A stretch of 63,054 bases of DNA from an uncultured Alphaproteobacteria bacterium (GTDB taxonomy: Bacteria; Pseudomonadota; Alphaproteobacteria; CAAHEQ01; UBA3637). A program made the position numbers and the translations under genes. Location of the stretch: assembly GCA_949286465.1 (NCBI GenBank), contig CASECI010000003.1, forward strand, positions 1 to 63,054. The letters run 5' to 3'. The notes under the pieces were generated by a model. That model did not search any database and was not told the origin of the DNA. It worked only from the letters and a program-made list of their open reading frames with translations. Positions 1 to 63,054 of this stretch are shown one piece after another (position 1 is the stretch's first letter; each line of letters begins with the position of its first letter).

Positions 1-274
1 CAGTTGTCCGGAAGTCATAGAATAAAGTTGTTGACTATCAAGAGCGGCGAGTTCCCATAAATGAACATCATGAATGGTGTCATTGGCTTTATATTTAGCA
101 AAAGCCCACATCAACCCCGCTACAGCAGATACAGATAAAACCCCAATGATGGCTAATACAGCCAGCATCTCTATCATACTGCGGCCCTGTTGAAAAAAGG
201 AAGAAGTGATTGAGTTTAAAGGATTATCTTTCCGAGGGGGGGGGGGTAATATTATTATTGTGAATGAAGTGCAT
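1..274 (-). CDS. Type IV prepilin-like N-terminal domain protein. Only the 5' part is in the window (it runs off the left edge). The best start codon is out of frame because of a G11 tract.
   Basis: The minus-strand frame is open from 237 to 1 and reads ...PRKDNPLNSITSSFFQQG|RSMIEMLAVLAIIGVLSVSAVAGLMWAFAKYKANDTIHDV... It has Gly at -1, Glu at +5 and a hydrophobic helix, and is clearly paralogous to the N-terminus of ORF 4624..6609. ATG 274-272 has AGGAGA 7 nt upstream (282-287) but is in another frame and stops at 226-224. The only in-frame ATG is 177-175, inside the helix. Confidence 0.6.
236..246. repeat. Homopolymeric G11 tract (C11 on the coding strand of the left-edge pilin-like gene)
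   Basis: I counted 11 consecutive G directly (236-246). It is the longest G/C homopolymer I saw in this AT-rich window. It lies 27 nt downstream of ATG 274. Confidence 0.95.
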
Positions 275-300
275 TTGAATTTCTCCTATCTATTCCTATT

Positions 301-329
301 TTATTAGGAGATTTTTCCCAGATTGTCAA
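301..329 (-). promoter_or_regulatory. Candidate sigma70-type promoter for the left-edge pilin-like gene
   Basis: On the minus strand: TTGACA (329-324), a 17-nt spacer, then TAATAA (306-301). It sits about 30 nt upstream of the AGGAGA/ATG. The -10 matches only 3 of 6 positions. Confidence 0.3.
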
Positions 330-418
330 ATTTATTTTCCAATAAAGATAATGCTTGAAAAAAATAGATAATGTGATAAAGATAAAGCATCGGTCTAATT
401 TCATAAAAGGAAAAGTAA

Positions 419-1180
419 ATGAGAAGAAAATTAATCGCTGGCAATTGGAAGATGAATGGTTTAACTCAGGATGGAGTTGCTTTAGCAAAGGGTTTGTCAG
501 ATTTATATAGAACTCTAACAAAACCTTCCTTTGATATGTTCATCGCACCACCTTTTACGCTTTTATCAAAAGTCGTAGAGACAGCAAAAGAATCTGGAAT
601 TTGGGTTGGGGGTCAGGATTGTTCTATGTATGATTCTGGAGCACATACAGGTGATGTCAGTCCTGTAATGCTGAAAGATTTGGGCTGTGGTGGTGTGATT
701 GTTGGACATTCAGAACGTCGTGCAGATCATGGCGAAACGAATGACATCGTAAAAGCAAAGGCCGAAGCAGCATTAAAAGCAGGGTTAGGTGTTATTATTT
801 GTGTTGGGGAGACTTTGGCAGAAAGAGAAGCTGGAAAGACTTTAGATGTCGTGGGTTCTCAAATTAAAGGCTCTGTTCCTGAAGGAGCTAAAGCAGGTCA
901 TGTTGTTATTGCATACGAACCTGTCTGGGCAATTGGAACAGGAAAAACGCCAACAACAGATGATGTTCAAGAAGTTCATGCATTTATGCGTCAAAAATTG
1001 GCTGGTTTGCTGGGTGAAGAAACGGCACAACAAATGCAATTGTTGTACGGCGGTTCGGTAAAACCGAGTAATGCGAAAGAATTGTTAAGCTTGCCGGATG
1101 TGGACGGTGCTTTGGTCGGCGGTGCCAGTTTGAAAGTTGATGATTTCTGGGCAATTGCTTCGACTCAGTTGAGTGCGTAA
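419..1180 (+). CDS. tpiA: Triosephosphate isomerase
   Basis: 253 aa. Contains AGNWKMN, VGHSERR and AYEPVWAIGTG, the classical TIM motifs. Confidence 0.95.
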   Translation: MRRKLIAGNWKMNGLTQDGVALAKGLSDLYRTLTKPSFDMFIAPPFTLLSKVVETAKESGIWVGGQDCSMYDSGAHTGDVSPVMLKDLGCGGVIVGHSERRADHGETNDIVKAKAEAALKAGLGVIICVGETLAEREAGKTLDVVGSQIKGSVPEGAKAGHVVIAYEPVWAIGTGKTPTTDDVQEVHAFMRQKLAGLLGEETAQQMQLLYGGSVKPSNAKELLSLPDVDGALVGGASLKVDDFWAIASTQLSA

Positions 1181-1193
1181 TAGGTCTCAAAGA

Positions 1194-1877
1194 ATGGTTA
1201 TTTTACTAAAAGTAACAGCTTGCATGCTTTTGATGGGATTGATTTCTTTTCCATCTTATGCAACAGATGCGCGCTTTAAGGCATGCCTTGAGCAATTTCC
1301 GCAAGAAATTAATTTACTTGATTCAGTCGATGAATTATCGCATCCGGTAGAAAAAAAGCAAATAACTGACTACGAGGTAAAAATACCGGGAATGGGTTAT
1401 GGAGTCTATTATCAAGGGCGTCTAGTGATCAAAAATGATTTAAATGGAGAGGTTGGGCCTATGTGTCAGATCAGCTTTTTTGTTTATTCGGCGGAGATGA
1501 ATCCTGAAACAAAAATGATCCCTTTGTCACGAGAAGCTCAAGTCGAGCATTTAATTTTATCAACGGCTGCTCTGGGAGAAACATCAGGTCGAACCAGAAA
1601 AAAGCTGGACTCTATGACTAACAATATACCCGAGAATGCGCAGTTAATGGCTTTGTTCAGTGAGACAACTGTGGATGACATGTCGTTTGTGGTAGCGACA
1701 AGCTTATACGAAAATGAAACGGAACGTATTCTGATCGGTTCTTATCAAAAACATTATTTGAAAACCTTGTTGACTTGTGATAGTTTGGGAGATATAGAAG
1801 CAGACAAGAAATACATGTCGATAATTACCCCTAACTTCATGGAAGAAGCAGTTCATGCATTGAAAAAATGCCAATAA
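1194..1877 (+). CDS. Hypothetical secreted protein
   Basis: The ORF track starts at GTG 1173. ATG 1194 gives MVILLKVTACMLLMGLISFPSYA|TDA, which is signal-peptide-like. I recognised no family. Confidence 0.5.
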   Translation: MVILLKVTACMLLMGLISFPSYATDARFKACLEQFPQEINLLDSVDELSHPVEKKQITDYEVKIPGMGYGVYYQGRLVIKNDLNGEVGPMCQISFFVYSAEMNPETKMIPLSREAQVEHLILSTAALGETSGRTRKKLDSMTNNIPENAQLMALFSETTVDDMSFVVATSLYENETERILIGSYQKHYLKTLLTCDSLGDIEADKKYMSIITPNFMEEAVHALKKCQ

Positions 1878-1893
1878 GAGAAAGGAAATGTAA

Positions 1894-2232
1894 ATGTATA
1901 CAGTAATATTAATTATTCATATTATTTTAGCCGTTTTCTTGGTGGGTTTGGTTTTACTGCAACGTTCGGAGGGCGGTGCTTTGGGCGGTCTTGGCGGCGG
2001 AACCGGAGCCAGTTTCATGACGGGCCGTGCTGTCGGCAATATGCTTACGAAAATGACAGCTATCATTGCCGCTTTGTTTGTTGTTACAAGCTTGACATTG
2101 GGTATTTTAGCTAAACAAGATGTTAAAGAAGAAAGTTTATTAGCTGATTTGCCTGTTCAATCTTCTATGCCTGTTTCAACGCCGGTATCGATTCCTACAC
2201 CGGCATCAGTTCCTTCGGATACAGCACAGTAA
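1894..2232 (+). CDS. secG: Preprotein translocase subunit SecG
   Basis: 112 aa with two TM helices and the [12 protein letters not shown] motif typical of SecG. Its position after tpiA is a common arrangement. Confidence 0.85.
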
Positions 2233-2245
2233 TAAGGAGAGGATA

Positions 2246-3067
2246 ATGCAAAAGCATGTTTCTGTCGGGAATGTTATTTTCGGCAACGATTTACCTTTTG
2301 TCTTAATTGCTGGGCCTTGCCAGATGGAAAGTAAAGAGCATGGTTTTGAAATGGCTCAGGCTTTAAAAGAGTTAACAGATAAATTAGGGATACCTTTTAT
2401 ATTTAAAGCTTCTTTCGATAAAGCAAACCGGACTTCTTTAAAAGGAGTGCGAGGTATGGGATTAGAAAAAGGTCTCGAGGCTTTTACAGAGATTAAATCT
2501 AAAGTAGGTTGTCTGACTCTGACTGATATTCATGAACCGTATCAATGTTCATTGGCTGCAAATGTTGTTGATGTCTTACAAATTCCAGCCTTTTTATGTC
2601 GACAGACTGATTTGTTAGTTGCAGCAGCTAAAACAGGAGCAGTCATTAATGTTAAAAAAGGACAGTTTTTGGCACCATGGGATATGAAAAATGTTGCTAG
2701 TAAAATTGCAGATTCAGGAAATGAAAAAATTTTATTGACAGAAAGGGGCGTTTCTTTTGGATATAATACATTGGTTGTTGATATGCGTTCTATGCCAATT
2801 ATGAAAGAGACGGGATATCCTGTTATTATTGATGCGACACATGCTGTTCAACAACCAGGAGGGCAAGGAGCTTCTAGTGGCGGGGATCGTCGTTATGCAC
2901 CTGTTATTGCGAATGCAGCGTTGTCCACGGGTATTGCCGGGGTGTTTGTTGAAACGCATAAAGATCCAGATAAGGCCCCAAGTGATGGTCCGAATATGAT
3001 TGTGTTTAAGGATTTGGAAAATATATTGAAAAAAATGATGGCTTTTGATAAGATTGCCAAAAGCTAA
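2246..3067 (+). CDS. kdsA: 3-deoxy-8-phosphooctulonate (KDO8P) synthase
   Basis: 273 aa. [16 protein letters not shown] and [14 protein letters not shown] closely resemble E. coli KdsA. The Cys in GPCQ suggests the metal-dependent class. Confidence 0.9.
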
Positions 3068-3094
3068 AAAAAAGTCGTATAAAAGGAGAAATAA

Positions 3095-4381
<1,287 letters not shown>

Positions 4382-4408
4382 AGATTGTTTTATTAATAAA
4401 TAAGAAAA

Positions 4409-4433
4409 CCGCCCTTAAAGGGCGGTTTTTTTT
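4409..4433 (+). terminator. Rho-independent terminator after eno
   Basis: CCGCCC (4409-4414), loop TTAAA, GGGCGG (4420-4425), followed by T8. Confidence 0.85.
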
Positions 4434-4623
4434 GATAAAGACAGAAACTTATTTTAGGTCTGTATAAAGTATGTCTTATCTTCGTGTTTCTAAATTAGAA
4501 AAGATGTACTTTTGTATGAGTATCTCAAAATATATCTACTTATTATCGCAATATACTTACAAGATTTTTTGTATGAGATGATTTATCTTAAGTAAAGAAA
4601 GGTAAAAATTTAGAGGTCTATAA

Positions 4624-6609
4624 ATGAAACAAAATCACAATCGGCAACATGGTCGAACATTATTAGAGATGTTAGGAGTACTCGCAATTATAGGCGTATT
4701 AAGCATAACAGCGTTAGTAGGTTTTACCTATGCGATGAATAAGAACCGAGCAAATACGACAATATACGATGTGATGCTGCGCGGGACGAATGTTCCGATG
4801 ATAGATGAGAACTATTATAGTAAGCCTTCAGGGTATGAGTTTCATTTTGCGGGCTTAGGGGATGGAACATACTATTCCATGTCGACGAAGAAGGATAGCG
4901 GTCGTTCATATTATGTAGAAGTGACGGGAGTCAGCTATCGCGTATGTGAACTCATCTTAAAGATGGAGCCGACGGACATAGACCAGATAGTAGTGAATAA
5001 TTCCGTTTATCAAGGGGACAGTGATATATGCGGAAGCACAGATGGTTTAGCGATGCGGTTCTGTTTTGGAAGTGATGGAACGATATGTAATGGGACAGGA
5101 ACCGGGGGTGGCACTAGTTCCGGTGGTATAGGTTCTGGAGGAGATGGTAGTTCTGGGAGTAGTTCAGGAGGCGGATCAGGTAATCTCTGTTCTGGAAAAG
5201 ATTGTGGTTCGCATGGAACATGTCAAAATGGAGTATGCGTATGTCAAGATGGATATAGTGGAATTGATTGCCGTATACCTCCAATTGACTTATGTCAGAA
5301 TGTAGAATGTGATAATTGTTTTGTTTGCGAATATGGAGAATGTGTTGCGGATACTTCTAATACTGAGTGTAATTGTGAGGATTGGGGAGGTTCCGTTGTA
5401 ACGGTAGCGGGAGGAAGTTGCTGTAATGAGTCTATAGAATGTTGTAAGGTAAATGCAACTGACTGTATGGAGGAGTGCGTTCCTACTGAAGAGAATTGTC
5501 CGACTGACTGCGAAAATATATTAAATCCAGAGAAAAAATGTTCAGATAATTCTGAAGGCTATTGGTCTGTTACAATTAAAGGAAAACCTTCAGGAACTGC
5601 TGACGGCTGTTGTCTGAATTGTATGGGAGAACCCATTCCTCAGGCTTATTGGGATGGCTCTCAAGGAAAGTGTTGTTTGAATCCTGTTTACGAAATTAAA
5701 GGAAAAACAGGAGAGTATTATTGTTGTGAAGAAAAAGATTCGCGACCGTATTATGGAGGAAGTTATACAGGAGTGCAATGTTGTGAGGACAATATAGTAT
5801 TGTCTAGTAAGAGTCCAGAAGAGACTACTTATCAATGTTGTAAGGGGACTGAATACCCTCAATATGAAAATGAAGAATATGGATATTATGCATGTTGTGA
5901 AGGAGAAGTTTATTCAGATCGTTATGGCGGAAAAGCGTGTTGTTGGAATAGTGATAATTACGATCCTTATAATTATAGTGGTGTCAAGCATAATAAATTA
6001 GTTTATCTATTAGATTCTAATAAGAATCAGACAAGTGAGCAAATTTGTTGTCCGACAGAAAAAGTCGAATGGAATAGTGAAACAGGAGAACAAGAGGTTG
6101 TGGAAATTTTAGAACCTTTATTTGGTCATTATGACGGATCGTATAAGTGTTGTGATGGCACGCCATATAAGGGAGGCTACCCTGATCATGTCCACTGTTG
6201 TCCGAAAGGAGGAACTGTTTTTAGAGATGTTGCTCCTTATGGAGGATATAATGCAACAGAGATTTGTTGTGAAGCGGGAACAACTTATTACTCGTACATG
6301 GGAGGATGCGCTGAGAACCCAACAAAAGAAGAGGGAGGTGGAAAATGTTGTCCTATTGGACATAAAGCATCATCCTTTGATGGTTGTTGTGAAAATGAAA
6401 CAGATATTGTAGTTAGCTATACATTTGCACATGGAGGACATTGTGCGGCAGGATACAGTACTGTATGTTGTCCACCGGGGTATTATGGAGGGTCTCAACA
6501 TCGGCAAGGTGGAGGAGTTAATATAATTAAATGTTGTCCTAATGGGGTTGATGAAGAAACTTGTATTAATTCTGATATAGGTATTGTTAAATCATCTGTT
6601 TATGGTTAA
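4624..6609 (+). CDS. Large cysteine-rich protein with a prepilin-type N-terminal leader, a Gly/Ser linker, an EGF-like module and CC-doublet repeats
   Basis: MKQNHNRQHG|RTLLEMLGVLAIIGVLSITALVGF has Gly at -1, Glu at +5 and a hydrophobic helix. The G/S-rich linker is at about 5092-5184. CSGKDCGSHGTCQNGVCVCQDGYSGIDC (5188-5271) has six-Cys EGF spacing. About 17 CC doublets follow. AGAGG lies 8 nt before the ATG. Confidence 0.75.
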   Translation: MKQNHNRQHGRTLLEMLGVLAIIGVLSITALVGFTYAMNKNRANTTIYDVMLRGTNVPMIDENYYSKPSGYEFHFAGLGDGTYYSMSTKKDSGRSYYVEVTGVSYRVCELILKMEPTDIDQIVVNNSVYQGDSDICGSTDGLAMRFCFGSDGTICNGTGTGGGTSSGGIGSGGDGSSGSSSGGGSGNLCSGKDCGSHGTCQNGVCVCQDGYSGIDCRIPPIDLCQNVECDNCFVCEYGECVADTSNTECNCEDWGGSVVTVAGGSCCNESIECCKVNATDCMEECVPTEENCPTDCENILNPEKKCSDNSEGYWSVTIKGKPSGTADGCCLNCMGEPIPQAYWDGSQGKCCLNPVYEIKGKTGEYYCCEEKDSRPYYGGSYTGVQCCEDNIVLSSKSPEETTYQCCKGTEYPQYENEEYGYYACCEGEVYSDRYGGKACCWNSDNYDPYNYSGVKHNKLVYLLDSNKNQTSEQICCPTEKVEWNSETGEQEVVEILEPLFGHYDGSYKCCDGTPYKGGYPDHVHCCPKGGTVFRDVAPYGGYNATEICCEAGTTYYSYMGGCAENPTKEEGGGKCCPIGHKASSFDGCCENETDIVVSYTFAHGGHCAAGYSTVCCPPGYYGGSQHRQGGGVNIIKCCPNGVDEETCINSDIGIVKSSVYG

Positions 6610-6671
6610 AGAGGAATGAGAGTAAATAAGAGTAAAAGATTTAGGCGGTTTTTGTAATCTTATTTTCAGTT

Positions 6672-6702
6672 TTTCATAAAAAAACTTTGCATTTTTATGA
6701 AA
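6672..6702. promoter_or_regulatory. Perfect 11-bp AT-rich inverted repeat between the pilin-like gene and yajC. It could be a weak terminator or an operator.
   Basis: TTTCATAAAAA (6672-6682), a 9-nt loop, then TTTTTATGAAA (6692-6702). It lies about 50 nt upstream of the yajC ATG. Confidence 0.3.
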
Positions 6703-6750
6703 TATGGTTATAGTGTGCTTATTTGTTAATAAAGTATTAATGAGGGATAA

Positions 6751-7122
6751 ATGTTTATTACATCTGCAATGGCGCAAGCAGTATCTCAACCAGAGGCTCA
6801 AGAGGCGGTGGCTTCTTTTTCTGGGATGAGGACCTTTGTTCAATTAGCTTTAATTTTTGTTATTTTTTATTTGTTCTTGATTCGTCCTCAACAGAAACAA
6901 GCAAAAGAACATGAAAAAATGCTTAACTCTATTGAAAAAGGGACACAAGTTGTTGTAGGTGGCTTAATAGGAAAAGTAGTAGAAATTTCAAACGATCAGG
7001 AAGTTTTGGTGGAAATCTCAACTGGTGTTCAGGTTAAAGTTCTTCGACCATATATTTCTCAAGTCATTCGTGAAATTGATATTATTGAAGATTCATCAAA
7101 ACGAAAATCAGAAAAGGAATAA
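6751..7122 (+). CDS. yajC: Preprotein translocase subunit YajC
   Basis: 123 aa with a single TM segment. LIRPQQKQAKEHEKML...GGLIGKVVEI is YajC-like, and the gene lies immediately upstream of secD. Confidence 0.85.
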   Translation: MFITSAMAQAVSQPEAQEAVASFSGMRTFVQLALIFVIFYLFLIRPQQKQAKEHEKMLNSIEKGTQVVVGGLIGKVVEISNDQEVLVEISTGVQVKVLRPYISQVIREIDIIEDSSKRKSEKE

Positions 7123-7125
7123 AAA

Positions 7126-8685
7126 ATGTTTGGTTATCCAAAATGGCGTGCTTGGGCAGTTATAGTTATCTCTGTTTTTGGGCTTGTTTTTAGTATTCCG
7201 AATTTTTTACCAAAGTCGGTTTATGACACAGTTCCTAAATCAATTCAATCATGGTGGCATCCAATGACTTTAGGATTGGATTTACAAGGAGGCTCTAGTT
7301 TGCTGCTTGAAGTGCAAATAGATGATTTGATTAACGAACGTTTAACTGGCTTAATGGATGCTACACGGAGTGGTTTACGAGAAAAAAGAATTAAGTTTGC
7401 TGGCCTAGGCGTTGATAAGGGTGTCATGAAAGTTAAAATATTAGATTCTTCTGACTTATATGACGCTAAGTCCTTAATTCAAGATCAAGAGAAAAACACA
7501 TATAATGTTGTTATGAATGAAAATGAACTTCAAGTAAGTTATACAGATGAAGCATTAACAGCATTAAAATCAAAGGCTGTCGATCAGTCTATTGAAATCG
7601 TTCGACGTCGTATTGATGAACTAGGAACTAAAGAACCTTCTATTCAAAGACAAGGTTCAGATCGAATCGTCTTGCAATTACCTGGTGTTCAAAATCCTGC
7701 TGAAGTTAAGGCATTATTAGGAAAAACAGCTAAAATGTCTTTCCATTTAGTAGATGAAGAAACAACCGTTCAAGATGCACAAAGAGGAAAGATTCCAGCA
7801 GATTCAATGTTATTAACAGGAGATGAGTATTTGGTTCTCAAACGTGCTGTTGTCGTTGGAGGGGATCGCTTAACTGATGCTTCTGTCGGTTATGGGGAGC
7901 GTGGAGAACCTGTTGTTAAATTTTCATTTGATGGAACTGGAGCAAAGGCTTTTGGAAAAGCAACTAGAGAAAATGTTGGACGCCGATTAGCAATTGTCTT
8001 AGATAATGAAATTATATCTGCTCCGGTTATTAATAGTCCTATTACAGGTGGTGAAGGCATTATTACAGGTAATTTCACAGTGGAAACGGCTAATAATTTG
8101 GCTATGATGCTTCGTTCTGGTGCTTTACCTGCTCCGTTAGAGGTTATAGAAGAACGTGTTGTGGGAGCTGGTTTAGGAACAGATTCTATTCACGCCGGAG
8201 CGATGGCTTGTGCAATTGGTTCTGTTCTTGTCTTTATCTTTATGTTAGCCGTTTATGGTCGTTTCGGTATGTTTGCGAATATTGCTTTGCTTGTTAATGT
8301 TCTTTTGTTAGTTGCTTTACTCAGTGCTTTAGGAGCTACGTTAACTTTGCCTGGATTAGCTGGTATCGCTTTGACCATTGGTATGGCTGTAGATAGCAAC
8401 GTTCTCATTTATGCTCGTATGAGAGATGAAGCTAAGTTAGGAAGATCCCCTCTACAAATAATTAATGCGGGATTTGAAAATTCTTTCTCAGCTATTTTCG
8501 ATGCCCAAATTACAACTTTGTTCGCTGCCATCGTTTTATTCTTTATGGGTTCTGGTCCCGTTAAAGGATTCAGTGTGACTTTGGGAATAGGTGTTGTTAC
8601 ATCATTATTTACAGCAGTGATGATTACTAAATTTTTAATTATGATTTGGTATACAGTTAGAAAACCTAAATCTATTCAAATATAG
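7126..8685 (+). CDS. secD: Protein translocase subunit SecD
   Basis: 519 aa with a large periplasmic domain plus a C-terminal six-TM bundle (GLAGIALTIGMAVDSNVLIYARMRDE). Confidence 0.93.
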   Translation: MFGYPKWRAWAVIVISVFGLVFSIPNFLPKSVYDTVPKSIQSWWHPMTLGLDLQGGSSLLLEVQIDDLINERLTGLMDATRSGLREKRIKFAGLGVDKGVMKVKILDSSDLYDAKSLIQDQEKNTYNVVMNENELQVSYTDEALTALKSKAVDQSIEIVRRRIDELGTKEPSIQRQGSDRIVLQLPGVQNPAEVKALLGKTAKMSFHLVDEETTVQDAQRGKIPADSMLLTGDEYLVLKRAVVVGGDRLTDASVGYGERGEPVVKFSFDGTGAKAFGKATRENVGRRLAIVLDNEIISAPVINSPITGGEGIITGNFTVETANNLAMMLRSGALPAPLEVIEERVVGAGLGTDSIHAGAMACAIGSVLVFIFMLAVYGRFGMFANIALLVNVLLLVALLSALGATLTLPGLAGIALTIGMAVDSNVLIYARMRDEAKLGRSPLQIINAGFENSFSAIFDAQITTLFAAIVLFFMGSGPVKGFSVTLGIGVVTSLFTAVMITKFLIMIWYTVRKPKSIQI

Positions 8686-8686
8686 G

Positions 8687-9679
8687 ATGGAAAAAATGAT
8701 AAATCTTGTCAAATTAATGGAACCTTCCAGGATAATTAATTTTATCGCTCAAAGTAGATACGCTTTTATTTTTTCTTTTATTTTAATTGCGGTATCAATT
8801 GGTTCGTTGGCTGTTAAGGGGTTGAATTATGGCATCGATTTCAGAGGAGGTATTTTGATTGAAGTTGAATCCTCTGAAATCATTGATATGGCCGATATGC
8901 GTGCTAAGATTCAAAAATTAAATTTTGATGAAGTTAATCTTCAATCTTTAGGGACTGCAGGAACAGAAATGATGATGCACGTCCTTGTGGATACAGAAGA
9001 TGAGCAAGCTCAAAATCAGGTGGTAAGTCAACTCAAAGAAACTTTGGGGCCTAATGTAGAGTATCGTCGTATTGAGGTTGTTGGTCCAAAAGTTGGAGCC
9101 GAATTATTTAGGAAAAGTATTTTGGCTTCTATTTGTGCTTTATTGGCTATTTCGATTTATATTTGGTTCCGGTTTGAGTGGCAATTTGCTTTATCTTGTT
9201 TAATTGCTTTAGCTTATGATTTAATTTTAACCGTTGGTATCTTTTCTGTATTTGGATTGGATTTTAATATGACAGTTATTGCGGGACTGCTATCTTTGGC
9301 CGGCTATACAACGAATGATAAAGTTGTGAATTTTGACCGTGTTCGTGAAAATTTAAAGCTTTATCGGAAAATGCCTATCCCAGAACTACTTAATAAAAGT
9401 ATGAATGAAACATTGTCTCGAACAATCTTAACTTCTATTACAACTATCATTGTCTTAATTATTTTGTTAGTAATGGGTGGGCCAACATTGTTCGGGTTCT
9501 CTATTTGCTTGCTTTTTGGTATTATTATTGGTACTTATTCTTCTCTTTATATAGCTGTTCCGCTCTTGCAATATTTTGATATTCGTAATGTCGGGGCAAA
9601 AGCAGCAGAAAGCGGGCCTTATGCAGAAGCTGCTAAATTTGAAATGCAAGCCAAAAAGGCACCTCTAAAAAATAAGTAA
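8687..9679 (+). CDS. secF: Protein translocase subunit SecF
   Basis: 330 aa. Contains GIDFRGG, and the TM bundle includes AGYTTNDKVVNFDRVRE. It directly follows secD. Confidence 0.93.
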   Translation: MEKMINLVKLMEPSRIINFIAQSRYAFIFSFILIAVSIGSLAVKGLNYGIDFRGGILIEVESSEIIDMADMRAKIQKLNFDEVNLQSLGTAGTEMMMHVLVDTEDEQAQNQVVSQLKETLGPNVEYRRIEVVGPKVGAELFRKSILASICALLAISIYIWFRFEWQFALSCLIALAYDLILTVGIFSVFGLDFNMTVIAGLLSLAGYTTNDKVVNFDRVRENLKLYRKMPIPELLNKSMNETLSRTILTSITTIIVLIILLVMGGPTLFGFSICLLFGIIIGTYSSLYIAVPLLQYFDIRNVGAKAAESGPYAEAAKFEMQAKKAPLKNK

Positions 9680-9714
9680 CAATAAATAATTTATCGAGAG
9701 AAAATAAAGAAAAG

Positions 9715-9763
9715 TTCATTTTATTTATGACAAGGTTTTTGTCATAAAAAAAATGAATTTTTT
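9715..9763 (+). terminator. Long AT-rich hairpin terminator after secF
   Basis: A 19-bp stem with one mismatch (9715-9733 pairs with 9739-9757), loop GGTTT, then T6. Confidence 0.6.
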
Positions 9764-9834
9764 CTTTTGTTTTATTTAAAAATAAGATACCCTATAAAAT
9801 AGTTTTGGTGTTTTTTATAGAAGGTAAACTGTAA

Positions 9835-10149
9835 ATGGCTGAAGTAATTGTAGAACCAAATGATGAATATGATATTCTCCAGAACGAAGATAATGAAATA
9901 TTAATCGCTTTGCGGGCTCGTATGGGCGGGGTAGAAGAGCCTCGTATTTTATATGATGGGCGTGATAAAATTTTATTTTATCGGAATGAAGATCAGACGA
10001 TTGTTTTTGAACAGATTGCACCAGATGTCGCTCAGGCAATTATGTTAGTTGATAAGGTTTTGTTTGTAGAGGTACGTGATGAAGCGATTGTTCGCGAATA
10101 TATGGTACCTCTTCAAAAGGTTCCTCGCATTCCTACAATTAAAGATTAA
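9835..10149 (+). CDS. Hypothetical small acidic protein
   Basis: 104-aa ORF flanked by terminators on both sides. I recognised no family. Confidence 0.45.
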   Translation: MAEVIVEPNDEYDILQNEDNEILIALRARMGGVEEPRILYDGRDKILFYRNEDQTIVFEQIAPDVAQAIMLVDKVLFVEVRDEAIVREYMVPLQKVPRIPTIKD

Positions 10150-10162
10150 AAATCTTTACTTT

Positions 10163-10191
10163 AAAAAAGAGGCTTTCAAAGCCTCTTTTTT
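10163..10191. terminator. Bidirectional terminator between the 9835 ORF and tyrS
   Basis: AAAAAAGAGGC-TTTCAAA-GCCTCTTTTTT, with an A-run and a T-run on either side. Confidence 0.8.
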
Positions 10192-10198
10192 GCTTCTT

Positions 10199-11419
10199 TT
10201 ATTCTTTTAGCTCAAAGAAATGTCTCTTCCCGATTTTTATTTTAGTTCCTGAGTTTATAGAAATGAGTTGATTCGTATCTGTACATTTATCACTATTGAC
10301 AGAAACAGCACCACTTTCTATTAATCGACGGAGGGAAGATTTACTTTCTGTTGGAATTAATGTTGCACATAAGTCTAAAAGTTTTACTGAGCTATTTATT
10401 TCAAAAGAAAGGTTACTTATACAAACAGGTTCAAATGTCTTAGAATCAAAGCCTTTTTGTTGAACCTGTTTATAGAAAAAGTTTTCAGCTTCTTGAGCGG
10501 CTTTTTCATCGTGATATTGTTTAACAATATTAAAAGCAACCTTCTTTTTAATGTCCATCGGATTTGTTTTTCCGTTTTTCAAATCAGCAATCATATTGAC
10601 TTTTGTTTCTTCATCAAAATCAGTTGTCAATTGGATCCATTCTTCCAACAAATCATCTGGAATAGACATTGTTTTGCCATACATGTCATTGGCTGGTTCT
10701 GTCAGACCGATATAGTTATTCTTTGACTTACTCATTTTCATGACGCCGTCTAATCCGCGTAGCAAAGGCATGCACAAAACAACCTGGCCATTTTTTTTGC
10801 CAAAGCTTTCTTGAAGGTTTTTCCCAACGAGATTATTAAATAACTGATCTCTACCACCGAATTCAATATCTGAATTAATTTCGACAGAATCATATCCTTG
10901 TAACATGGGGTACAAAAGCTCATGTAAAGCAATAGGGATATTATTTGTATAGCGTGTATTAAAATCCTCTCTTTGCATCATTTGAGCAAGAGTTGCTCGG
11001 CTTAACAATTTGATGACATCAGAGAAAGTCATTTTCCCTAACCAATCATTGTTGAAATGAATCGTTAAGCGTTCAGTTCCAACAACTTTATGAAGTTGTT
11101 CAATATAAGTCTGCGCGTTTATTTTCACTTCTTCAGCTGTTAAAGGTGGGCGCGTTGTATTTCGTCCTGTCGGATCGCCTATTTGAGCTGTAAAATCACC
11201 GACGATTAAATGGATTTCATGCCCAGCTTCCTGGAATTCACGAATTTTCTTTAAAACAACGGCGTGACCTAAGTGCAAGTCAGGCGCTGTTGGATCCATG
11301 CCTAATTTAATGATCAATGGTCGTTTTTCTGTTTCTGCCTCTTTTAACTTTTCAGCCAAACCATTTACAGGAACGATCATTTCAATACCTTTAGATAGTT
11401 TTTCGAGTTGTGATGACAT
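10199..11419 (-). CDS. tyrS: Tyrosine--tRNA ligase (type 2, with C-terminal S4-like domain)
   Basis: 406 aa with the class I signatures HLGH (DLHLGHAV) and KMSKS (MKMSKSKNN). The C-terminal SLRRLIESGAVSVN is S4-like. Confidence 0.9.
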   Translation of the reverse strand: MSSQLEKLSKGIEMIVPVNGLAEKLKEAETEKRPLIIKLGMDPTAPDLHLGHAVVLKKIREFQEAGHEIHLIVGDFTAQIGDPTGRNTTRPPLTAEEVKINAQTYIEQLHKVVGTERLTIHFNNDWLGKMTFSDVIKLLSRATLAQMMQREDFNTRYTNNIPIALHELLYPMLQGYDSVEINSDIEFGGRDQLFNNLVGKNLQESFGKKNGQVVLCMPLLRGLDGVMKMSKSKNNYIGLTEPANDMYGKTMSIPDDLLEEWIQLTTDFDEETKVNMIADLKNGKTNPMDIKKKVAFNIVKQYHDEKAAQEAENFFYKQVQQKGFDSKTFEPVCISNLSFEINSSVKLLDLCATLIPTESKSSLRRLIESGAVSVNSDKCTDTNQLISINSGTKIKIGKRHFFELKE

Positions 11420-11476
11420 TTTTTCCCTTTTTAATTGTTATTTTTTTATTTTTATATCAAATTTCTTTTTAAATAT

Positions 11477-13708
11477 CTAGTTTTTTTGTTGAAGAACTTC
11501 ACGGACCTTCTGTGTAAGTTGAGATAAACTGAAAGGCTTAGGAAGAAAAGAGAATGTTTGAGAATCATCTTTTCCATGTCGAGCAAAGTCTTCTGAATAG
11601 CCACTCATGAGAATTACCCGGATTTCCGGGTATCGTTCTTTTGCGATTTTCGCGAGAGTTTCTCCATCCATTCCTGGCATCATCATATCAGTTAAAAGAA
11701 GGTCAAAATGGGTTCCTTTCTCCATTTCTTTAAGAGCTGTTTCTCCTTCGGAACATTCAATAACAGTAAAGCCTTTATTTTTTAAAACACGAGAGCTGAA
11801 TGCTCGAACAGCGTCTTCATCTTCAACCAATAAAATAGTAGCTGTTGTCGTTGGAAAAGTATGGATAATTTGCTTCTCTTGAGGAGTTGTTTCTATTGGT
11901 TGGGTAAAGCGAGGAAGATAAATTGTAAAAGTTGTTCCTTTTCCAACGGTACTGTCTACATAAATATAGCCATCTGTTTGGGTAATAATACCATAGACAG
12001 TTGACAGACCTAATCCAGTACCAGATCCTGCAATACCTTCTTTTGTAGAGAAAAAAGGTTCAAAAATACGAGGTAAATTTTCTGGAGCAATTCCACACCC
12101 TGTATCAGAAACAGTAATGACAACATATGTCCCAGGGATAATAACATCCGAACCGATAGTTCTGGATTTTTTAATTGTTTCCGTTTTGCTTTGAATTGTC
12201 AATGTGCCTCCATTAGGCATTGCATCTCGAGCATTAACAGCAAGATTCAAAAAAACTTGTGTCAACTGATTCGGATCAACTTTTACATATCCAAGATCAG
12301 GCGTATGATATGTTTTTAATTCAACTTTAGGTCCAATACTTCGATGTAAAAGAGCAGTTAATTCTGAAAAAGCATCTGCAATATCAACTAATCTAGGTTT
12401 AAGAGGTTGTTTACGAGAGAATGCTAAAAGTTGTCCCACTAAAGCAGAAGCTCGATTAGCATTGTGTTTTATTTGCATAATATCAGCAAAAGAAGGGTCT
12501 CCCATCGTATGCTTTTGCAAAAGTAAATCAGAAAAACCGATAATAGCTGTGAGTAGATTATTGAAATCATGCGCTACACCACCGGCTAATTGCCCCATGG
12601 CTTGCATTTTTTGAGCATGCGCCATTTGCATTTCTAAGTTCTTACGCTCAGAGGAATCTGTTAGATATAAAACAAAAGAAGATACATCCCCCTCATCAGC
12701 AGTCCCCATTTTTTGTTTGATCGGAGCGATAAATGCAATAACACTTCTTGTTTGTCCTTTGGGTAAGGTAAAAGTGAGCTCACATTTTTCAGATTTTTGA
12801 GCCTGCATCAATAACTTAGATAATTTTAAAGGGAGTGTCTCTTTGCTCTCAGCGTCCAGAAAAGATAGAAAAGATTGATCTTTTATTTGTTCAAATGGTT
12901 TAAGTATTATTTTTTGAAAAGCTGTGTTTGCCTCCAAAACAGATAAATCCATTGCATCTATGACAAGTATACCTAAAGGGGCATTTTGGAAAAAATCAGA
13001 ATTTACTGTGGTATTCAGAGGAGATAAATTCGGGGATGTTTCATTCTTTATCACAATACTTTGGAACATTGTTTCTCCGTCTTGATCGAAAGATGTTTGA
13101 TATACTTTTGCGGGAATTGTTTTTTTACCAGCTTTTAATAAAACATCTCCATTCCATGCTCCACTCATATCAGGCAAAATACCCTTGATAATTTCTTGTA
13201 AATGATGTCCTTTGATATCTTCTTGCTTTTTATCTAGCCAATGAGATAAAACATCATTCATAAATTGAATGCATCCTTCAGAATTAACAATATAAAGGCC
13301 AACAGGTAATGTATCGATTGTTTCTTGTAAGGTAGCTTGCTCTTGACGAATAAGAGATAAAATTTCAAATTCATCAGTTAAGTCTTCTCCAATTAAGAGT
13401 AGATTATTATTTACCTTTTTTAAGGTTATACGATAAGTTTTATCTTCTATTTCTATTTGAATACTTAAAGGACACTTTTGTGCATATGCACTTTTTAATT
13501 TTTCTAAAACACTTTGTTGTGTTGTTTCTTTTAAAAAAAGAAAAGGATCTTTTGCTTCTTTAAAAAGATGTTTTCCCTTTTTATTGGATGCAATAACTTT
13601 CCCATTTTTTGAACGAATTTGACGTGCTTCAGATTCGACATCGAGAAGGGCTTGTAGTGTTTTATTCATTCCAATCATTTTCTTAATCCTTGTTGTTGAT
13701 GCTAGCAA
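11477..13708 (-). CDS. cckA: Hybrid sensor histidine kinase with PAS domains and a C-terminal receiver; CckA-like
   Basis: H-box MGQLAGGVAHDFNNLLTAIIGFSDLLL, N-box NLAVNARDAM, G-boxes DTGCGI and GTGLGLS, and a receiver domain (ILLVEDEDAVR...LLLTDMMMPGMDG). No N-terminal TM helix is visible. The symbol is tentative. Confidence 0.6.
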   Translation of the reverse strand: MLASTTRIKKMIGMNKTLQALLDVESEARQIRSKNGKVIASNKKGKHLFKEAKDPFLFLKETTQQSVLEKLKSAYAQKCPLSIQIEIEDKTYRITLKKVNNNLLLIGEDLTDEFEILSLIRQEQATLQETIDTLPVGLYIVNSEGCIQFMNDVLSHWLDKKQEDIKGHHLQEIIKGILPDMSGAWNGDVLLKAGKKTIPAKVYQTSFDQDGETMFQSIVIKNETSPNLSPLNTTVNSDFFQNAPLGILVIDAMDLSVLEANTAFQKIILKPFEQIKDQSFLSFLDAESKETLPLKLSKLLMQAQKSEKCELTFTLPKGQTRSVIAFIAPIKQKMGTADEGDVSSFVLYLTDSSERKNLEMQMAHAQKMQAMGQLAGGVAHDFNNLLTAIIGFSDLLLQKHTMGDPSFADIMQIKHNANRASALVGQLLAFSRKQPLKPRLVDIADAFSELTALLHRSIGPKVELKTYHTPDLGYVKVDPNQLTQVFLNLAVNARDAMPNGGTLTIQSKTETIKKSRTIGSDVIIPGTYVVITVSDTGCGIAPENLPRIFEPFFSTKEGIAGSGTGLGLSTVYGIITQTDGYIYVDSTVGKGTTFTIYLPRFTQPIETTPQEKQIIHTFPTTTATILLVEDEDAVRAFSSRVLKNKGFTVIECSEGETALKEMEKGTHFDLLLTDMMMPGMDGETLAKIAKERYPEIRVILMSGYSEDFARHGKDDSQTFSFLPKPFSLSQLTQKVREVLQQKN

Positions 13709-14077
13709 AAAAAAAGTGAAGAATCGAGTGTTTTTATAAGAGACTCTAAAAATATTTAAATTAATTTTTTTTATACTTTTATATCAATAAGTTAAATTGT
13801 TTTAAAAGATGTGCTTTTATCAGAAAGTACAAAATCTCTTGTTTAGGAGCCATTAATTGGTAAAAATTTTTTAAAAACAAATGATTACATCAATTAATAT
13901 TTTTTTGTCTCTTTTTTTTATGTTTTTGGACAGAAGAATATTACATAAAAAATAAATCAAAAAAAAACTTATTTTTTAATGAGTTGAACAAATGTTGCTG
14001 AGCTAAAAAATTTTTCTTAAAAAAAGTGTTGACACCTTTATTTTTAATAGGCAATTATTGTTAATACACAAAAAAGA

Positions 14078-14093
14078 AAACAATATATAGTGT
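14078..14093 (+). promoter_or_regulatory. Candidate NrdR box upstream of nrdD
   Basis: AAACAATATATAGTGT matches 15 of 16 positions of the NrdR-box palindrome as I recall it (acaCwAtATaTwGtgt). It lies about 25 nt upstream of the nrdD ATG. A partner box about 31 bp upstream is only a half-match. Confidence 0.4.
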
Positions 14094-14117
14094 TAAATAA
14101 AATCGAAGAGGTACTAA

Positions 14118-15074
14118 ATGTTGGAAGTCATTAAAACATCAGAAGCAGAACCTTATCAAATTGATGTCGGACCACTACAAAATGTGATACGACGAGATGG
14201 TCAACTTGTTTCTTTTGACGCCTCTAAGATTGTAAAAGCGATAGAAAAAGCAGGTCAAGCAACAGGTGAGTTTGGCTTGGACGAGGCTTGGTTGTTAGCA
14301 AACCAAGTTGTTAAAGTTTTAAAACATCGCTTTGCACATGGTACGGCTCCTCAAATAGAGCAAATACAAGATGTTGTTGAGCAATGTTTAATTTCTGCGA
14401 ACTATTATAAAACAGCCAGGGCTTACATAGTGTATCGCGAGCAGCGTGAAAGAGGCCGTCAGGATAAAAGGACTGTTGTTGACGTTATTTCTTCTATTAA
14501 CGAATATTTAGATAGGTCCGACTGGCGAGTTAATGCGAACGCGAATCAAGGGTATTCATTAGGGGGATTAATTCTCAATATTTCAGGAAAGATGATAGCC
14601 AATTATTGGCTTAATCATGTTTACCCGAAAGAAGTTGGTGAAGCTCATAAATGTGGGGACTATCACATTCATGATTTAGATATGTTGTCAGGTTATTGTG
14701 CAGGATGGTCTTTAAAGACACTTTTGATTGAAGGATTTAATGGTGTTCCAAATAAAGTTGAATCTATGCCTCCTAAACATTTAGATTCTGCTTTCGGTCA
14801 AATGGTTAATTTCTTAGGAACGCTTCAAAATGAATGGGCTGGAGCTCAAGCTTTTAGCTCTGCAGATACATATCTAGCACCATTTATTCGTAAAGATAAT
14901 TTATCTTATGAAGATGTTAAGCAAGGGATGCAGTCATTCATTTATAACTTAAATGTTCCATCAAGATGGGGGACACAAACGCCATTTACAAACTTGACAT
15001 TTGATTGGGTTTGCCCAGAAGATTTAAGAGGTGTTCATCCTATTATTGGTGGGGAAGAGATGCCTTTTACGTAG
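14118..15074 (+). CDS. nrdD: Anaerobic ribonucleoside-triphosphate reductase, N-terminal fragment (ATP-cone plus start of the barrel), ending at an in-frame TAG
   Basis: VIRRDGQLVSFDASKIVKAIEKA is an ATP-cone, and HIHDLD is also present. The ORF stops at TAG 15072-15074 and continues in the same frame. Confidence 0.85.
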   Translation: MLEVIKTSEAEPYQIDVGPLQNVIRRDGQLVSFDASKIVKAIEKAGQATGEFGLDEAWLLANQVVKVLKHRFAHGTAPQIEQIQDVVEQCLISANYYKTARAYIVYREQRERGRQDKRTVVDVISSINEYLDRSDWRVNANANQGYSLGGLILNISGKMIANYWLNHVYPKEVGEAHKCGDYHIHDLDMLSGYCAGWSLKTLLIEGFNGVPNKVESMPPKHLDSAFGQMVNFLGTLQNEWAGAQAFSSADTYLAPFIRKDNLSYEDVKQGMQSFIYNLNVPSRWGTQTPFTNLTFDWVCPEDLRGVHPIIGGEEMPFT

Positions 15075-15080
15075 GGAGAT

Positions 15081-16175
15081 TTGCAAGCAGAAATGGATAT
15101 GATTAATCGAGCATATATTGAAGTTATGACAGCTGGAGATGCTCATGGTCGTCCATTTACTTTCCCAATTCCAACTTACAATATTACAAAGGATTTTCCA
15201 TGGGATGCTGAAAATACAAATCGTTTATTCGAAATGACAGCTAAATATGGATTGCCATATTTCCAAAACTTCATTAATTCAAGTCTTTCTCCAAAACAAG
15301 TTCGTTCCATGTGTTGCCGATTACAATTAGATTTGTCTCAATTGTTAGCCAAAGGAAATGGATTATTTGGCTCAGCAGAGCAAACAGGCTCTATTGGTGT
15401 CGTAACAATCAATTGTGCTCGTTTAGGTTATCTATATAAAGGGAATGAAGACGCTCTTATGAAGCGTTTAGATGAGTTGTTGGATTTGGCGCGGACCTCT
15501 TTAGAAATTAAACGTAAGGTCATTCAATCCCATATGGATACAGGATTATTCCCATTTACGAAGAGATATTTAGGTACATTACGTAATCATTTCTCTACAA
15601 TTGGTGTCAATGGTATTAATGAAATGATCCGTAATTTTACAAATGATGAGCATAACATAGCAGATGTAGAAGGTATGAAATTTGCTATTCGTTTCTTAGA
15701 TCATATTCGAGAGAAGATGATTCAATTCCAATCTGAAACGGGGCATATGTATAATTTAGAGGCAACTCCGGCCGAAGGAACTACATACCGCTTTGCACGT
15801 GAGGATCAAAAACGCTTCCCTGATATTATTCAGGCGGGAACGCATGATGCGCCTTATTATACGAATTCATCTCAATTACCATCGGGATACACAGATGATC
15901 CGTTTGAAGCATTAAATTTACAAGATACTTTACAAACAAAGTATACAGGAGGAACAGTTTTACACTTATACATGAGTGAGCGGATATCGAATTCTGATAC
16001 ATGTAAGTCGTTCATGCGTCGTGTATTAGAGAACTATCATTTACCATATGTGACTATTACACCCGTCTTTTCTATTTGTCCAAAGCATGGATATTTAGCC
16101 GGTGAGCATAAGTTCTGTCCAATTTGTGATGAAGAACTGATTGCTAAAAAGCGCAAAATGGTTTCAGCATCTTAA
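15081..16175 (+). CDS. nrdD: Anaerobic ribonucleoside-triphosphate reductase, central fragment, in the same frame as 14118..15074
   Basis: GRPFTFPIPTYNITKDFPWD, MCCRLQLD and NLEATPAEG are class III RNR signatures. It ends after FCPICDEE at TAA 16173-16175. The first ATG in this frame is at 15093. Confidence 0.85.
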   Translation: MQAEMDMINRAYIEVMTAGDAHGRPFTFPIPTYNITKDFPWDAENTNRLFEMTAKYGLPYFQNFINSSLSPKQVRSMCCRLQLDLSQLLAKGNGLFGSAEQTGSIGVVTINCARLGYLYKGNEDALMKRLDELLDLARTSLEIKRKVIQSHMDTGLFPFTKRYLGTLRNHFSTIGVNGINEMIRNFTNDEHNIADVEGMKFAIRFLDHIREKMIQFQSETGHMYNLEATPAEGTTYRFAREDQKRFPDIIQAGTHDAPYYTNSSQLPSGYTDDPFEALNLQDTLQTKYTGGTVLHLYMSERISNSDTCKSFMRRVLENYHLPYVTITPVFSICPKHGYLAGEHKFCPICDEELIAKKRKMVSAS

Positions 16176-16202
16176 TCATTAATTTAAAAGAGGAGATAAA
16201 AA

Positions 16203-16406
16203 ATGAATGCAGAAGTAGAAGTTTTATTATCAGATGAAGAACGTCAACCAGTTGAATGCTGGACACGTGTGATGGGATATTTCCGTCCAGTCAGTCACTT
16301 TAATAAAGGGAAACAAAGTGAATATGCTGAGCGTGTTTGGTTTACAGAAGCTAAGGCTGTCGCAGCAGTTGACAGATGTGCTTGTGTTAATGAACGGGGT
16401 TGTTAG
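16203..16406 (+). CDS. Stand-alone glycyl-radical domain corresponding to the NrdD C-terminus
   Basis: 67 aa containing TRVMGYFRPVSHFNKGKQSEYAERV (the RVxGY glycyl-radical motif). It has its own SD, GAGGAGA, 6 nt before the ATG. Three in-frame stops separate it from the nrdD body. Confidence 0.7.
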   Translation: MNAEVEVLLSDEERQPVECWTRVMGYFRPVSHFNKGKQSEYAERVWFTEAKAVAAVDRCACVNERGC

Positions 16407-16423
16407 TTTGACGAGATAGAAAA

Positions 16424-16445
16424 GCGCCCCTAAGGGGCGTTTTTT
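16424..16445 (+). terminator. Rho-independent terminator between the nrdD C-terminal cistron and nrdG
   Basis: GCGCCCC-TAA-GGGGCG followed by T6. Confidence 0.8.
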
Positions 16446-16462
16446 AATGGGAGAGAATAAAG

Positions 16463-17170
16463 ATGATTAAGGTTGGGGGTCTTCTTCCTTTTACAATGAT
16501 TGATTTTCCGGGAAAATTATCAGCAGTTATTTTCTGTCAAGGATGTTTATTAAACTGTCCTTATTGCCATAACCCAGAATTGCAAAGTCCTGCAACGCAA
16601 ACGCAAGTTACCTGGGAAGAAGTTATTCATTTATTGAAATCTCGTCAGAACTTATTAGATGGGGTCGTTTTTAGTGGGGGAGAGCCTTTAATACAGAAAG
16701 ATTTACCTGAGGCCATAAAAGAAATTAGAGCGTTGGGTTTTGATGTAGCTCTTCATACGTCTGGAGCTCTCCCAGATATGCTGGATGTTGTTTTACCTGA
16801 TGTTTCCTGGATAGGATTGGATTTAAAGGGAACTTTTGAAAAATATCATAATGCGTCTGGGACAAAGCCTGAGTTCAAAATAGGAGAAGCCGTTCAAAAA
16901 TCTTTAGATATGATTTTAAATGCGGGCATTTCTTTCGAAGTTCGAACAACAACAGATCCTCGAGTTGTATCAAAAGAGGACATTTTGAATATGGCTTCTT
17001 ATTTATCTCATAAAGGCGTCAAGTCTTATGCACTACAAGAATATAGACCTTGTGAAAATGGTCGATTGCCTGAACCATCTTCATCTGATATTACATCTTT
17101 CTATACAGATAAAGAATTTTTGGATAAAGTTAAGAACTTATTCGATGATTTTATTGTTCGACGAGCTTAA
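16463..17170 (+). CDS. nrdG: Anaerobic ribonucleotide reductase activating protein (radical SAM)
   Basis: 235 aa. CLLNCPYCHN is the CX3CX2C cluster motif, GGEPL is present, and the gene is adjacent to nrdD. Confidence 0.85.
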   Translation: MIKVGGLLPFTMIDFPGKLSAVIFCQGCLLNCPYCHNPELQSPATQTQVTWEEVIHLLKSRQNLLDGVVFSGGEPLIQKDLPEAIKEIRALGFDVALHTSGALPDMLDVVLPDVSWIGLDLKGTFEKYHNASGTKPEFKIGEAVQKSLDMILNAGISFEVRTTTDPRVVSKEDILNMASYLSHKGVKSYALQEYRPCENGRLPEPSSSDITSFYTDKEFLDKVKNLFDDFIVRRA

Positions 17171-17193
17171 TAAAAGGTCAGTGTTTGAGTTTT

Positions 17194-17661
17194 TTATTTC
17201 TTAAGGAATGAATTAAATTCAGAAAAAACTTGAATATAAATTTCTTTTTTAAAATCGATGATGTGGCTGATAAGGAAATTTTTATCAACCCATTGAAAAG
17301 CAGAAAATTCTTTATCTTTTCTTTCTGAAAATTCTTTTTCAGCGTCCGTCCCTGTATAAAGGAATAAAAACCATTTTTGTTTTTGCCCTTGCCATTGAGA
17401 ACGTTTTTCTATTGGTATCCAATCCGGAAAGTCATATTTGTACCACTTAGAGCTTTGAGCCAGATATTGGATACTTTGTATTCCTGTTTCTTCAAAGAGC
17501 TCTCGTTGAGCAGCTGTTAAAGGATTTTCATTTTCATCAATTCCACCTTGAGGCATTTGCCAACTTTTAGTATCTTTTTGTCCAGATCGATATCCTGCAA
17601 AAATTTTTCCTTCTTTATTGATAAGCATTATTCCGACATTGGGACGATAGGGGAGTGTCAT
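17194..17661 (-). CDS. rppH: RNA pyrophosphohydrolase (Nudix)
   Basis: 155 aa with the Nudix box GGIDENENPLTAAQRELFEETGI and an N-terminal YRPNVG. Confidence 0.85.
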   Translation of the reverse strand: MTLPYRPNVGIMLINKEGKIFAGYRSGQKDTKSWQMPQGGIDENENPLTAAQRELFEETGIQSIQYLAQSSKWYKYDFPDWIPIEKRSQWQGQKQKWFLFLYTGTDAEKEFSERKDKEFSAFQWVDKNFLISHIIDFKKEIYIQVFSEFNSFLKK

Positions 17662-18636
17662 TTAAGTTTCTCCAAAAAGGGTAGAGACAGGGACAAATTC
17701 GATTTCTTCGGAAGTGTTTTCTAAAATCCATTGAGCCAATGTTTCTATGACGATAGGAATGGGAGGGAAAACAGCAATAGCATTTCCTTTTTGAAGGGCT
17801 AAATTTTTTATTTTTTGGAGGTAACTTTGAAAGGCTTCAGGATAGAAATTATTCTGAATATCAAAATCGATAACATTGTTATTTTTGACTTCCATAGGAA
17901 TCGAAGATAAATAAATTAAACCTTTTGAGGAAATGTTTTCTTCTATTAAATTTGGGAAATCAGGCATTTCTTCCATAAGTGAGGCATTTTGAGAAATAAA
18001 GCCTGTTATCGGGAGAAAGCGAGATAAAATAGATTGTATAACAGCTTTATTTTGTGTGTCTGTTTGAAAAGAGTAAATTGCATTTTTCCCAGAATCATAA
18101 TTTGGAAAGTCATTTGTTTCAATTGGAAGATTTAGCATTGTCTCAAAACCATGTGCTCGAGCAGACTTTAACTGTTCTTCTAAGTTAGGTGTATTAGAAG
18201 AGAAGGCAAGTGTAATTTGCTCGGGTAAGGAAGATAGAACATTGTTTGTTATTTCATCATTTAATCCTAAATGCGAGATAACAAGAGCGATTTGTTTTTT
18301 ATGAGGATCTATTTGAAAATTTTTTTTATATTTTGATAAGGCGGATAATTCTTTTTCTAAGGGTTGGTCAGCATCAATAATTGAGAGTGGCGTATTAGGA
18401 AAGACATAATGAGATTGTTCTTCGTATAGCGGTGTATTCGGTTGTGGAAGGGGGATGTCTTTATGGTTTTGAGGTTCTTTTATTTCGATTTTAGATTTAG
18501 CAAACATAAAGCCTGGAACGTAAAAAGAAATTCGCGGTGTCCACAAAGTTTCCTTTTTCCATGTTTGTATCATAGAATAAGAACCCCAACCCACACAAAG
18601 GAGAACGATTATAAAGAATACAATATTTTTTTTCAT
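17662..18636 (-). CDS. Divergent polysaccharide deacetylase family protein (YibQ-like)
   Basis: 324 aa with an N-terminal TM segment. It sits between ctpA and rppH, as in many alphaproteobacteria. The family call rests on context and general resemblance. Confidence 0.5.
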   Translation of the reverse strand: MKKNIVFFIIVLLCVGWGSYSMIQTWKKETLWTPRISFYVPGFMFAKSKIEIKEPQNHKDIPLPQPNTPLYEEQSHYVFPNTPLSIIDADQPLEKELSALSKYKKNFQIDPHKKQIALVISHLGLNDEITNNVLSSLPEQITLAFSSNTPNLEEQLKSARAHGFETMLNLPIETNDFPNYDSGKNAIYSFQTDTQNKAVIQSILSRFLPITGFISQNASLMEEMPDFPNLIEENISSKGLIYLSSIPMEVKNNNVIDFDIQNNFYPEAFQSYLQKIKNLALQKGNAIAVFPPIPIVIETLAQWILENTSEEIEFVPVSTLFGET

Positions 18637-18638
18637 TA

Positions 18639-19967
18639 TTACATCTTTTGGTCTTGTTGGCGATAAATTGCAATAGATGTTAGAATATCCATAGCACGAT
18701 CTAATTGATAATCTGTTTTTTCTTCTTGTTCTTTAGCTTCTGTTTCAGAAGAAGATTTTGTTTCAGCTTTTGGGTCTTTAACTGAGTTTTGTTTATTTTT
18801 TTCTCCTTCTTGTTGTCCCAAAGCTTTTGGTAAATTAGATTCACTATATCCTTCAATAATTGGAAGTTCTTTTATTTCTGCTCGAGGAATGATAACATCA
18901 GGTTCGATCCCTTTAGCTTGAATAGAACGACCTGATGGAGTGTAATATCGAGCTGTTGTTAATTTAATAGCTCCATATCCAGGAATAGGTTTTACACTTT
19001 GAACTGAGCCTTTTCCAAAAGATGGAGTACCTACAAGGACAGCTCTTTTATGATCTTGTAAAGCCCCTGCAACAATTTCTGAAGCAGATGCAGAACCTTC
19101 ATTGATAATAACAACAATAGGCAATCCGTTTGTTAAATCTCCTTTTGTCGCCGATAAACGCATTGTATCTTCAGGGATACGAGAACGTGTTGATACAATT
19201 TCTCCCTCATTTAAGAAAGTATCGGCAACACCAACAGCTTGGTCGAGAAGACCACCCGGATTATTTCTTAGGTCTAAAATGAATCCTTTAAGTTTATCTT
19301 TTCCAACTTGTTTGGTAATTTCCTTGATAGCTTTTTCAACATGATTTGTTGTTGTATCACTGAAAGTAATGATACGAATGTATCCAATATCATTTTCTGC
19401 ACGATACTTTACAGATTCTATTTTAATAATATCACGTTTCATTGTGACATCAAAAGGTTCTTCATTTTTCCGACGAATCGTTAATTTGATTTTAGAATTT
19501 GGCTTTCCTCTCATTTTATCAACAGCGTCATTGAGGGTCATTCCCATAACAGCCGTTCCATCAATGTGTGTAATTAAGTCACCAGGTTGTATTCCTGCTT
19601 TGAATGCTGGCGTATCGTCAATTGGAGAAACAACACGGACAAGCCCATTTTCCATTGTCACTTCAATACCAAGTCCACCAAATTCACCTTTAGTTTGAAC
19701 TTGCATATCATTAAAAGATTCATCATCCAAGAAACCAGAATGAGGATCTAAAGAAGTCAACATGCCATTAATTGCGGCCTCTATGAGTTCTCTGTCCGAC
19801 GTTTCATCGACATAATCTGTTCGAACTGATTGAAAGGCAGCTCCAAATAATTCTAATAATAAATAAGGATCATCTTTTACGGTTTTTTCTTTTGTGGGTT
19901 TATCTGCAAAACAAGGCCCTGTTAATAAAAGTAAGCAAGTACAAGAAGCTAATAATAATTTTTTCAT
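18639..19967 (-). CDS. ctpA: Carboxy-terminal processing protease (S41)
   Basis: 442 aa with a signal peptide, a PDZ domain (GIQPGDLITHIDG), and LRNNPGGLL and INEGSASASEI motifs. Confidence 0.9.
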   Translation of the reverse strand: MKKLLLASCTCLLLLTGPCFADKPTKEKTVKDDPYLLLELFGAAFQSVRTDYVDETSDRELIEAAINGMLTSLDPHSGFLDDESFNDMQVQTKGEFGGLGIEVTMENGLVRVVSPIDDTPAFKAGIQPGDLITHIDGTAVMGMTLNDAVDKMRGKPNSKIKLTIRRKNEEPFDVTMKRDIIKIESVKYRAENDIGYIRIITFSDTTTNHVEKAIKEITKQVGKDKLKGFILDLRNNPGGLLDQAVGVADTFLNEGEIVSTRSRIPEDTMRLSATKGDLTNGLPIVVIINEGSASASEIVAGALQDHKRAVLVGTPSFGKGSVQSVKPIPGYGAIKLTTARYYTPSGRSIQAKGIEPDVIIPRAEIKELPIIEGYSESNLPKALGQQEGEKNKQNSVKDPKAETKSSSETEAKEQEEKTDYQLDRAMDILTSIAIYRQQDQKM

Positions 19968-21155
19968 TTATTTCCCCTTTTTCTTTTGATTCGCAGCAAA
20001 CCAACTTGTCGGATTGATCGGTTGGCCGTCTTTTCTAAATTCAATATATAACTTTTGTGGACCACTTGTCGACATATTTCCGACAGGTTCTCCTGTTAAA
20101 ATATCTTGTTCTACATTTGCTTGAATATCTCCAAGCCCAGCCATAAGAGAATGATATCCTTCTCCGTGTTCTACAATAATAAGATTACCATAGCTTTTAA
20201 ATGGCCCCGCAAATAAAACGGTTCCATCAAATGGAGCAACAACTTGAGCTCCAGCTCTTGTTTGGAGAGTTATGCCTTTGGCGGTTAATCCAGAATCTAA
20301 TTTTTCTCCGTAAGTTTGAATAATTTGTCCTCGAACTGGTAATGGTAGATTTCCTTTTGATTTTCTGAAGGCTGTATCATTTCGTGCAGGCATCGGAATG
20401 TTAAAAATAGGTTTTTGCTTATGAGCTAAAGATAATGTTTTTCGTCTTTCTCTCTCTAATTTTTGTAATAAGTCTTGTAAATCTTTTGCTTGCTTTCCTA
20501 ATTCTATGCTTTTACGTTTTGCTTGTTGACTTTCTGTTTCAAAGTGTGTTTGTAAGATGAATTTTTGTTTCATCAGTTTTTCCATGTTACTTTTTTCATC
20601 AGCAAGACGTTGTGAAGCAACTTTTATCTGAGCTGATTGAGCGCGTAAAGCAGCTTGAAGTGAATTTAAAGTATCTAAATCTTGTCTTAACTTTTCCGTT
20701 TGAGCTTGCAGAGGGGCTCTTCCTTCTTTTAAAAGAATAGAAGTTCTTAATGCTTGGATGGGATTATTTTGTTGGAAAAATAGAGTATTTGGCGGATTAA
20801 TAGCCATTTTTTGTAAGGCACTCATAAGGCCAACAAGTTGTTTTTGTCTCAGGAGCAATCGTGTATTAATTTTATTTTCTTCTTCTTGAAGTTCAGCTTG
20901 TTTTTTTTCTAATTTAGTCAGCGTCTCTTCAAAGTCTTGAACAGTCTGCGCCGCTTCCACCATTTTTTTTTGGACAGAGGAGACTTCAGAGGCAACATCT
21001 TGAGCTTTTTTGTGTAATGCTCGATGCATTTGCTGCTCTTCTTTAATTTGAGCCTGTAATTTTTTTAAGTCATTTGTGGACGGAGCTGCATAACTCATTA
21101 TGTTGAGCCCTGTTAAGAGTATCAATAAACAAAAAAAGATGCAGCTCTGTCTCAA
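19968..21155 (-). CDS. Coiled-coil M23/LytM peptidase (EnvC-like murein hydrolase activator)
   Basis: 395 aa with a signal peptide, a long Q/E/K-rich coiled coil and a C-terminal LytM-like domain (GNLIIVEHGEGYHSLMAG). Confidence 0.8.
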   Translation of the reverse strand: MRQSCIFFCLLILLTGLNIMSYAAPSTNDLKKLQAQIKEEQQMHRALHKKAQDVASEVSSVQKKMVEAAQTVQDFEETLTKLEKKQAELQEEENKINTRLLLRQKQLVGLMSALQKMAINPPNTLFFQQNNPIQALRTSILLKEGRAPLQAQTEKLRQDLDTLNSLQAALRAQSAQIKVASQRLADEKSNMEKLMKQKFILQTHFETESQQAKRKSIELGKQAKDLQDLLQKLERERRKTLSLAHKQKPIFNIPMPARNDTAFRKSKGNLPLPVRGQIIQTYGEKLDSGLTAKGITLQTRAGAQVVAPFDGTVLFAGPFKSYGNLIIVEHGEGYHSLMAGLGDIQANVEQDILTGEPVGNMSTSGPQKLYIEFRKDGQPINPTSWFAANQKKKGK

Positions 21156-21159
21156 AATC

Positions 21160-22701
21160 TTAGCCTTTTTTTAACAAAGAATGGCCCGTCATTTCTTCTG
21201 GCTTAGAGAGATTCATTAAGTCTAATAAAGTAGGAGCTATATCAGCTAAACGTCCCTCTTCTAATCCAACAATATCTTTAGGTGGACAAACTAAAACAGC
21301 TTTCACAGGAAGAGTTGTATGAGCCGTATAAGGAGCTCCAGTTGTTTCATCTTTCATCAGCTCAGCATTGCCGTGATCCGCTGTTACAAGCATGGTCCCG
21401 CCAACTTCGCAGACAGCTTTTTCGACTCTTCCTATACATTCATCGACAGCTTCGACAGCTTTTACTGCCGCTTCCATAATGCCGGTATGTCCAACCATGT
21501 CTCCATTTGCGTAATTGACGATAATCGCATCAAATTTCTTAGATAAAATTGCTTCAACAAGTTTATCTGTCACCTCATAGGCAGACATTTCTGGCTTTAA
21601 GTCATAGGTTGCCACTTTAGGGCTAGGAACTAAAATACGTTCTTCGCCTTTAAACATTTTTTCTTCTCCGCCATTAAAAAAGAAAGTGACATGAGCATAT
21701 TTCTCTGTTTCGGCAATTCTCAATTGTGTTTTGTTATTTTCTTCTAAAACTTCTCCAAAGATATGCTTTAACTCGACAGGTGGAAAGAGTGTTTTCAGCC
21801 ATTGTTTATGTGCTTCAGAATATTCAGCCATACCAACAGCGATTGAAAAATGAATAGTTTTTGTTCTTTCAGCTTTATCAAAAGAAGGATTTAAAAGCAT
21901 CTCTAAGATTTCACGAGCTCTATCAGAACGATAGTTGACCATTAAAACGGCATCACCATCTTTCATGCCACTATAATCTCCAATAACTACAGGCTTCATA
22001 AATTCGTCAGTGATACCAGCATCATAAGAAGCTTTAATGGCCTCATCAGGAGTAGAAAAACGAGGAGCGTCTGCATTTACTAAGGCATTGTAAGCTAATG
22101 TAATACGTTCCCAACGATTGTCACGATCCATTGCGTAATATCTTCCGCTAATAACTGTAATTTTTGTGTTTTTTAAATTTTTTGTTTCTTCTAAAAATTG
22201 TTGAACATAGCCTCTTCCAGAATCAGGAGGTGTATCTCGGCCGTCTAGATAAGCATCAATATATACAGGAATACCAGCTTCATCTAGAATCTGAGCAAGA
22301 GCAATAAAGTGATTCATATGAGAATGAACCCCCCCTGGTGACATTAAGCCCATTAAATGGCAATGTCCTTTTGTTTCTTTTAATTTAGAAATCAAATCTA
22401 ATAAAACAGGATTATTTTTTATGGCCCCGCTTTTAATAGCTTCATCAATTCGAGGTAAATCCTGCATCACAACTCTACCAGCCCCTAAATTTGTGTGCCC
22501 TACTTCTGAATTGCCCATTTGACCATCGGGCAAACCGACGTCTAAGCCAGATGTATGAATAGTTGCTGTTGGGTATTCTTTGAGCCAACGATGCCAGTTC
22601 GGCGTATTTCCAGTCTCTATCGCATTATCTTTTTTTTCTGCGCGATATCCCCAGCCATCTAAAACACAAAGGATAACTGGTTTTGGTGTTTGTTGTGTCA
22701 T
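21160..22701 (-). CDS. gpmI: 2,3-bisphosphoglycerate-independent phosphoglycerate mutase
   Basis: 513 aa. Contains ILCVLDGWG, NSEVGHTNLGAGR and ADHGNAE. Confidence 0.95.
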   Translation of the reverse strand: MTQQTPKPVILCVLDGWGYRAEKKDNAIETGNTPNWHRWLKEYPTATIHTSGLDVGLPDGQMGNSEVGHTNLGAGRVVMQDLPRIDEAIKSGAIKNNPVLLDLISKLKETKGHCHLMGLMSPGGVHSHMNHFIALAQILDEAGIPVYIDAYLDGRDTPPDSGRGYVQQFLEETKNLKNTKITVISGRYYAMDRDNRWERITLAYNALVNADAPRFSTPDEAIKASYDAGITDEFMKPVVIGDYSGMKDGDAVLMVNYRSDRAREILEMLLNPSFDKAERTKTIHFSIAVGMAEYSEAHKQWLKTLFPPVELKHIFGEVLEENNKTQLRIAETEKYAHVTFFFNGGEEKMFKGEERILVPSPKVATYDLKPEMSAYEVTDKLVEAILSKKFDAIIVNYANGDMVGHTGIMEAAVKAVEAVDECIGRVEKAVCEVGGTMLVTADHGNAELMKDETTGAPYTAHTTLPVKAVLVCPPKDIVGLEEGRLADIAPTLLDLMNLSKPEEMTGHSLLKKG

Positions 22702-22796
22702 ATTATCTTTCCTTTCTTTTTTATTTTTACTTAATATAAGATGAAATCTGAAAAAAAGGGAGTCTTTTTTAAAATTTTCTTATCTTATCGAAAAGC

Positions 22797-23567
22797 ATGA
22801 GTTGCTTTTTTGTGGAAAACAAGATAAAGTCAAGTCAAAAGTTATTGTGGTTAGGGAGAATTGCCAAAATGGGCTCTTTTGTATTTGCTTTTTTATTTGG
22901 GTTGAGTGTTCCTTTTATTGCAAGTAGATTTGGTAAGTTTTTACCAAGTGATCCTGGTACGACTTTGGCAATGATTTGGCATAGACCTCGATTTCCTAAA
23001 GGAATCTCTCGACGACGGATACCTCTTTTAAAACAAAAGTGGGCAGAGCTTATTTGTTATGGAATGATGTGGGGATTCCTTCTGGCCTTTTTTTTCCGTG
23101 TTAGTGATGTCACATTCGCTCCAGAAACTCAACTTTGGGTTCGAATGTTTTTTTGTATTACAGCTCTTTTAACAGCTATTGATGATCAATATTTTTTGCT
23201 GCCAGATGTTTTAACTGTTCCACTCTTATTCTTGGGATTTGGATTTAGTATTTGGGGAGGAGAAATTACTCCACAAATGAGCTTTTTTGGGGCTCTTTAT
23301 GGGTACTTATTGCCAACTCTTTCTGTATTCCTTGTCCATCCTTTTATAAAAGATAGCTTCGGTGGTGGAGATGTCAAAATGTTGACAGCTTTAGGGGCTT
23401 GGTTTGGCTTCTTCGGATTAAGTGTATTATTAATGATTTCTGTATGTTCCTTTTCTGTATGGTCAATTTGTATGAAAAAAAGAAGTGGAGCATATGGACC
23501 ACATCTTACTTTTGGGGCAATTCTAACGTTATTTTTACTTCATTTTCACTTAATTGATTTTTTTTAA
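22797..23567 (+). CDS. Prepilin peptidase (A24 aspartic protease), short form without the Cys-rich N-methyltransferase region
   Basis: AIDDQYFLLPD and FGGGDVKMLTALGAWFG are the two catalytic-Asp motifs, in a polytopic membrane protein. No CxxC pairs are present. An alternative start is ATG 22869. Confidence 0.75.
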   Translation: MSCFFVENKIKSSQKLLWLGRIAKMGSFVFAFLFGLSVPFIASRFGKFLPSDPGTTLAMIWHRPRFPKGISRRRIPLLKQKWAELICYGMMWGFLLAFFFRVSDVTFAPETQLWVRMFFCITALLTAIDDQYFLLPDVLTVPLLFLGFGFSIWGGEITPQMSFFGALYGYLLPTLSVFLVHPFIKDSFGGGDVKMLTALGAWFGFFGLSVLLMISVCSFSVWSICMKKRSGAYGPHLTFGAILTLFLLHFHLIDFF

Positions 23568-23629
23568 TAAAGTGATTGAAAATTTATAAAATTTTGCTAG
23601 GATGTTATATCATAATAAAAGGTTGAAAA

Positions 23630-24454
23630 ATGGCTAAAGTGAATCAAATTGATGCTCCTTCTGATGACGAACCTAAAAAAGAAGAAGAAAAAACTTTGAA
23701 AGTTGGCCAAATTCTGGCTAAAGCTCGCCAAAAAAGACGGCGCGAAATTAAACGTATTGCTGAACAATTATGTATTCGGCCTTCTTATCTGGAGGCTTTA
23801 GAAAATAGTCAATATGGTGTCTTCCCCGGTCATGTCTATGCTATTGGGTTCCTAAAAACTTATGCAACATATTTGGGCTTAGATGCAGATGAATTGGTAG
23901 ATATGTATAAAAAAGAAACTGATTTTATGCCCCCTGAGCCAGTTATTATGCCTATCCCTGAAAGATCAAGTATGATGCCAACTTTAAAGTATCTATTTAT
24001 TGGCATTTTAATTATTTCAATTGTTTGGGTTATTTGGTATTTTGCCTCTTATGCGGAAGTAGAGAAAAAAGCCGTTCTTCCGCCGATTGTTGAAAAAGAA
24101 GAAATAACCTTAATCCCTGAAGTCGTTGATGAGGTTACTTCTCCTATTGAAGATCAAGAAATTGTAGAGGAAAAAAGTGAGCCATCTCTTCCTCCATCTA
24201 GCCGTATTCAAATTATAGCAAAAGAAGATGTTTGGTTGGAAATTCAAGATGAAGATATGTTTATTTTTAATCGGGTGTTAAAAGCAGGCGAAACTTTCGA
24301 TGTCCCTCAAAACAGCGACAATATGTTATTAAAGACTGGAAATGCTGGAGGAATGGATATTTTGGTAGATGGTGAGAAAATAAAGCCATTAGGACCTTCA
24401 GGAGCTGTACGTTCACGGATTAAATTATCTCCAGATTCTTTGAAAAATCACTAG
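23630..24454 (+). CDS. rodZ: RodZ-like helix-turn-helix membrane protein (HTH plus TM plus C-terminal DUF4115-like domain)
   Basis: 274 aa. It has an N-terminal HTH (VGQILAKARQ...IAEQLCIRPSYLEALE), a single TM segment and a C-terminal GNAGGMDILVDG region. The symbol is tentative. Confidence 0.6.
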   Translation: MAKVNQIDAPSDDEPKKEEEKTLKVGQILAKARQKRRREIKRIAEQLCIRPSYLEALENSQYGVFPGHVYAIGFLKTYATYLGLDADELVDMYKKETDFMPPEPVIMPIPERSSMMPTLKYLFIGILIISIVWVIWYFASYAEVEKKAVLPPIVEKEEITLIPEVVDEVTSPIEDQEIVEEKSEPSLPPSSRIQIIAKEDVWLEIQDEDMFIFNRVLKAGETFDVPQNSDNMLLKTGNAGGMDILVDGEKIKPLGPSGAVRSRIKLSPDSLKNH

Positions 24455-24534
24455 CAAATTTTTCTGAAAGAGAAGAGGGATAAAAAATATCCCTCTCTTA
24501 AACTGTTTTATAGCAAGAAATTAAAGAGGTCAAG

Positions 24535-25611
24535 ATGAGTTTTGAGATGAAATTAGAGACAATTATTGAGCGTTATGAAGAGTTAAACGCTCTTTTATCT
24601 GAAACAACAGATGGTTCAATGATTGTAAAACTTTCTAAAGAACAAAGCCAACTAGAAGATGTTGTTACAGTTGGAAAAAAATGGAAAAAAATGCATGCAG
24701 ATTTTTTGGAAGCAGAAGCAATGATGAAGGAGGCGGAAGATCCCGAATTAAAGGCCTTAGCCACAGAAGAATATTATGCTTTAAAGGAAGAGTTACCTAA
24801 AGTAGAACAAGAAGTTAAATTGCTATTATTGCCTAAGGATGCTGCAGATGAAAAGAATGCGATTTTAGAAGTTCGAGCAGGAACAGGCGGTGAAGAAGCC
24901 GCTTTATTTGCAGCAGATCTTTTCCGTATGTATGAGCGTTATGCAGCTTTTAAAGGCTGGCGTTTCGAGCCAATGGAATTGAACGAAACAGGATTAGGAG
25001 GGTATAAAGAAGCAGTTGCACGCATTTCAGGAAATAACGTATTTGCTCACTTAAAGTTTGAATCAGGAGCTCACCGCGTTCAACGCGTTCCAGAAACAGA
25101 AGCGAGTGGTCGTGTCCATACTTCTGCGGCAACAGTTGCTATTTTGCCAGAGGCGGAGGATGTAGATATCCATATTGATGAGGAGAGAGATGTTAAAATG
25201 GAAGTTTTCCGTTCTTCTGGTGCTGGTGGTCAACATGTCAATAAGACATCGAGTGCTGTTAGACTTATCCATATCCCGACAGGAATTGTTGTCGAATGCC
25301 AAGAAGAACGTTCTCAATTTAAAAACCGTGATAAAGCGATGGCTCGATTAAGAGCAAAGTTGTATGATATTGAACGGCGTAAAATTGAAGAGGAACAATC
25401 TTCTTCAAGAAAAGAACAAGTTGGTTCTGGAGACCGTTCAGAAAGAATTAGAACTTATAATTATCCGCAAGGACGTGTCACAGATCATCGTATTAATCTC
25501 ACAATTTATCAATTAGATGAAGTGATGGCCGGTCCAGGATTAGACCAGTTTATTAAGGCCCTAATTGAGGATGACCAGTTGTCAAAATTGGCTACTTTTG
25601 AAAATGGATAA
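24535..25611 (+). CDS. prfA: Peptide chain release factor 1
   Basis: 358 aa. Contains the PET-type tripeptide region (RVQRVPETE) and [11 protein letters not shown] (the GGQ motif). Confidence 0.95.
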
Positions 25612-26398
25612 CATAGTTTATAAGATTGCCGAAAAATTAAAAAAGAGTTCAGACACCCCTTTTTTAGATGCGCGTTATTTTGTTGCAGAAACAACAGATG
25701 AAATATTGTTAAACAATTTTATAGCTCGACGTCAGCAAGGAGAGCCGGTTGCTAAGATTATTGGGCATAAAGGCTTTTGGTCATTAGAGTTAAAGGTTTC
25801 TTCAGATACCTTAGATCCTCGGCCTGATTCTGAAACGATAATTGATGCCGTTTTACATTATTTCCCTGACAGAAAACAAAAGTTACGAATTTTAGATATG
25901 GGAACGGGAAGTGGATGTTTATTACTAGCTTTATTAAGTGAGTATACGAATGCAGAAGGAATTGGAATAGATTTTTCAAAAAAAGCTCTTAAAATTGCCA
26001 AAGAAAATGGAAAACAATGTAAGCGGGCTATTTTTATGGAGAAAGATTGGACGACAAAAGATTGGTTTAAAGATTTGGGAACTTTCGATGTTGTCGTTTC
26101 AAATCCTCCATATATTCCTACGCAAGATATCATAGGTTTAGATAAGGAGGTACGTTTATATGATCCTTATGTCGCTTTAGATGGAGGAGAAGATGGTTTA
26201 GAGGCCTATCGGGCTATTTTTAAAAATATATCTTATATTTCTCAACCAAACACTTTTTTCTTTTTTGAAATTGGGAAGGGTCAAGAAAATGATGTGATAA
26301 ACTTAGCACATCAAGTTAATCTAGAAATAGTCGAACAAAAATTAGATTTAGGAAATATTATTCGTTGTTTAGTTTTTAAGAAAAAAGCGGCAAAATAA
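25604..26398 (+). CDS. prmC: Release factor glutamine N5-methyltransferase
   Basis: DMGTGSGCL and VSNPPYI motifs. ATG 25604 overlaps the prfA stop (ATGGATAA). The ORF track's upstream start at 25565 is less likely. Confidence 0.88.
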
Positions 26399-26411
26399 AT
26401 CGCCGCTTTTT
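26381..26411. terminator. Bidirectional hairpin between prmC and the antiporter gene
   Basis: AAAAAAGCGGC, a 10-nt loop containing the prmC stop codon, then GCCGCTTTTT. Confidence 0.55.
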
Positions 26412-26427
26412 AAGATCAGAAGGCTCA

Positions 26428-27912
26428 TTAAATTTTAATAATACCACGGATAAGGGCGTAAATTGCAAATAAGGCAAACCCGATAAATATGATTGCTAGT
26501 GCAATTTCTTCTTTCGTAAAGACAGGTTGATTTTTATCCTGTTGTTTTCTTGCCCAAATATAAATAGGAATTCCTAAAGCAATTAAAATAGCAGCCATAA
26601 GGAGGTAGTTTAATCCCGCAGCATAAATAAGCCATATCGCATAAATAGAGCCAAATATACTTGTAATCAATGCTGTAGATCTTTTTGTCGGGGTATTAGA
26701 TGGATACTCTCCGTCCTCACAAATTTTCCATAAATAGGCGGTACTTGTTAAATAGGCCGGTAAAACCATCACCGCAGTAATCGAAAGCATCATGTTCCAC
26801 GCATTGTTGGAAAAATAGACAAGAAGCATGCCTAATTGCATGGCTAAGCTTGTAATCCACAAAGAAGTTGATGGGGAACCTGCCTCGTTTTCTTTGGAAA
26901 AAGCTTTAGGCATTGTTCCATCATTTGCCATTGATTGAGGCATTTGAGCCGTAATCATTGTCCATGCTAACCAGCTTGCTAGTGTTGCAACGATTAATCC
27001 TATGTTCATTAACCAAGCACCCCATGGCCCAACAGCTTTTTCAAGAACTCCTGCTGTGGATGGGTCAGGAATTCCCGCTAATTCTGCTTGCGACATGAAA
27101 CCATACGGCAATACTGATAATAGGACATAAATAATCAAGCAACCTAAGAATCCAATTAATGTTGCTTTACCTACATCGGATTGACTTTTGGCTCGATTAG
27201 ATAAAACAACGGCTCCTTCAATACCAATAAAGGCCCATAATGTTACAAGCATTGTGCTTTTAACTTGTTCTGTTACAGAACCAAGAGATTTTACTTTCCC
27301 ACTAATCGCTTCCCCCCAGAAATCAAAATCAAATTTATCAATATTGAAGAAGAAAAGTAAGATGATAATGAATAAGAAAAGAGGAACCATTTTTGCAATC
27401 GTTCCAATTAAGTTGACAAGGCTTGCTTGTTGCATTCCTCTTAAAACTAAGAAATTAAATCCCCAAATTAAAAGAGAGCCTCCTATGATGGAGTAAAGAT
27501 TATTGCCGCCTGTGAAAACGCCTGGGAAAAAATAGTCTAAGGCGTCCATTGTAATAACAGCATATCCAACGTTGCCGAAAACTTGACATAACCAATAGGA
27601 CCAGCCGATAGTAAAACCCATATATGAGCCGAACCCTTCTTTACTATACATATAAATTCCTGTTGTTAAATCAGGTTTTGCCATAGATAGAATTCTGAAA
27701 GAATTAGCAATAAAATACATGCCGAGGCCTGTTACAAGCCAAGCAATAAGGACTGCTCCAATTGAAGCGCTTTGAGCCATATTTTGAGGTAAGCTAAAAA
27801 TGCCTCCTCCAATCATTGAGCTGATAACAATACCAGCAAGCCCAAATACGCCCATTTTCCCAGCGGTTGACATAGAAGCTGGTTTTGAGGATGCATTTTT
27901 GTTTTGTGTCAT
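26428..27912 (-). CDS. aaxC: APC-superfamily basic amino acid/polyamine antiporter (ArcD/AaxC type); probable arginine/agmatine antiporter
   Basis: 494 aa with about 13 TM segments. SSMIGGGIFSLPQNMAQSAS...GFGSYMGFTIGWSYW...FLVLRG closely resembles ArcD-family antiporters. It lies immediately downstream of the pyruvoyl decarboxylase gene. Confidence 0.75.
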   Translation of the reverse strand: MTQNKNASSKPASMSTAGKMGVFGLAGIVISSMIGGGIFSLPQNMAQSASIGAVLIAWLVTGLGMYFIANSFRILSMAKPDLTTGIYMYSKEGFGSYMGFTIGWSYWLCQVFGNVGYAVITMDALDYFFPGVFTGGNNLYSIIGGSLLIWGFNFLVLRGMQQASLVNLIGTIAKMVPLFLFIIILLFFFNIDKFDFDFWGEAISGKVKSLGSVTEQVKSTMLVTLWAFIGIEGAVVLSNRAKSQSDVGKATLIGFLGCLIIYVLLSVLPYGFMSQAELAGIPDPSTAGVLEKAVGPWGAWLMNIGLIVATLASWLAWTMITAQMPQSMANDGTMPKAFSKENEAGSPSTSLWITSLAMQLGMLLVYFSNNAWNMMLSITAVMVLPAYLTSTAYLWKICEDGEYPSNTPTKRSTALITSIFGSIYAIWLIYAAGLNYLLMAAILIALGIPIYIWARKQQDKNQPVFTKEEIALAIIFIGFALFAIYALIRGIIKI

Positions 27913-27977
27913 TTCTTTTACCTCTTTTAAACAAGTAAGGAGTGGCTTTTAGAGCTACTCCTTATTTCATTATTCTT

Positions 27978-28568
27978 TTATTTCTCTACTTCTACAACAG
28001 GTGCGTATTCGAAATTTAAAAAACCTAAAGCAGTTAGAGAATATGCAAAATTTTGAGTGATATTAATGTAATTGTGGAAAAATTGAAAATCGCTATGCTT
28101 GTCTACATTACGTAATTCTAACTCGTGATTCATTGATTTTGTTAACCACATTTCCGCATGAGATTTAGCAATGTCGTCGTCTATATAAGTATCGAAGTAT
28201 TCGACATATTCTGCAGCCCAACCTCCCAGGAACTTACCTTTTTTATCTTTGCCCCATACAATTCCAATTCCTGTGGCAATTGCTTTGTGGTCTTCAATTC
28301 TAGCCCCATTTCCTGCCATAATCACTTCTAAAACAGCTCCATGCTTAAAATTCTTTTCTACTTTTTCAACAGGAACTATATTGCCAAACAATTCTGGAGG
28401 AAGAACAGAAGTATATGGAATAACATTAAAATCATGAATTTTTGCTTCTTTTAGTGCAGAATCGTAACAAAATGTTTCAAATGGTTGTGGAGGTATCCCA
28501 TCATCTGCTTGTCCTACACCACCCGTGTGGAATGCTAAGGTTGGATAACGTGTTCCAAGTGTTGTCAT
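27978..28568 (-). CDS. aaxB: Pyruvoyl-dependent arginine decarboxylase, Chlamydia AaxB type
   Basis: 196 aa. [15 protein letters not shown]...[14 protein letters not shown]...[12 protein letters not shown] contains a Thr-Ser self-cleavage site, and [10 protein letters not shown] and GGWAAEYVE are present. From memory it is near-collinear with chlamydial AaxB. Confidence 0.8.
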
Positions 28569-28778
28569 TCTTTTATCTCCTTTTATCTATTATGGTTAAA
28601 TACATTTTAGTTGTAAAAAAGTTATAAGACTATTTTAAATACAACTAAAAATAGAATAATAAGAACAATATTTCCTGTCAATCATATTTTATTATGCTGA
28701 AAATAGTCAATATATGTCTTGATAATTCAATTTTTAGTTGATATATATAAACTGTTCTATATGAAGGAGGGCTATTAG

Positions 28779-29156
28779 ATGAACTTAAGATTAATTGGTT
28801 TTTTTATATTGGGAGGTTTCCTTTTAACATCTTGTCAATCTGTTCATAGTTATGATGATATGCTGCATGCATGGCTAGGACAATCAGAAGCTCAACTTGT
28901 TGCCACATGGGGAGCTCCTGTTGATATGCAAACGATAGCGCCTGGCCGCCAGCTGTTCACTTACATTAAGGAGAAGCAAGTATATGTTCCGGGAGAAGCT
29001 CCTAATTATACGGCATTAGGTGAAGATTCAGAATATGATACCTATGGAGATTCTTTAGGAGAAACATTCGATTATTATTGTAAAACAACATTTACAACTC
29101 AAGATGATATCATCGTTGACTATTCTTGGAACGGTGACGGGTGTTTAGTGAAGTAG
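28779..29156 (+). CDS. Hypothetical lipoprotein
   Basis: 125 aa. It has a signal peptide with the lipobox LLTSC and an SD, GGAGG, upstream. Confidence 0.55.
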   Translation: MNLRLIGFFILGGFLLTSCQSVHSYDDMLHAWLGQSEAQLVATWGAPVDMQTIAPGRQLFTYIKEKQVYVPGEAPNYTALGEDSEYDTYGDSLGETFDYYCKTTFTTQDDIIVDYSWNGDGCLVK

Positions 29157-29167
29157 GGAAAAGGGAG

Positions 29168-30154
29168 CTAGTTAGCTCCCTTTTTTAGCAGTTTTGTCAT
29201 TTGAGATATAAGAAAAAATACTCCAGTTATCCCAAGAGGGACAAAGTAATATAAAATTCTAAAGGTAATAAGAGCTGCTAAAATTCCTCCTTTTTCTTCT
29301 GGAGTGTGGACAAATAAATATAGGAAAGCACTTTCGAAGACGCCTAAGCCGCCTGGTACTTGAGTTGATATTCCTATTAATTGAGCTAAAACAAAAATTG
29401 TAAATACATGAATAATATTTGCATCTATATGATAACGTAATAAGGTATAGAAAACTAAAAATGCCGCTGTTATGTCTAAACTTCCAATGAGCATTTGCCA
29501 TAAACTTAAAGTAGGGGAAGGCGCGGCTACTTGAAGAGATTTAAAATGTATTTTCCTTTGAGGTAAAATAATATAAATCCAATAGAAAATCATTAAAAGA
29601 AACACAATAATTGCACTAGAGTAAAATACATGAAGATATGCTGTATTTGTGTTGAAATGAAAAATACTAGATAAAATTAATGATAAGTCAAAAACAAGAG
29701 CCATCCCAAGTAAATAGGTAATGCTTTCAAATGCAATCATTTTTAAAACATTTAACTCGGTCAGACCTAGTTTAGAGTAGAGCATATATCGTAGAGAACC
29801 TCCTGCTAAATAAGCATGGCCAGTCGTATTTGTAACGGAAAAACTAACCATAGCTATTCGAATAACTTTGAATAAGGGTAATTTTTTGCCAATATATTTC
29901 AAAGCAAGCAGGTCGTAGCCGGAAAAGGCAATATAGTCTAAACAAGTAAAAGTAAAAGCAAGACACAAAATCCATAGAGGTGTTTGAGAAATTAAATCTA
30001 ATAAATGAGACCATCCAATTTTTTGGATTTCATTATGTACAAGCCATAAAGCAAGCGCAAAAAATAAAAAGGCAAAAAATTGTATAAAAGAATCAACCCA
30101 CTTTTTCATCATGTAGAAAAAATGAGTATTCAAAAAAGATATTTCAAGAAGCAA
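29168..30154 (-). CDS. Polytopic membrane protein, possibly UPF0104 / lysyl-PG-synthase-TM-like (flippase-like)
   Basis: 328 aa with about 8 TM helices. The family assignment is only a general resemblance. The start is uncertain, with several Met residues near the N-terminus. Confidence 0.4.
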   Translation of the reverse strand: MLLEISFLNTHFFYMMKKWVDSFIQFFAFLFFALALWLVHNEIQKIGWSHLLDLISQTPLWILCLAFTFTCLDYIAFSGYDLLALKYIGKKLPLFKVIRIAMVSFSVTNTTGHAYLAGGSLRYMLYSKLGLTELNVLKMIAFESITYLLGMALVFDLSLILSSIFHFNTNTAYLHVFYSSAIIVFLLMIFYWIYIILPQRKIHFKSLQVAAPSPTLSLWQMLIGSLDITAAFLVFYTLLRYHIDANIIHVFTIFVLAQLIGISTQVPGGLGVFESAFLYLFVHTPEEKGGILAALITFRILYYFVPLGITGVFFLISQMTKLLKKGAN

Positions 30155-30209
30155 CTTGAAAAAACATAGAAATGTATGTTATAAAAAACTACTTTTATGG
30201 AGGTACATA

Positions 30210-30605
30210 ATGAAAAGATTTTTAATCGTTTTAATAAGTTGTATTTTTTTAACAAGTAGCTCATCTTTAAATGAGTTGGAGGGAACGACTGATTTACCTG
30301 TTAATTATAAAACAAGAATCTCTGTTAAAGATTATAAAATCAAAGGAAGTGTTCGAGGCGAATACTCAAGAACATGCATTTTGATGGGTTTGATTTGTTC
30401 TGGTGGTGTATACATCTATGATGATTTGATTCAGAAAGCCCAGAAAATGGGAGGTAATTCTGTTGTTAATATGGTTGTTGATAGTGAGACATCCTCTCCT
30501 TTATGGTATTTTTTATTTTCTAAGCATACCTATAGAGCAAATGGTTTAGCTATAGAAATTACGAAGACGGATACAAAAGCTCGAGAATTATATCTAGACG
30601 ATTAA
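30210..30605 (+). CDS. Lipoprotein with a YbjQ/UPF0145-like domain
   Basis: ATG 30210 follows GGAGG. MKRFLIVLISC is lipobox-like. KAQKMGGNSVVNMVVD resembles the YbjQ family. Confidence 0.5.
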   Translation: MKRFLIVLISCIFLTSSSSLNELEGTTDLPVNYKTRISVKDYKIKGSVRGEYSRTCILMGLICSGGVYIYDDLIQKAQKMGGNSVVNMVVDSETSSPLWYFLFSKHTYRANGLAIEITKTDTKARELYLDD

Positions 30606-30676
30606 AGAAAACATCACATGAAGCTTGTTTTTTTAAAAAAAACTTACTATTTCATTGAACATGAAAGGAGAAAAAA

Positions 30677-31852
30677 ATGTCAGTACAAGAAGTTGTAGAG
30701 AATGTATATGCAGTTGGTTCAAAGGATCCTCGTCGTCCTTTATTTGATCAACTTATGCCATTAGAAGAAGGAACAAGTTATAATTCTTATTTAATTAAAG
30801 GGAAAGAAAAGATAGCTTTGATAGATACAGTCTATCCTCCTTTTGAGCAAGAAATAGAAGAAAGATTAAGAGAACTTAATATAGACCACATTGATTACAT
30901 TATAGCTAATCACGGGGAACAGGATCATTCTGGAGCATTACCTGGTTTATTAAGAAAATATCCGATGGCGAAAATTGTGACAAATCAAAAGTGTAAAGAT
31001 ATTACAATTGGTTTTTTACCGTTGAAAGAAGATGACTACATTATTGTTGGAGAAGGGGATACTCTTGACTTGGGCGGAAAAACCTTAGAATTTATGATGA
31101 TGCCATGGGTTCATTGGCCTGATACAATGTTTACTTATTTAAAAGAAGACGGTATTTTATTTACAACTGATTTCTTTGGGGCTCATGCGACCAATTTTGA
31201 TTTGTTTTGGGATGATGATCCGAGCCTCGTTCCATTGGCAAAAGCATATTATGCAGAGATTATGCAGCCGTTTGCTCGTATTTTCCAAAAATATATTCCT
31301 CGAGTTGAAGCGTTAAATCCTAAAATGATTGCGTCATCTCATGGGCCTATTTATAGAAAGCCTTCTTTTATTTTGAATCTTTATAAGGAATGGACATCTT
31401 CTGATAAGAAAAATCAAACGATTATCGTGGGCGTTTCTATGTATGGTTCTACGGATCAGATGGTTGATTATCTAACAGAACGTCTAACCGAGAAAGGAAT
31501 CAAAGTTAAGTACTATGATGCAGTTCATTTAAATGCTACAGGTTTGGCTAGCGACCTAATAGATAGCATGGGATTGATTGTTGCAACGCCTACTGTCTTA
31601 ACAGGGCCTCATCCAGCGGTGGTCATGCCGATCTTTTTAACAAATATACTCAAACCAACATTAAAATATGTAGGACTTATCGGATCTTATAGTTGGGGAA
31701 CATTAGTTGAAAAGCAGGTTGGAGAAATGTTAAGTAATATGAGGGATACGACAATTCTTCCTGCTGTATTAGCTAAGGGGACGCCAAAAGATGCAGATAA
31801 AAAGGCACTAGATGAATTGGCTGAAAAAATAAAAGAAATTCATTCTGTATAA
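30677..31852 (+). CDS. Flavodiiron protein (FprA-type O2/NO reductase: metallo-beta-lactamase-like domain plus flavodoxin-like domain)
   Basis: 391 aa. ANHGEQDHSG is the H-x-E-x-D-H diiron motif, and there is a C-terminal flavodoxin-like SMYGST. No rubredoxin extension is present. Confidence 0.8.
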   Translation: MSVQEVVENVYAVGSKDPRRPLFDQLMPLEEGTSYNSYLIKGKEKIALIDTVYPPFEQEIEERLRELNIDHIDYIIANHGEQDHSGALPGLLRKYPMAKIVTNQKCKDITIGFLPLKEDDYIIVGEGDTLDLGGKTLEFMMMPWVHWPDTMFTYLKEDGILFTTDFFGAHATNFDLFWDDDPSLVPLAKAYYAEIMQPFARIFQKYIPRVEALNPKMIASSHGPIYRKPSFILNLYKEWTSSDKKNQTIIVGVSMYGSTDQMVDYLTERLTEKGIKVKYYDAVHLNATGLASDLIDSMGLIVATPTVLTGPHPAVVMPIFLTNILKPTLKYVGLIGSYSWGTLVEKQVGEMLSNMRDTTILPAVLAKGTPKDADKKALDELAEKIKEIHSV

Positions 31853-31860
31853 CAAAAAAA

Positions 31861-31889
31861 GAGCCCTCTGATAGAGGGTTCTTTTTTTT
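31861..31889 (+). terminator. Rho-independent terminator after the flavodiiron gene
   Basis: GAGCCCTC, a 5-nt loop, then GAGGGTTC (one G-U pair), followed by T8. Confidence 0.8.
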
Positions 31890-31934
31890 ATAAATGGCTA
31901 TAAATATAAAAATAAGAAAATAGTTTTTTTAATT

Positions 31935-32909
31935 TTATTTATAGTATTTAAGATAAACAGCCCAAGTGCTAGAGATGATATTCTCTAAAGAGCTATGTGT
32001 AGGCGTCCAATTTAATATGGTCTTTGCTTTATGAGCTGATGCTGTAATGATTGCCGGATCGCCTGCTCGACGAGGAGCATATTGATAAGGAATAGGTCTT
32101 TGAATAACTTTTTCAGTTTCTTTAACCATTTCTAAGACACTTAATCCTTTTTCTGTCCCAAGATTTAAAGATAAACTTTCTTTTTGCTCTTTGAGGTGCT
32201 GAAGAGCCTTTACATGAGCATCCGCTAAATCTGTAACATGAATATAATCACGAATACAAGTTCCATCAGGTGTATCATAATCGTTTCCATAAATATTGAG
32301 ACTTTCCCGTTTCCCAACAGCAACTTCCATAATGATGGGGAGTAGGTTTTGTGGATTTTGTTCTAATCCTCTAATGGCTCCTGTTTCATCGTATCCGACA
32401 GCATTAAAGTAACGTAATGCTATGTAATTAAGTCCTTTTAACTCATGATACCATTTTAAGAAACGTTCTGTTTCGAGTTTTGTAAAGCCATAAAAGCTCA
32501 TAGGATTTAATGGGTGAGCTTCATCAATTGGAAGATATTGAGGTGTTCCATACACAGCAGCCGAAGAGGAAAAAACAATATTTTTAACCCCTGTTTCTAA
32601 CATTGTATTTAATACATTAAGCATACCGGATATGTTATTTTGAGAATAGAGAGCTGGGTTTTCCATAGACTCACCAACAGCTTTTTTGGCCGCTAGTAAA
32701 ATAACCGCATCAACATCTTGTCGCATTGCATTAAGGAGAGAGGATTTATCTAGGATGTCTCCTTCTATGAATTGGGCCTTAGAAAATAAATTGACTTTTT
32801 GTCCAGTGGATAAATTATCAAAAACAGTTACTTTTTCATTTTTTTGTAATAAGGCATGGACAACATGACTACCAATGTAGCCTGCTCCGCCAATAACAAG
32901 TATATGCAT
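31935..32909 (-). CDS. galE: UDP-glucose 4-epimerase
   Basis: 324 aa. Contains GGAGYIGSH and YGFTK (YxxxK). Overall it looks like a GalE-type extended SDR. Confidence 0.88.
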   Translation of the reverse strand: MHILVIGGAGYIGSHVVHALLQKNEKVTVFDNLSTGQKVNLFSKAQFIEGDILDKSSLLNAMRQDVDAVILLAAKKAVGESMENPALYSQNNISGMLNVLNTMLETGVKNIVFSSSAAVYGTPQYLPIDEAHPLNPMSFYGFTKLETERFLKWYHELKGLNYIALRYFNAVGYDETGAIRGLEQNPQNLLPIIMEVAVGKRESLNIYGNDYDTPDGTCIRDYIHVTDLADAHVKALQHLKEQKESLSLNLGTEKGLSVLEMVKETEKVIQRPIPYQYAPRRAGDPAIITASAHKAKTILNWTPTHSSLENIISSTWAVYLKYYK

Positions 32910-33016
32910 TGAATTTCTCCCTTTTTGTTTGCTCTATTTTAACAGAATCTATTAAAAAGGCTATACTTTTTTAAAAGTATTTTGTATCCTTGTAAAGGTT
33001 TTTAAGAAGAAGAAAA

Positions 33017-33712
33017 ATGTATGCAATAAAAAAATGGGATATTAATCCAGATTTATTGAAAATTTATGCTCTTGTTGCGATGACAATAGATCATATGGCC
33101 GAGTATTGGGCAATTCCTGGTGCGGTATATGAAAGAATGTTTATAGGAAGGACGGCTTTTCCTATTTTTGCTTTTTTACTCATGTATCATTTACATAAGT
33201 ATCAGATTTATGAAAAGTATGTAAACCGACTTTTATTTTTTGGAATCATATCTCTTTTTGTTATTTTTCCATTTACTCAAGAATACAAATTGAATATTTT
33301 ATTTACATTTTTATTTCCTGTTTTAACATTGTGGGGATTTGAGCAAATTCGCCAAGAGAAAATGAATCGAATAATAGGTTCTATTTTTTCAGGGATGATA
33401 GTTTTATTTATGGCATTTTTTTCAATATTTTCTTCGTATTCAGTTTTCGGATATGGTTATCTTTTGCTTTTTTATTTATACTTTACTCGGTCCTCGTGGT
33501 GGGGAACCATACTTTTACTTATTTTCGGGTATTTGATTAATTGGAATGATAATGTAATTTTTGGTTTTATGAGTATGTTAACAACATTACTTTTATTAAA
33601 TGTTAATATGTCTCAAACATATCCGCGATTGCTAAAGAAATGGTGGATATTTTACGTTTATTTTCCGCTGCATTTATTATTTATTTTATCAATACGATAT
33701 TTTCTGGGGTAA
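33017..33712 (+). CDS. TraX family membrane protein (putative acyltransferase)
   Basis: 231 aa and polytopic. The N-terminal LKIYALVAMTIDHM is like the TraX signature. Confidence 0.6.
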   Translation: MYAIKKWDINPDLLKIYALVAMTIDHMAEYWAIPGAVYERMFIGRTAFPIFAFLLMYHLHKYQIYEKYVNRLLFFGIISLFVIFPFTQEYKLNILFTFLFPVLTLWGFEQIRQEKMNRIIGSIFSGMIVLFMAFFSIFSSYSVFGYGYLLLFYLYFTRSSWWGTILLLIFGYLINWNDNVIFGFMSMLTTLLLLNVNMSQTYPRLLKKWWIFYVYFPLHLLFILSIRYFLG

Positions 33713-33778
33713 TAAAAACAAATTGCGATAGTGCATTAAAAGTGATATGTAAAGAAGATGAAATAAAGGAGAAAGAAT

Positions 33779-34387
33779 ATGCTTTTGTTGGCTCTAGATA
33801 CATCAGAAAATATGGTTTCATTAGCTCTTTTAGATGAAGATCGAGTATGGAGCTATTTGCAAGAAGATATGGAAAGAGGACATGCAGAAAGACTAATGCC
33901 AATGATTGCTCAATTATTGGATAGTGCAAAGATAACCTTTAAGGAAATAGATGGAATAGCTGTTACTGTTGGTCCGGGTTCATTTACAGGGGTAAGAGTC
34001 GGACTAGCTGCGGCAAGAGCCTTTGGATTAGCGTTAAAAATACCTGTCTATGGGGTGACATGTTTTGAAGGAGCCATTTTTGGTGTTCATAAACCAGCAG
34101 CGGTTGTTTTAGACACTAAACGAGAAGATTATTATGTTCAGTTTTTTGATGCTGAAGGGAAGGCTCAGACACAAGCAGCCATTATGTCGACAGATGAATT
34201 AAGAAGTAAGCTTCCTTTTACGGCTATTGGTTCCGGGGCGTTGCGATTAAGCCAGGAAATCGGTTGCCCAATTATACAAAAAATTTCACCGGTTGCTGTT
34301 TCTGTTGGTAAAGTTGCATTATCTCGCTTAGATGCTCCTTTGTTGGCAGAGCCCCTTTATTTAAGAGAAGCTGATGTTACAGTTTGA
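33779..34387 (+). CDS. tsaB: tRNA t6A37 biosynthesis protein TsaB
   Basis: 202 aa. MLLLALDTS and VTVGPGSFTGVRVGLA motifs are present, and rimI follows. Confidence 0.88.
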   Translation: MLLLALDTSENMVSLALLDEDRVWSYLQEDMERGHAERLMPMIAQLLDSAKITFKEIDGIAVTVGPGSFTGVRVGLAAARAFGLALKIPVYGVTCFEGAIFGVHKPAAVVLDTKREDYYVQFFDAEGKAQTQAAIMSTDELRSKLPFTAIGSGALRLSQEIGCPIIQKISPVAVSVGKVALSRLDAPLLAEPLYLREADVTV

Positions 34388-34802
34388 TTTTGTGGCGAAA
34401 GCTTATGTGCCTTTACTGACTGCTCTTCATGCCCAATCTTTTGATAGTCCGTGGACAAATAAGGCCTTTGATGATATCTTATCTCTTCCGACAACTGTTG
34501 GCTTCGTGAATGAAGCGGGGTTTATTTTGTGTTCAGTTGTTTTAGAGGAAGCAGAAATTTTAACTTTGTGCGTCCATCCGCAGCAACGGAGAAAAGGGAT
34601 TGCAACAGCCTTACTGCAAAGGATGGAAACTTATTTAAAAGAAAAAGGAGTTAAAGAATTTTTCTTAGATGTTCGTTCTTCTAACAAAGCAGCCTTACAG
34701 TTATATCATCATAATGGATTTGTTCAAATTAGTCTCCGCAAGGGATATTACAAAACGCCTTTGGGACAAGAAGATGCATTAATTTTGAAAAAAGAATTGT
34801 AA
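34374..34802 (+). CDS. rimI: Ribosomal protein S18 alanine N-acetyltransferase (GNAT)
   Basis: 142 aa. VHPQQRRKGIATALL is the GNAT motif A. It overlaps the tsaB 3' end by 14 nt. Confidence 0.8.
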   Translation: MLQFDFVAKAYVPLLTALHAQSFDSPWTNKAFDDILSLPTTVGFVNEAGFILCSVVLEEAEILTLCVHPQQRRKGIATALLQRMETYLKEKGVKEFFLDVRSSNKAALQLYHHNGFVQISLRKGYYKTPLGQEDALILKKEL

Positions 34803-34875
34803 GTTTTCTGTTGCAGAAAAGCAGAAATCTGATATGCTGTTGGACACATGTAAATGATTAAAAGGGATAAAAAAT

Positions 34876-36768
34876 ATGATTATATTCTTCCGTAAATTGA
34901 GTGAGAGTTGGCCGGCAAAGATTTTATTGGCAATCCTAGCCATTAGTATGATGTCTGTATTTGGATTGGGTGGAATGACAAGTCTGTGGGGAAAACAAGA
35001 TGTTGTTATTAAAGTTGGTTCAAATGTGGTCCGTTCTCAGGATTTAAACAATGCTTTTAATCAAGAGCTTAGTCGTGCGCGTGCTATGATGCCTGGTCGG
35101 TATTTGTCTCCAGCAGAAGCAATCCAAATGGGACTTTTAAATAGTACGGTTCAAAAAGAAGTTTCTAATCGGTTGAAATGGATCATGACGGAAGATATGG
35201 AAACGATTGCATCGAATGATTCTGTTCGTAATTATATCATCAATAATGAAGCTTTCCAAACAATGATGGGACAGTTTGATAGAGCTTTATTTGATGCTTA
35301 TTTACGTCAGCTTAATTTAAGTGAGGCAGCTTTTACGTCTAATCTAAAACAAGAACTTGCACAAAAACACGTTTTTGATGCGATCCAAGCTATTGTTGCA
35401 ACGCCTTCTTTGCTAACAAAGAAAATGTATGCATATGAAAATGAAGCGCGAGATATGTCGGTTATTCTTATTGGTCCAGAATCAGTGAAGATTAATGAAA
35501 AACCAACTCAAGAAGATTTGAAAGATTATTATGATGCGATGCAAGATGATTTATATGCACCTGAATATCGGACTTTATCAGTTGTACGGATAACACCTGA
35601 GACGGTTGCGGATAGTATTATTATTTCAGACGAAGAACTTCAATCTCTTTTTGAGGAAAATAAAGAGTCTATGTCTACTCCAGAGCGTCGATTAGTTTCT
35701 CAAATTTTAGTTCAAGACGAAAAACAAGCTCAAGAACTCATGAAAGACTTGACAGTTCAAAATTTTGCTGAAACAGCTGCAAAGATAGGACAAACAGACG
35801 AAGATATAGATTTAGGCTGGTTAACAAAAGATAGTGTTTTGGCAGAGCTTTCAGTGCCTATGTTTGAAGCATCGAAAAATAGTCTTGTCGGACCAATAGA
35901 AAGTCCTGTTGGGTATCATATTTTATGGATTAAGGACGTTGATCCAGCAAAGACCGTTCAATTGGCGGATGTAAAAGATGAATTGATAAAGAAAGCCAAA
36001 GCAGAAAAAACATATGATTTAATGTATGAAAAGAGCAAAGAGTTTGATACAAGAATAGGTGCTGGTGAAACATTAGAAGTTGTTGCAAATGCCCTTCAAT
36101 TACCTATAGAGAAAGATGTTGTTACAGATGTATCTGGCTTCGACAAATCAGGGAAAAATAGTTCTTTAAATAATCCAGAAGCAGTTCAAGTCGCATTTAC
36201 ATTACCTGAAAATGAAGTAAGTGCTTTAGTTGATGAAGGGGATGGTTATTTAGCTGTTCGAGTAGATCAAATTGAACCAAGTAAATTAAAATCTTTTGAA
36301 GATGTTAAAGATGTATTAGTTGCAGAATGGACAAAAGATAAACAGAAGAAACAAGTACAAGGTTATGCACAGGATTTATTTGAACGTGTTCAAAAAGGAG
36401 ATTCTTTTAAAACTGTGGCTCTCTTTGGTGGGTTAAAAGTTCAGGATTTAAAAGAGATTAAACGTGGCGATTTGCAAACTTTACCAGCTCCGATAGGCGA
36501 GGAGTTATTTAAGGCAGAACCTAACAAACCATTGTTACTGCCGTTAGATGAAGGGTTCGTTTTATCGAAAGTCGAAAAAGTAAATATGCCAGATGCTTCA
36601 TCGGATGAAATTGGTCTTAAGACAGTGGAACAAGACTTGAATAATGCGATTACAAGCGGATTAATAGAAGAGACTTTATTATATTATTCTAATAGAGAGG
36701 GTGTGACAGTTAATACACCGTTGATAGAACAAACATTTTCAGTTTATATGAGACCTGAAAATAACTAA
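34876..36768 (+). CDS. ppiD: PpiD-like periplasmic chaperone / peptidyl-prolyl isomerase
   Basis: 630 aa with an N-terminal TM anchor, SurA-like N-terminal region and one parvulin domain (GPIESPVGYHILWI). Confidence 0.7.
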   Translation: MIIFFRKLSESWPAKILLAILAISMMSVFGLGGMTSLWGKQDVVIKVGSNVVRSQDLNNAFNQELSRARAMMPGRYLSPAEAIQMGLLNSTVQKEVSNRLKWIMTEDMETIASNDSVRNYIINNEAFQTMMGQFDRALFDAYLRQLNLSEAAFTSNLKQELAQKHVFDAIQAIVATPSLLTKKMYAYENEARDMSVILIGPESVKINEKPTQEDLKDYYDAMQDDLYAPEYRTLSVVRITPETVADSIIISDEELQSLFEENKESMSTPERRLVSQILVQDEKQAQELMKDLTVQNFAETAAKIGQTDEDIDLGWLTKDSVLAELSVPMFEASKNSLVGPIESPVGYHILWIKDVDPAKTVQLADVKDELIKKAKAEKTYDLMYEKSKEFDTRIGAGETLEVVANALQLPIEKDVVTDVSGFDKSGKNSSLNNPEAVQVAFTLPENEVSALVDEGDGYLAVRVDQIEPSKLKSFEDVKDVLVAEWTKDKQKKQVQGYAQDLFERVQKGDSFKTVALFGGLKVQDLKEIKRGDLQTLPAPIGEELFKAEPNKPLLLPLDEGFVLSKVEKVNMPDASSDEIGLKTVEQDLNNAITSGLIEETLLYYSNREGVTVNTPLIEQTFSVYMRPENN

Positions 36769-36774
36769 ATAATA

Positions 36775-36804
36775 AGCTCCTTTTTTCAAGGAGCTTTTAT
36801 TTTA
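36775..36804 (+). terminator. Rho-independent terminator after the ppiD-like gene
   Basis: AGCTCCTT-TTTTC-AAGGAGCT followed by TTTTATTTT. Confidence 0.7.
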
Positions 36805-36855
36805 ATCCTTGTTTTTTATAAGAGGAAGGTACTATCTTATAAAAAGGAGATAACG

Positions 36856-39024
36856 ATGGGACAAGAACATAATCTACCAACAATGGAAGAACTGACAGAT
36901 TTTTTAAATAAACAATCTGGAGAAGTGAATAAAAGAGAAATTGCTCGTCATTTTAAAATTAAAGGAGATGATAGAGCCTATCTAAAACATTTATTAAGTG
37001 AAATAGAACATCAAGGTTTAATTATTCGTAAGGGTAAATCTTTTACAACGAAGGGACATTTGCCGGAAAGGATTTCTGTCGAAATAACCGGTATTGATAA
37101 TGATGGTGAATTAGTTGGACGTCCAGTTGTCTGGAATGAAGAGGGTAATCCTCCTCAGATATTAATAAGCTCAAAAGGGAAATTAAAACCTGCTCCAACG
37201 GTTGGAGATGTTGTGATTGCTCGTGTTAAACCTCTGCATACACATTTGTATGAAGGAGAAGCGTTAAGACATGTTACCAGTGCTCCAAATCAGATGGTCG
37301 GCGTTTTTTATGAAGGGAAAATCGTATCTGTCGACCGTCGTTTTAAAGAAGCTTTTGAATTAGATTCCTCTTTCCCAGAGTTAAAACCAAATGATTTGGT
37401 TATTGTTGAGATTCCAGAGGTAATAAAGCGTCGTCCTGTTGCTCATTTTATTAAGAAAATTGGTAAGTCAACGGATGCCCATGCAGCAAGCCTCATTTCA
37501 ATATTTGCACATCATTTACCGGTGGCATTTTCTGTTCAGGGCTTAAAGCAAGCACGAGCAGCTCAGCTACCGGAATTAGGGAAAAGAGTAGACTTAAGAG
37601 AACTTTCTTTTGTTACGGTTGATGGTTCAGATGCACGTGATTTTGATGATGCGGTTTATGCAGAGTCAGATACAAATCCAAAGAATAAAGGAGGGTGGCA
37701 TATTTATGTAGCCATAGCTGATGTTGCTTACTTTGTTCGTTTTGGAACGGCTCTTGATAGTGATGCTTTTGAACGAGGAAACTCAACTTATTTTCCAGAT
37801 CGTGTTCTTCCAATGCTTCCAGAGGAGTTATCGAATGGTTTATGTTCTTTAAATCCGAATGAAGATCGTCCTGCAATGGTTGCAGAAATTTGGATTGATA
37901 AAGAAGGACATAAACTGAAGCATCATTTTATTCGAGCAATGATACGTTCAAAAGCGAGGTTGACTTATGATGCTGTTGAAGCAGACTTTAATGGTATTGA
38001 ACGAATTAAAGGATTAGAGGAACGTATAGATGCATTGAAAGGAGCTTATGAATCTCTTTTGAAAGCACGTCAAAGACGAGGTGTTTTGGAATTAGATGTT
38101 CCTGAATTGCAAGTTGTTTTGAATGATAAAGGACAAGTTATAAATATTAAGCAAAGGGAACGTTTTGCTAGTCATAAGATGATAGAAGAATTGATGATTT
38201 TAGCAAATGTAGCCGCCGCCCAGACATTAGAAGATTTACAATTACCAACGATGTATCGTATTCATGACAAACCTTCTGTGGAAAAAATGGAAGACTTGAA
38301 TGCTTATTTATCTGCACAAGGATTAAAGCAACATATTAAAACAAATCCAACGCCGGATGATTTTAATCAAGTTTTAAATGATACAAAACAACATTCAAAT
38401 TCTTATAGCATAAATGAAATGGTCCTAAGAAGCCAATCTCAAGCGGAATATAGTCCTGAAAATATAGGGCATTTTGGGTTAGCTTTAGATAAATATGCTC
38501 ATTTTACGTCTCCTATTCGTCGTTATGCCGATATATTGATACATCGTGCTTTAATTAAAGGACTGAAACTGGGGGAGGGAGGCCTAGCTGATGAAGAAGT
38601 AAAAGCTTTTCCTAAGATAGCAGAGCATATTTCTGCTACAGAACGTCAGTCAGCAGCAGCAGAACAAGATGCAGTTGATAGATATGTTGCATCTTATTTA
38701 GCAGATAGAGTAGGTGAAAAGTTCACAGCTCGAATTTCTTCTGTGACGGCATTCGGGTTATTTGTCAAATTAGATTCTTATAACGCTGATGGGTTAATAC
38801 CAATTTCTTCATTGCCAGATGATTATTATGTTTACGATGATCGCCAAAAACAATTAAAAGGTCGTTCTACAAAAAGAACTTATGCCATCGGACAGAATGT
38901 AGATGTTGTCTTAAAAGAAGCAGTTCCTTTAACGGGCGGGTTATTATTTCATGTTTTACAAAATGGGAAAATGGTAAAGCCTCATTCTTCTGTGAAGAAA
39001 AATAAAAGAAGACATTCTCATTAA
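36856..39024 (+). CDS. rnr: Ribonuclease R
   Basis: 722 aa with an RNB domain (VDGSDARDFDDAV, HFGLA...YAHFTSPIRRYAD), a C-terminal S1 domain and a basic tail. Confidence 0.93.
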   Translation: MGQEHNLPTMEELTDFLNKQSGEVNKREIARHFKIKGDDRAYLKHLLSEIEHQGLIIRKGKSFTTKGHLPERISVEITGIDNDGELVGRPVVWNEEGNPPQILISSKGKLKPAPTVGDVVIARVKPLHTHLYEGEALRHVTSAPNQMVGVFYEGKIVSVDRRFKEAFELDSSFPELKPNDLVIVEIPEVIKRRPVAHFIKKIGKSTDAHAASLISIFAHHLPVAFSVQGLKQARAAQLPELGKRVDLRELSFVTVDGSDARDFDDAVYAESDTNPKNKGGWHIYVAIADVAYFVRFGTALDSDAFERGNSTYFPDRVLPMLPEELSNGLCSLNPNEDRPAMVAEIWIDKEGHKLKHHFIRAMIRSKARLTYDAVEADFNGIERIKGLEERIDALKGAYESLLKARQRRGVLELDVPELQVVLNDKGQVINIKQRERFASHKMIEELMILANVAAAQTLEDLQLPTMYRIHDKPSVEKMEDLNAYLSAQGLKQHIKTNPTPDDFNQVLNDTKQHSNSYSINEMVLRSQSQAEYSPENIGHFGLALDKYAHFTSPIRRYADILIHRALIKGLKLGEGGLADEEVKAFPKIAEHISATERQSAAAEQDAVDRYVASYLADRVGEKFTARISSVTAFGLFVKLDSYNADGLIPISSLPDDYYVYDDRQKQLKGRSTKRTYAIGQNVDVVLKEAVPLTGGLLFHVLQNGKMVKPHSSVKKNKRRHSH

Positions 39025-40082
39025 TCTTTGATGAAAACAGCAATATAAAAGCCGTCTGTTTGTGTTTGATAGGGAGAGAAACGTTTTTCTTTAAGAAGAC
39101 GAAAGTTCGGATGTCTTTCTAAGAAACTTTTCGTTTGATATTCGTTTTCGTCTAAAGTTATAGAACAAGTCATATAACATAATTTGTTTCGTGTTCTTTG
39201 CGCAGCTTTGTCTAAAATAGAAGATTGTGTTTTTTGAATATTTTGAAATTGTTCTTGTGTTAATTTCCATTTAGCATCAGGACAGCGTCTCCACGTACCT
39301 GTCCCTGAACAGGGCGCATCAACAATAACAGTATCAAATAAGTTAGAAGGAAGTTGGGTTGCAATTTCAATATTTGTTGCATGTGCACGTGTAGCTCTTT
39401 TGGCCAATTCTTTTAAACTTAAAAAAGAAATATCGTAGGCTGTAATACGACCCATATTTTTCATCATTTGAGATAAAATGAGGCTCTTTCCTCCAGCGCC
39501 GGCACACATATCTAGAATATTTTCTCCTGGCAGAACTTCTGTTTCTAGAGCAATAAGTTGAGAACCTTCATCTTGTACTTCAACAAGTCCTTTTCTAAAG
39601 GTCTCTGATGTACTTAGATTTTGACGTTTAGATAAGATTAATCCATAAGGCGACAATGTTGTAGGCGTTGTTTCAATGCCCTCTGAAGAAAGTTGCTTTT
39701 GAATTTCTTCACGATTGCCATTTGCACGTAAGATAATAGGAGCTGCTGGAATAAGAGCAGGCAGTTCTTTTTGTGGCTCCGGAATATGACTTAATAACCA
39801 CTCAGGACATTCTAATCGTACCCAATCAGGCATATCAGAAAAATCTTGTTCAGCAGTATCAAGAAGAGAAACTTGCTCTTCTATACTTTGAAAACGCCAA
39901 GATAAATGAGCATGATAGCGAAGCGCTTTCCAAACCATATTTGTTAAAGCTTTTCTGTCTTTTGATCCAATATAGCGGCGTGTTCTCGTATAAGCAGATA
40001 TAACTTCGCTGGCTGGGCGAGAGGTTTGTTGAATTTCTTTTAATAATTCAACTACTGCATTTTTTATTTGTTCTGGGTGCAT
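39021..40082 (-). CDS. RsmB/RsmF-family rRNA cytosine-C5 methyltransferase
   Basis: 353 aa. Contains DMCAGAGGKS, DAPCSGTGTWRR and MTCS. It lacks the long NusB-like N-terminus of E. coli RsmB. Confidence 0.75.
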   Translation of the reverse strand: MHPEQIKNAVVELLKEIQQTSRPASEVISAYTRTRRYIGSKDRKALTNMVWKALRYHAHLSWRFQSIEEQVSLLDTAEQDFSDMPDWVRLECPEWLLSHIPEPQKELPALIPAAPIILRANGNREEIQKQLSSEGIETTPTTLSPYGLILSKRQNLSTSETFRKGLVEVQDEGSQLIALETEVLPGENILDMCAGAGGKSLILSQMMKNMGRITAYDISFLSLKELAKRATRAHATNIEIATQLPSNLFDTVIVDAPCSGTGTWRRCPDAKWKLTQEQFQNIQKTQSSILDKAAQRTRNKLCYMTCSITLDENEYQTKSFLERHPNFRLLKEKRFSPYQTQTDGFYIAVFIKD

Positions 40083-40744
40083 TTAAATCCCTTTGCAACA
40101 ACATAATATTCGACGGAATCTTTCCGACTAGCAGGGGGTTTTACATGTTTAACAGAAGAAAAATTTTTTTTCATTTGTGCTAAAAATTGGCTGTCTGTTC
40201 CGCCCGCGAATATTTTTGCAATAAACCATCCGCCAGGATTTAAAACTTGTAAAGCAAAATCATACGCTAGTTCAATAAGATTCATTGTTCTAAGGTGATC
40301 AACAGACGGAATACCTGTTGTATTTGCAGCCATATCACTCATGACAACATCAGCAGGACCATTCATGATTTCCTTTAAAGCATCAGGAGCTTTTTCATCT
40401 GTAAAATCCATTTGTAGAAGTTTTGCTCCTTCAACAGGTTCCATGGGTAAAATATCTATTCCAAAGACAGTTGGGTGATTGGGTTGAGAATGAACACGTT
40501 TTACAGCAACTTGAGACCATCCTCCAGGAGCAGCTCCTAAATCAACGATTCTTTTATGCGGAGCAAAAAAATGAAACTGGTCATCTAATTCAATAATTTT
40601 AAAGGCGGCTCTTCCTCTATATCCTAAACGTTGAGCTTCTTTTACATATGGATCATTCAATTGACGTTGAAGCCAACGTGTAGAAGAAGCCTTGCGGCCT
40701 TTAGCAGTTTTAACACGTGTATGTAATAATCGATCAGACATCAT
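40064..40744 (-). CDS. rlmE: 23S rRNA U2552 2'-O-methyltransferase
   Basis: 226 aa. SSTRWLQRQLNDPYV, YRGRAAFK and DLGAAPGGWSQ are the FtsJ/RlmE signature. Confidence 0.92.
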   Translation of the reverse strand: MMSDRLLHTRVKTAKGRKASSTRWLQRQLNDPYVKEAQRLGYRGRAAFKIIELDDQFHFFAPHKRIVDLGAAPGGWSQVAVKRVHSQPNHPTVFGIDILPMEPVEGAKLLQMDFTDEKAPDALKEIMNGPADVVMSDMAANTTGIPSVDHLRTMNLIELAYDFALQVLNPGGWFIAKIFAGGTDSQFLAQMKKNFSSVKHVKPPASRKDSVEYYVVAKGFKCTQNK

Positions 40745-40799
40745 TTCCTCTGATTTATTGTTATAGAAAAGGCTTTAAAAGTCAATCTTTCTTTATCGA

Positions 40800-41897
<1,098 letters not shown>

Positions 41898-41986
41898 TTA
41901 CTTTGTTCTTGATATTTTGAATATTCATCAGTCTACAAAGTAAAAGTAACTATTTTGTTAATAAAACGACTCGAGGCAAAAAAATA

Positions 41987-42622
41987 TTATTTTTTTTGAG
42001 ATTGAAGTATTTTGGCAATAGGTGCATAAGATTTTCTATGATGAATCGTAATACCAAATTTTTGTAATCCAGCAATATGAGCGGGGGCTCCATATCCTGC
42101 ATTTTTTTCCCATCCATACATAGGAAATTCTTTGGCTAAATTCTGCATAATTCTATCTCGAGTTACTTTTGCTATGATAGAACCAGCAGCGATAGATAAA
42201 CTTAAAGCATCTCCATTGATGATAGCTTTTGCAGGCCAGCACCAGTTTGTCTTTGGTAATCGATTTCCATCAATTAAAGTAAAAGAGATGGAATATTTTT
42301 CTTGAATCTGTGAGACTGCTCGGTTCATAGCCAAAAAAGTTGCTTGGAGAATATTTAAGGAATCAATTTCGTCCACAGAAGCTTGTCCTACACCGATATA
42401 GGCTCCGCTTTTTTGTAGGAGTTCAAAAGCACGTTCTCTTTTTTTAGGTGTTAATTTTTTTGAGTCATTAATAAAAGGAATAAGCTCTTTAGCAATTTTT
42501 AAATCAGGGAAACAAACCGCTCCCGCTACAACAGGTCCAGCCCATGGTCCTCGTCCGGCTTCATCTACGCCAACAATCAATCCATTTATATTTAAGCTGT
42601 TTTCAATTTCAAAATTAGGCAT
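41987..42622 (-). CDS. rnhB: Ribonuclease HII
   Basis: 211 aa. Contains GVDEAGRGPWAGPVV, DSKKLT and ASIIAKV. Confidence 0.92.
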   Translation of the reverse strand: MPNFEIENSLNINGLIVGVDEAGRGPWAGPVVAGAVCFPDLKIAKELIPFINDSKKLTPKKRERAFELLQKSGAYIGVGQASVDEIDSLNILQATFLAMNRAVSQIQEKYSISFTLIDGNRLPKTNWCWPAKAIINGDALSLSIAAGSIIAKVTRDRIMQNLAKEFPMYGWEKNAGYGAPAHIAGLQKFGITIHHRKSYAPIAKILQSQKK

Positions 42623-42677
42623 AATTTTGTTTCCATTTTTTCTTGTAGTATCGTAATAAAGTATATTAAACCGAAAC

Positions 42678-45482
42678 TTATTTATTTAATATCCTTTTTA
42701 AGTATTGGCCTGTGTAGCTATGAGGATTATCTGCTATTTCTTCTGGAGTCCCTTGTGCAACAATGCGACCTCCATTATCTCCTCCGTCCGGACCCATGTC
42801 TATAATATAATCGGCGGTCTTTATAACATCTAAGTTGTGTTCTATGACAACGACGGTGTTTCCTTGTTCTACTAAGGCATGCAAAACTTCTAGCAATTTT
42901 TGAATGTCGGCAAAATGAAGACCTGTTGTCGGTTCGTCTAGAATATAAAGTGTTTTGCCGGTTGCTCGTTTAGAAAGTTCTTTGGCAAGTTTTATCCGCT
43001 GAGCTTCTCCGCCTGATAAAGTCGTCGCTGATTGACCTAGCTTAATATAACCTAACCCAACACGACGTAAAAGTTCGCATTTGTCTCGAATAGACGGCAT
43101 AGAACTGAAAAATTCATGGGCATCATCTACGGTCATATCTAGTACATCGGCGATTGATTTTCCTTTATATTGAATTTCTAGAGTTTCTCTATTATAACGT
43201 TGACCTTGACATTGATCACATTGAACATAGACATCGGGTAAAAAGTGCATTTCTATCTTGATAACACCATCGCCTTGACAGGCTTCACATCGACCGCCTT
43301 TTACATTAAATGAAAAACGACCCGCTTTATAGCCTCGAGCTTTGGCTTCTGGTAAGCCTGAAAACCATTCTCGAATAGGCGTAAACATGCCTGTGTACGT
43401 TGCAGGGTTAGAGCGAGGTGTTCGTCCAATTGGACTTTGATCTATATCTATGATTTTATCAATTTGTCCTATCCCGATAATTTTATCGTGCTCTCCGGGT
43501 AGTTCTCTGGACTTGTTAAGTATCTTGGAAATTCCTTTGTATAGGGTTTCTATGATAAGAGATGATTTTCCTCCTCCCGAGACACCTGTTACACAAGTTA
43601 ATGTCCCCAATGGGATTTCAGCTGTAATGTTTTTTAGGTTGTTAGCACGAGCTCCTTTTATAACGAGCTTTTGACCATTACCTTTTCGACGTTGCTGAGG
43701 AATACTGATTTGGCGCATTCCAGATAGATATTGCCCTGTGGTGCTTAAAGGATTATCTATAATTTGTTGAGGCGTTCCTTCCGCAACTATTTTTCCTCCA
43801 TGCGAACCAGCTTCCGGACCCATATCTATAACATAATCTGCAGAACGAATAGCATCCTCATCATGTTCTACGACAATGACGGTATTGCCAAGAGCTTTTA
43901 AATGTTGCAATGTTGCTAATAATCGGTCGTTATCTTTTTGATGAAGTCCAATAGATGGTTCATCAAGAACATATAAAACACCGGTTAGGCCTGATCCTAT
44001 TTGAGAGGCTAATCGAATGCGTTGGCTTTCTCCACCTGAGAGAGTTCCACTCATTCGATCTAAAGATAAATAGCCTAAGCCAACATTATTGAGGAAAGTC
44101 AAGCGTTCATTAATTTCCTTTAAAATTCGACTAGCAATTTCATTGTCTTTTTCTGATAACGTTTGACTTACTTCTTTAAACCATTTGAGTGCATTTTCTA
44201 TAGATTGATGTGTCGCTTCTGAAATATTTTTGCCGGCTATCTTGATACACAGAGCTTCTGCTTTTAAACGTTCGCCATGACAAACTTCACAAGGAGCATT
44301 ATTTTGGAATTTTGAAATTTCTTCTCTCATCCAATCTGAACCCGTTTCAAGATACCGACGTTCCATATTGGGAATAACACCTTCATATTGCCTTGCTTTA
44401 GGAGTTCCATATAAGATCGCATGTTGAATCTCCGGCGGTAAATCTTTCCACGGAGTATTTAAATCAATGTGAAAAAGACGCGAAATGTGTTTAAGGGCAT
44501 ATTCATGCCATTGATATATTTCTCCACTAGAGGATGTCCAAGGGGCAATAGCTCCATTTCTTAATGATTTTGTTGGATCAGGTATAACTAGTTCCGGATC
44601 AATATAAAGTTTTACACCTAATCCATCGCAAGCTGGACAGGCACCATGGGGATTATTAAAGGAGAAAATTCGAGGCTCGATCTCGGCTATGGTAAAGCCA
44701 GAAACCGGACAAGCAAATTTAGAAGATAATAGAAAGCTAGAATTATCGGTTAAGTTTTCTACTGTGACTAAGCCATCTGATAAATCTAGAGCAGTTTCAA
44801 CGGAAGATGCTATTCGCGTTTGAAGATTCGGCTTAATGACAAGACGGTCTACTAAAACTTCAATATCATGTTTATTGTTTTTATTTAATTCGGGGACATC
44901 TGCAATTTCATAAAGTTGCCCATCTATTTTTAATCGATTGAACCCTTTTTTTTGCCATTCCTTTATTTCTTTTTTGTATTCACCTTTTCTTCCTCGTACA
45001 ACAGGAGCAAGAATATATATCTTATTTCCTTCCGGCAAGGATTGAATACGATCAACCATTTGTGTAACAGTCTGACTTTCAATAGGAAGACCTGTCGCAG
45101 GAGAATAAGGAACACCAATTCTGGCCCATAAAAGTCTCATATAGTCATAGATTTCTGTTACTGTTCCAACTGTAGAGCGGGGATTTTTAGAAGTTGTTTT
45201 TTGTTCAATGGAGATAGCAGGGGACAATCCTTCAATTAAATCGACATCAGGTTTTTTCATCAGCTCTAAGAATTGACGAGCATAAGCCGAAAGACTTTCT
45301 ACGTACCGACGTTGGCCTTCGGCATATATTGTATCAAACGCTAAAGATGATTTCCCTGAACCAGATAAACCGGTAATAACAACAAGTTTGTCTTTAGGAA
45401 TATCTACATCAACATTTTTGAGGTTATGTTCACGTGCACCTCGAATTTTTATATAAGAAGACATGATTTCTTTTCCATTCAT
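42678..45482 (-). CDS. uvrA: Excinuclease ABC subunit A
   Basis: 934 aa. [11 protein letters not shown], two ABC modules ([23 protein letters not shown] x2) and zinc-finger Cys clusters are present. An alternative start is ATG 45464. Confidence 0.96.
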
Positions 45483-45571
45483 TATTTTCTTCAGTATATG
45501 AAAAATGAATTAAAAAATCAATGAGAAAGGACTTTTTACTTCTTTACTTTTATTTTAAGAGTATTGCTTTG

Positions 45572-46720
45572 TTATAATTTTTGAAACAAAGGAATTAAAT
45601 CTATTCTCTCCCAAGAGAATGTTCCATCATTTCCCGCATTCCTTCCAAAATGGCCATAACTTGCGGTTGGAAGAAATATCGGTTTATTTAATCCAAGCTG
45701 CTGGCGCATTCCTTTTGGCGTTAAATCAATTTCTTTTTCAATGAAGTGGGTAAGGTGTTCATCTGAAACTTGTCCAGTTCCAAAAGTATTGACATAAACA
45801 GAAAGAGGCTGAATCATTCCGATAGCATAAGAAACTTGAATAAGGCATTTATTTGCTAGACCACTTGCAACAATGTTTTTAGCAATATAACGAGCCATGT
45901 AAGCGGCAGTTCTGTCTACTTTCGTAGAATCTTTTCCTGAAAAAGCTCCGCCACCGTGAGGGGCGGCTCCACCATATGTGTCTACAATTATTTTACGTCC
46001 CGTAAGTCCTGTATCTCCTTCTGGACCTCCAATAACAAATCGACCGGTTGGATTGATATAAATTTTGTCATAAGAGCAAAGAATTTCTTGAGGAATTGTT
46101 TTTTCTACAATTTGTAACACAATTTCGCGAACTTGATTAAGTGTTATATCTTCGTGATGTTGAGTGGAAACAACGATATTATCTATGGCAACAGGCTTTT
46201 CATCTTGATACACAAAAGTAATTTGACTTTTAGCATCAGGGCCTAACTCTTGAAAAAGATTCTTGTGTCTTTCTTCTGACAAGTTCTTCAAAAGACGATG
46301 AGCATAAAAAATAGGGGCGGGCATAAAGTTTGTTTGAGTATCTTCATTCGTTGCATACCCGAACATAATTCCTTGATCACCGGCACCATCTCGATCAACG
46401 CCAAGAGCAATATCCGCACTTTGGGTATGAAGGTAATTTTCTATCGTTACTGTTTCCCAGTTAAAACCAGGTTGCTCATACCCGATATTTCGAACAACAC
46501 AACGAACCGTTTCTTCAATCTCTTCTGAAGAGATAGGAGCCATTAAACGTGTCTCTCCAGATAAAATAATCCGATTGGTTGTTGCCATTGTTTCAACAGC
46601 AACACGAGCGTTTTCATCTTTTTTTAACATGAGGTCTAAAAGGGCATCAGAAATTTGATCACAAACTTTATCTGGATGTCCTTCTGAAACTGATTCTGAA
46701 GTAAATAAATAAGAACTCAT
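45572..46720 (-). CDS. metK: S-adenosylmethionine synthase
   Basis: FTSESVSEGHPDK, GAGDQG and GGGAFSGKD motifs. ATG 46720 is preceded by AGGAGA. The ORF track's longer start at 46750 is less likely. Confidence 0.95.
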   Translation of the reverse strand: MSSYLFTSESVSEGHPDKVCDQISDALLDLMLKKDENARVAVETMATTNRIILSGETRLMAPISSEEIEETVRCVVRNIGYEQPGFNWETVTIENYLHTQSADIALGVDRDGAGDQGIMFGYATNEDTQTNFMPAPIFYAHRLLKNLSEERHKNLFQELGPDAKSQITFVYQDEKPVAIDNIVVSTQHHEDITLNQVREIVLQIVEKTIPQEILCSYDKIYINPTGRFVIGGPEGDTGLTGRKIIVDTYGGAAPHGGGAFSGKDSTKVDRTAAYMARYIAKNIVASGLANKCLIQVSYAIGMIQPLSVYVNTFGTGQVSDEHLTHFIEKEIDLTPKGMRQQLGLNKPIFLPTASYGHFGRNAGNDGTFSWERIDLIPLFQKL

Positions 46721-46806
46721 CTTTTCTCCTTTTTTTATAAACTTACTCAAAAAGCTTGATTAGGTCTAGTTTTTTTTGTAAATTACAATTTTAAGGAGAG
46801 TGTTCA

Positions 46807-47730
46807 ATGGGAATTGCTCGAAAAATTAAACACTTTAAAAATACTTATATAGGAACTCGTCTCTATGGCGTAAAACATTATAATTGGTGGATTGAAACAG
46901 ATAATGAAGGGTGGTTCGCAAGATTTATTTCTCACCGTTTTTCGGAAAAAGAAGCTCGACAATTTAGTCTTGTGTCTGTGTTTGGAAAAAGACAAACTTT
47001 TTGGTTTAATCGAAAAGAAAAAAAAATATTTTATACAGGAGAAAATGTAAAACGCTATCCTGAATATTTAGATCATGCTCTTCCTTATACAGTATTATCT
47101 ATGGGATTTGATTACTTAGACCACCCTAAGTATATTCGCTTTCCTTTATGGATTGCTTATTTATTTGATGGGACAGAAACATTAGAGGAATTACACCATA
47201 AAGTTGAAGTTATAAATAAGGCACATTATGCCAAGACAGATTTTGCAAGCTTAATTGCCCGTCACGAAGGAGATACAGGATTACGGAAAGAATTGTATCA
47301 AGCTATAAATTCTATAGCCCCTATTTCTTGTGCAGGATCTTTTTTACATAATGATGATCGATTATGGAAAGATTTTAATAATCAAAAAATTGATTATCTT
47401 CGCCAGTTCCAATTTTCTATTTGTCCCGAAAACAGTAATAGTTATGGATATGTGACTGAAAAGGTTTTTGAGGCATTTAAGGCTAGAACAGTTCCAATTT
47501 ACTGGGGATCGAACAATCAAGTTGAAGTAGGACTTGTAAATCAGGATGCAATTTTGTTTTGGAAACAAGGAGATAATAATCTAAAAGTTTTAGAGACAAT
47601 TAATGATTTATATACACATCCTAAACATTATGATGACTTTATTGCTCAGTCTCCATTACTTCCGGATTTGGCAGATTATGTTTTTGATACATATCAAAAA
47701 GTTGAAAACCATTTAAGAAGATTGCTTTAA
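46807..47730 (+). CDS. GT10-family glycosyltransferase (alpha-1,3/4-fucosyltransferase-like)
   Basis: 307 aa. FQFSICPENSNSYGYVTEKVFEAFKARTVPIYWG matches the FxxxxENSxxxxYxTEK fucosyltransferase motif. Confidence 0.6.
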   Translation: MGIARKIKHFKNTYIGTRLYGVKHYNWWIETDNEGWFARFISHRFSEKEARQFSLVSVFGKRQTFWFNRKEKKIFYTGENVKRYPEYLDHALPYTVLSMGFDYLDHPKYIRFPLWIAYLFDGTETLEELHHKVEVINKAHYAKTDFASLIARHEGDTGLRKELYQAINSIAPISCAGSFLHNDDRLWKDFNNQKIDYLRQFQFSICPENSNSYGYVTEKVFEAFKARTVPIYWGSNNQVEVGLVNQDAILFWKQGDNNLKVLETINDLYTHPKHYDDFIAQSPLLPDLADYVFDTYQKVENHLRRLL

Positions 47731-47897
47731 TTTACATTTATTTATTCTCAGATGAGCAGCTTAAATGATAGACTTTTTCTTGTCTTATAAATAAATAATA
47801 AGATGGTATGTTCTCCTACTTGCTAAAATTATAAAAATATATTAAAGGTTGTTTATATGTTTTAAAATACAATCAAAAGTATGTTTTGGAAATACTC

Positions 47898-48950
47898 ATG
47901 AAAACAATTTTACATATCGGACAATTTAATCAATTAAAATTAAAACGTTGCTTTATGAATCAAATTGCACCTAAAATCTCGAATGGATTAGTTCGTAATG
48001 GATATAATGTTTTAAATTATAATGACAGAGATTTGCTTAGGTACTTTAGTTTTGGAATATTTAAAAAGATAGGTTTAGTTAGATTAAATCATCATTTGAT
48101 AAAATACTGTTTAAAAACATTACCGGATGCAATTATTCTTGGGCATGCAGATACAATATATCCAAAGACTTTGAAGCAAATAAGAGAATTACTGCCGCAA
48201 GTTCGTATTTTACAATATAATGTAGACTGGATACTTCCGGAATGTGAGCAAGGGAATATAGATCGTATTAAATCTAAATTAGATGTAGTTGATATAACAC
48301 TCATAACGACAGGCGATAGGGACTTACTTCAGCAATTTAAACAACCTGGAAAGATAGTTGGTTATTTACCAAATCCAACGGATTGTTCTATTGAAACGAT
48401 GAATATGTTTGAAGAAGAAAATCCTATTGCCGATGTTTATTATTGTGCAGGTAATGAGACAAGGCAATTCGGGGATGATGAGATTTCTGCAAGTGAAGTG
48501 ATTTCCTATATTCGTAAGAAACTACCTCAACTTAAATTATTTTCTGCAGGAATGACCCCATCTACACAGCTGAGCGGAGCAAATTATCAAAATTCTTTTT
48601 CTTTTTCTGGTATGGGTCTCAATATTAGCCGACGTAATGATGTGTATTTATATTCATCAGATAGATTAGCCCATATTATGGGGAATGGGCTTTTATGTTT
48701 TATTGATAAGAGGACGGGGTTCAATCAATTGTTTAGTAAAGATGAGGTTGTTTTTTATGAAAATCCCGAGGATTTATGTAACAAGCTACAATATTATAAA
48801 GAACATCCTTTGGAACGGCAAAAGATAGCGAAAAAAGGCTGTCTAAAATATCGGCAGAATTTTAATGAACGTATAATTGCTCATTATATGACGGATTTAC
48901 TCTTCCAAACATTTGATGCAAGCAAATATCCATTTCCAACGGTTATCTAA
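47898..48950 (+). CDS. CgeB-like / GT1-related glycosyltransferase, paralogue A
   Basis: About half of the aligned residues are identical by eye to ORF 51534..52613 (both N- and C-termini). The C-terminal DEVVFYENPEDLCNKLQYYKEHP...AKKG resembles the CgeB/Glyco_trans_1_2 tail. The ORF track starts at TTG 47886. Confidence 0.5.
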   Translation: MKTILHIGQFNQLKLKRCFMNQIAPKISNGLVRNGYNVLNYNDRDLLRYFSFGIFKKIGLVRLNHHLIKYCLKTLPDAIILGHADTIYPKTLKQIRELLPQVRILQYNVDWILPECEQGNIDRIKSKLDVVDITLITTGDRDLLQQFKQPGKIVGYLPNPTDCSIETMNMFEEENPIADVYYCAGNETRQFGDDEISASEVISYIRKKLPQLKLFSAGMTPSTQLSGANYQNSFSFSGMGLNISRRNDVYLYSSDRLAHIMGNGLLCFIDKRTGFNQLFSKDEVVFYENPEDLCNKLQYYKEHPLERQKIAKKGCLKYRQNFNERIIAHYMTDLLFQTFDASKYPFPTVI

Positions 48951-49736
48951 ATGAAATTATCTGTTTATATAGTTACATTAAATGAAATAGGAAGGTTAGA
49001 AAGAACGATTCACGCGGCTCAACAAGTTGCTGATGAAGTTGTTGTTGTAGATAGTGGAAGTACTGATGGAACAACAGAATTAGCTAAAAATTTAGGGGCA
49101 AGAGTTGTTTATCATCGTTGGAAAAATATATCAGCACAGAAACAATTTGCACAAAATCAATGCCATCATGATTGGGTTTTGTCCCTAGATGCAGATGAAG
49201 TTTTATCAGAGGAATTGATTAAAGAGATTAAAGAATTAAAAAAAGATCCAAAATATCAAGCTTATAAAATTCGAATAGGAGATATGTTTCCCGGTTTTAA
49301 AAAACCATCACGATTAGCCCCCAAATATAATCTTGTTCGACTTTATAATCGACAAACATCAACAATGCCAGATGATTTGACTCATGATAGAGTAAAAGTT
49401 GATAGAAATGTTGAAATAGGTCAATTGAAAGGCATCATATATCATTATTCTTACTTGTCATTACACCAAACATGGATAAAATATAATTTATATACAGATG
49501 AACTTGTTAAAACGGCTTTAATTCAACAGAAAAAATATTCTAAAATACGCTTGTTTACAGAGTTTCCTCGGCAATTTTTTATTTATTATCTGATACGTCG
49601 TCAAATTTTTAATGGCGTATGGGGATTTATTATGGCGACAACACTTGCTTATTTTCGTTTTTTAAAAATAGCCAAATATTTTGAAGCAAAAGAAGGCTTA
49701 ACACTTCGCAAGGATACTTTGGATAAGTTTGTCTAA
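48951..49736 (+). CDS. GT2-family glycosyltransferase (LPS core WaaE/KdtX-like)
   Basis: 261 aa. LSVYIVTLNE...VVVVDSGSTDGT...LSLDADE contains the GT2 DxD-type motifs. Confidence 0.75.
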   Translation: MKLSVYIVTLNEIGRLERTIHAAQQVADEVVVVDSGSTDGTTELAKNLGARVVYHRWKNISAQKQFAQNQCHHDWVLSLDADEVLSEELIKEIKELKKDPKYQAYKIRIGDMFPGFKKPSRLAPKYNLVRLYNRQTSTMPDDLTHDRVKVDRNVEIGQLKGIIYHYSYLSLHQTWIKYNLYTDELVKTALIQQKKYSKIRLFTEFPRQFFIYYLIRRQIFNGVWGFIMATTLAYFRFLKIAKYFEAKEGLTLRKDTLDKFV

Positions 49737-50735
49737 TTCAACACAAAAAGAGGGAAATGCATAATATTGTTCAACGACATCTCTTCCTTTTTGTCCCATT
49801 TCTAAAGCTTTTTGAGGATTCTTGATCATATATTCTAAAGCTTCAGCCATTTTTTCTACATCATCGATAGGACAAATAAGACCCGTTTCTCCAGAAACAA
49901 TCATTTCTTTAGGACCCGCACAGCATGTTGATACAACGGGACAAGAACGAACCATTGCTTCTAAGACGACGGTTCCAAATGGTTCGGTCCGAGAAGATAA
50001 ACAGAAAACGTCAATTTTGTCATAAAAATCTTCTTTGTCTTTAATCCAACCAATAAAAGAAACAGACTTATCTAGGTTGAGTTTATGACACAAATCTAAT
50101 AAATTTTCTTTTTCTGGTCCATCTCCTCCAATAATGAGTTTAAAGGATACTTTTTTTTCTTTCAGTTTTTTTGCCGCTCGTAATAATGTATCGTAAGCTT
50201 TATTAATATGTAAGCGGCCCATTGTTCCAATAACGGGTGTTTTATGGAATTGAGGTTTTCTTCTTTTGATTAACGGAACTGTATTAGGTAAATAGAAAAC
50301 TTTTTTCTTCGTTATGTCCCCTAATTCTTTTTGCCAATATTTTGTTGTAGCAATAGCATAGTCCATAATTGGGAGGTATTTACAATCAAAATTATGAGCT
50401 TTACCAACTAAGGGAGCAGGTGATTTAAAAATATGCTTTAAAATAGGGTAACGCATTAATCTCATGATGCGATTTCCATGCAAAAAAACAACATCAGGTT
50501 TAATTTTGCGTAGGAGAAATGCAATTTTAAGTGCATTAAAAGGATTGAAAACGGAACGACTTTTCATTAAATGAAGATGTACGCCTAAAGCCATTAATTC
50601 TGGTAAATAGGGCGAATCAGCCATATAAAGAGCGTGAACCTCATGTCCATTATGAATGAGGGCTTTGATATATGTAACAGACATCTGTTCCATACCTCCC
50701 ATGCCGGAGGCAAGCATAGCATTTAAAATTCTCAT
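49698..50735 (-). CDS. GT4-family (GT-B) glycosyltransferase
   Basis: 345 aa. The C-terminal SRTEPFGTVVLEAMVRSCPVVST...GETG is the E-x7-E region. Confidence 0.75.
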   Translation of the reverse strand: MRILNAMLASGMGGMEQMSVTYIKALIHNGHEVHALYMADSPYLPELMALGVHLHLMKSRSVFNPFNALKIAFLLRKIKPDVVFLHGNRIMRLMRYPILKHIFKSPAPLVGKAHNFDCKYLPIMDYAIATTKYWQKELGDITKKKVFYLPNTVPLIKRRKPQFHKTPVIGTMGRLHINKAYDTLLRAAKKLKEKKVSFKLIIGGDGPEKENLLDLCHKLNLDKSVSFIGWIKDKEDFYDKIDVFCLSSRTEPFGTVVLEAMVRSCPVVSTCCAGPKEMIVSGETGLICPIDDVEKMAEALEYMIKNPQKALEMGQKGRDVVEQYYAFPSFCVELDKLIQSILAKC

Positions 50736-50851
50736 AATTTATTCCTTAGATTATGAATGTATGATAAAAGGGGCTTATTTGAAAGTCAAGATAGATATTT
50801 TCTACTTGAATAGAATACTATTTCGGTATAGTGTTGAAGTCGAATAAAGGA

Positions 50852-51541
50852 ATGAATATGAAACCCTATACTTTTTTTTCATCAGAAATTTATCATTTAG
50901 ATCCAAAAGATATAAATGTCTTAAAAGATACACCTCAAGCAAAACCGATTAATTCAATGGATGGACAGGTTGTTATCCTACTCGGAAATCAAAAGAAAAA
51001 AATAGAGGATACTTTATATCAAGGTCGTGCGATAGTCTTGCAAGCAATAGAAAATAAAATGGATTATATTCCAGTTCGTATAGCTTTTCATCGTGTGACG
51101 CCTTGGTTTGATTTGTTGACCCCCTTTTGTAAAAAAGTTCGGAAACATTTTTATACATATGGGACACATATTTATCATATGGATCCTCTTGAAATTCGGA
51201 AAAAAGGATTAGAGCGGAAAATAAGAACACCAGAGAATGCGTACGATTTTTCCAAGTGGAATTTGTCTCAAGACCAAAGGAAAAAGCAATTTAATGAATT
51301 AAAAGATTCTTTAACTAAGAACGGATTTGATGATACTCATCCAATGGATATTATGCTCTGCCGTACACTTGGGGTTCAAGATACGCTTCAACAAGGGCAT
51401 CATCGTATGATGTTTTGTTTAGATATGGGAATAAAAAGGGTTGCCGTTCGTTTTATGGTTGTATCTCATGCGCCTAGATGGTTGGCTCCTATTTTAAGGG
51501 GCTTAAGACAATTATTTATAAAGGAGAAAAGAAATGGCTAA
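50852..51541 (+). CDS. Hypothetical protein with a ParB/sulfiredoxin-fold-like C-terminal half
   Basis: LQQGHHRMMFCLDMGIKRVAV resembles the (D)GxHR motif of ParB/Srx-fold proteins. Possible starts are ATG 50852 or 50858, after AAAGGA. Confidence 0.4.
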   Translation: MNMKPYTFFSSEIYHLDPKDINVLKDTPQAKPINSMDGQVVILLGNQKKKIEDTLYQGRAIVLQAIENKMDYIPVRIAFHRVTPWFDLLTPFCKKVRKHFYTYGTHIYHMDPLEIRKKGLERKIRTPENAYDFSKWNLSQDQRKKQFNELKDSLTKNGFDDTHPMDIMLCRTLGVQDTLQQGHHRMMFCLDMGIKRVAVRFMVVSHAPRWLAPILRGLRQLFIKEKRNG

Positions 51542-52613
51542 AGTACTACATGTTTCTGATTTTCATTTGCTTCGTCTGAAAACTTGTTGCTTTAGTCAGA
51601 TATCGTTCAAATTAACGAATGGCTTAATTCGGAATGGTCATTTTGTTGTTAATTATCCTGATCGAGATTTATGTCGGACGTTTGGTTTTGGGCATATGAA
51701 TTTTTGGGGCAAGAAAAAACTTCAAGAACACTTTATTAATTATTGCCGATTTTTTAAGCCAGATGTTTTGCTGATAGGGCATGTAGATACAATCGAAACG
51801 GAGACTTTCTTGAAAGTTAGAGAAGAACTTCCAAATTTAAGAGTCGTCCAGCGTAATGTTGATTGGATAAATGTAGAAAGTGAAAATCCAACAGTTATTG
51901 AACTTGGTCAGCATAATGTTGCGAATATAAATCGCCGATTACCAGCCGTAGATGTAACACTGATAACAACAGCGGATAAAGGTTTGTTAAGTCAGTTTAA
52001 GCGGGAAGGGAAACAGGTAGGCTTTCTTCCTAATCCTGTAGATAAAACAGTAGAGACAGCTCGTTGTTTTGAAAAAGAAGAATTACCTTATGATGTGATG
52101 TTTTGTGCGGGAAAAAATTCATTGAGGCAGTTCTGCGGTCATGATGTTAAAAGTGAAGATATTGCACGACAAATAAAGGATCATGTTCCAAATTTGCATC
52201 CTTTATTTGCCGGCCTATTAGGAAGTCCTTTATTGCATGCAAATGATTATCAAGATGCATTAGGAACAGCCGCCATGGGATTAAATCTGAGCAGGATAAA
52301 TGATACGTACTTGTATACATCAGATCGTTTGGCTCACATTGTAGGGAATGGGCAATTAGCATTTGTAGATAGTCGTGTAGGGTATCAAGATTTATTTGAT
52401 AAAGACGAAATGGTATTCTATACAGAGCCAGAAGATTTATATGAACAGATTACATATTATAAGAAGAATCCAAAAGCACGAATGAAAGTTGCACAAAAAG
52501 GTTGGAAAAAGTACCATAAATTATTTAATGAGCAAGTTATAGCTAAATATGTAATGGATTTAGCTTTGGGTACGTTCAATCCTCAAGATTATCCTTGGCC
52601 GACACTTATCTAA
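51534..52613 (+). CDS. CgeB-like / GT1-related glycosyltransferase, paralogue B
   Basis: 359 aa. It is a paralogue of 47898..48950, sharing NGLxRNG, NYxDRDL, GHxDTI, NVDWI, SDRLAHIxGNG, and the FYxxPEDL...YYKxxP tail. Confidence 0.5.
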   Translation: MAKVLHVSDFHLLRLKTCCFSQISFKLTNGLIRNGHFVVNYPDRDLCRTFGFGHMNFWGKKKLQEHFINYCRFFKPDVLLIGHVDTIETETFLKVREELPNLRVVQRNVDWINVESENPTVIELGQHNVANINRRLPAVDVTLITTADKGLLSQFKREGKQVGFLPNPVDKTVETARCFEKEELPYDVMFCAGKNSLRQFCGHDVKSEDIARQIKDHVPNLHPLFAGLLGSPLLHANDYQDALGTAAMGLNLSRINDTYLYTSDRLAHIVGNGQLAFVDSRVGYQDLFDKDEMVFYTEPEDLYEQITYYKKNPKARMKVAQKGWKKYHKLFNEQVIAKYVMDLALGTFNPQDYPWPTLI

Positions 52614-52831
52614 GGAACTTATCTATTTACTGCTAATAGAATCCCAAAATCTCAATTTCTTGTTACAATAGCAGGCTTAAGGGCAATTAGGATAGTAGCA
52701 ATACAGCTCTCCATTTAAGTCCACTCCGACTAGTTTTGCAGTAACCATAGCTTTTTGCGTTTCCCCAACACACACCAGATTTTGTCAAGAAAAAAATACA
52801 TACCTCAATAATACTAATGCTGAAAACAAAA

Positions 52832-52865
52832 GAGAGTTTTTCTCTTCAAAAACTCTCCTTTTTCT
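52832..52865 (+). terminator. Perfect 10-bp hairpin plus T-run, about 220 nt downstream of the last glycosyltransferase gene
   Basis: GAGAGTTTTT-CTCTTC-AAAAACTCTC followed by CTTTTTC. The stem is AT-rich. Confidence 0.5.
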
Positions 52866-52870
52866 ATATA

Positions 52871-52897
52871 TAAAAATCCCCCGCTATTGCAGGGGAT
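52871..52897 (-). terminator. Hairpin terminator for the small minus-strand ORF
   Basis: On the minus strand: ATCCCC..GC-AATA-GC..GGGGAT followed by TTTTTA. Confidence 0.45.
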
Positions 52898-52912
52898 AAT
52901 ATTTCGTAAATA

Positions 52913-53110
52913 TTAGTGTGTCAGTGAGTGAATGCTTTTAATATTTTTTGCTTTTTCACTAGAAAAGGGAGATTGTTGCTTGGTTTTTTGTGTGTTTTGT
53001 GAAATAGTTATTGAAGAATCTTTTTGTTGAGAATTTTCTTCATTGATAACATTCTTAAAAGAAGTTCCCCATCGATTCGTTATTTTTGATTTCATAAATT
53101 CTTTATACAT
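52913..53110 (-). CDS. Hypothetical small hydrophilic protein (65 aa)
   Basis: A strong SD (AAGGAG) lies 8 nt before the ATG, and a hairpin lies downstream. The sequence is low-complexity and S/Q/K-rich, and I recognised no family. Confidence 0.35.
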   Translation of the reverse strand: MYKEFMKSKITNRWGTSFKNVINEENSQQKDSSITISQNTQKTKQQSPFSSEKAKNIKSIHSLTH

Positions 53111-53125
53111 TTAAAATCTCCTTTT

Positions 53126-53154
53126 AAAAAACGCTCTAAAACAGAGCGCTTTTT
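53126..53154. terminator. Bidirectional terminator downstream of rpmE
   Basis: AAAAAACGCTCT-AAAAC-AGAGCGCTTTTT. Confidence 0.8.
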
Positions 53155-53159
53155 GAACT

Positions 53160-53387
53160 TTAAGCCTTTTTCGTCCCAAAACCAGCAAAACGTTTGTTGA
53201 ATTTTGCTAATTGACCACCTGTATCAATTAATCTATGAATCCCAGTCCAAGCAGGATGCGCTAATGGATCAATATCAAGACGAACAACATCACCGGCTTT
53301 ACCCATTGTCGAGTGCGTTTTTATTTCAGTACCATCTGTCATCACTAATGTGATTTCATGATAGTCAGGATGAATGCCTTGTTTCAT
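53160..53387 (-). CDS. rpmE: 50S ribosomal protein L31
   Basis: 75 aa starting [12 protein letters not shown]. It lacks the CxxC pairs, so it looks like a non-zinc form. Confidence 0.93.
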
Positions 53388-53458
53388 AATTTTTTACTCC
53401 ATTTCAAAATTGAATGCTCTTTATACACGAGAACTTGAAAAAAATCAAGTGTCTTTTT

Positions 53459-53914
53459 TTATAATTCAAAAATATCTACACGATGAACAGAAATAACATT
53501 GTTGTTTCTAACTTCGGTAGAAAATAAGATTCGAGTAACCCCTAAATCTCGAAGGGCTCCCGCAACAGCTTCTAGTCTATCATTTACAAGAGTTGGAGAC
53601 ATTTTTGATGTCCTATACCCAACGAGACGGACAGAACCGTTTTTAGGGGTGATCCGGCCAGCAACAGATTTAATTACTCCTAAATCTTCTTTGCGGATAG
53701 CTGTAGAATTTTCTGAGTCAAAAAATACTGTGGATACGCGTTTTTTCGAACGTGAGGTATTATCAAAAGGAATGGCTGTGTTTATATTTCCAACAGCACC
53801 AGTTCCTGTCATTTGGACATAAGGGAGAAAAGGAACTTCAATGCCTTTGCTCTCTTGAGCCTGACAAACAGAAGTCATTAATATAAAGAAAAGAAAACTT
53901 ATTAATCCCTTCAT
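53459..53914 (-). CDS. Secreted protein with a degenerate OmpA-like C-terminal domain
   Basis: 151 aa with a signal peptide (..TSVCQA|QE). FFDSENSTAIRKEDL...VRLVGY...NDRLEAVAGALRDLGV follows the OmpA_C pattern loosely. Confidence 0.45.
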   Translation of the reverse strand: MKGLISFLFFILMTSVCQAQESKGIEVPFLPYVQMTGTGAVGNINTAIPFDNTSRSKKRVSTVFFDSENSTAIRKEDLGVIKSVAGRITPKNGSVRLVGYRTSKMSPTLVNDRLEAVAGALRDLGVTRILFSTEVRNNNVISVHRVDIFEL

Positions 53915-54831
53915 TATTTATCCTTTTTCATTAATTCCTTTTGTATTTTTGTCATTAAAGAAAGGTTGCTAGCTATAATATACTCTGATTTTATCAGATC
54001 TTGCAAGTCTGTTTTCCCAGATAGCGTAGAAATTTTTCCACCGGCCTCTCGAATAAACAAGAAACTACTTGCAATATCCCATAAATTTGCTCCTCTTGTA
54101 ATAAAGGCATCAAGTTGACCTGTAGCAACAAAAGCAAGTTCTAGTGTTGTCGAACCGATATGCCGAATTCCTGCGACTCGACCTGAAAATTTTTCTAAGA
54201 GCTCTTTACGGCCGATATCGTTAAAACCTGTTAAGCCAAATAGGCAGTCAGGTAATTGAGTTCGGTTAGAAACACGGAGTCTTTTGCTTCCTGTGGGAGT
54301 CATTATAAAGGCTCCTTTTCCTTTCTCAGCATAATAGAGTTCATTGCTAATTGGATTAAATAAGACAGCAGCAATAATGTCATGACCTTCTTGTAAAGCA
54401 ACTGAGACAGCAAAATAAGGAATAGCATGAATAAAATTCGTTGTTCCGTCAATAGGGTCAATAATCCATGTGAAAGAAGAGCCATTTTTGGCTGGAATGT
54501 GTCCTTTTTCTTCGCTGATAATACCATAGTCAGGTCTAGCCGAGCTTAAGGCCTCTATAAGTATTTTTTCGGCCATAATATCAGCATTGGATACAAAGTC
54601 TCCTGGACCCTTTTGTGTAACTTGTAATTGACTGACTTCTCTAAAGTCATGGATCATATTGTGGCCGGCTTTTTGTACAGCCTTAATCATTACATTAAGT
54701 GTCGCAGATAAAGAAGAAATACGTTGTCTCTCGCGGGTCTCTAATTTTTCAAGAGACTCACGACGCCGTAAAGATGAATCAATATGGCGTCGGTCGATTT
54801 TAGAAAATGTTTTCTCTTTAAGTTCAACCAT
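53914..54831 (-). CDS. suhB: Inositol monophosphatase family protein
   Basis: 305 aa. Contains WIIDPIDGTTNF, a GIISEE-type metal site and WDIAS. Confidence 0.88.
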   Translation of the reverse strand: MVELKEKTFSKIDRRHIDSSLRRRESLEKLETRERQRISSLSATLNVMIKAVQKAGHNMIHDFREVSQLQVTQKGPGDFVSNADIMAEKILIEALSSARPDYGIISEEKGHIPAKNGSSFTWIIDPIDGTTNFIHAIPYFAVSVALQEGHDIIAAVLFNPISNELYYAEKGKGAFIMTPTGSKRLRVSNRTQLPDCLFGLTGFNDIGRKELLEKFSGRVAGIRHIGSTTLELAFVATGQLDAFITRGANLWDIASSFLFIREAGGKISTLSGKTDLQDLIKSEYIIASNLSLMTKIQKELMKKDK

Positions 54832-55394
54832 TATTTTGCTCTTTCAACATAACTACTGTCTGCTGTTGAGACGACAATTTTTTCTCCAGCATTAACAAAT
54901 GGTGGAATTGTTGTTTTAATGCCATTTTCTAAAACAGCTGGTTTATAAGAAGAAGTTGCTGTTTGATTTTTTAAAGCAGGTTCTGTTTCTGCAACAGTTA
55001 AGATAACATGCGGAGGTAAGTTAACAGATAAAGGCTTTCCTTCAATAAAGTTGACAGTAACGGCCATGTTGTCTTGTAAAAAGGCAGCTTGTTCGCCCAT
55101 AACATCTTCTGGAATTTCGAATTGATCATAATTCTCAACATTCATAAAAATTAAGTTACTTCCATCTTTGTATAAATATTGACAGTCATGTTCTTCGCTC
55201 ATTAATTTTTCAACAGTATCTGCAGTTCTCCAACGCTCTTGAGTTTTGATACCATTGTTAACATCACGCATTTCGACTTGAATGAAAGCGCCACCTTTTC
55301 CAGGTTGAATGATGTTAATTTTTGTAACGAGCCATTGTTTTCCATTATTTTCAATCACCCAACCAGGGCGAATTTGATTTGCTTGTTGTTTCAT
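54831..55394 (-). CDS. efp: Elongation factor P (Lys-type loop)
   Basis: 187 aa. The loop is IIQPGKGGAFIQVEMRD, with Lys in PGKG. Confidence 0.93.
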   Translation of the reverse strand: MKQQANQIRPGWVIENNGKQWLVTKINIIQPGKGGAFIQVEMRDVNNGIKTQERWRTADTVEKLMSEEHDCQYLYKDGSNLIFMNVENYDQFEIPEDVMGEQAAFLQDNMAVTVNFIEGKPLSVNLPPHVILTVAETEPALKNQTATSSYKPAVLENGIKTTIPPFVNAGEKIVVSTADSSYVERAK

Positions 55395-55465
55395 TTTATG
55401 CTACCTCTATTAAATTAATTTCGAGCGAAATATACCATAAAATAAAATGAAAGGCAAGTAAGACA

Positions 55466-56518
55466 ATGGAAAATAAGAAAAAAAAGTGGTGGATGCCTGA
55501 TTTGTATATGAAAAATAATGATAAACGAATGTATCGTATTTGTGTTCTTCATGAGATCCGCCGTTTTTTTGAACAAGAAGGTTTTGCAGAAGTTGAGACG
55601 CCTGCAGTACAAGTTTCTCCAGGATTAGAGGTACATTTAAAAGCTTTTGAGACGTCTTTATATGATCCATTGAATGATACCTATTATAAACGTTATTTGC
55701 ATACGTCTCCAGAGTTTACGATGAAGAAGTTATTGGCTGCTGGATTACCTCGAATTTTCCAAATGTGTAAAGTGTATAGAAATGAGGCAAAATCAAGCAC
55801 GCATCACCCTGAATTTACAATGCTTGAATGGTATCGTTCTCATGCAACTTACGAACAAATGATGGAGGATACAGAACGGCTTGTAAAGTGTTGTACAAAA
55901 GCATGTAAGGCAGAGGTTCTTAAACGAGGAGAACGTTGGTCTGATCCTTTTGAGCCTTGGCAAAAATTGACAGTCCAAGAAGCATTCTTAAAGTTTACTG
56001 GAATAGATATTATGAAGACCATACCGGATGAGCCAACATTAGAACCAAGTCCAGTTTTACTTAAAAAAGAAGCCGAAAAAATAGGAATTCATTGTTCTGA
56101 TGAAGATAGATGGGAAGATATTTTCTTTAGAATAATGTTAAATTGTATTGAAGATAAATTAGGGGATGGTGTTCCTGTTATTCTTTATGATTATCCGACT
56201 TGTTTGGGGGCGTTAGCTCGAAAGAAGCCAACAGATCCAAGAGTCGTAGAAAGATTTGAAGCCTATATATGTGGTGTTGAATTATGTAATGCTTTTTCAG
56301 AATTGATAGACCCGATAGAACAAAGGCAAAGATTTGAATATGATATGGCTATGAAGGAAAAGTTATATGGCGAAAAATATCCATTAGACGAGGATTTCTT
56401 AGAAGCTCTTTCCTATATGCCAGATTGCGCAGGAAATGCAATAGGGGTAGATAGACTGGTTATGCTTATCACAGGAGCTGAATCAATAGAAGATGTTTTA
56501 TGGGCTCCAGTCAGTTAG
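55466..56518 (+). CDS. epmA: EF-P--(R)-beta-lysine ligase (truncated class II LysRS paralogue)
   Basis: IRRFFEQEGFAEVETP, HTSPEFTMKKLL, HHPEFTMLEWY and GNAIGVDRLVML are collinear with E. coli EpmA/PoxA as I recall it. The true start may be an internal Met. Confidence 0.85.
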   Translation: MENKKKKWWMPDLYMKNNDKRMYRICVLHEIRRFFEQEGFAEVETPAVQVSPGLEVHLKAFETSLYDPLNDTYYKRYLHTSPEFTMKKLLAAGLPRIFQMCKVYRNEAKSSTHHPEFTMLEWYRSHATYEQMMEDTERLVKCCTKACKAEVLKRGERWSDPFEPWQKLTVQEAFLKFTGIDIMKTIPDEPTLEPSPVLLKKEAEKIGIHCSDEDRWEDIFFRIMLNCIEDKLGDGVPVILYDYPTCLGALARKKPTDPRVVERFEAYICGVELCNAFSELIDPIEQRQRFEYDMAMKEKLYGEKYPLDEDFLEALSYMPDCAGNAIGVDRLVMLITGAESIEDVLWAPVS

Positions 56519-57387
56519 TATTTAAAAATAAGGATATTTTCTTTATTAATACATCCTTTAACACCAATTGGGAGGATTAAACGACTAGGACCATGACCAT
56601 AGTTTAGCCCCTGATACATAGGCACATTCATGAACCGTGTATGAAAATCTTCTAAAACGTCTTGTATTGTTCCATCTTCTTTATCACTTGAAATACATTG
56701 ATAAAAGTTACCCAAAATAACTGCTTTGACTTGGTTAAATATTCCGGCTAGTCTTAAATGTGTAAGCATTCGATCAATTTTATAAGGTTCCTCCATCACA
56801 TCTTCTAAAAATAAAATCTTATCAGTAAAATCAGGTTGATAGGGTGTACCGATTAATTCATCTATTAATGAGAGTGTACCACCAATAAGAATACCTTCTG
56901 TTTCTTTTTGTTTCCCCATGTTTTGAAGGGAAACAGAAAAAGATTTCTGAGATAAATACATATTAAAACTTTGCTCAATAAGAAAATCAACACCCGTTTC
57001 TGTAATATCTCTTCTAGGAGAGAGACCTGTATAGCTAATAAGACCCGTTTTGGCATAGATTCCTAATTGTAAAGCCGTTGTGTCGCTAAAGCCTATGAGG
57101 GGTTTGGGATGTTCTTTTATTAAATTATAGTCTAATAAATCTAAAAGTCGACCAGAGCCATACCCCCCCTTGAGGGCAAGTAATATATCAACTTCAGGAT
57201 TTTTAAGTAAGCTGTGAATATCGCCTGCACGTTCTTCGTCAGTTCCAGCAAGGAAGCGATTTTTTTCTAATAAATGTTCTGCAAAAATGACAGAGAGACC
57301 TTTTTTTTGAAACCAAGATTCTATTAAATTCTTATCAATAGGGGTTGATGAAGGACTGGATGGATTAAAAATTCCGACTGTTGTCAT
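56515..57387 (-). CDS. ldcA: LD-carboxypeptidase (S66, muramoyl-tetrapeptide carboxypeptidase)
   Basis: 290 aa. The GFSDTTAL nucleophile motif is present. It overlaps the upstream Mur-ligase gene by 4 nt. Confidence 0.8.
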   Translation of the reverse strand: MTTVGIFNPSSPSSTPIDKNLIESWFQKKGLSVIFAEHLLEKNRFLAGTDEERAGDIHSLLKNPEVDILLALKGGYGSGRLLDLLDYNLIKEHPKPLIGFSDTTALQLGIYAKTGLISYTGLSPRRDITETGVDFLIEQSFNMYLSQKSFSVSLQNMGKQKETEGILIGGTLSLIDELIGTPYQPDFTDKILFLEDVMEEPYKIDRMLTHLRLAGIFNQVKAVILGNFYQCISSDKEDGTIQDVLEDFHTRFMNVPMYQGLNYGHGPSRLILPIGVKGCINKENILIFKY

Positions 57388-58757
57388 TTTGCATTCTCCT
57401 TGAGTTTTCTTAAAACGTCTTTTGCTAAATCTGTCAAAGTATTGTCACGAGCCCCCATAATAACGATACGATCATCTGGTTGAGCATCTTGAATAGCGTT
57501 TAAGAAATCTTGGCGTGTATTACAGAAAAAAGCATTCTTTCCCATTTCTACTAATGCGTTAATTAAGTCTTGAGAGGAAATATCTTTAGCAACAGTTCCA
57601 CCGACATAGAAGATAGGGGGCATATAAATCATATCTTGAGGAAATGTTTCGTTTGCCAAGACATGAATGAGTTCTGTCTTCATTAACCGAGTAGGCGCAA
57701 ATCCGTGGGGTTGAAAGAAAATCCATAAGCGATGATTTTTTTGTCGTAAAGTTCGTATTGTTGCCTTTATTTTTTCTGGGTTGTGAGCATAGTCATCAAA
57801 GATCGCTATACGATTTATATGGCCAATGCACTCAATTCTTCGTTTTGTTCCTTTAAATGTTTTCAAAGCATTAATTGCGGTAAGTAGGGAAATATTCATT
57901 AAAGAACAAGTACATATGGCAGCTAATGCGTTCTCAACATTGTGCAGTCCGAAAAGAGGGAGAAAAACCTTTTGTCCATTTAATTGAAAAGAGGTTCCTG
58001 TTGATGTTGTTTTGATTTCAGTTGCCGTAAAATTCGCTGCTTTTTCGGGATGTGTGGAAAATGTGATTGTATGAGGATTGCGAGATGTAAGCTCTTTAGA
58101 ATAGGGGCAATCAGCATTTAAAACAGCTCCTACTTTTGCTTTAGCAACAAAATTGCTGAAAAGACTAATAAGTTCATGTAATGGTTTGTGATCTAGAGAA
58201 ATATTAGATACAACAGATATTGTTGGTTCATAAAGTTCTATTGTTCCGTCAGATTCATCTGCTTCGATTACATAAAAGGGACTTTTTCCAAAGATAAGAT
58301 TAGAATTTTCTTCATTATTATATGTATTAAGCGATATTCCACCATTGATCATCGTAGGATCTAATCCCGCTTCATGTAAAATATGTCCAATCATCGCGGT
58401 AATGGTTGTTTTTCCGCTTGTTCCGCCAACAGCAATACCTGTATGTTGATTGAAGATAGAAGCTAATAATTGAGCTCTTTTTAATATCAAAATACCCAAA
58501 GTTATGGCTTTTTTTACATCCGGAATAGAGGGCTCAACTGCGGAAGAAATAATGACATAATCTATATCAGCATTGATGCCTGATCCATCTTGAGGAAAAA
58601 TATGAATACCACGGTTTTCTAATTCTTTTTTTGTGTCAAGATTTAGTCCTTGATCAAAACTTCTATCGGAACCCGAAATTTGATGTCCTTGATGAGATAG
58701 TAATCGAGCAATAGAACTCATTCCGATACCAGCTATACCACAAAAAAAATATTTCAT
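57384..58757 (-). CDS. mpl: Mur ligase family; probable UDP-MurNAc:tripeptide ligase Mpl (or a MurC paralogue)
   Basis: 457 aa with an N-terminal GIAGIGMSSIA Rossmann motif and a GGTSGKTT P-loop. Translational coupling with ldcA favours the recycling ligase Mpl. Confidence 0.6.
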   Translation of the reverse strand: MKYFFCGIAGIGMSSIARLLSHQGHQISGSDRSFDQGLNLDTKKELENRGIHIFPQDGSGINADIDYVIISSAVEPSIPDVKKAITLGILILKRAQLLASIFNQHTGIAVGGTSGKTTITAMIGHILHEAGLDPTMINGGISLNTYNNEENSNLIFGKSPFYVIEADESDGTIELYEPTISVVSNISLDHKPLHELISLFSNFVAKAKVGAVLNADCPYSKELTSRNPHTITFSTHPEKAANFTATEIKTTSTGTSFQLNGQKVFLPLFGLHNVENALAAICTCSLMNISLLTAINALKTFKGTKRRIECIGHINRIAIFDDYAHNPEKIKATIRTLRQKNHRLWIFFQPHGFAPTRLMKTELIHVLANETFPQDMIYMPPIFYVGGTVAKDISSQDLINALVEMGKNAFFCNTRQDFLNAIQDAQPDDRIVIMGARDNTLTDLAKDVLRKLKENAK

Positions 58758-58835
58758 TGTTTTCTTCCTTTACGATTTTTATTTTTATGTGTAGTATACT
58801 CAATATAGAAATATTGTAAAGAAGGAGGCTAAGAT

Positions 58836-59369
58836 ATGCTTAAATATTTATTTTTACTATTAATCGGGTCAACATTTGTTTGTGCTCAAACACCAGAACA
58901 GTTAGAAATGTTACGTAGGCGGCAAGAAAAAGATTTAGCCTCTGAACAACTCCAACAAACGACAGAAATTGATTCGCAAGATGATAAAGCAACGCCGGCG
59001 AGTGTAGATGCGCGATTGACCGCTCAAAAAAGAATGGAGAATCAAGATAAACTCGTTATAACAACAGGAAACTTTAAAATTTTACAAAGTGCAACTGGCA
59101 TGAAATTATGCACATTAGAATTAGGGTTAACTAATTACACAAAATATCCAGTTGAAAAAGTACAAGTTTTCTTTAAGTGGGGAGAAGTTGAAACATATGC
59201 GATTTTTTCAGGTATTCCTTATGAGCAAACAGGAAAGTTAAGTATTGGTCTAGCAGGTTCTGTCTGCAATCGTATTACAGAAGAACCTAACTTAAGAGTG
59301 ACGACATGTCAGTTGCAAGGAGCTCCAGAGAGCTTCTGTCAATCAGCGATTGTGTATAATCAAGGATAA
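58836..59369 (+). CDS. Hypothetical secreted protein
   Basis: 177 aa with a signal peptide (..TFVCA|QT) and an SD, GGAGG. I recognised no family. Confidence 0.5.
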   Translation: MLKYLFLLLIGSTFVCAQTPEQLEMLRRRQEKDLASEQLQQTTEIDSQDDKATPASVDARLTAQKRMENQDKLVITTGNFKILQSATGMKLCTLELGLTNYTKYPVEKVQVFFKWGEVETYAIFSGIPYEQTGKLSIGLAGSVCNRITEEPNLRVTTCQLQGAPESFCQSAIVYNQG

Positions 59370-59372
59370 AAT

Positions 59373-61085
59373 ATGCGCTGTTTGATTTTTGTTGGGTTAA
59401 TTATAACCTGTTTTATTAACGTATCTTTTGCTCAACATACACAAGTATTAACTCTTTCTGATCAGGCTCTTTATGAGGAAATTTTTGAATTACAAGAAAA
59501 AGAACGTTGGTCTGAAGCAGATAAGAAAATAGCTCAACTCCAAGATAAATCTTTGATGGGGCATGTCCTAGCTAATCGTTATTTTTCTGTGACATATCGG
59601 ACGAAAGCGTCAGAGATAGAAAAGTGGTTTAAATTATATGCAGATCATCCACAAGCTGTTCGTATGTATGCTCTTGGACAAAAGAAAAAGGCAAAATTAC
59701 CGCGCCAAAAACCTAAGCCTCTTTTTGGAAGTAGAAGTGGAACTTGTTCTGTTGTTTTTCGTGCAGAACCAATAGACTCAATTGAAAATTTATCTTTTTC
59801 TTATTTGGGAGGAGAGCGCCGGAAAACTGCACAAAAAACAATGCGCCAAATTGCAAAATATATAAAGGCAGGTAAGACGCTGAATGCTAAGCAGCTTATT
59901 TATAGCAAAGAGGCTAAGAATTTATTTAATAAAAGAGATCATGATGCAGCTCATATCGCTTTAGCATTCTCTTATTTTTTGGATGGGATGGATGATCGAG
60001 TTGTTTCAGAAGCTGTTCCAGCCGTTAAACGCTCCGGTCATTTATTGCCTTTAGGCGACTGGACATTAGGCCTTTCATACTGGCGAACAGGCGATATAGA
60101 AGCAGCAGCGTATCACTTTGATAAGGTTGCTCATCATAATCGAGCTTATCCTCTATTAAAAGCGGCGGGGGCTTTTTGGGCGAGTAGAGCTAATTTGAAA
60201 TTAGGTAATTTTGCGGTTGTTAATTCTTATTTAGAAATAGCAGCTCAGCATCCTAGAACTTTCTATGGTATTTTAGCAACACACGCCTTAGGACGTGATT
60301 TAAACATGGCATGGGATAAGCCAGTTCTTCCAGAAGATGAGGTTACAGAATCTTTTTCGCATCCAACCTTTGAACGTGTTTTAGCTTTAAAACAGATAGG
60401 TCAAGATAAACTTGCAAATCAAGAATTAACAGCATTGTTTTTACGTGCTGATAGATCGACGAAGGCATTATTATCTGCAGTAGCAGAAAAGAATGGCTTA
60501 GCAGAAGATTTAACCTTAATTTCAGGAGAATTAGATGATGATGAAGCAGGTCGTTATCCGGCTCCGAATTGGACGCCACAAAATGGATGGAAGGTTGATA
60601 AGGCTTTAGTTTTTGCTTTTGTTAAGCAAGAATCCTGTTTTAATGCAAGAGCGACAAGTAGTGCAGGAGCTGCAGGACTTATGCAAATTATGCCTGACAA
60701 TGCTAGAGAGTTAGCAAAGTCTTTAGGAATGGAATGGGATAAGAAGCGATTAAATGAGCCAGAATATAATTTAGCTTTAGGTCAACAATATATTTTATGG
60801 TTGATGAGAGATCGAAATATTCAAAATAACTTAATTTTTACAGCGATGGCCTACAACTCGGGTCCAGGTAGTTTAATTAAGTTAAAGAAAAGAATGAAAT
60901 ACAATGATGATCCTTTATTGTTTATCGAGAGTATTCCATTTAGAGAAACACGAGGCTTTGTTGAACGAATTATGGCTAATTATTGGATATATCGGACATT
61001 GATGAATCAACCTGTTTTTTCAATGGATAATCTAATAGAGGGTAAATGGCCCACATATGTAGCTTTAGATCACCCAGAGAATTAA
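59373..61085 (+). CDS. Soluble lytic murein transglycosylase (Slt-like)
   Basis: 570 aa with a signal peptide, a helical N-terminal superhelix region and a C-terminal SLT domain (VKQESCFNARATSSAGAAGLMQIMP...AYNSGPG). Confidence 0.82.
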   Translation: MRCLIFVGLIITCFINVSFAQHTQVLTLSDQALYEEIFELQEKERWSEADKKIAQLQDKSLMGHVLANRYFSVTYRTKASEIEKWFKLYADHPQAVRMYALGQKKKAKLPRQKPKPLFGSRSGTCSVVFRAEPIDSIENLSFSYLGGERRKTAQKTMRQIAKYIKAGKTLNAKQLIYSKEAKNLFNKRDHDAAHIALAFSYFLDGMDDRVVSEAVPAVKRSGHLLPLGDWTLGLSYWRTGDIEAAAYHFDKVAHHNRAYPLLKAAGAFWASRANLKLGNFAVVNSYLEIAAQHPRTFYGILATHALGRDLNMAWDKPVLPEDEVTESFSHPTFERVLALKQIGQDKLANQELTALFLRADRSTKALLSAVAEKNGLAEDLTLISGELDDDEAGRYPAPNWTPQNGWKVDKALVFAFVKQESCFNARATSSAGAAGLMQIMPDNARELAKSLGMEWDKKRLNEPEYNLALGQQYILWLMRDRNIQNNLIFTAMAYNSGPGSLIKLKKRMKYNDDPLLFIESIPFRETRGFVERIMANYWIYRTLMNQPVFSMDNLIEGKWPTYVALDHPEN

Positions 61086-61095
61086 AGGAGAAAGC

Positions 61096-61854
61096 ATGAC
61101 AGTTAAGAAGTCTATTTTTATTACAGGAGCATCGAGTGGCTTAGGCAGAGCTTTAGCAATCGCATATGCCCAAGAAGGGATTGTTTTATTTTTATGTGGT
61201 CGGAATAAAGAACGATTATATGATACAGCTGCCATCTGTAAAGAGAAAGGTTCAATTACTTATACTTACTTATTTGACGTTACGGATGCATTTGCTGTTC
61301 AAGAGGCTATTATAAATGCTAATACAGTTCACCCGATAGATTTAGTCATTGCTAATGCAGGAATTTCAGGAGGGGTCTTAGGAGAAGCGGAAGATTCTGT
61401 TCAAACTCGTCAAGTTTTTAACACAAATGTCAATGGCGTATTGAATACAGTTTTACCAGCACTAGAAATTATGAGGAAACGTGGTTCAGGTCAAATAGGA
61501 ATTATTGCTTCAATAGCAGGTTATAGAGGTCTGCCGAGTGCGCCTGCTTATTCTGCAAGTAAATGTTGCGTTAAAGCATGGGGAGAAGCGTTAAGAGGAT
61601 GGCTTTACTCTCAAGGGGTTAAAGTTAATGTTATCTGTCCTGGGTTTATTAAAACGCCTCTTACGGAAGTTAATCGTTTTCCAATGCCATTTTTAATGAC
61701 GCCAGAAAAAGCAGCAAAAAAGATTAAAAGAGGATTAGATAAGAATAAAGCAATTATTTCTTTCCCTTGGCCTATGGCATTAGCCGGGTGGTTTTTAAGT
61801 GCCTTTCCAAGCATTATTATCCACCCTATTTTAAGACATTTACCTAAGAAATAA
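61096..61854 (+). CDS. Short-chain dehydrogenase/reductase
   Basis: 252 aa. Contains TGASSGLGRALA, NAG and YSASK. Confidence 0.85.
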   Translation: MTVKKSIFITGASSGLGRALAIAYAQEGIVLFLCGRNKERLYDTAAICKEKGSITYTYLFDVTDAFAVQEAIINANTVHPIDLVIANAGISGGVLGEAEDSVQTRQVFNTNVNGVLNTVLPALEIMRKRGSGQIGIIASIAGYRGLPSAPAYSASKCCVKAWGEALRGWLYSQGVKVNVICPGFIKTPLTEVNRFPMPFLMTPEKAAKKIKRGLDKNKAIISFPWPMALAGWFLSAFPSIIIHPILRHLPKK

Positions 61855-61880
61855 GAAGGAATCTTTATATAAGGGAAGGG

Positions 61881-63054
61881 TTAAATCAGTGCACAAGCCC
61901 CATTAATATATTCATGACCAGTTGGGCAACAATAGTCTTTTCCTTCATAGTGCGTAACACTTCCATCACAAGTACATCCATCTGACATGTCATATCCTGT
62001 TTGAGGACAATGCCCAGCTAAAGCACATTGAGGTAAGAATACTTCACCACAATTAGTTCCATCGTAAGCACAACGGCGCCCACACAATTCCCCGTTATAA
62101 TAGCATACATTAGGCTCATAAGAGGTCAGATAAAAACATGACATACCCTCATTTCCATGCTGGTCATCTATACAACCGTAATAACCTTTATCAATTGCTA
62201 CATATCCATATACCATCCCATTAGGACATCCGGGGTCTTCACAAGATCCAGCAGCAACTTTACCGGATAAGGTTACATCGATAAAATTACATCTATTACC
62301 ATCTTTCTGATAACAATCTTGGTAATAGGTTCCTTTTGTCGTCGTACAATATACACCTGTTTCAATGTCCTCGCAATATTCTGTTTGAGGATTATAAGTC
62401 ATCCCATTAATACATTTTTGAGAGGAACAATCTCCACAATTTAAAGGATTTGTACAATTTTCACCACATAGATAGCCGTTTTTATAACAAATCCATGTTG
62501 TATAATTATTTGTAGGATAACAGAGCAAATTATTTCCAAAATCACAAGAGCCATAATATATATTTTTATCGCCCCAATACACAAAACTAGCAGAAGAAAG
62601 TATGTTCGTGCATACAGATGGATCACATGTACCATTTTTTTGTGTCAAGTTAGCATCCATTTCTTCGCAAAGAGTTGAATTTGAAAAGCACTTATATATA
62701 TTATCTTTATTCCCATATCTATAACAAGACATGCTATCAATCTGTTTTTTACAACGATAATAGTACCAAGGCCAATTTACAAAAGTAAAAGGTTCTCCTG
62801 TATTACATTCATCAGCGTAGCAGATACCATTAACACAATTTCTTCCTAATGAATCACAATTGTATCCGCATCGTTTATCATTAATATAACAGTCATAATT
62901 CGTCGGGCCTCCTCGGCAATCAATTTTTTGACATACTCCTTCAACAGGCGTATAACCCGATTGACAACACATATCCTCATTTTCAAAATAATAAGGTTTA
63001 TCTTCTGGACATTCACATAATCCTGTTTCTGGGTTTAATATCCTATCATTTTGA
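61881..63054 (-). CDS. Very cysteine-rich secreted/surface-type protein, C-terminal part only (the ORF stays open to the right window edge)
   Basis: The frame has no stop between 62972 and 63054 (..QNDRILNPETGLCECPEDKPYYFENEDMCCQSGY..), so the ATG at 62972 is probably internal. It is about 13% Cys and rich in Y, G and N, with repeated C..NG.C / G.C spacing. Confidence 0.65.
   Translation of the reverse strand, partial: QNDRILNPETGLCECPEDKPYYFENEDMCCQSGYTPVEGVCQKIDCRGGPTNYDCYINDKRCGYNCDSLGRNCVNGICYADECNTGEPFTFVNWPWYYYRCKKQIDSMSCYRYGNKDNIYKCFSNSTLCEEMDANLTQKNGTCDPSVCTNILSSASFVYWGDKNIYYGSCDFGNNLLCYPTNNYTTWICYKNGYLCGENCTNPLNCGDCSSQKCINGMTYNPQTEYCEDIETGVYCTTTKGTYYQDCYQKDGNRCNFIDVTLSGKVAAGSCEDPGCPNGMVYGYVAIDKGYYGCIDDQHGNEGMSCFYLTSYEPNVCYYNGELCGRRCAYDGTNCGEVFLPQCALAGHCPQTGYDMSDGCTCDGSVTHYEGKDYCCPTGHEYINGACALI

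Follow-up and report, generated by a model that had tools for sequence, protein, structure and literature searches.

Most of the known simple-sequence contingency loci come from cultured pathogens of mucosal surfaces, among them Neisseria, Haemophilus, Campylobacter, Helicobacter, and Bordetella; in gut commensals, the main known examples of phase variation are the invertible promoters of Bacteroides. To our knowledge, no slipped-strand switch of the kind considered here has been described in the lineage of the organism under study. Neisseria porA has a promoter poly-C/poly-G tract of the same kind as that of opc. The opc homopolymer lies between the -35 and -10 elements, and the length of the spacer sets promoter strength (PMC3960869). 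G/C tracts of 9 nt or more phase-vary in the pilC, pgl, and lgt genes of Neisseria and in the fim promoters of Bordetella (PMC5953494, PMC1891110). For example, pilC1 and pilC2 of Neisseria gonorrhoeae and Neisseria meningitidis have a poly-G run within their reading frames (Jonsson et al. 1991, as cited in PMC5953494), and each fimbrial subunit paralogue of Bordetella (fim2, fim3, and fimX) has a promoter "C-stretch," a C/G homopolymer of 10 to 19 nt (PMC1891110). Repeats of other unit lengths are represented by Neisseria opa, with CTCTT pentamers in the region coding for the signal peptide that are listed as genic repeats (PMC5953494). On the side of the gene product, the closest described architecture is PilB of Streptococcus sanguinis, a modular type IV pilin (PMC8179133).

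We analyzed a stretch of 63,054 nt (35.8% GC), referred to below as the window. Its gene content is that of an ordinary chromosome, with tpiA, secG, kdsA, eno, yajC, secDF, tyrS, nrdD, uvrA, metK, and a gene for a CcrM-like methylase. The host is an uncultured human-gut alphaproteobacterium. At the start of the window, the initial annotation had described a minus-strand Shine-Dalgarno sequence and ATG, a C11 tract followed by an early stop, and an adjacent open frame with a prepilin-like leader and helix, and all of these elements were found again on rereading (Table 1). The tract is exactly G11 on the plus strand and C11 on the coding strand and begins 27 nt past the ATG, within the 5' coding region. 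Following the ATG, the minus strand reads CAC TTC ATT CAC AAT AAT AAT ATT A, C11, TCG GAA AGA TAA, which translates as MHFIHNNNITPPPSER. The +1 frame is open from the end of the tract to the window edge and translates as RKDNPLNSITSSFFQQGRSMIEMLAVLAIIGVLSVSAVAGLMWAFAKYKANDTIHDVHLWELAALDSQQLYSMTSGQL, a reading also given as RKDNPLNSITSSFFQQG RSMIEMLAVLAIIGVLSVSAVAGLMWAFAKYKANDTIHDVHLWELAALDSQQLYSMTSGQL. As the annotation had further claimed, a tract of C10 or C13 would join the ATG to this prepilin-type frame; with one C fewer or two more, the early termination gives way to a leader of 30 to 31 aa with a terminal Gly, ..QQG↓RSMIEMLAVLAIIGVLS (the arrow marks the predicted cleavage site).

Table 1. 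Positions in the window of the tract-bearing gene, its signals, and the other features discussed
Feature	Position	Strand	Remarks
Candidate -35 box, perfect TTGACA	324..329	-	Tentative; followed by TAATAA (306-301) 17 nt on, or by TAAAAT 20 nt on
Shine-Dalgarno sequence AGGAGA	282..287	-	7 nt (aattcaa) before the ATG; identical AGGAGA-7 nt-ATG layout in L008 and L001
Leader ATG start codon	272..274	-	Start context common to L001, L002, and L008
C11 tract	236..246	-	Proposed slipped-strand switch; the ON state would code for the Pro run of the leader
TAA stop	224..226	-	Closes the 16-codon ATG frame in the assembled C11 (OFF) state
Prepilin-like gene, 5' part	1..235	-	78 codons in the +1 frame; runs off the window start
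Remainder of leader	187..235	-	
Gly-1	184..186	-	
Arg+1	181..183	-	
Candidate internal ATG	175..177	-	Met of GRS-M-IEML
Glu+5	169..171	-	
Tract-free paralogue, 661 aa	4624..6609	+	Short leader MKQNHNRQHG↓RTLLEML; pilin-like N-terminal domain of ~150 aa; Gly/Ser linker; Cys-rich EGF-like C-terminal region
T9 run	20963..20971		Within an intact ORF, frame unbroken
A9 run	47018..47026		Within an intact ORF, frame unbroken

The G11 run is the sole G/C run longer than 7 nt in the window, where the next G run is 5 nt and the longest C run is 7 nt. Dinucleotide-preserving shuffles gave an expectation of 0.05 matches even for a G9 pattern, and the length of the tract is far above chance expectation. 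A consensus scan called no complete promoter for the pilin-like gene, for which only the -35 TTGACA is clear, and the spacer of this candidate promoter has no G tract. Searching positions 1 to 700 against Rfam returned no RNA family. Terminator-like matches at 223-250 on the plus strand were rejected as artefacts in which the G run pairs with CTTTCC.

The N-terminal fragment encoded in the window passes the NCBIfam model TIGR02532 for the prepilin N-terminal cleavage/methylation domain (24.1 bits, cutoff 16.3) and falls just under the threshold of Pfam N_methyl (18.9, threshold 21.2). In the TIGR02532 alignment, G30↓R31 takes the G↓F register, G30-R31-S-M-I-E35 is aligned with GFTLIE of the model, and E35 falls at +5. 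The features of a class III leader are present, namely the Gly end, Glu+5, and an N-terminal hydrophobic helix (alpha1) of about 20 aa, which comes after Glu+5. The +1 residue is not the hydrophobic one, usually an N-methylated Phe or Met, and is instead Arg across the family, in the pattern GR(S/T)..E; Arg directly after the cleavage site is atypical among prepilins. Gly-1, Arg+1, and Glu+5 are near-invariant in the family, in which leaders range from about 10 to about 95 aa.

Homology to the tract-free paralogue of the window, another claim of the initial annotation, was borne out by BLASTP (58% over 45 aa, E 9e-16). This paralogue in turn shares 41% identity over its 143-aa N-terminal domain (E 5e-22) with the 662-aa product of L008, a homologue from a related genome. 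Past this domain, the two proteins continue into differing Cys-rich regions with EGF-like matches, so that each joins a pilin module and a separate large C-terminal module in one polypeptide. The C-terminal part of the window-edge gene lies beyond the window; judged from its full-length relatives, this gene would encode a large pilin-like surface protein that has a prepilin module at its N terminus and a Cys-rich one of about 500 aa at its C terminus. An AF2 model of the first 157 aa of the tract-free paralogue has a helix at 11-60 followed by five strands, with a mean pLDDT of only 59 from a shallow alignment of 10 sequences. The best Foldseek matches of this low-confidence model are type IVb pilins and are weak (ETEC 9iuf, E 0.018 and TMq 0.52, the TM-score normalized to the query; TcpA), and a sequence search of the PDB gave marginal matches to pilin N termini only. 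In a related MAG (L026), genes for a T2SSE protein (PilB/GspE-type ATPase) and a T2SSF protein (PilC/GspF-type platform) lie directly upstream of a family gene with a G12 promoter; within the 63-kb window, no T2SSE or T2SSF assembly genes were found. The TIGR02532 match and the neighbors in L026 make the product a plausible type IV filament subunit. It is best described as a modular type-IV-pilin-like protein whose incorporation into a filament is putative. Like S. sanguinis PilB, it appears to combine a class III leader, an alpha1 helix, and a small globular domain with a large C-terminal module that is likely adhesive. Unlike in PilB, this module is an uncharacterized Cys-rich EGF-like one, the +1 residue is Arg, and leaders range from 10 to about 95 aa.

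The family is large. A scan with the aligned N-terminal domain, in which each species was represented by a single genome, gave more than 555 confirmed gene stretches, nearly all of them from MAGs of uncultured Alphaproteobacteria in the guts of humans (Hadza, BRZ) and ruminants. The closest family genomes are CALXTZ01 (BRZ_AF bin11; L007 and L008, 92 to 94% amino acid identity) and CALGXF01 (L009 to L011, L025, and L026). A literature search on the GRSMIEML motif, on pilins of gut RF32/Alphaproteobacteria, and on homopolymer phase variation in metagenomes retrieved nothing on this family.

Tracts at the homologous leader site are present in several close relatives of the window gene. L008 (87% DNA identity to the window) has a C13 tract in frame, reading MLFIHNKLIPPPPHQKDNPLNS..GRSMIEML.. 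in an intact 662-aa ORF, and is thus an observed example of the fused state over the whole length of the protein. L007 (90% DNA identity) also has C13 and is out of frame; C12 would be ON, and at least 610 downstream codons are open. In L003 (89% DNA identity), the tract is interrupted (CCCCCCTCCTCC) and in frame, which looks like a decayed, locked-ON version. The stretch between ATG and tract is stop-free in all five aligned homologues. Within the allele group of the window itself, the only differences of L001 between ATG and tract are a 3-nt insertion that keeps the frame and an H2R change, which is coding-type variation. Scanning JGI metagenomes for the exact pattern C8-N0-12-AAAGATAATCCTTTAAA gave 0 matches and added no alleles.

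G/C tracts are also concentrated upstream of other family members. Across 80 genome loci and the window (632 kb), 14 of 16 G/C runs of at least 8 nt fall no more than 700 nt before the family N-terminal motif, in regions that make up 10% of the sequence (naive binomial P ~1e-12; some loci are related and not fully independent). Three of the 14 are leader tracts, and the other 11 are sense-strand runs of G8-13 that immediately follow a -35 box of perfect or near-perfect sequence, in the layout TTGACA-N2-6-G(n)-(0 or 5 nt)-TAnnnT. Some 10 paralogues in close relatives carry G8-13 between the TTGACA -35 box and the -10 box in this way (L005, L009, L011, L014, L016, L023, L025, and L026, with shorter G8-9 runs in L043 and L074), and L010 has the same promoter cassette with only G7. 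In the G11-13 cases, the total spacer is 18 to 19 nt, and losing one or two G residues would bring it to the optimal 17 nt. Contigs also begin in or just after such tracts: the first bases of L009 are a G12 run, and L012 and L021 begin shortly beyond the place where the tract is expected. L005 and L025 were considered as an orthologue pair differing as G12 and G13, which was rejected as they share no extended similarity; L011 and L016 are true orthologues, both with G12. No G/C run of at least 8 nt was found upstream of 85 more distant family genes (42 to 71% identical), an independent sample from 80 metagenome loci. This result led us to reject the tract as a family-wide feature, and the tract system is therefore confined to a narrow clade around the window organism.

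Taken together, these comparisons support the ON/OFF phase switch that the initial annotation had proposed; it had pointed to family members and related strains as the place to look for further G/C tracts, and same-site tracts were found in L008, L007, L003 (decayed), and a sister species (C13/C14, described below), besides the promoter-spacer tracts of the paralogues. The intact ORFs and a dN/dS of about 0.1 (see below) agree with this reading. The G11/C11 run is probably a real simple-sequence contingency tract that acts as a slipped-strand ON/OFF switch in the leader of a pilin-like gene. Slipped-strand mispairing at replication would shift the tract one base at a time. At C10 or C13, the Shine-Dalgarno sequence and ATG would be joined to the prepilin frame, giving a leader M..ITPPP(P)RKDNPLNSITSSFFQQG of 30 to 31 aa that would be removed at G↓R; at C11, the assembled state, and at C12, translation would terminate after about 16 codons, leaving the gene OFF. 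As the tract codes only for Pro in the cleaved leader, changes in its length should be harmless to the mature protein. The window gene would be switched ON and OFF at translation, and the paralogues with promoter tracts would be switched at transcription. Paralogues thus appear to be switched one by one, some by a leader C tract and others by G11-13 in the -35/-10 spacer, and the joint outcome would be combinatorial variation of surface filaments or adhesins. What the data show are the anatomy and frame relations of the locus, the conservation of the tract and its differing lengths among paralogues and species, purifying selection, and the enrichment of tracts at the 5' ends of family genes; slippage within populations, leader cleavage, surface display, and function are inferred.

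The proposed switch resembles that of Neisseria pilC, where a pilus-associated adhesin gene likewise has a G/C homopolymer of 9 to 20 nt close to its 5' end, slippage by one base turns translation ON or OFF, and several copies are switched independently. Unlike PilC, which is a non-pilin with a Sec signal peptide, the tract here would lie in the prepilin (class III) leader of a modular pilin-like protein, and the host is an uncultured gut alphaproteobacterium in which switching is proposed from sequence. As in opa, a repeat in the cleaved leader of a multigene surface-protein family would change the frame and leave the mature protein constant, and most copies are OFF at one time; unlike the homopolymer of the window gene, the opa repeat is a pentamer, and Opa proteins are beta-barrel outer membrane proteins. 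The TTGACA-G11-13-TAnnnT promoters of the eight paralogues with the longer tracts are like those of Bordetella fim. In the window gene, by contrast, the tract is in the coding leader, and the Bordetella promoters are BvgA dependent and serve chaperone-usher fimbriae. The resemblance to opc and porA, with assembled spacers of 18 to 19 nt that would reach 17 nt on loss of one or two G residues, likewise applies to the paralogues and not to the window gene. The mechanism is a known one; what is new is the uncultured gut alphaproteobacterial lineage and the uncharacterized, greatly expanded protein family.

The first alternative is that the tract length is miscalled, the real tract being C10 or C13, the gene being intact, and the frameshift being an artefact of assembly or sequencing. 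Long G/C homopolymers are error prone. The same locus was compared in other samples by searching for TpiA homologues and retrieving their contigs. Of the contigs with an identical TpiA, L001 (99.6% DNA identity) ends inside the tract and L002 (100%) ends 2 nt short of it. L167, a close strain with a 97% identical TpiA, has another 5' end, MFFIPKKHIIPCSE.., whose first 22 codons contain no long tract. In a sister species (TpiA 86% identical), the gene divergent from tpiA again has a Shine-Dalgarno sequence and ATG and reads MTQLFNHKA(F/I)T before a poly-C tract, the end of which lies 178 nt from the tpiA start, compared with 173 nt in the window. The tract is C13 in four of the five sister-species assemblies (L171, L174, L179, and L180) and C4TC14 in L172, which reads through the tract but differs in the sequence beyond. 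L171 is the only contig to follow the expected sequence far beyond the tract; its ATG frame stops 3 codons on and its +1 frame runs without a stop for at least 85 codons and enters a long family-type leader, so the sister-species copy is also OFF, one C too long. In more distant TpiA relatives (P0021 and P0023), the site upstream of tpiA is occupied by an unrelated acyltransferase gene and not by the pilin-like gene, which is therefore a lineage-specific insertion; in P0020, the upstream sequence is too short for this comparison.

Among 10 independent metagenome contigs, from both species, that approach the tpiA-linked tract to 20 nt or less, eight end no more than 15 nt from it (L001, L002, L173, L174, L176, L177, L179, and L180), and L177 bears a spurious strand-flipped C6 at the break. 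Assemblies evidently struggle with the site, as a miscall would have it, and the breaks could equally reflect poor Illumina coverage of poly-G or multicopy family sequence beyond the tract. However, the A and T runs of 9 nt in the window stay in frame within intact ORFs (Table 1), and the assembly therefore has no general homopolymer-error problem. The independent sister-species assemblies agree on an out-of-frame C13 in four samples with at least two distinct alleles, and L007 is out of frame whereas L008 is in frame at equal tract length, so that errors would need gene specificity. Even with a wrong count, a G/C tract of 11 to 14 nt conserved at the leader site, together with the promoter tracts, should be hypermutable whatever its exact length in the window. 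We regard a miscall as unlikely.

A slipped-strand switch predicts that tract length and frame state vary while the ORF stays intact, and this is the pattern among alleles, paralogues, and strains: window C11 OFF, L008 C13 ON, L007 C13 OFF, L003 interrupted ON, and sister species C13/C14 OFF. Three of the four evaluable tract-bearing copies are OFF, which, with two-thirds of lengths being OFF, is as expected of a multicopy contingency family. Each of the three copies found out of frame (window C11, sister species C13, and L007 C13) is one C too long, and none is in the other OFF state. These copies could instead be expressed constitutively at a low level through recoding, by a +1 shift of tRNA-Pro at CCC-C or by RNA polymerase slippage, since each needs exactly a +1 shift. 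CCC-C is known to be prone to +1 shifts, and ribosomes stall on consecutive prolines; the single length in four of five sister-species assemblies is also less variable than might be expected of a very fast switch. Yet 3 of 3 would arise by chance with a probability of 1/8, and the +1 pattern is therefore not significant. Recoding is not needed in L008 and L003, which are in frame, and cannot act on the promoter-spacer tracts of the paralogues, and the tract is not immediately followed by a stimulatory stop or a rare codon. For RNA polymerase, slippage has been documented chiefly on A/T runs. Recoding as the whole explanation is very unlikely. Judging by the in-frame copies and the promoter tracts, what is designed to vary is slippage of the DNA, to which a leaky level at the one-C-too-long length would be an attractive addition.

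The gene might also be a decaying pseudogene and the tract a functionless relic. Some copies are indeed damaged: L004 has an out-of-frame start and several internal frame breaks, L003 has one internal frameshift, and L007 is without the ATG found in L003. Selection points the other way. Over the 77 codons after the tract, dN/dS is 0.08 to 0.16 at a dS of 0.24 to 0.52, and for the window copy against L003, L007, and L008, it is 0.08 to 0.13 at a dS of about 0.45, so the gene is not decaying. Nor do the 78 visible codons of the window copy contain any further lesion, and the long open frame of L007 persists even though it is out of frame. A pure G/C run of 11 to 13 nt has been kept across a dS of about 0.45 in AT-rich genomes and at one locus in two species. 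We therefore consider a relic highly improbable. Among the same 77 codons are those of KDNPLNSITSS, a leader segment that comes before the first in-frame start; being under selection, it must be translated, and this requires initiation at the ATG upstream of the tract. An internal start at the Met of GRS-M-IEML, giving a leaderless membrane-anchored protein to which the tract is irrelevant, is what gene callers choose in out-of-frame copies (L007, ORF 139-1971; P0003), but it is scarcely credible in view of the missing Shine-Dalgarno sequence before it, the 16 upstream codons (KDNPLNSITSS..QxGRS) conserved at the protein level with synonymous changes, and the near-invariant Gly-1, Arg+1, and Glu+5, which make sense only if translated.

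Beyond the slipped-strand switch in the window gene, a broader picture can be offered only tentatively, and we hold it to be doubtful in its entirety. The narrow gut lineage may possess a "phasome," that is, an expanded modular family of Arg+1 prepilin-like Cys-rich proteins in which each paralogue is switched independently by a promoter-spacer or leader tract. Leader tracts would then have three levels, with the one-C-too-long length rescued to low expression by +1 tRNA-Pro frameshifting on CCC-C and the other OFF length silent.

If the slipped-strand switch is real, the contingency-locus strategy extends to an uncultured and poorly understood alphaproteobacterial resident of the human gut, where it would act on a very large, uncharacterized family of pilin-like Cys-rich proteins. 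It would account for the repeated assembly breaks at these loci, and tract length at each locus, readable in metagenomes that are already available, would be a marker for following ON and OFF states within and between people. Switching would also mark the proteins of this family as surface structures under fluctuating selection, for example, by host IgA, phage, or adhesion in a niche.

Besides the homopolymeric tract in the leader of the window-edge pilin-like gene, just two G/C runs in the window reach 7, each located within a housekeeping gene, encoding iPGM and an LD-carboxypeptidase, respectively (see the table). Longer runs occur in homologous loci. In L047 (MAG CALXVS01), a C12 run immediately 5' of a TTGACA box lies upstream of a membrane-protein gene that adjoins rlmH and falls outside the pilin family; it may be another contingency promoter. 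A G11 run in L106, flanked by the inverted repeat CAAACA/TGTTTG, is positioned approximately 120 codons 3' of the N terminus of a distant family gene. The tpiA-linked contig L177 ends at the tract itself, where a strand-flipped CCCCCC replaces the expected GGGGG; this is an assembly artifact, typical at poly-G ends.

Coordinates of features in the window and in homologous loci
Feature	Sequence	Coordinates	Strand	Content
234-aa ORF	Window	1173-1877	+	Between tpiA and secG
nrdD	Window	14118-16175	+	Split by TAG at 15072-15074
nrdD ORF 1	Window			Domain matches: ATP-cone and NRDD positions 2-170
nrdD ORF 2	Window			Domain match: NRDD positions 175-531
G/C run of 7	Window	22329-22335		In frame, inside iPGM ORF (21160-22701)
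G/C run of 7	Window	57163-57169		In frame, inside LD-carboxypeptidase ORF (56515-57387)
In-frame paralogue and its upstream type IV secretion genes	L008	626-3893		VirB2/TrbC pilin gene, likely virB3, virB4 (PF04956, PF03135) upstream
Paralogue downstream of sufE	L004	9950-10700		Start codon TTG
C12 run	L047	2126-2137		5' of TTGACA
G11 run	L106	382-392		Inverted repeat on its flanks
CCCCCC	L177	1-6		Contig end

Two further features of the window lie in other genes. In nrdD, which encodes the anaerobic ribonucleotide reductase, an in-frame TAG between the residues EEMPFT and GDLQAEMD separates two ORFs of the same frame; possible explanations for this stop are a nonsense mutation, readthrough, and an error in sequencing. 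The 234-aa ORF has a signal-like N terminus and no Pfam match; it also adjoins tpiA on two other contigs of the same species (L001 and L167), and in the sister species (TpiA 86% identical) it is absent and tpiA is followed directly by secG.

Among the pilin-like paralogues, the in-frame copy of L008 is directly preceded by type IV secretion genes. In the L004 paralogue, the TTG start is out of frame and yields only MKVKNINMVAV before a stop; expansion of A5 to A6 would yield MKVKKYQHGRSMIEML, and additional frame breaks occur further 3'; this copy is therefore probably a pseudogene. In many paralogues (5' regions of L009 to L012, L014, L016, L017, L021, L023, and L171), the GR(S/T)xxEML site is preceded by a G+C-rich, conserved putative leader of 60 to 95 aa, for example, MKFSSIFGKEGFGKGSFGG...CIGGAHPRALSPRRWGKQKGRTLLEML, whereas usual prepilin leaders are all far shorter. 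These stretches may be translated as leaders or may instead form structured 5' regions. Finally, L003, whose leader tract is interrupted, is a mosaic: it resembles L007 5' of the tract and is 91% identical to L008 from the tract onward. This structure suggests gene conversion among paralogues of the family, with the tract as the breakpoint.
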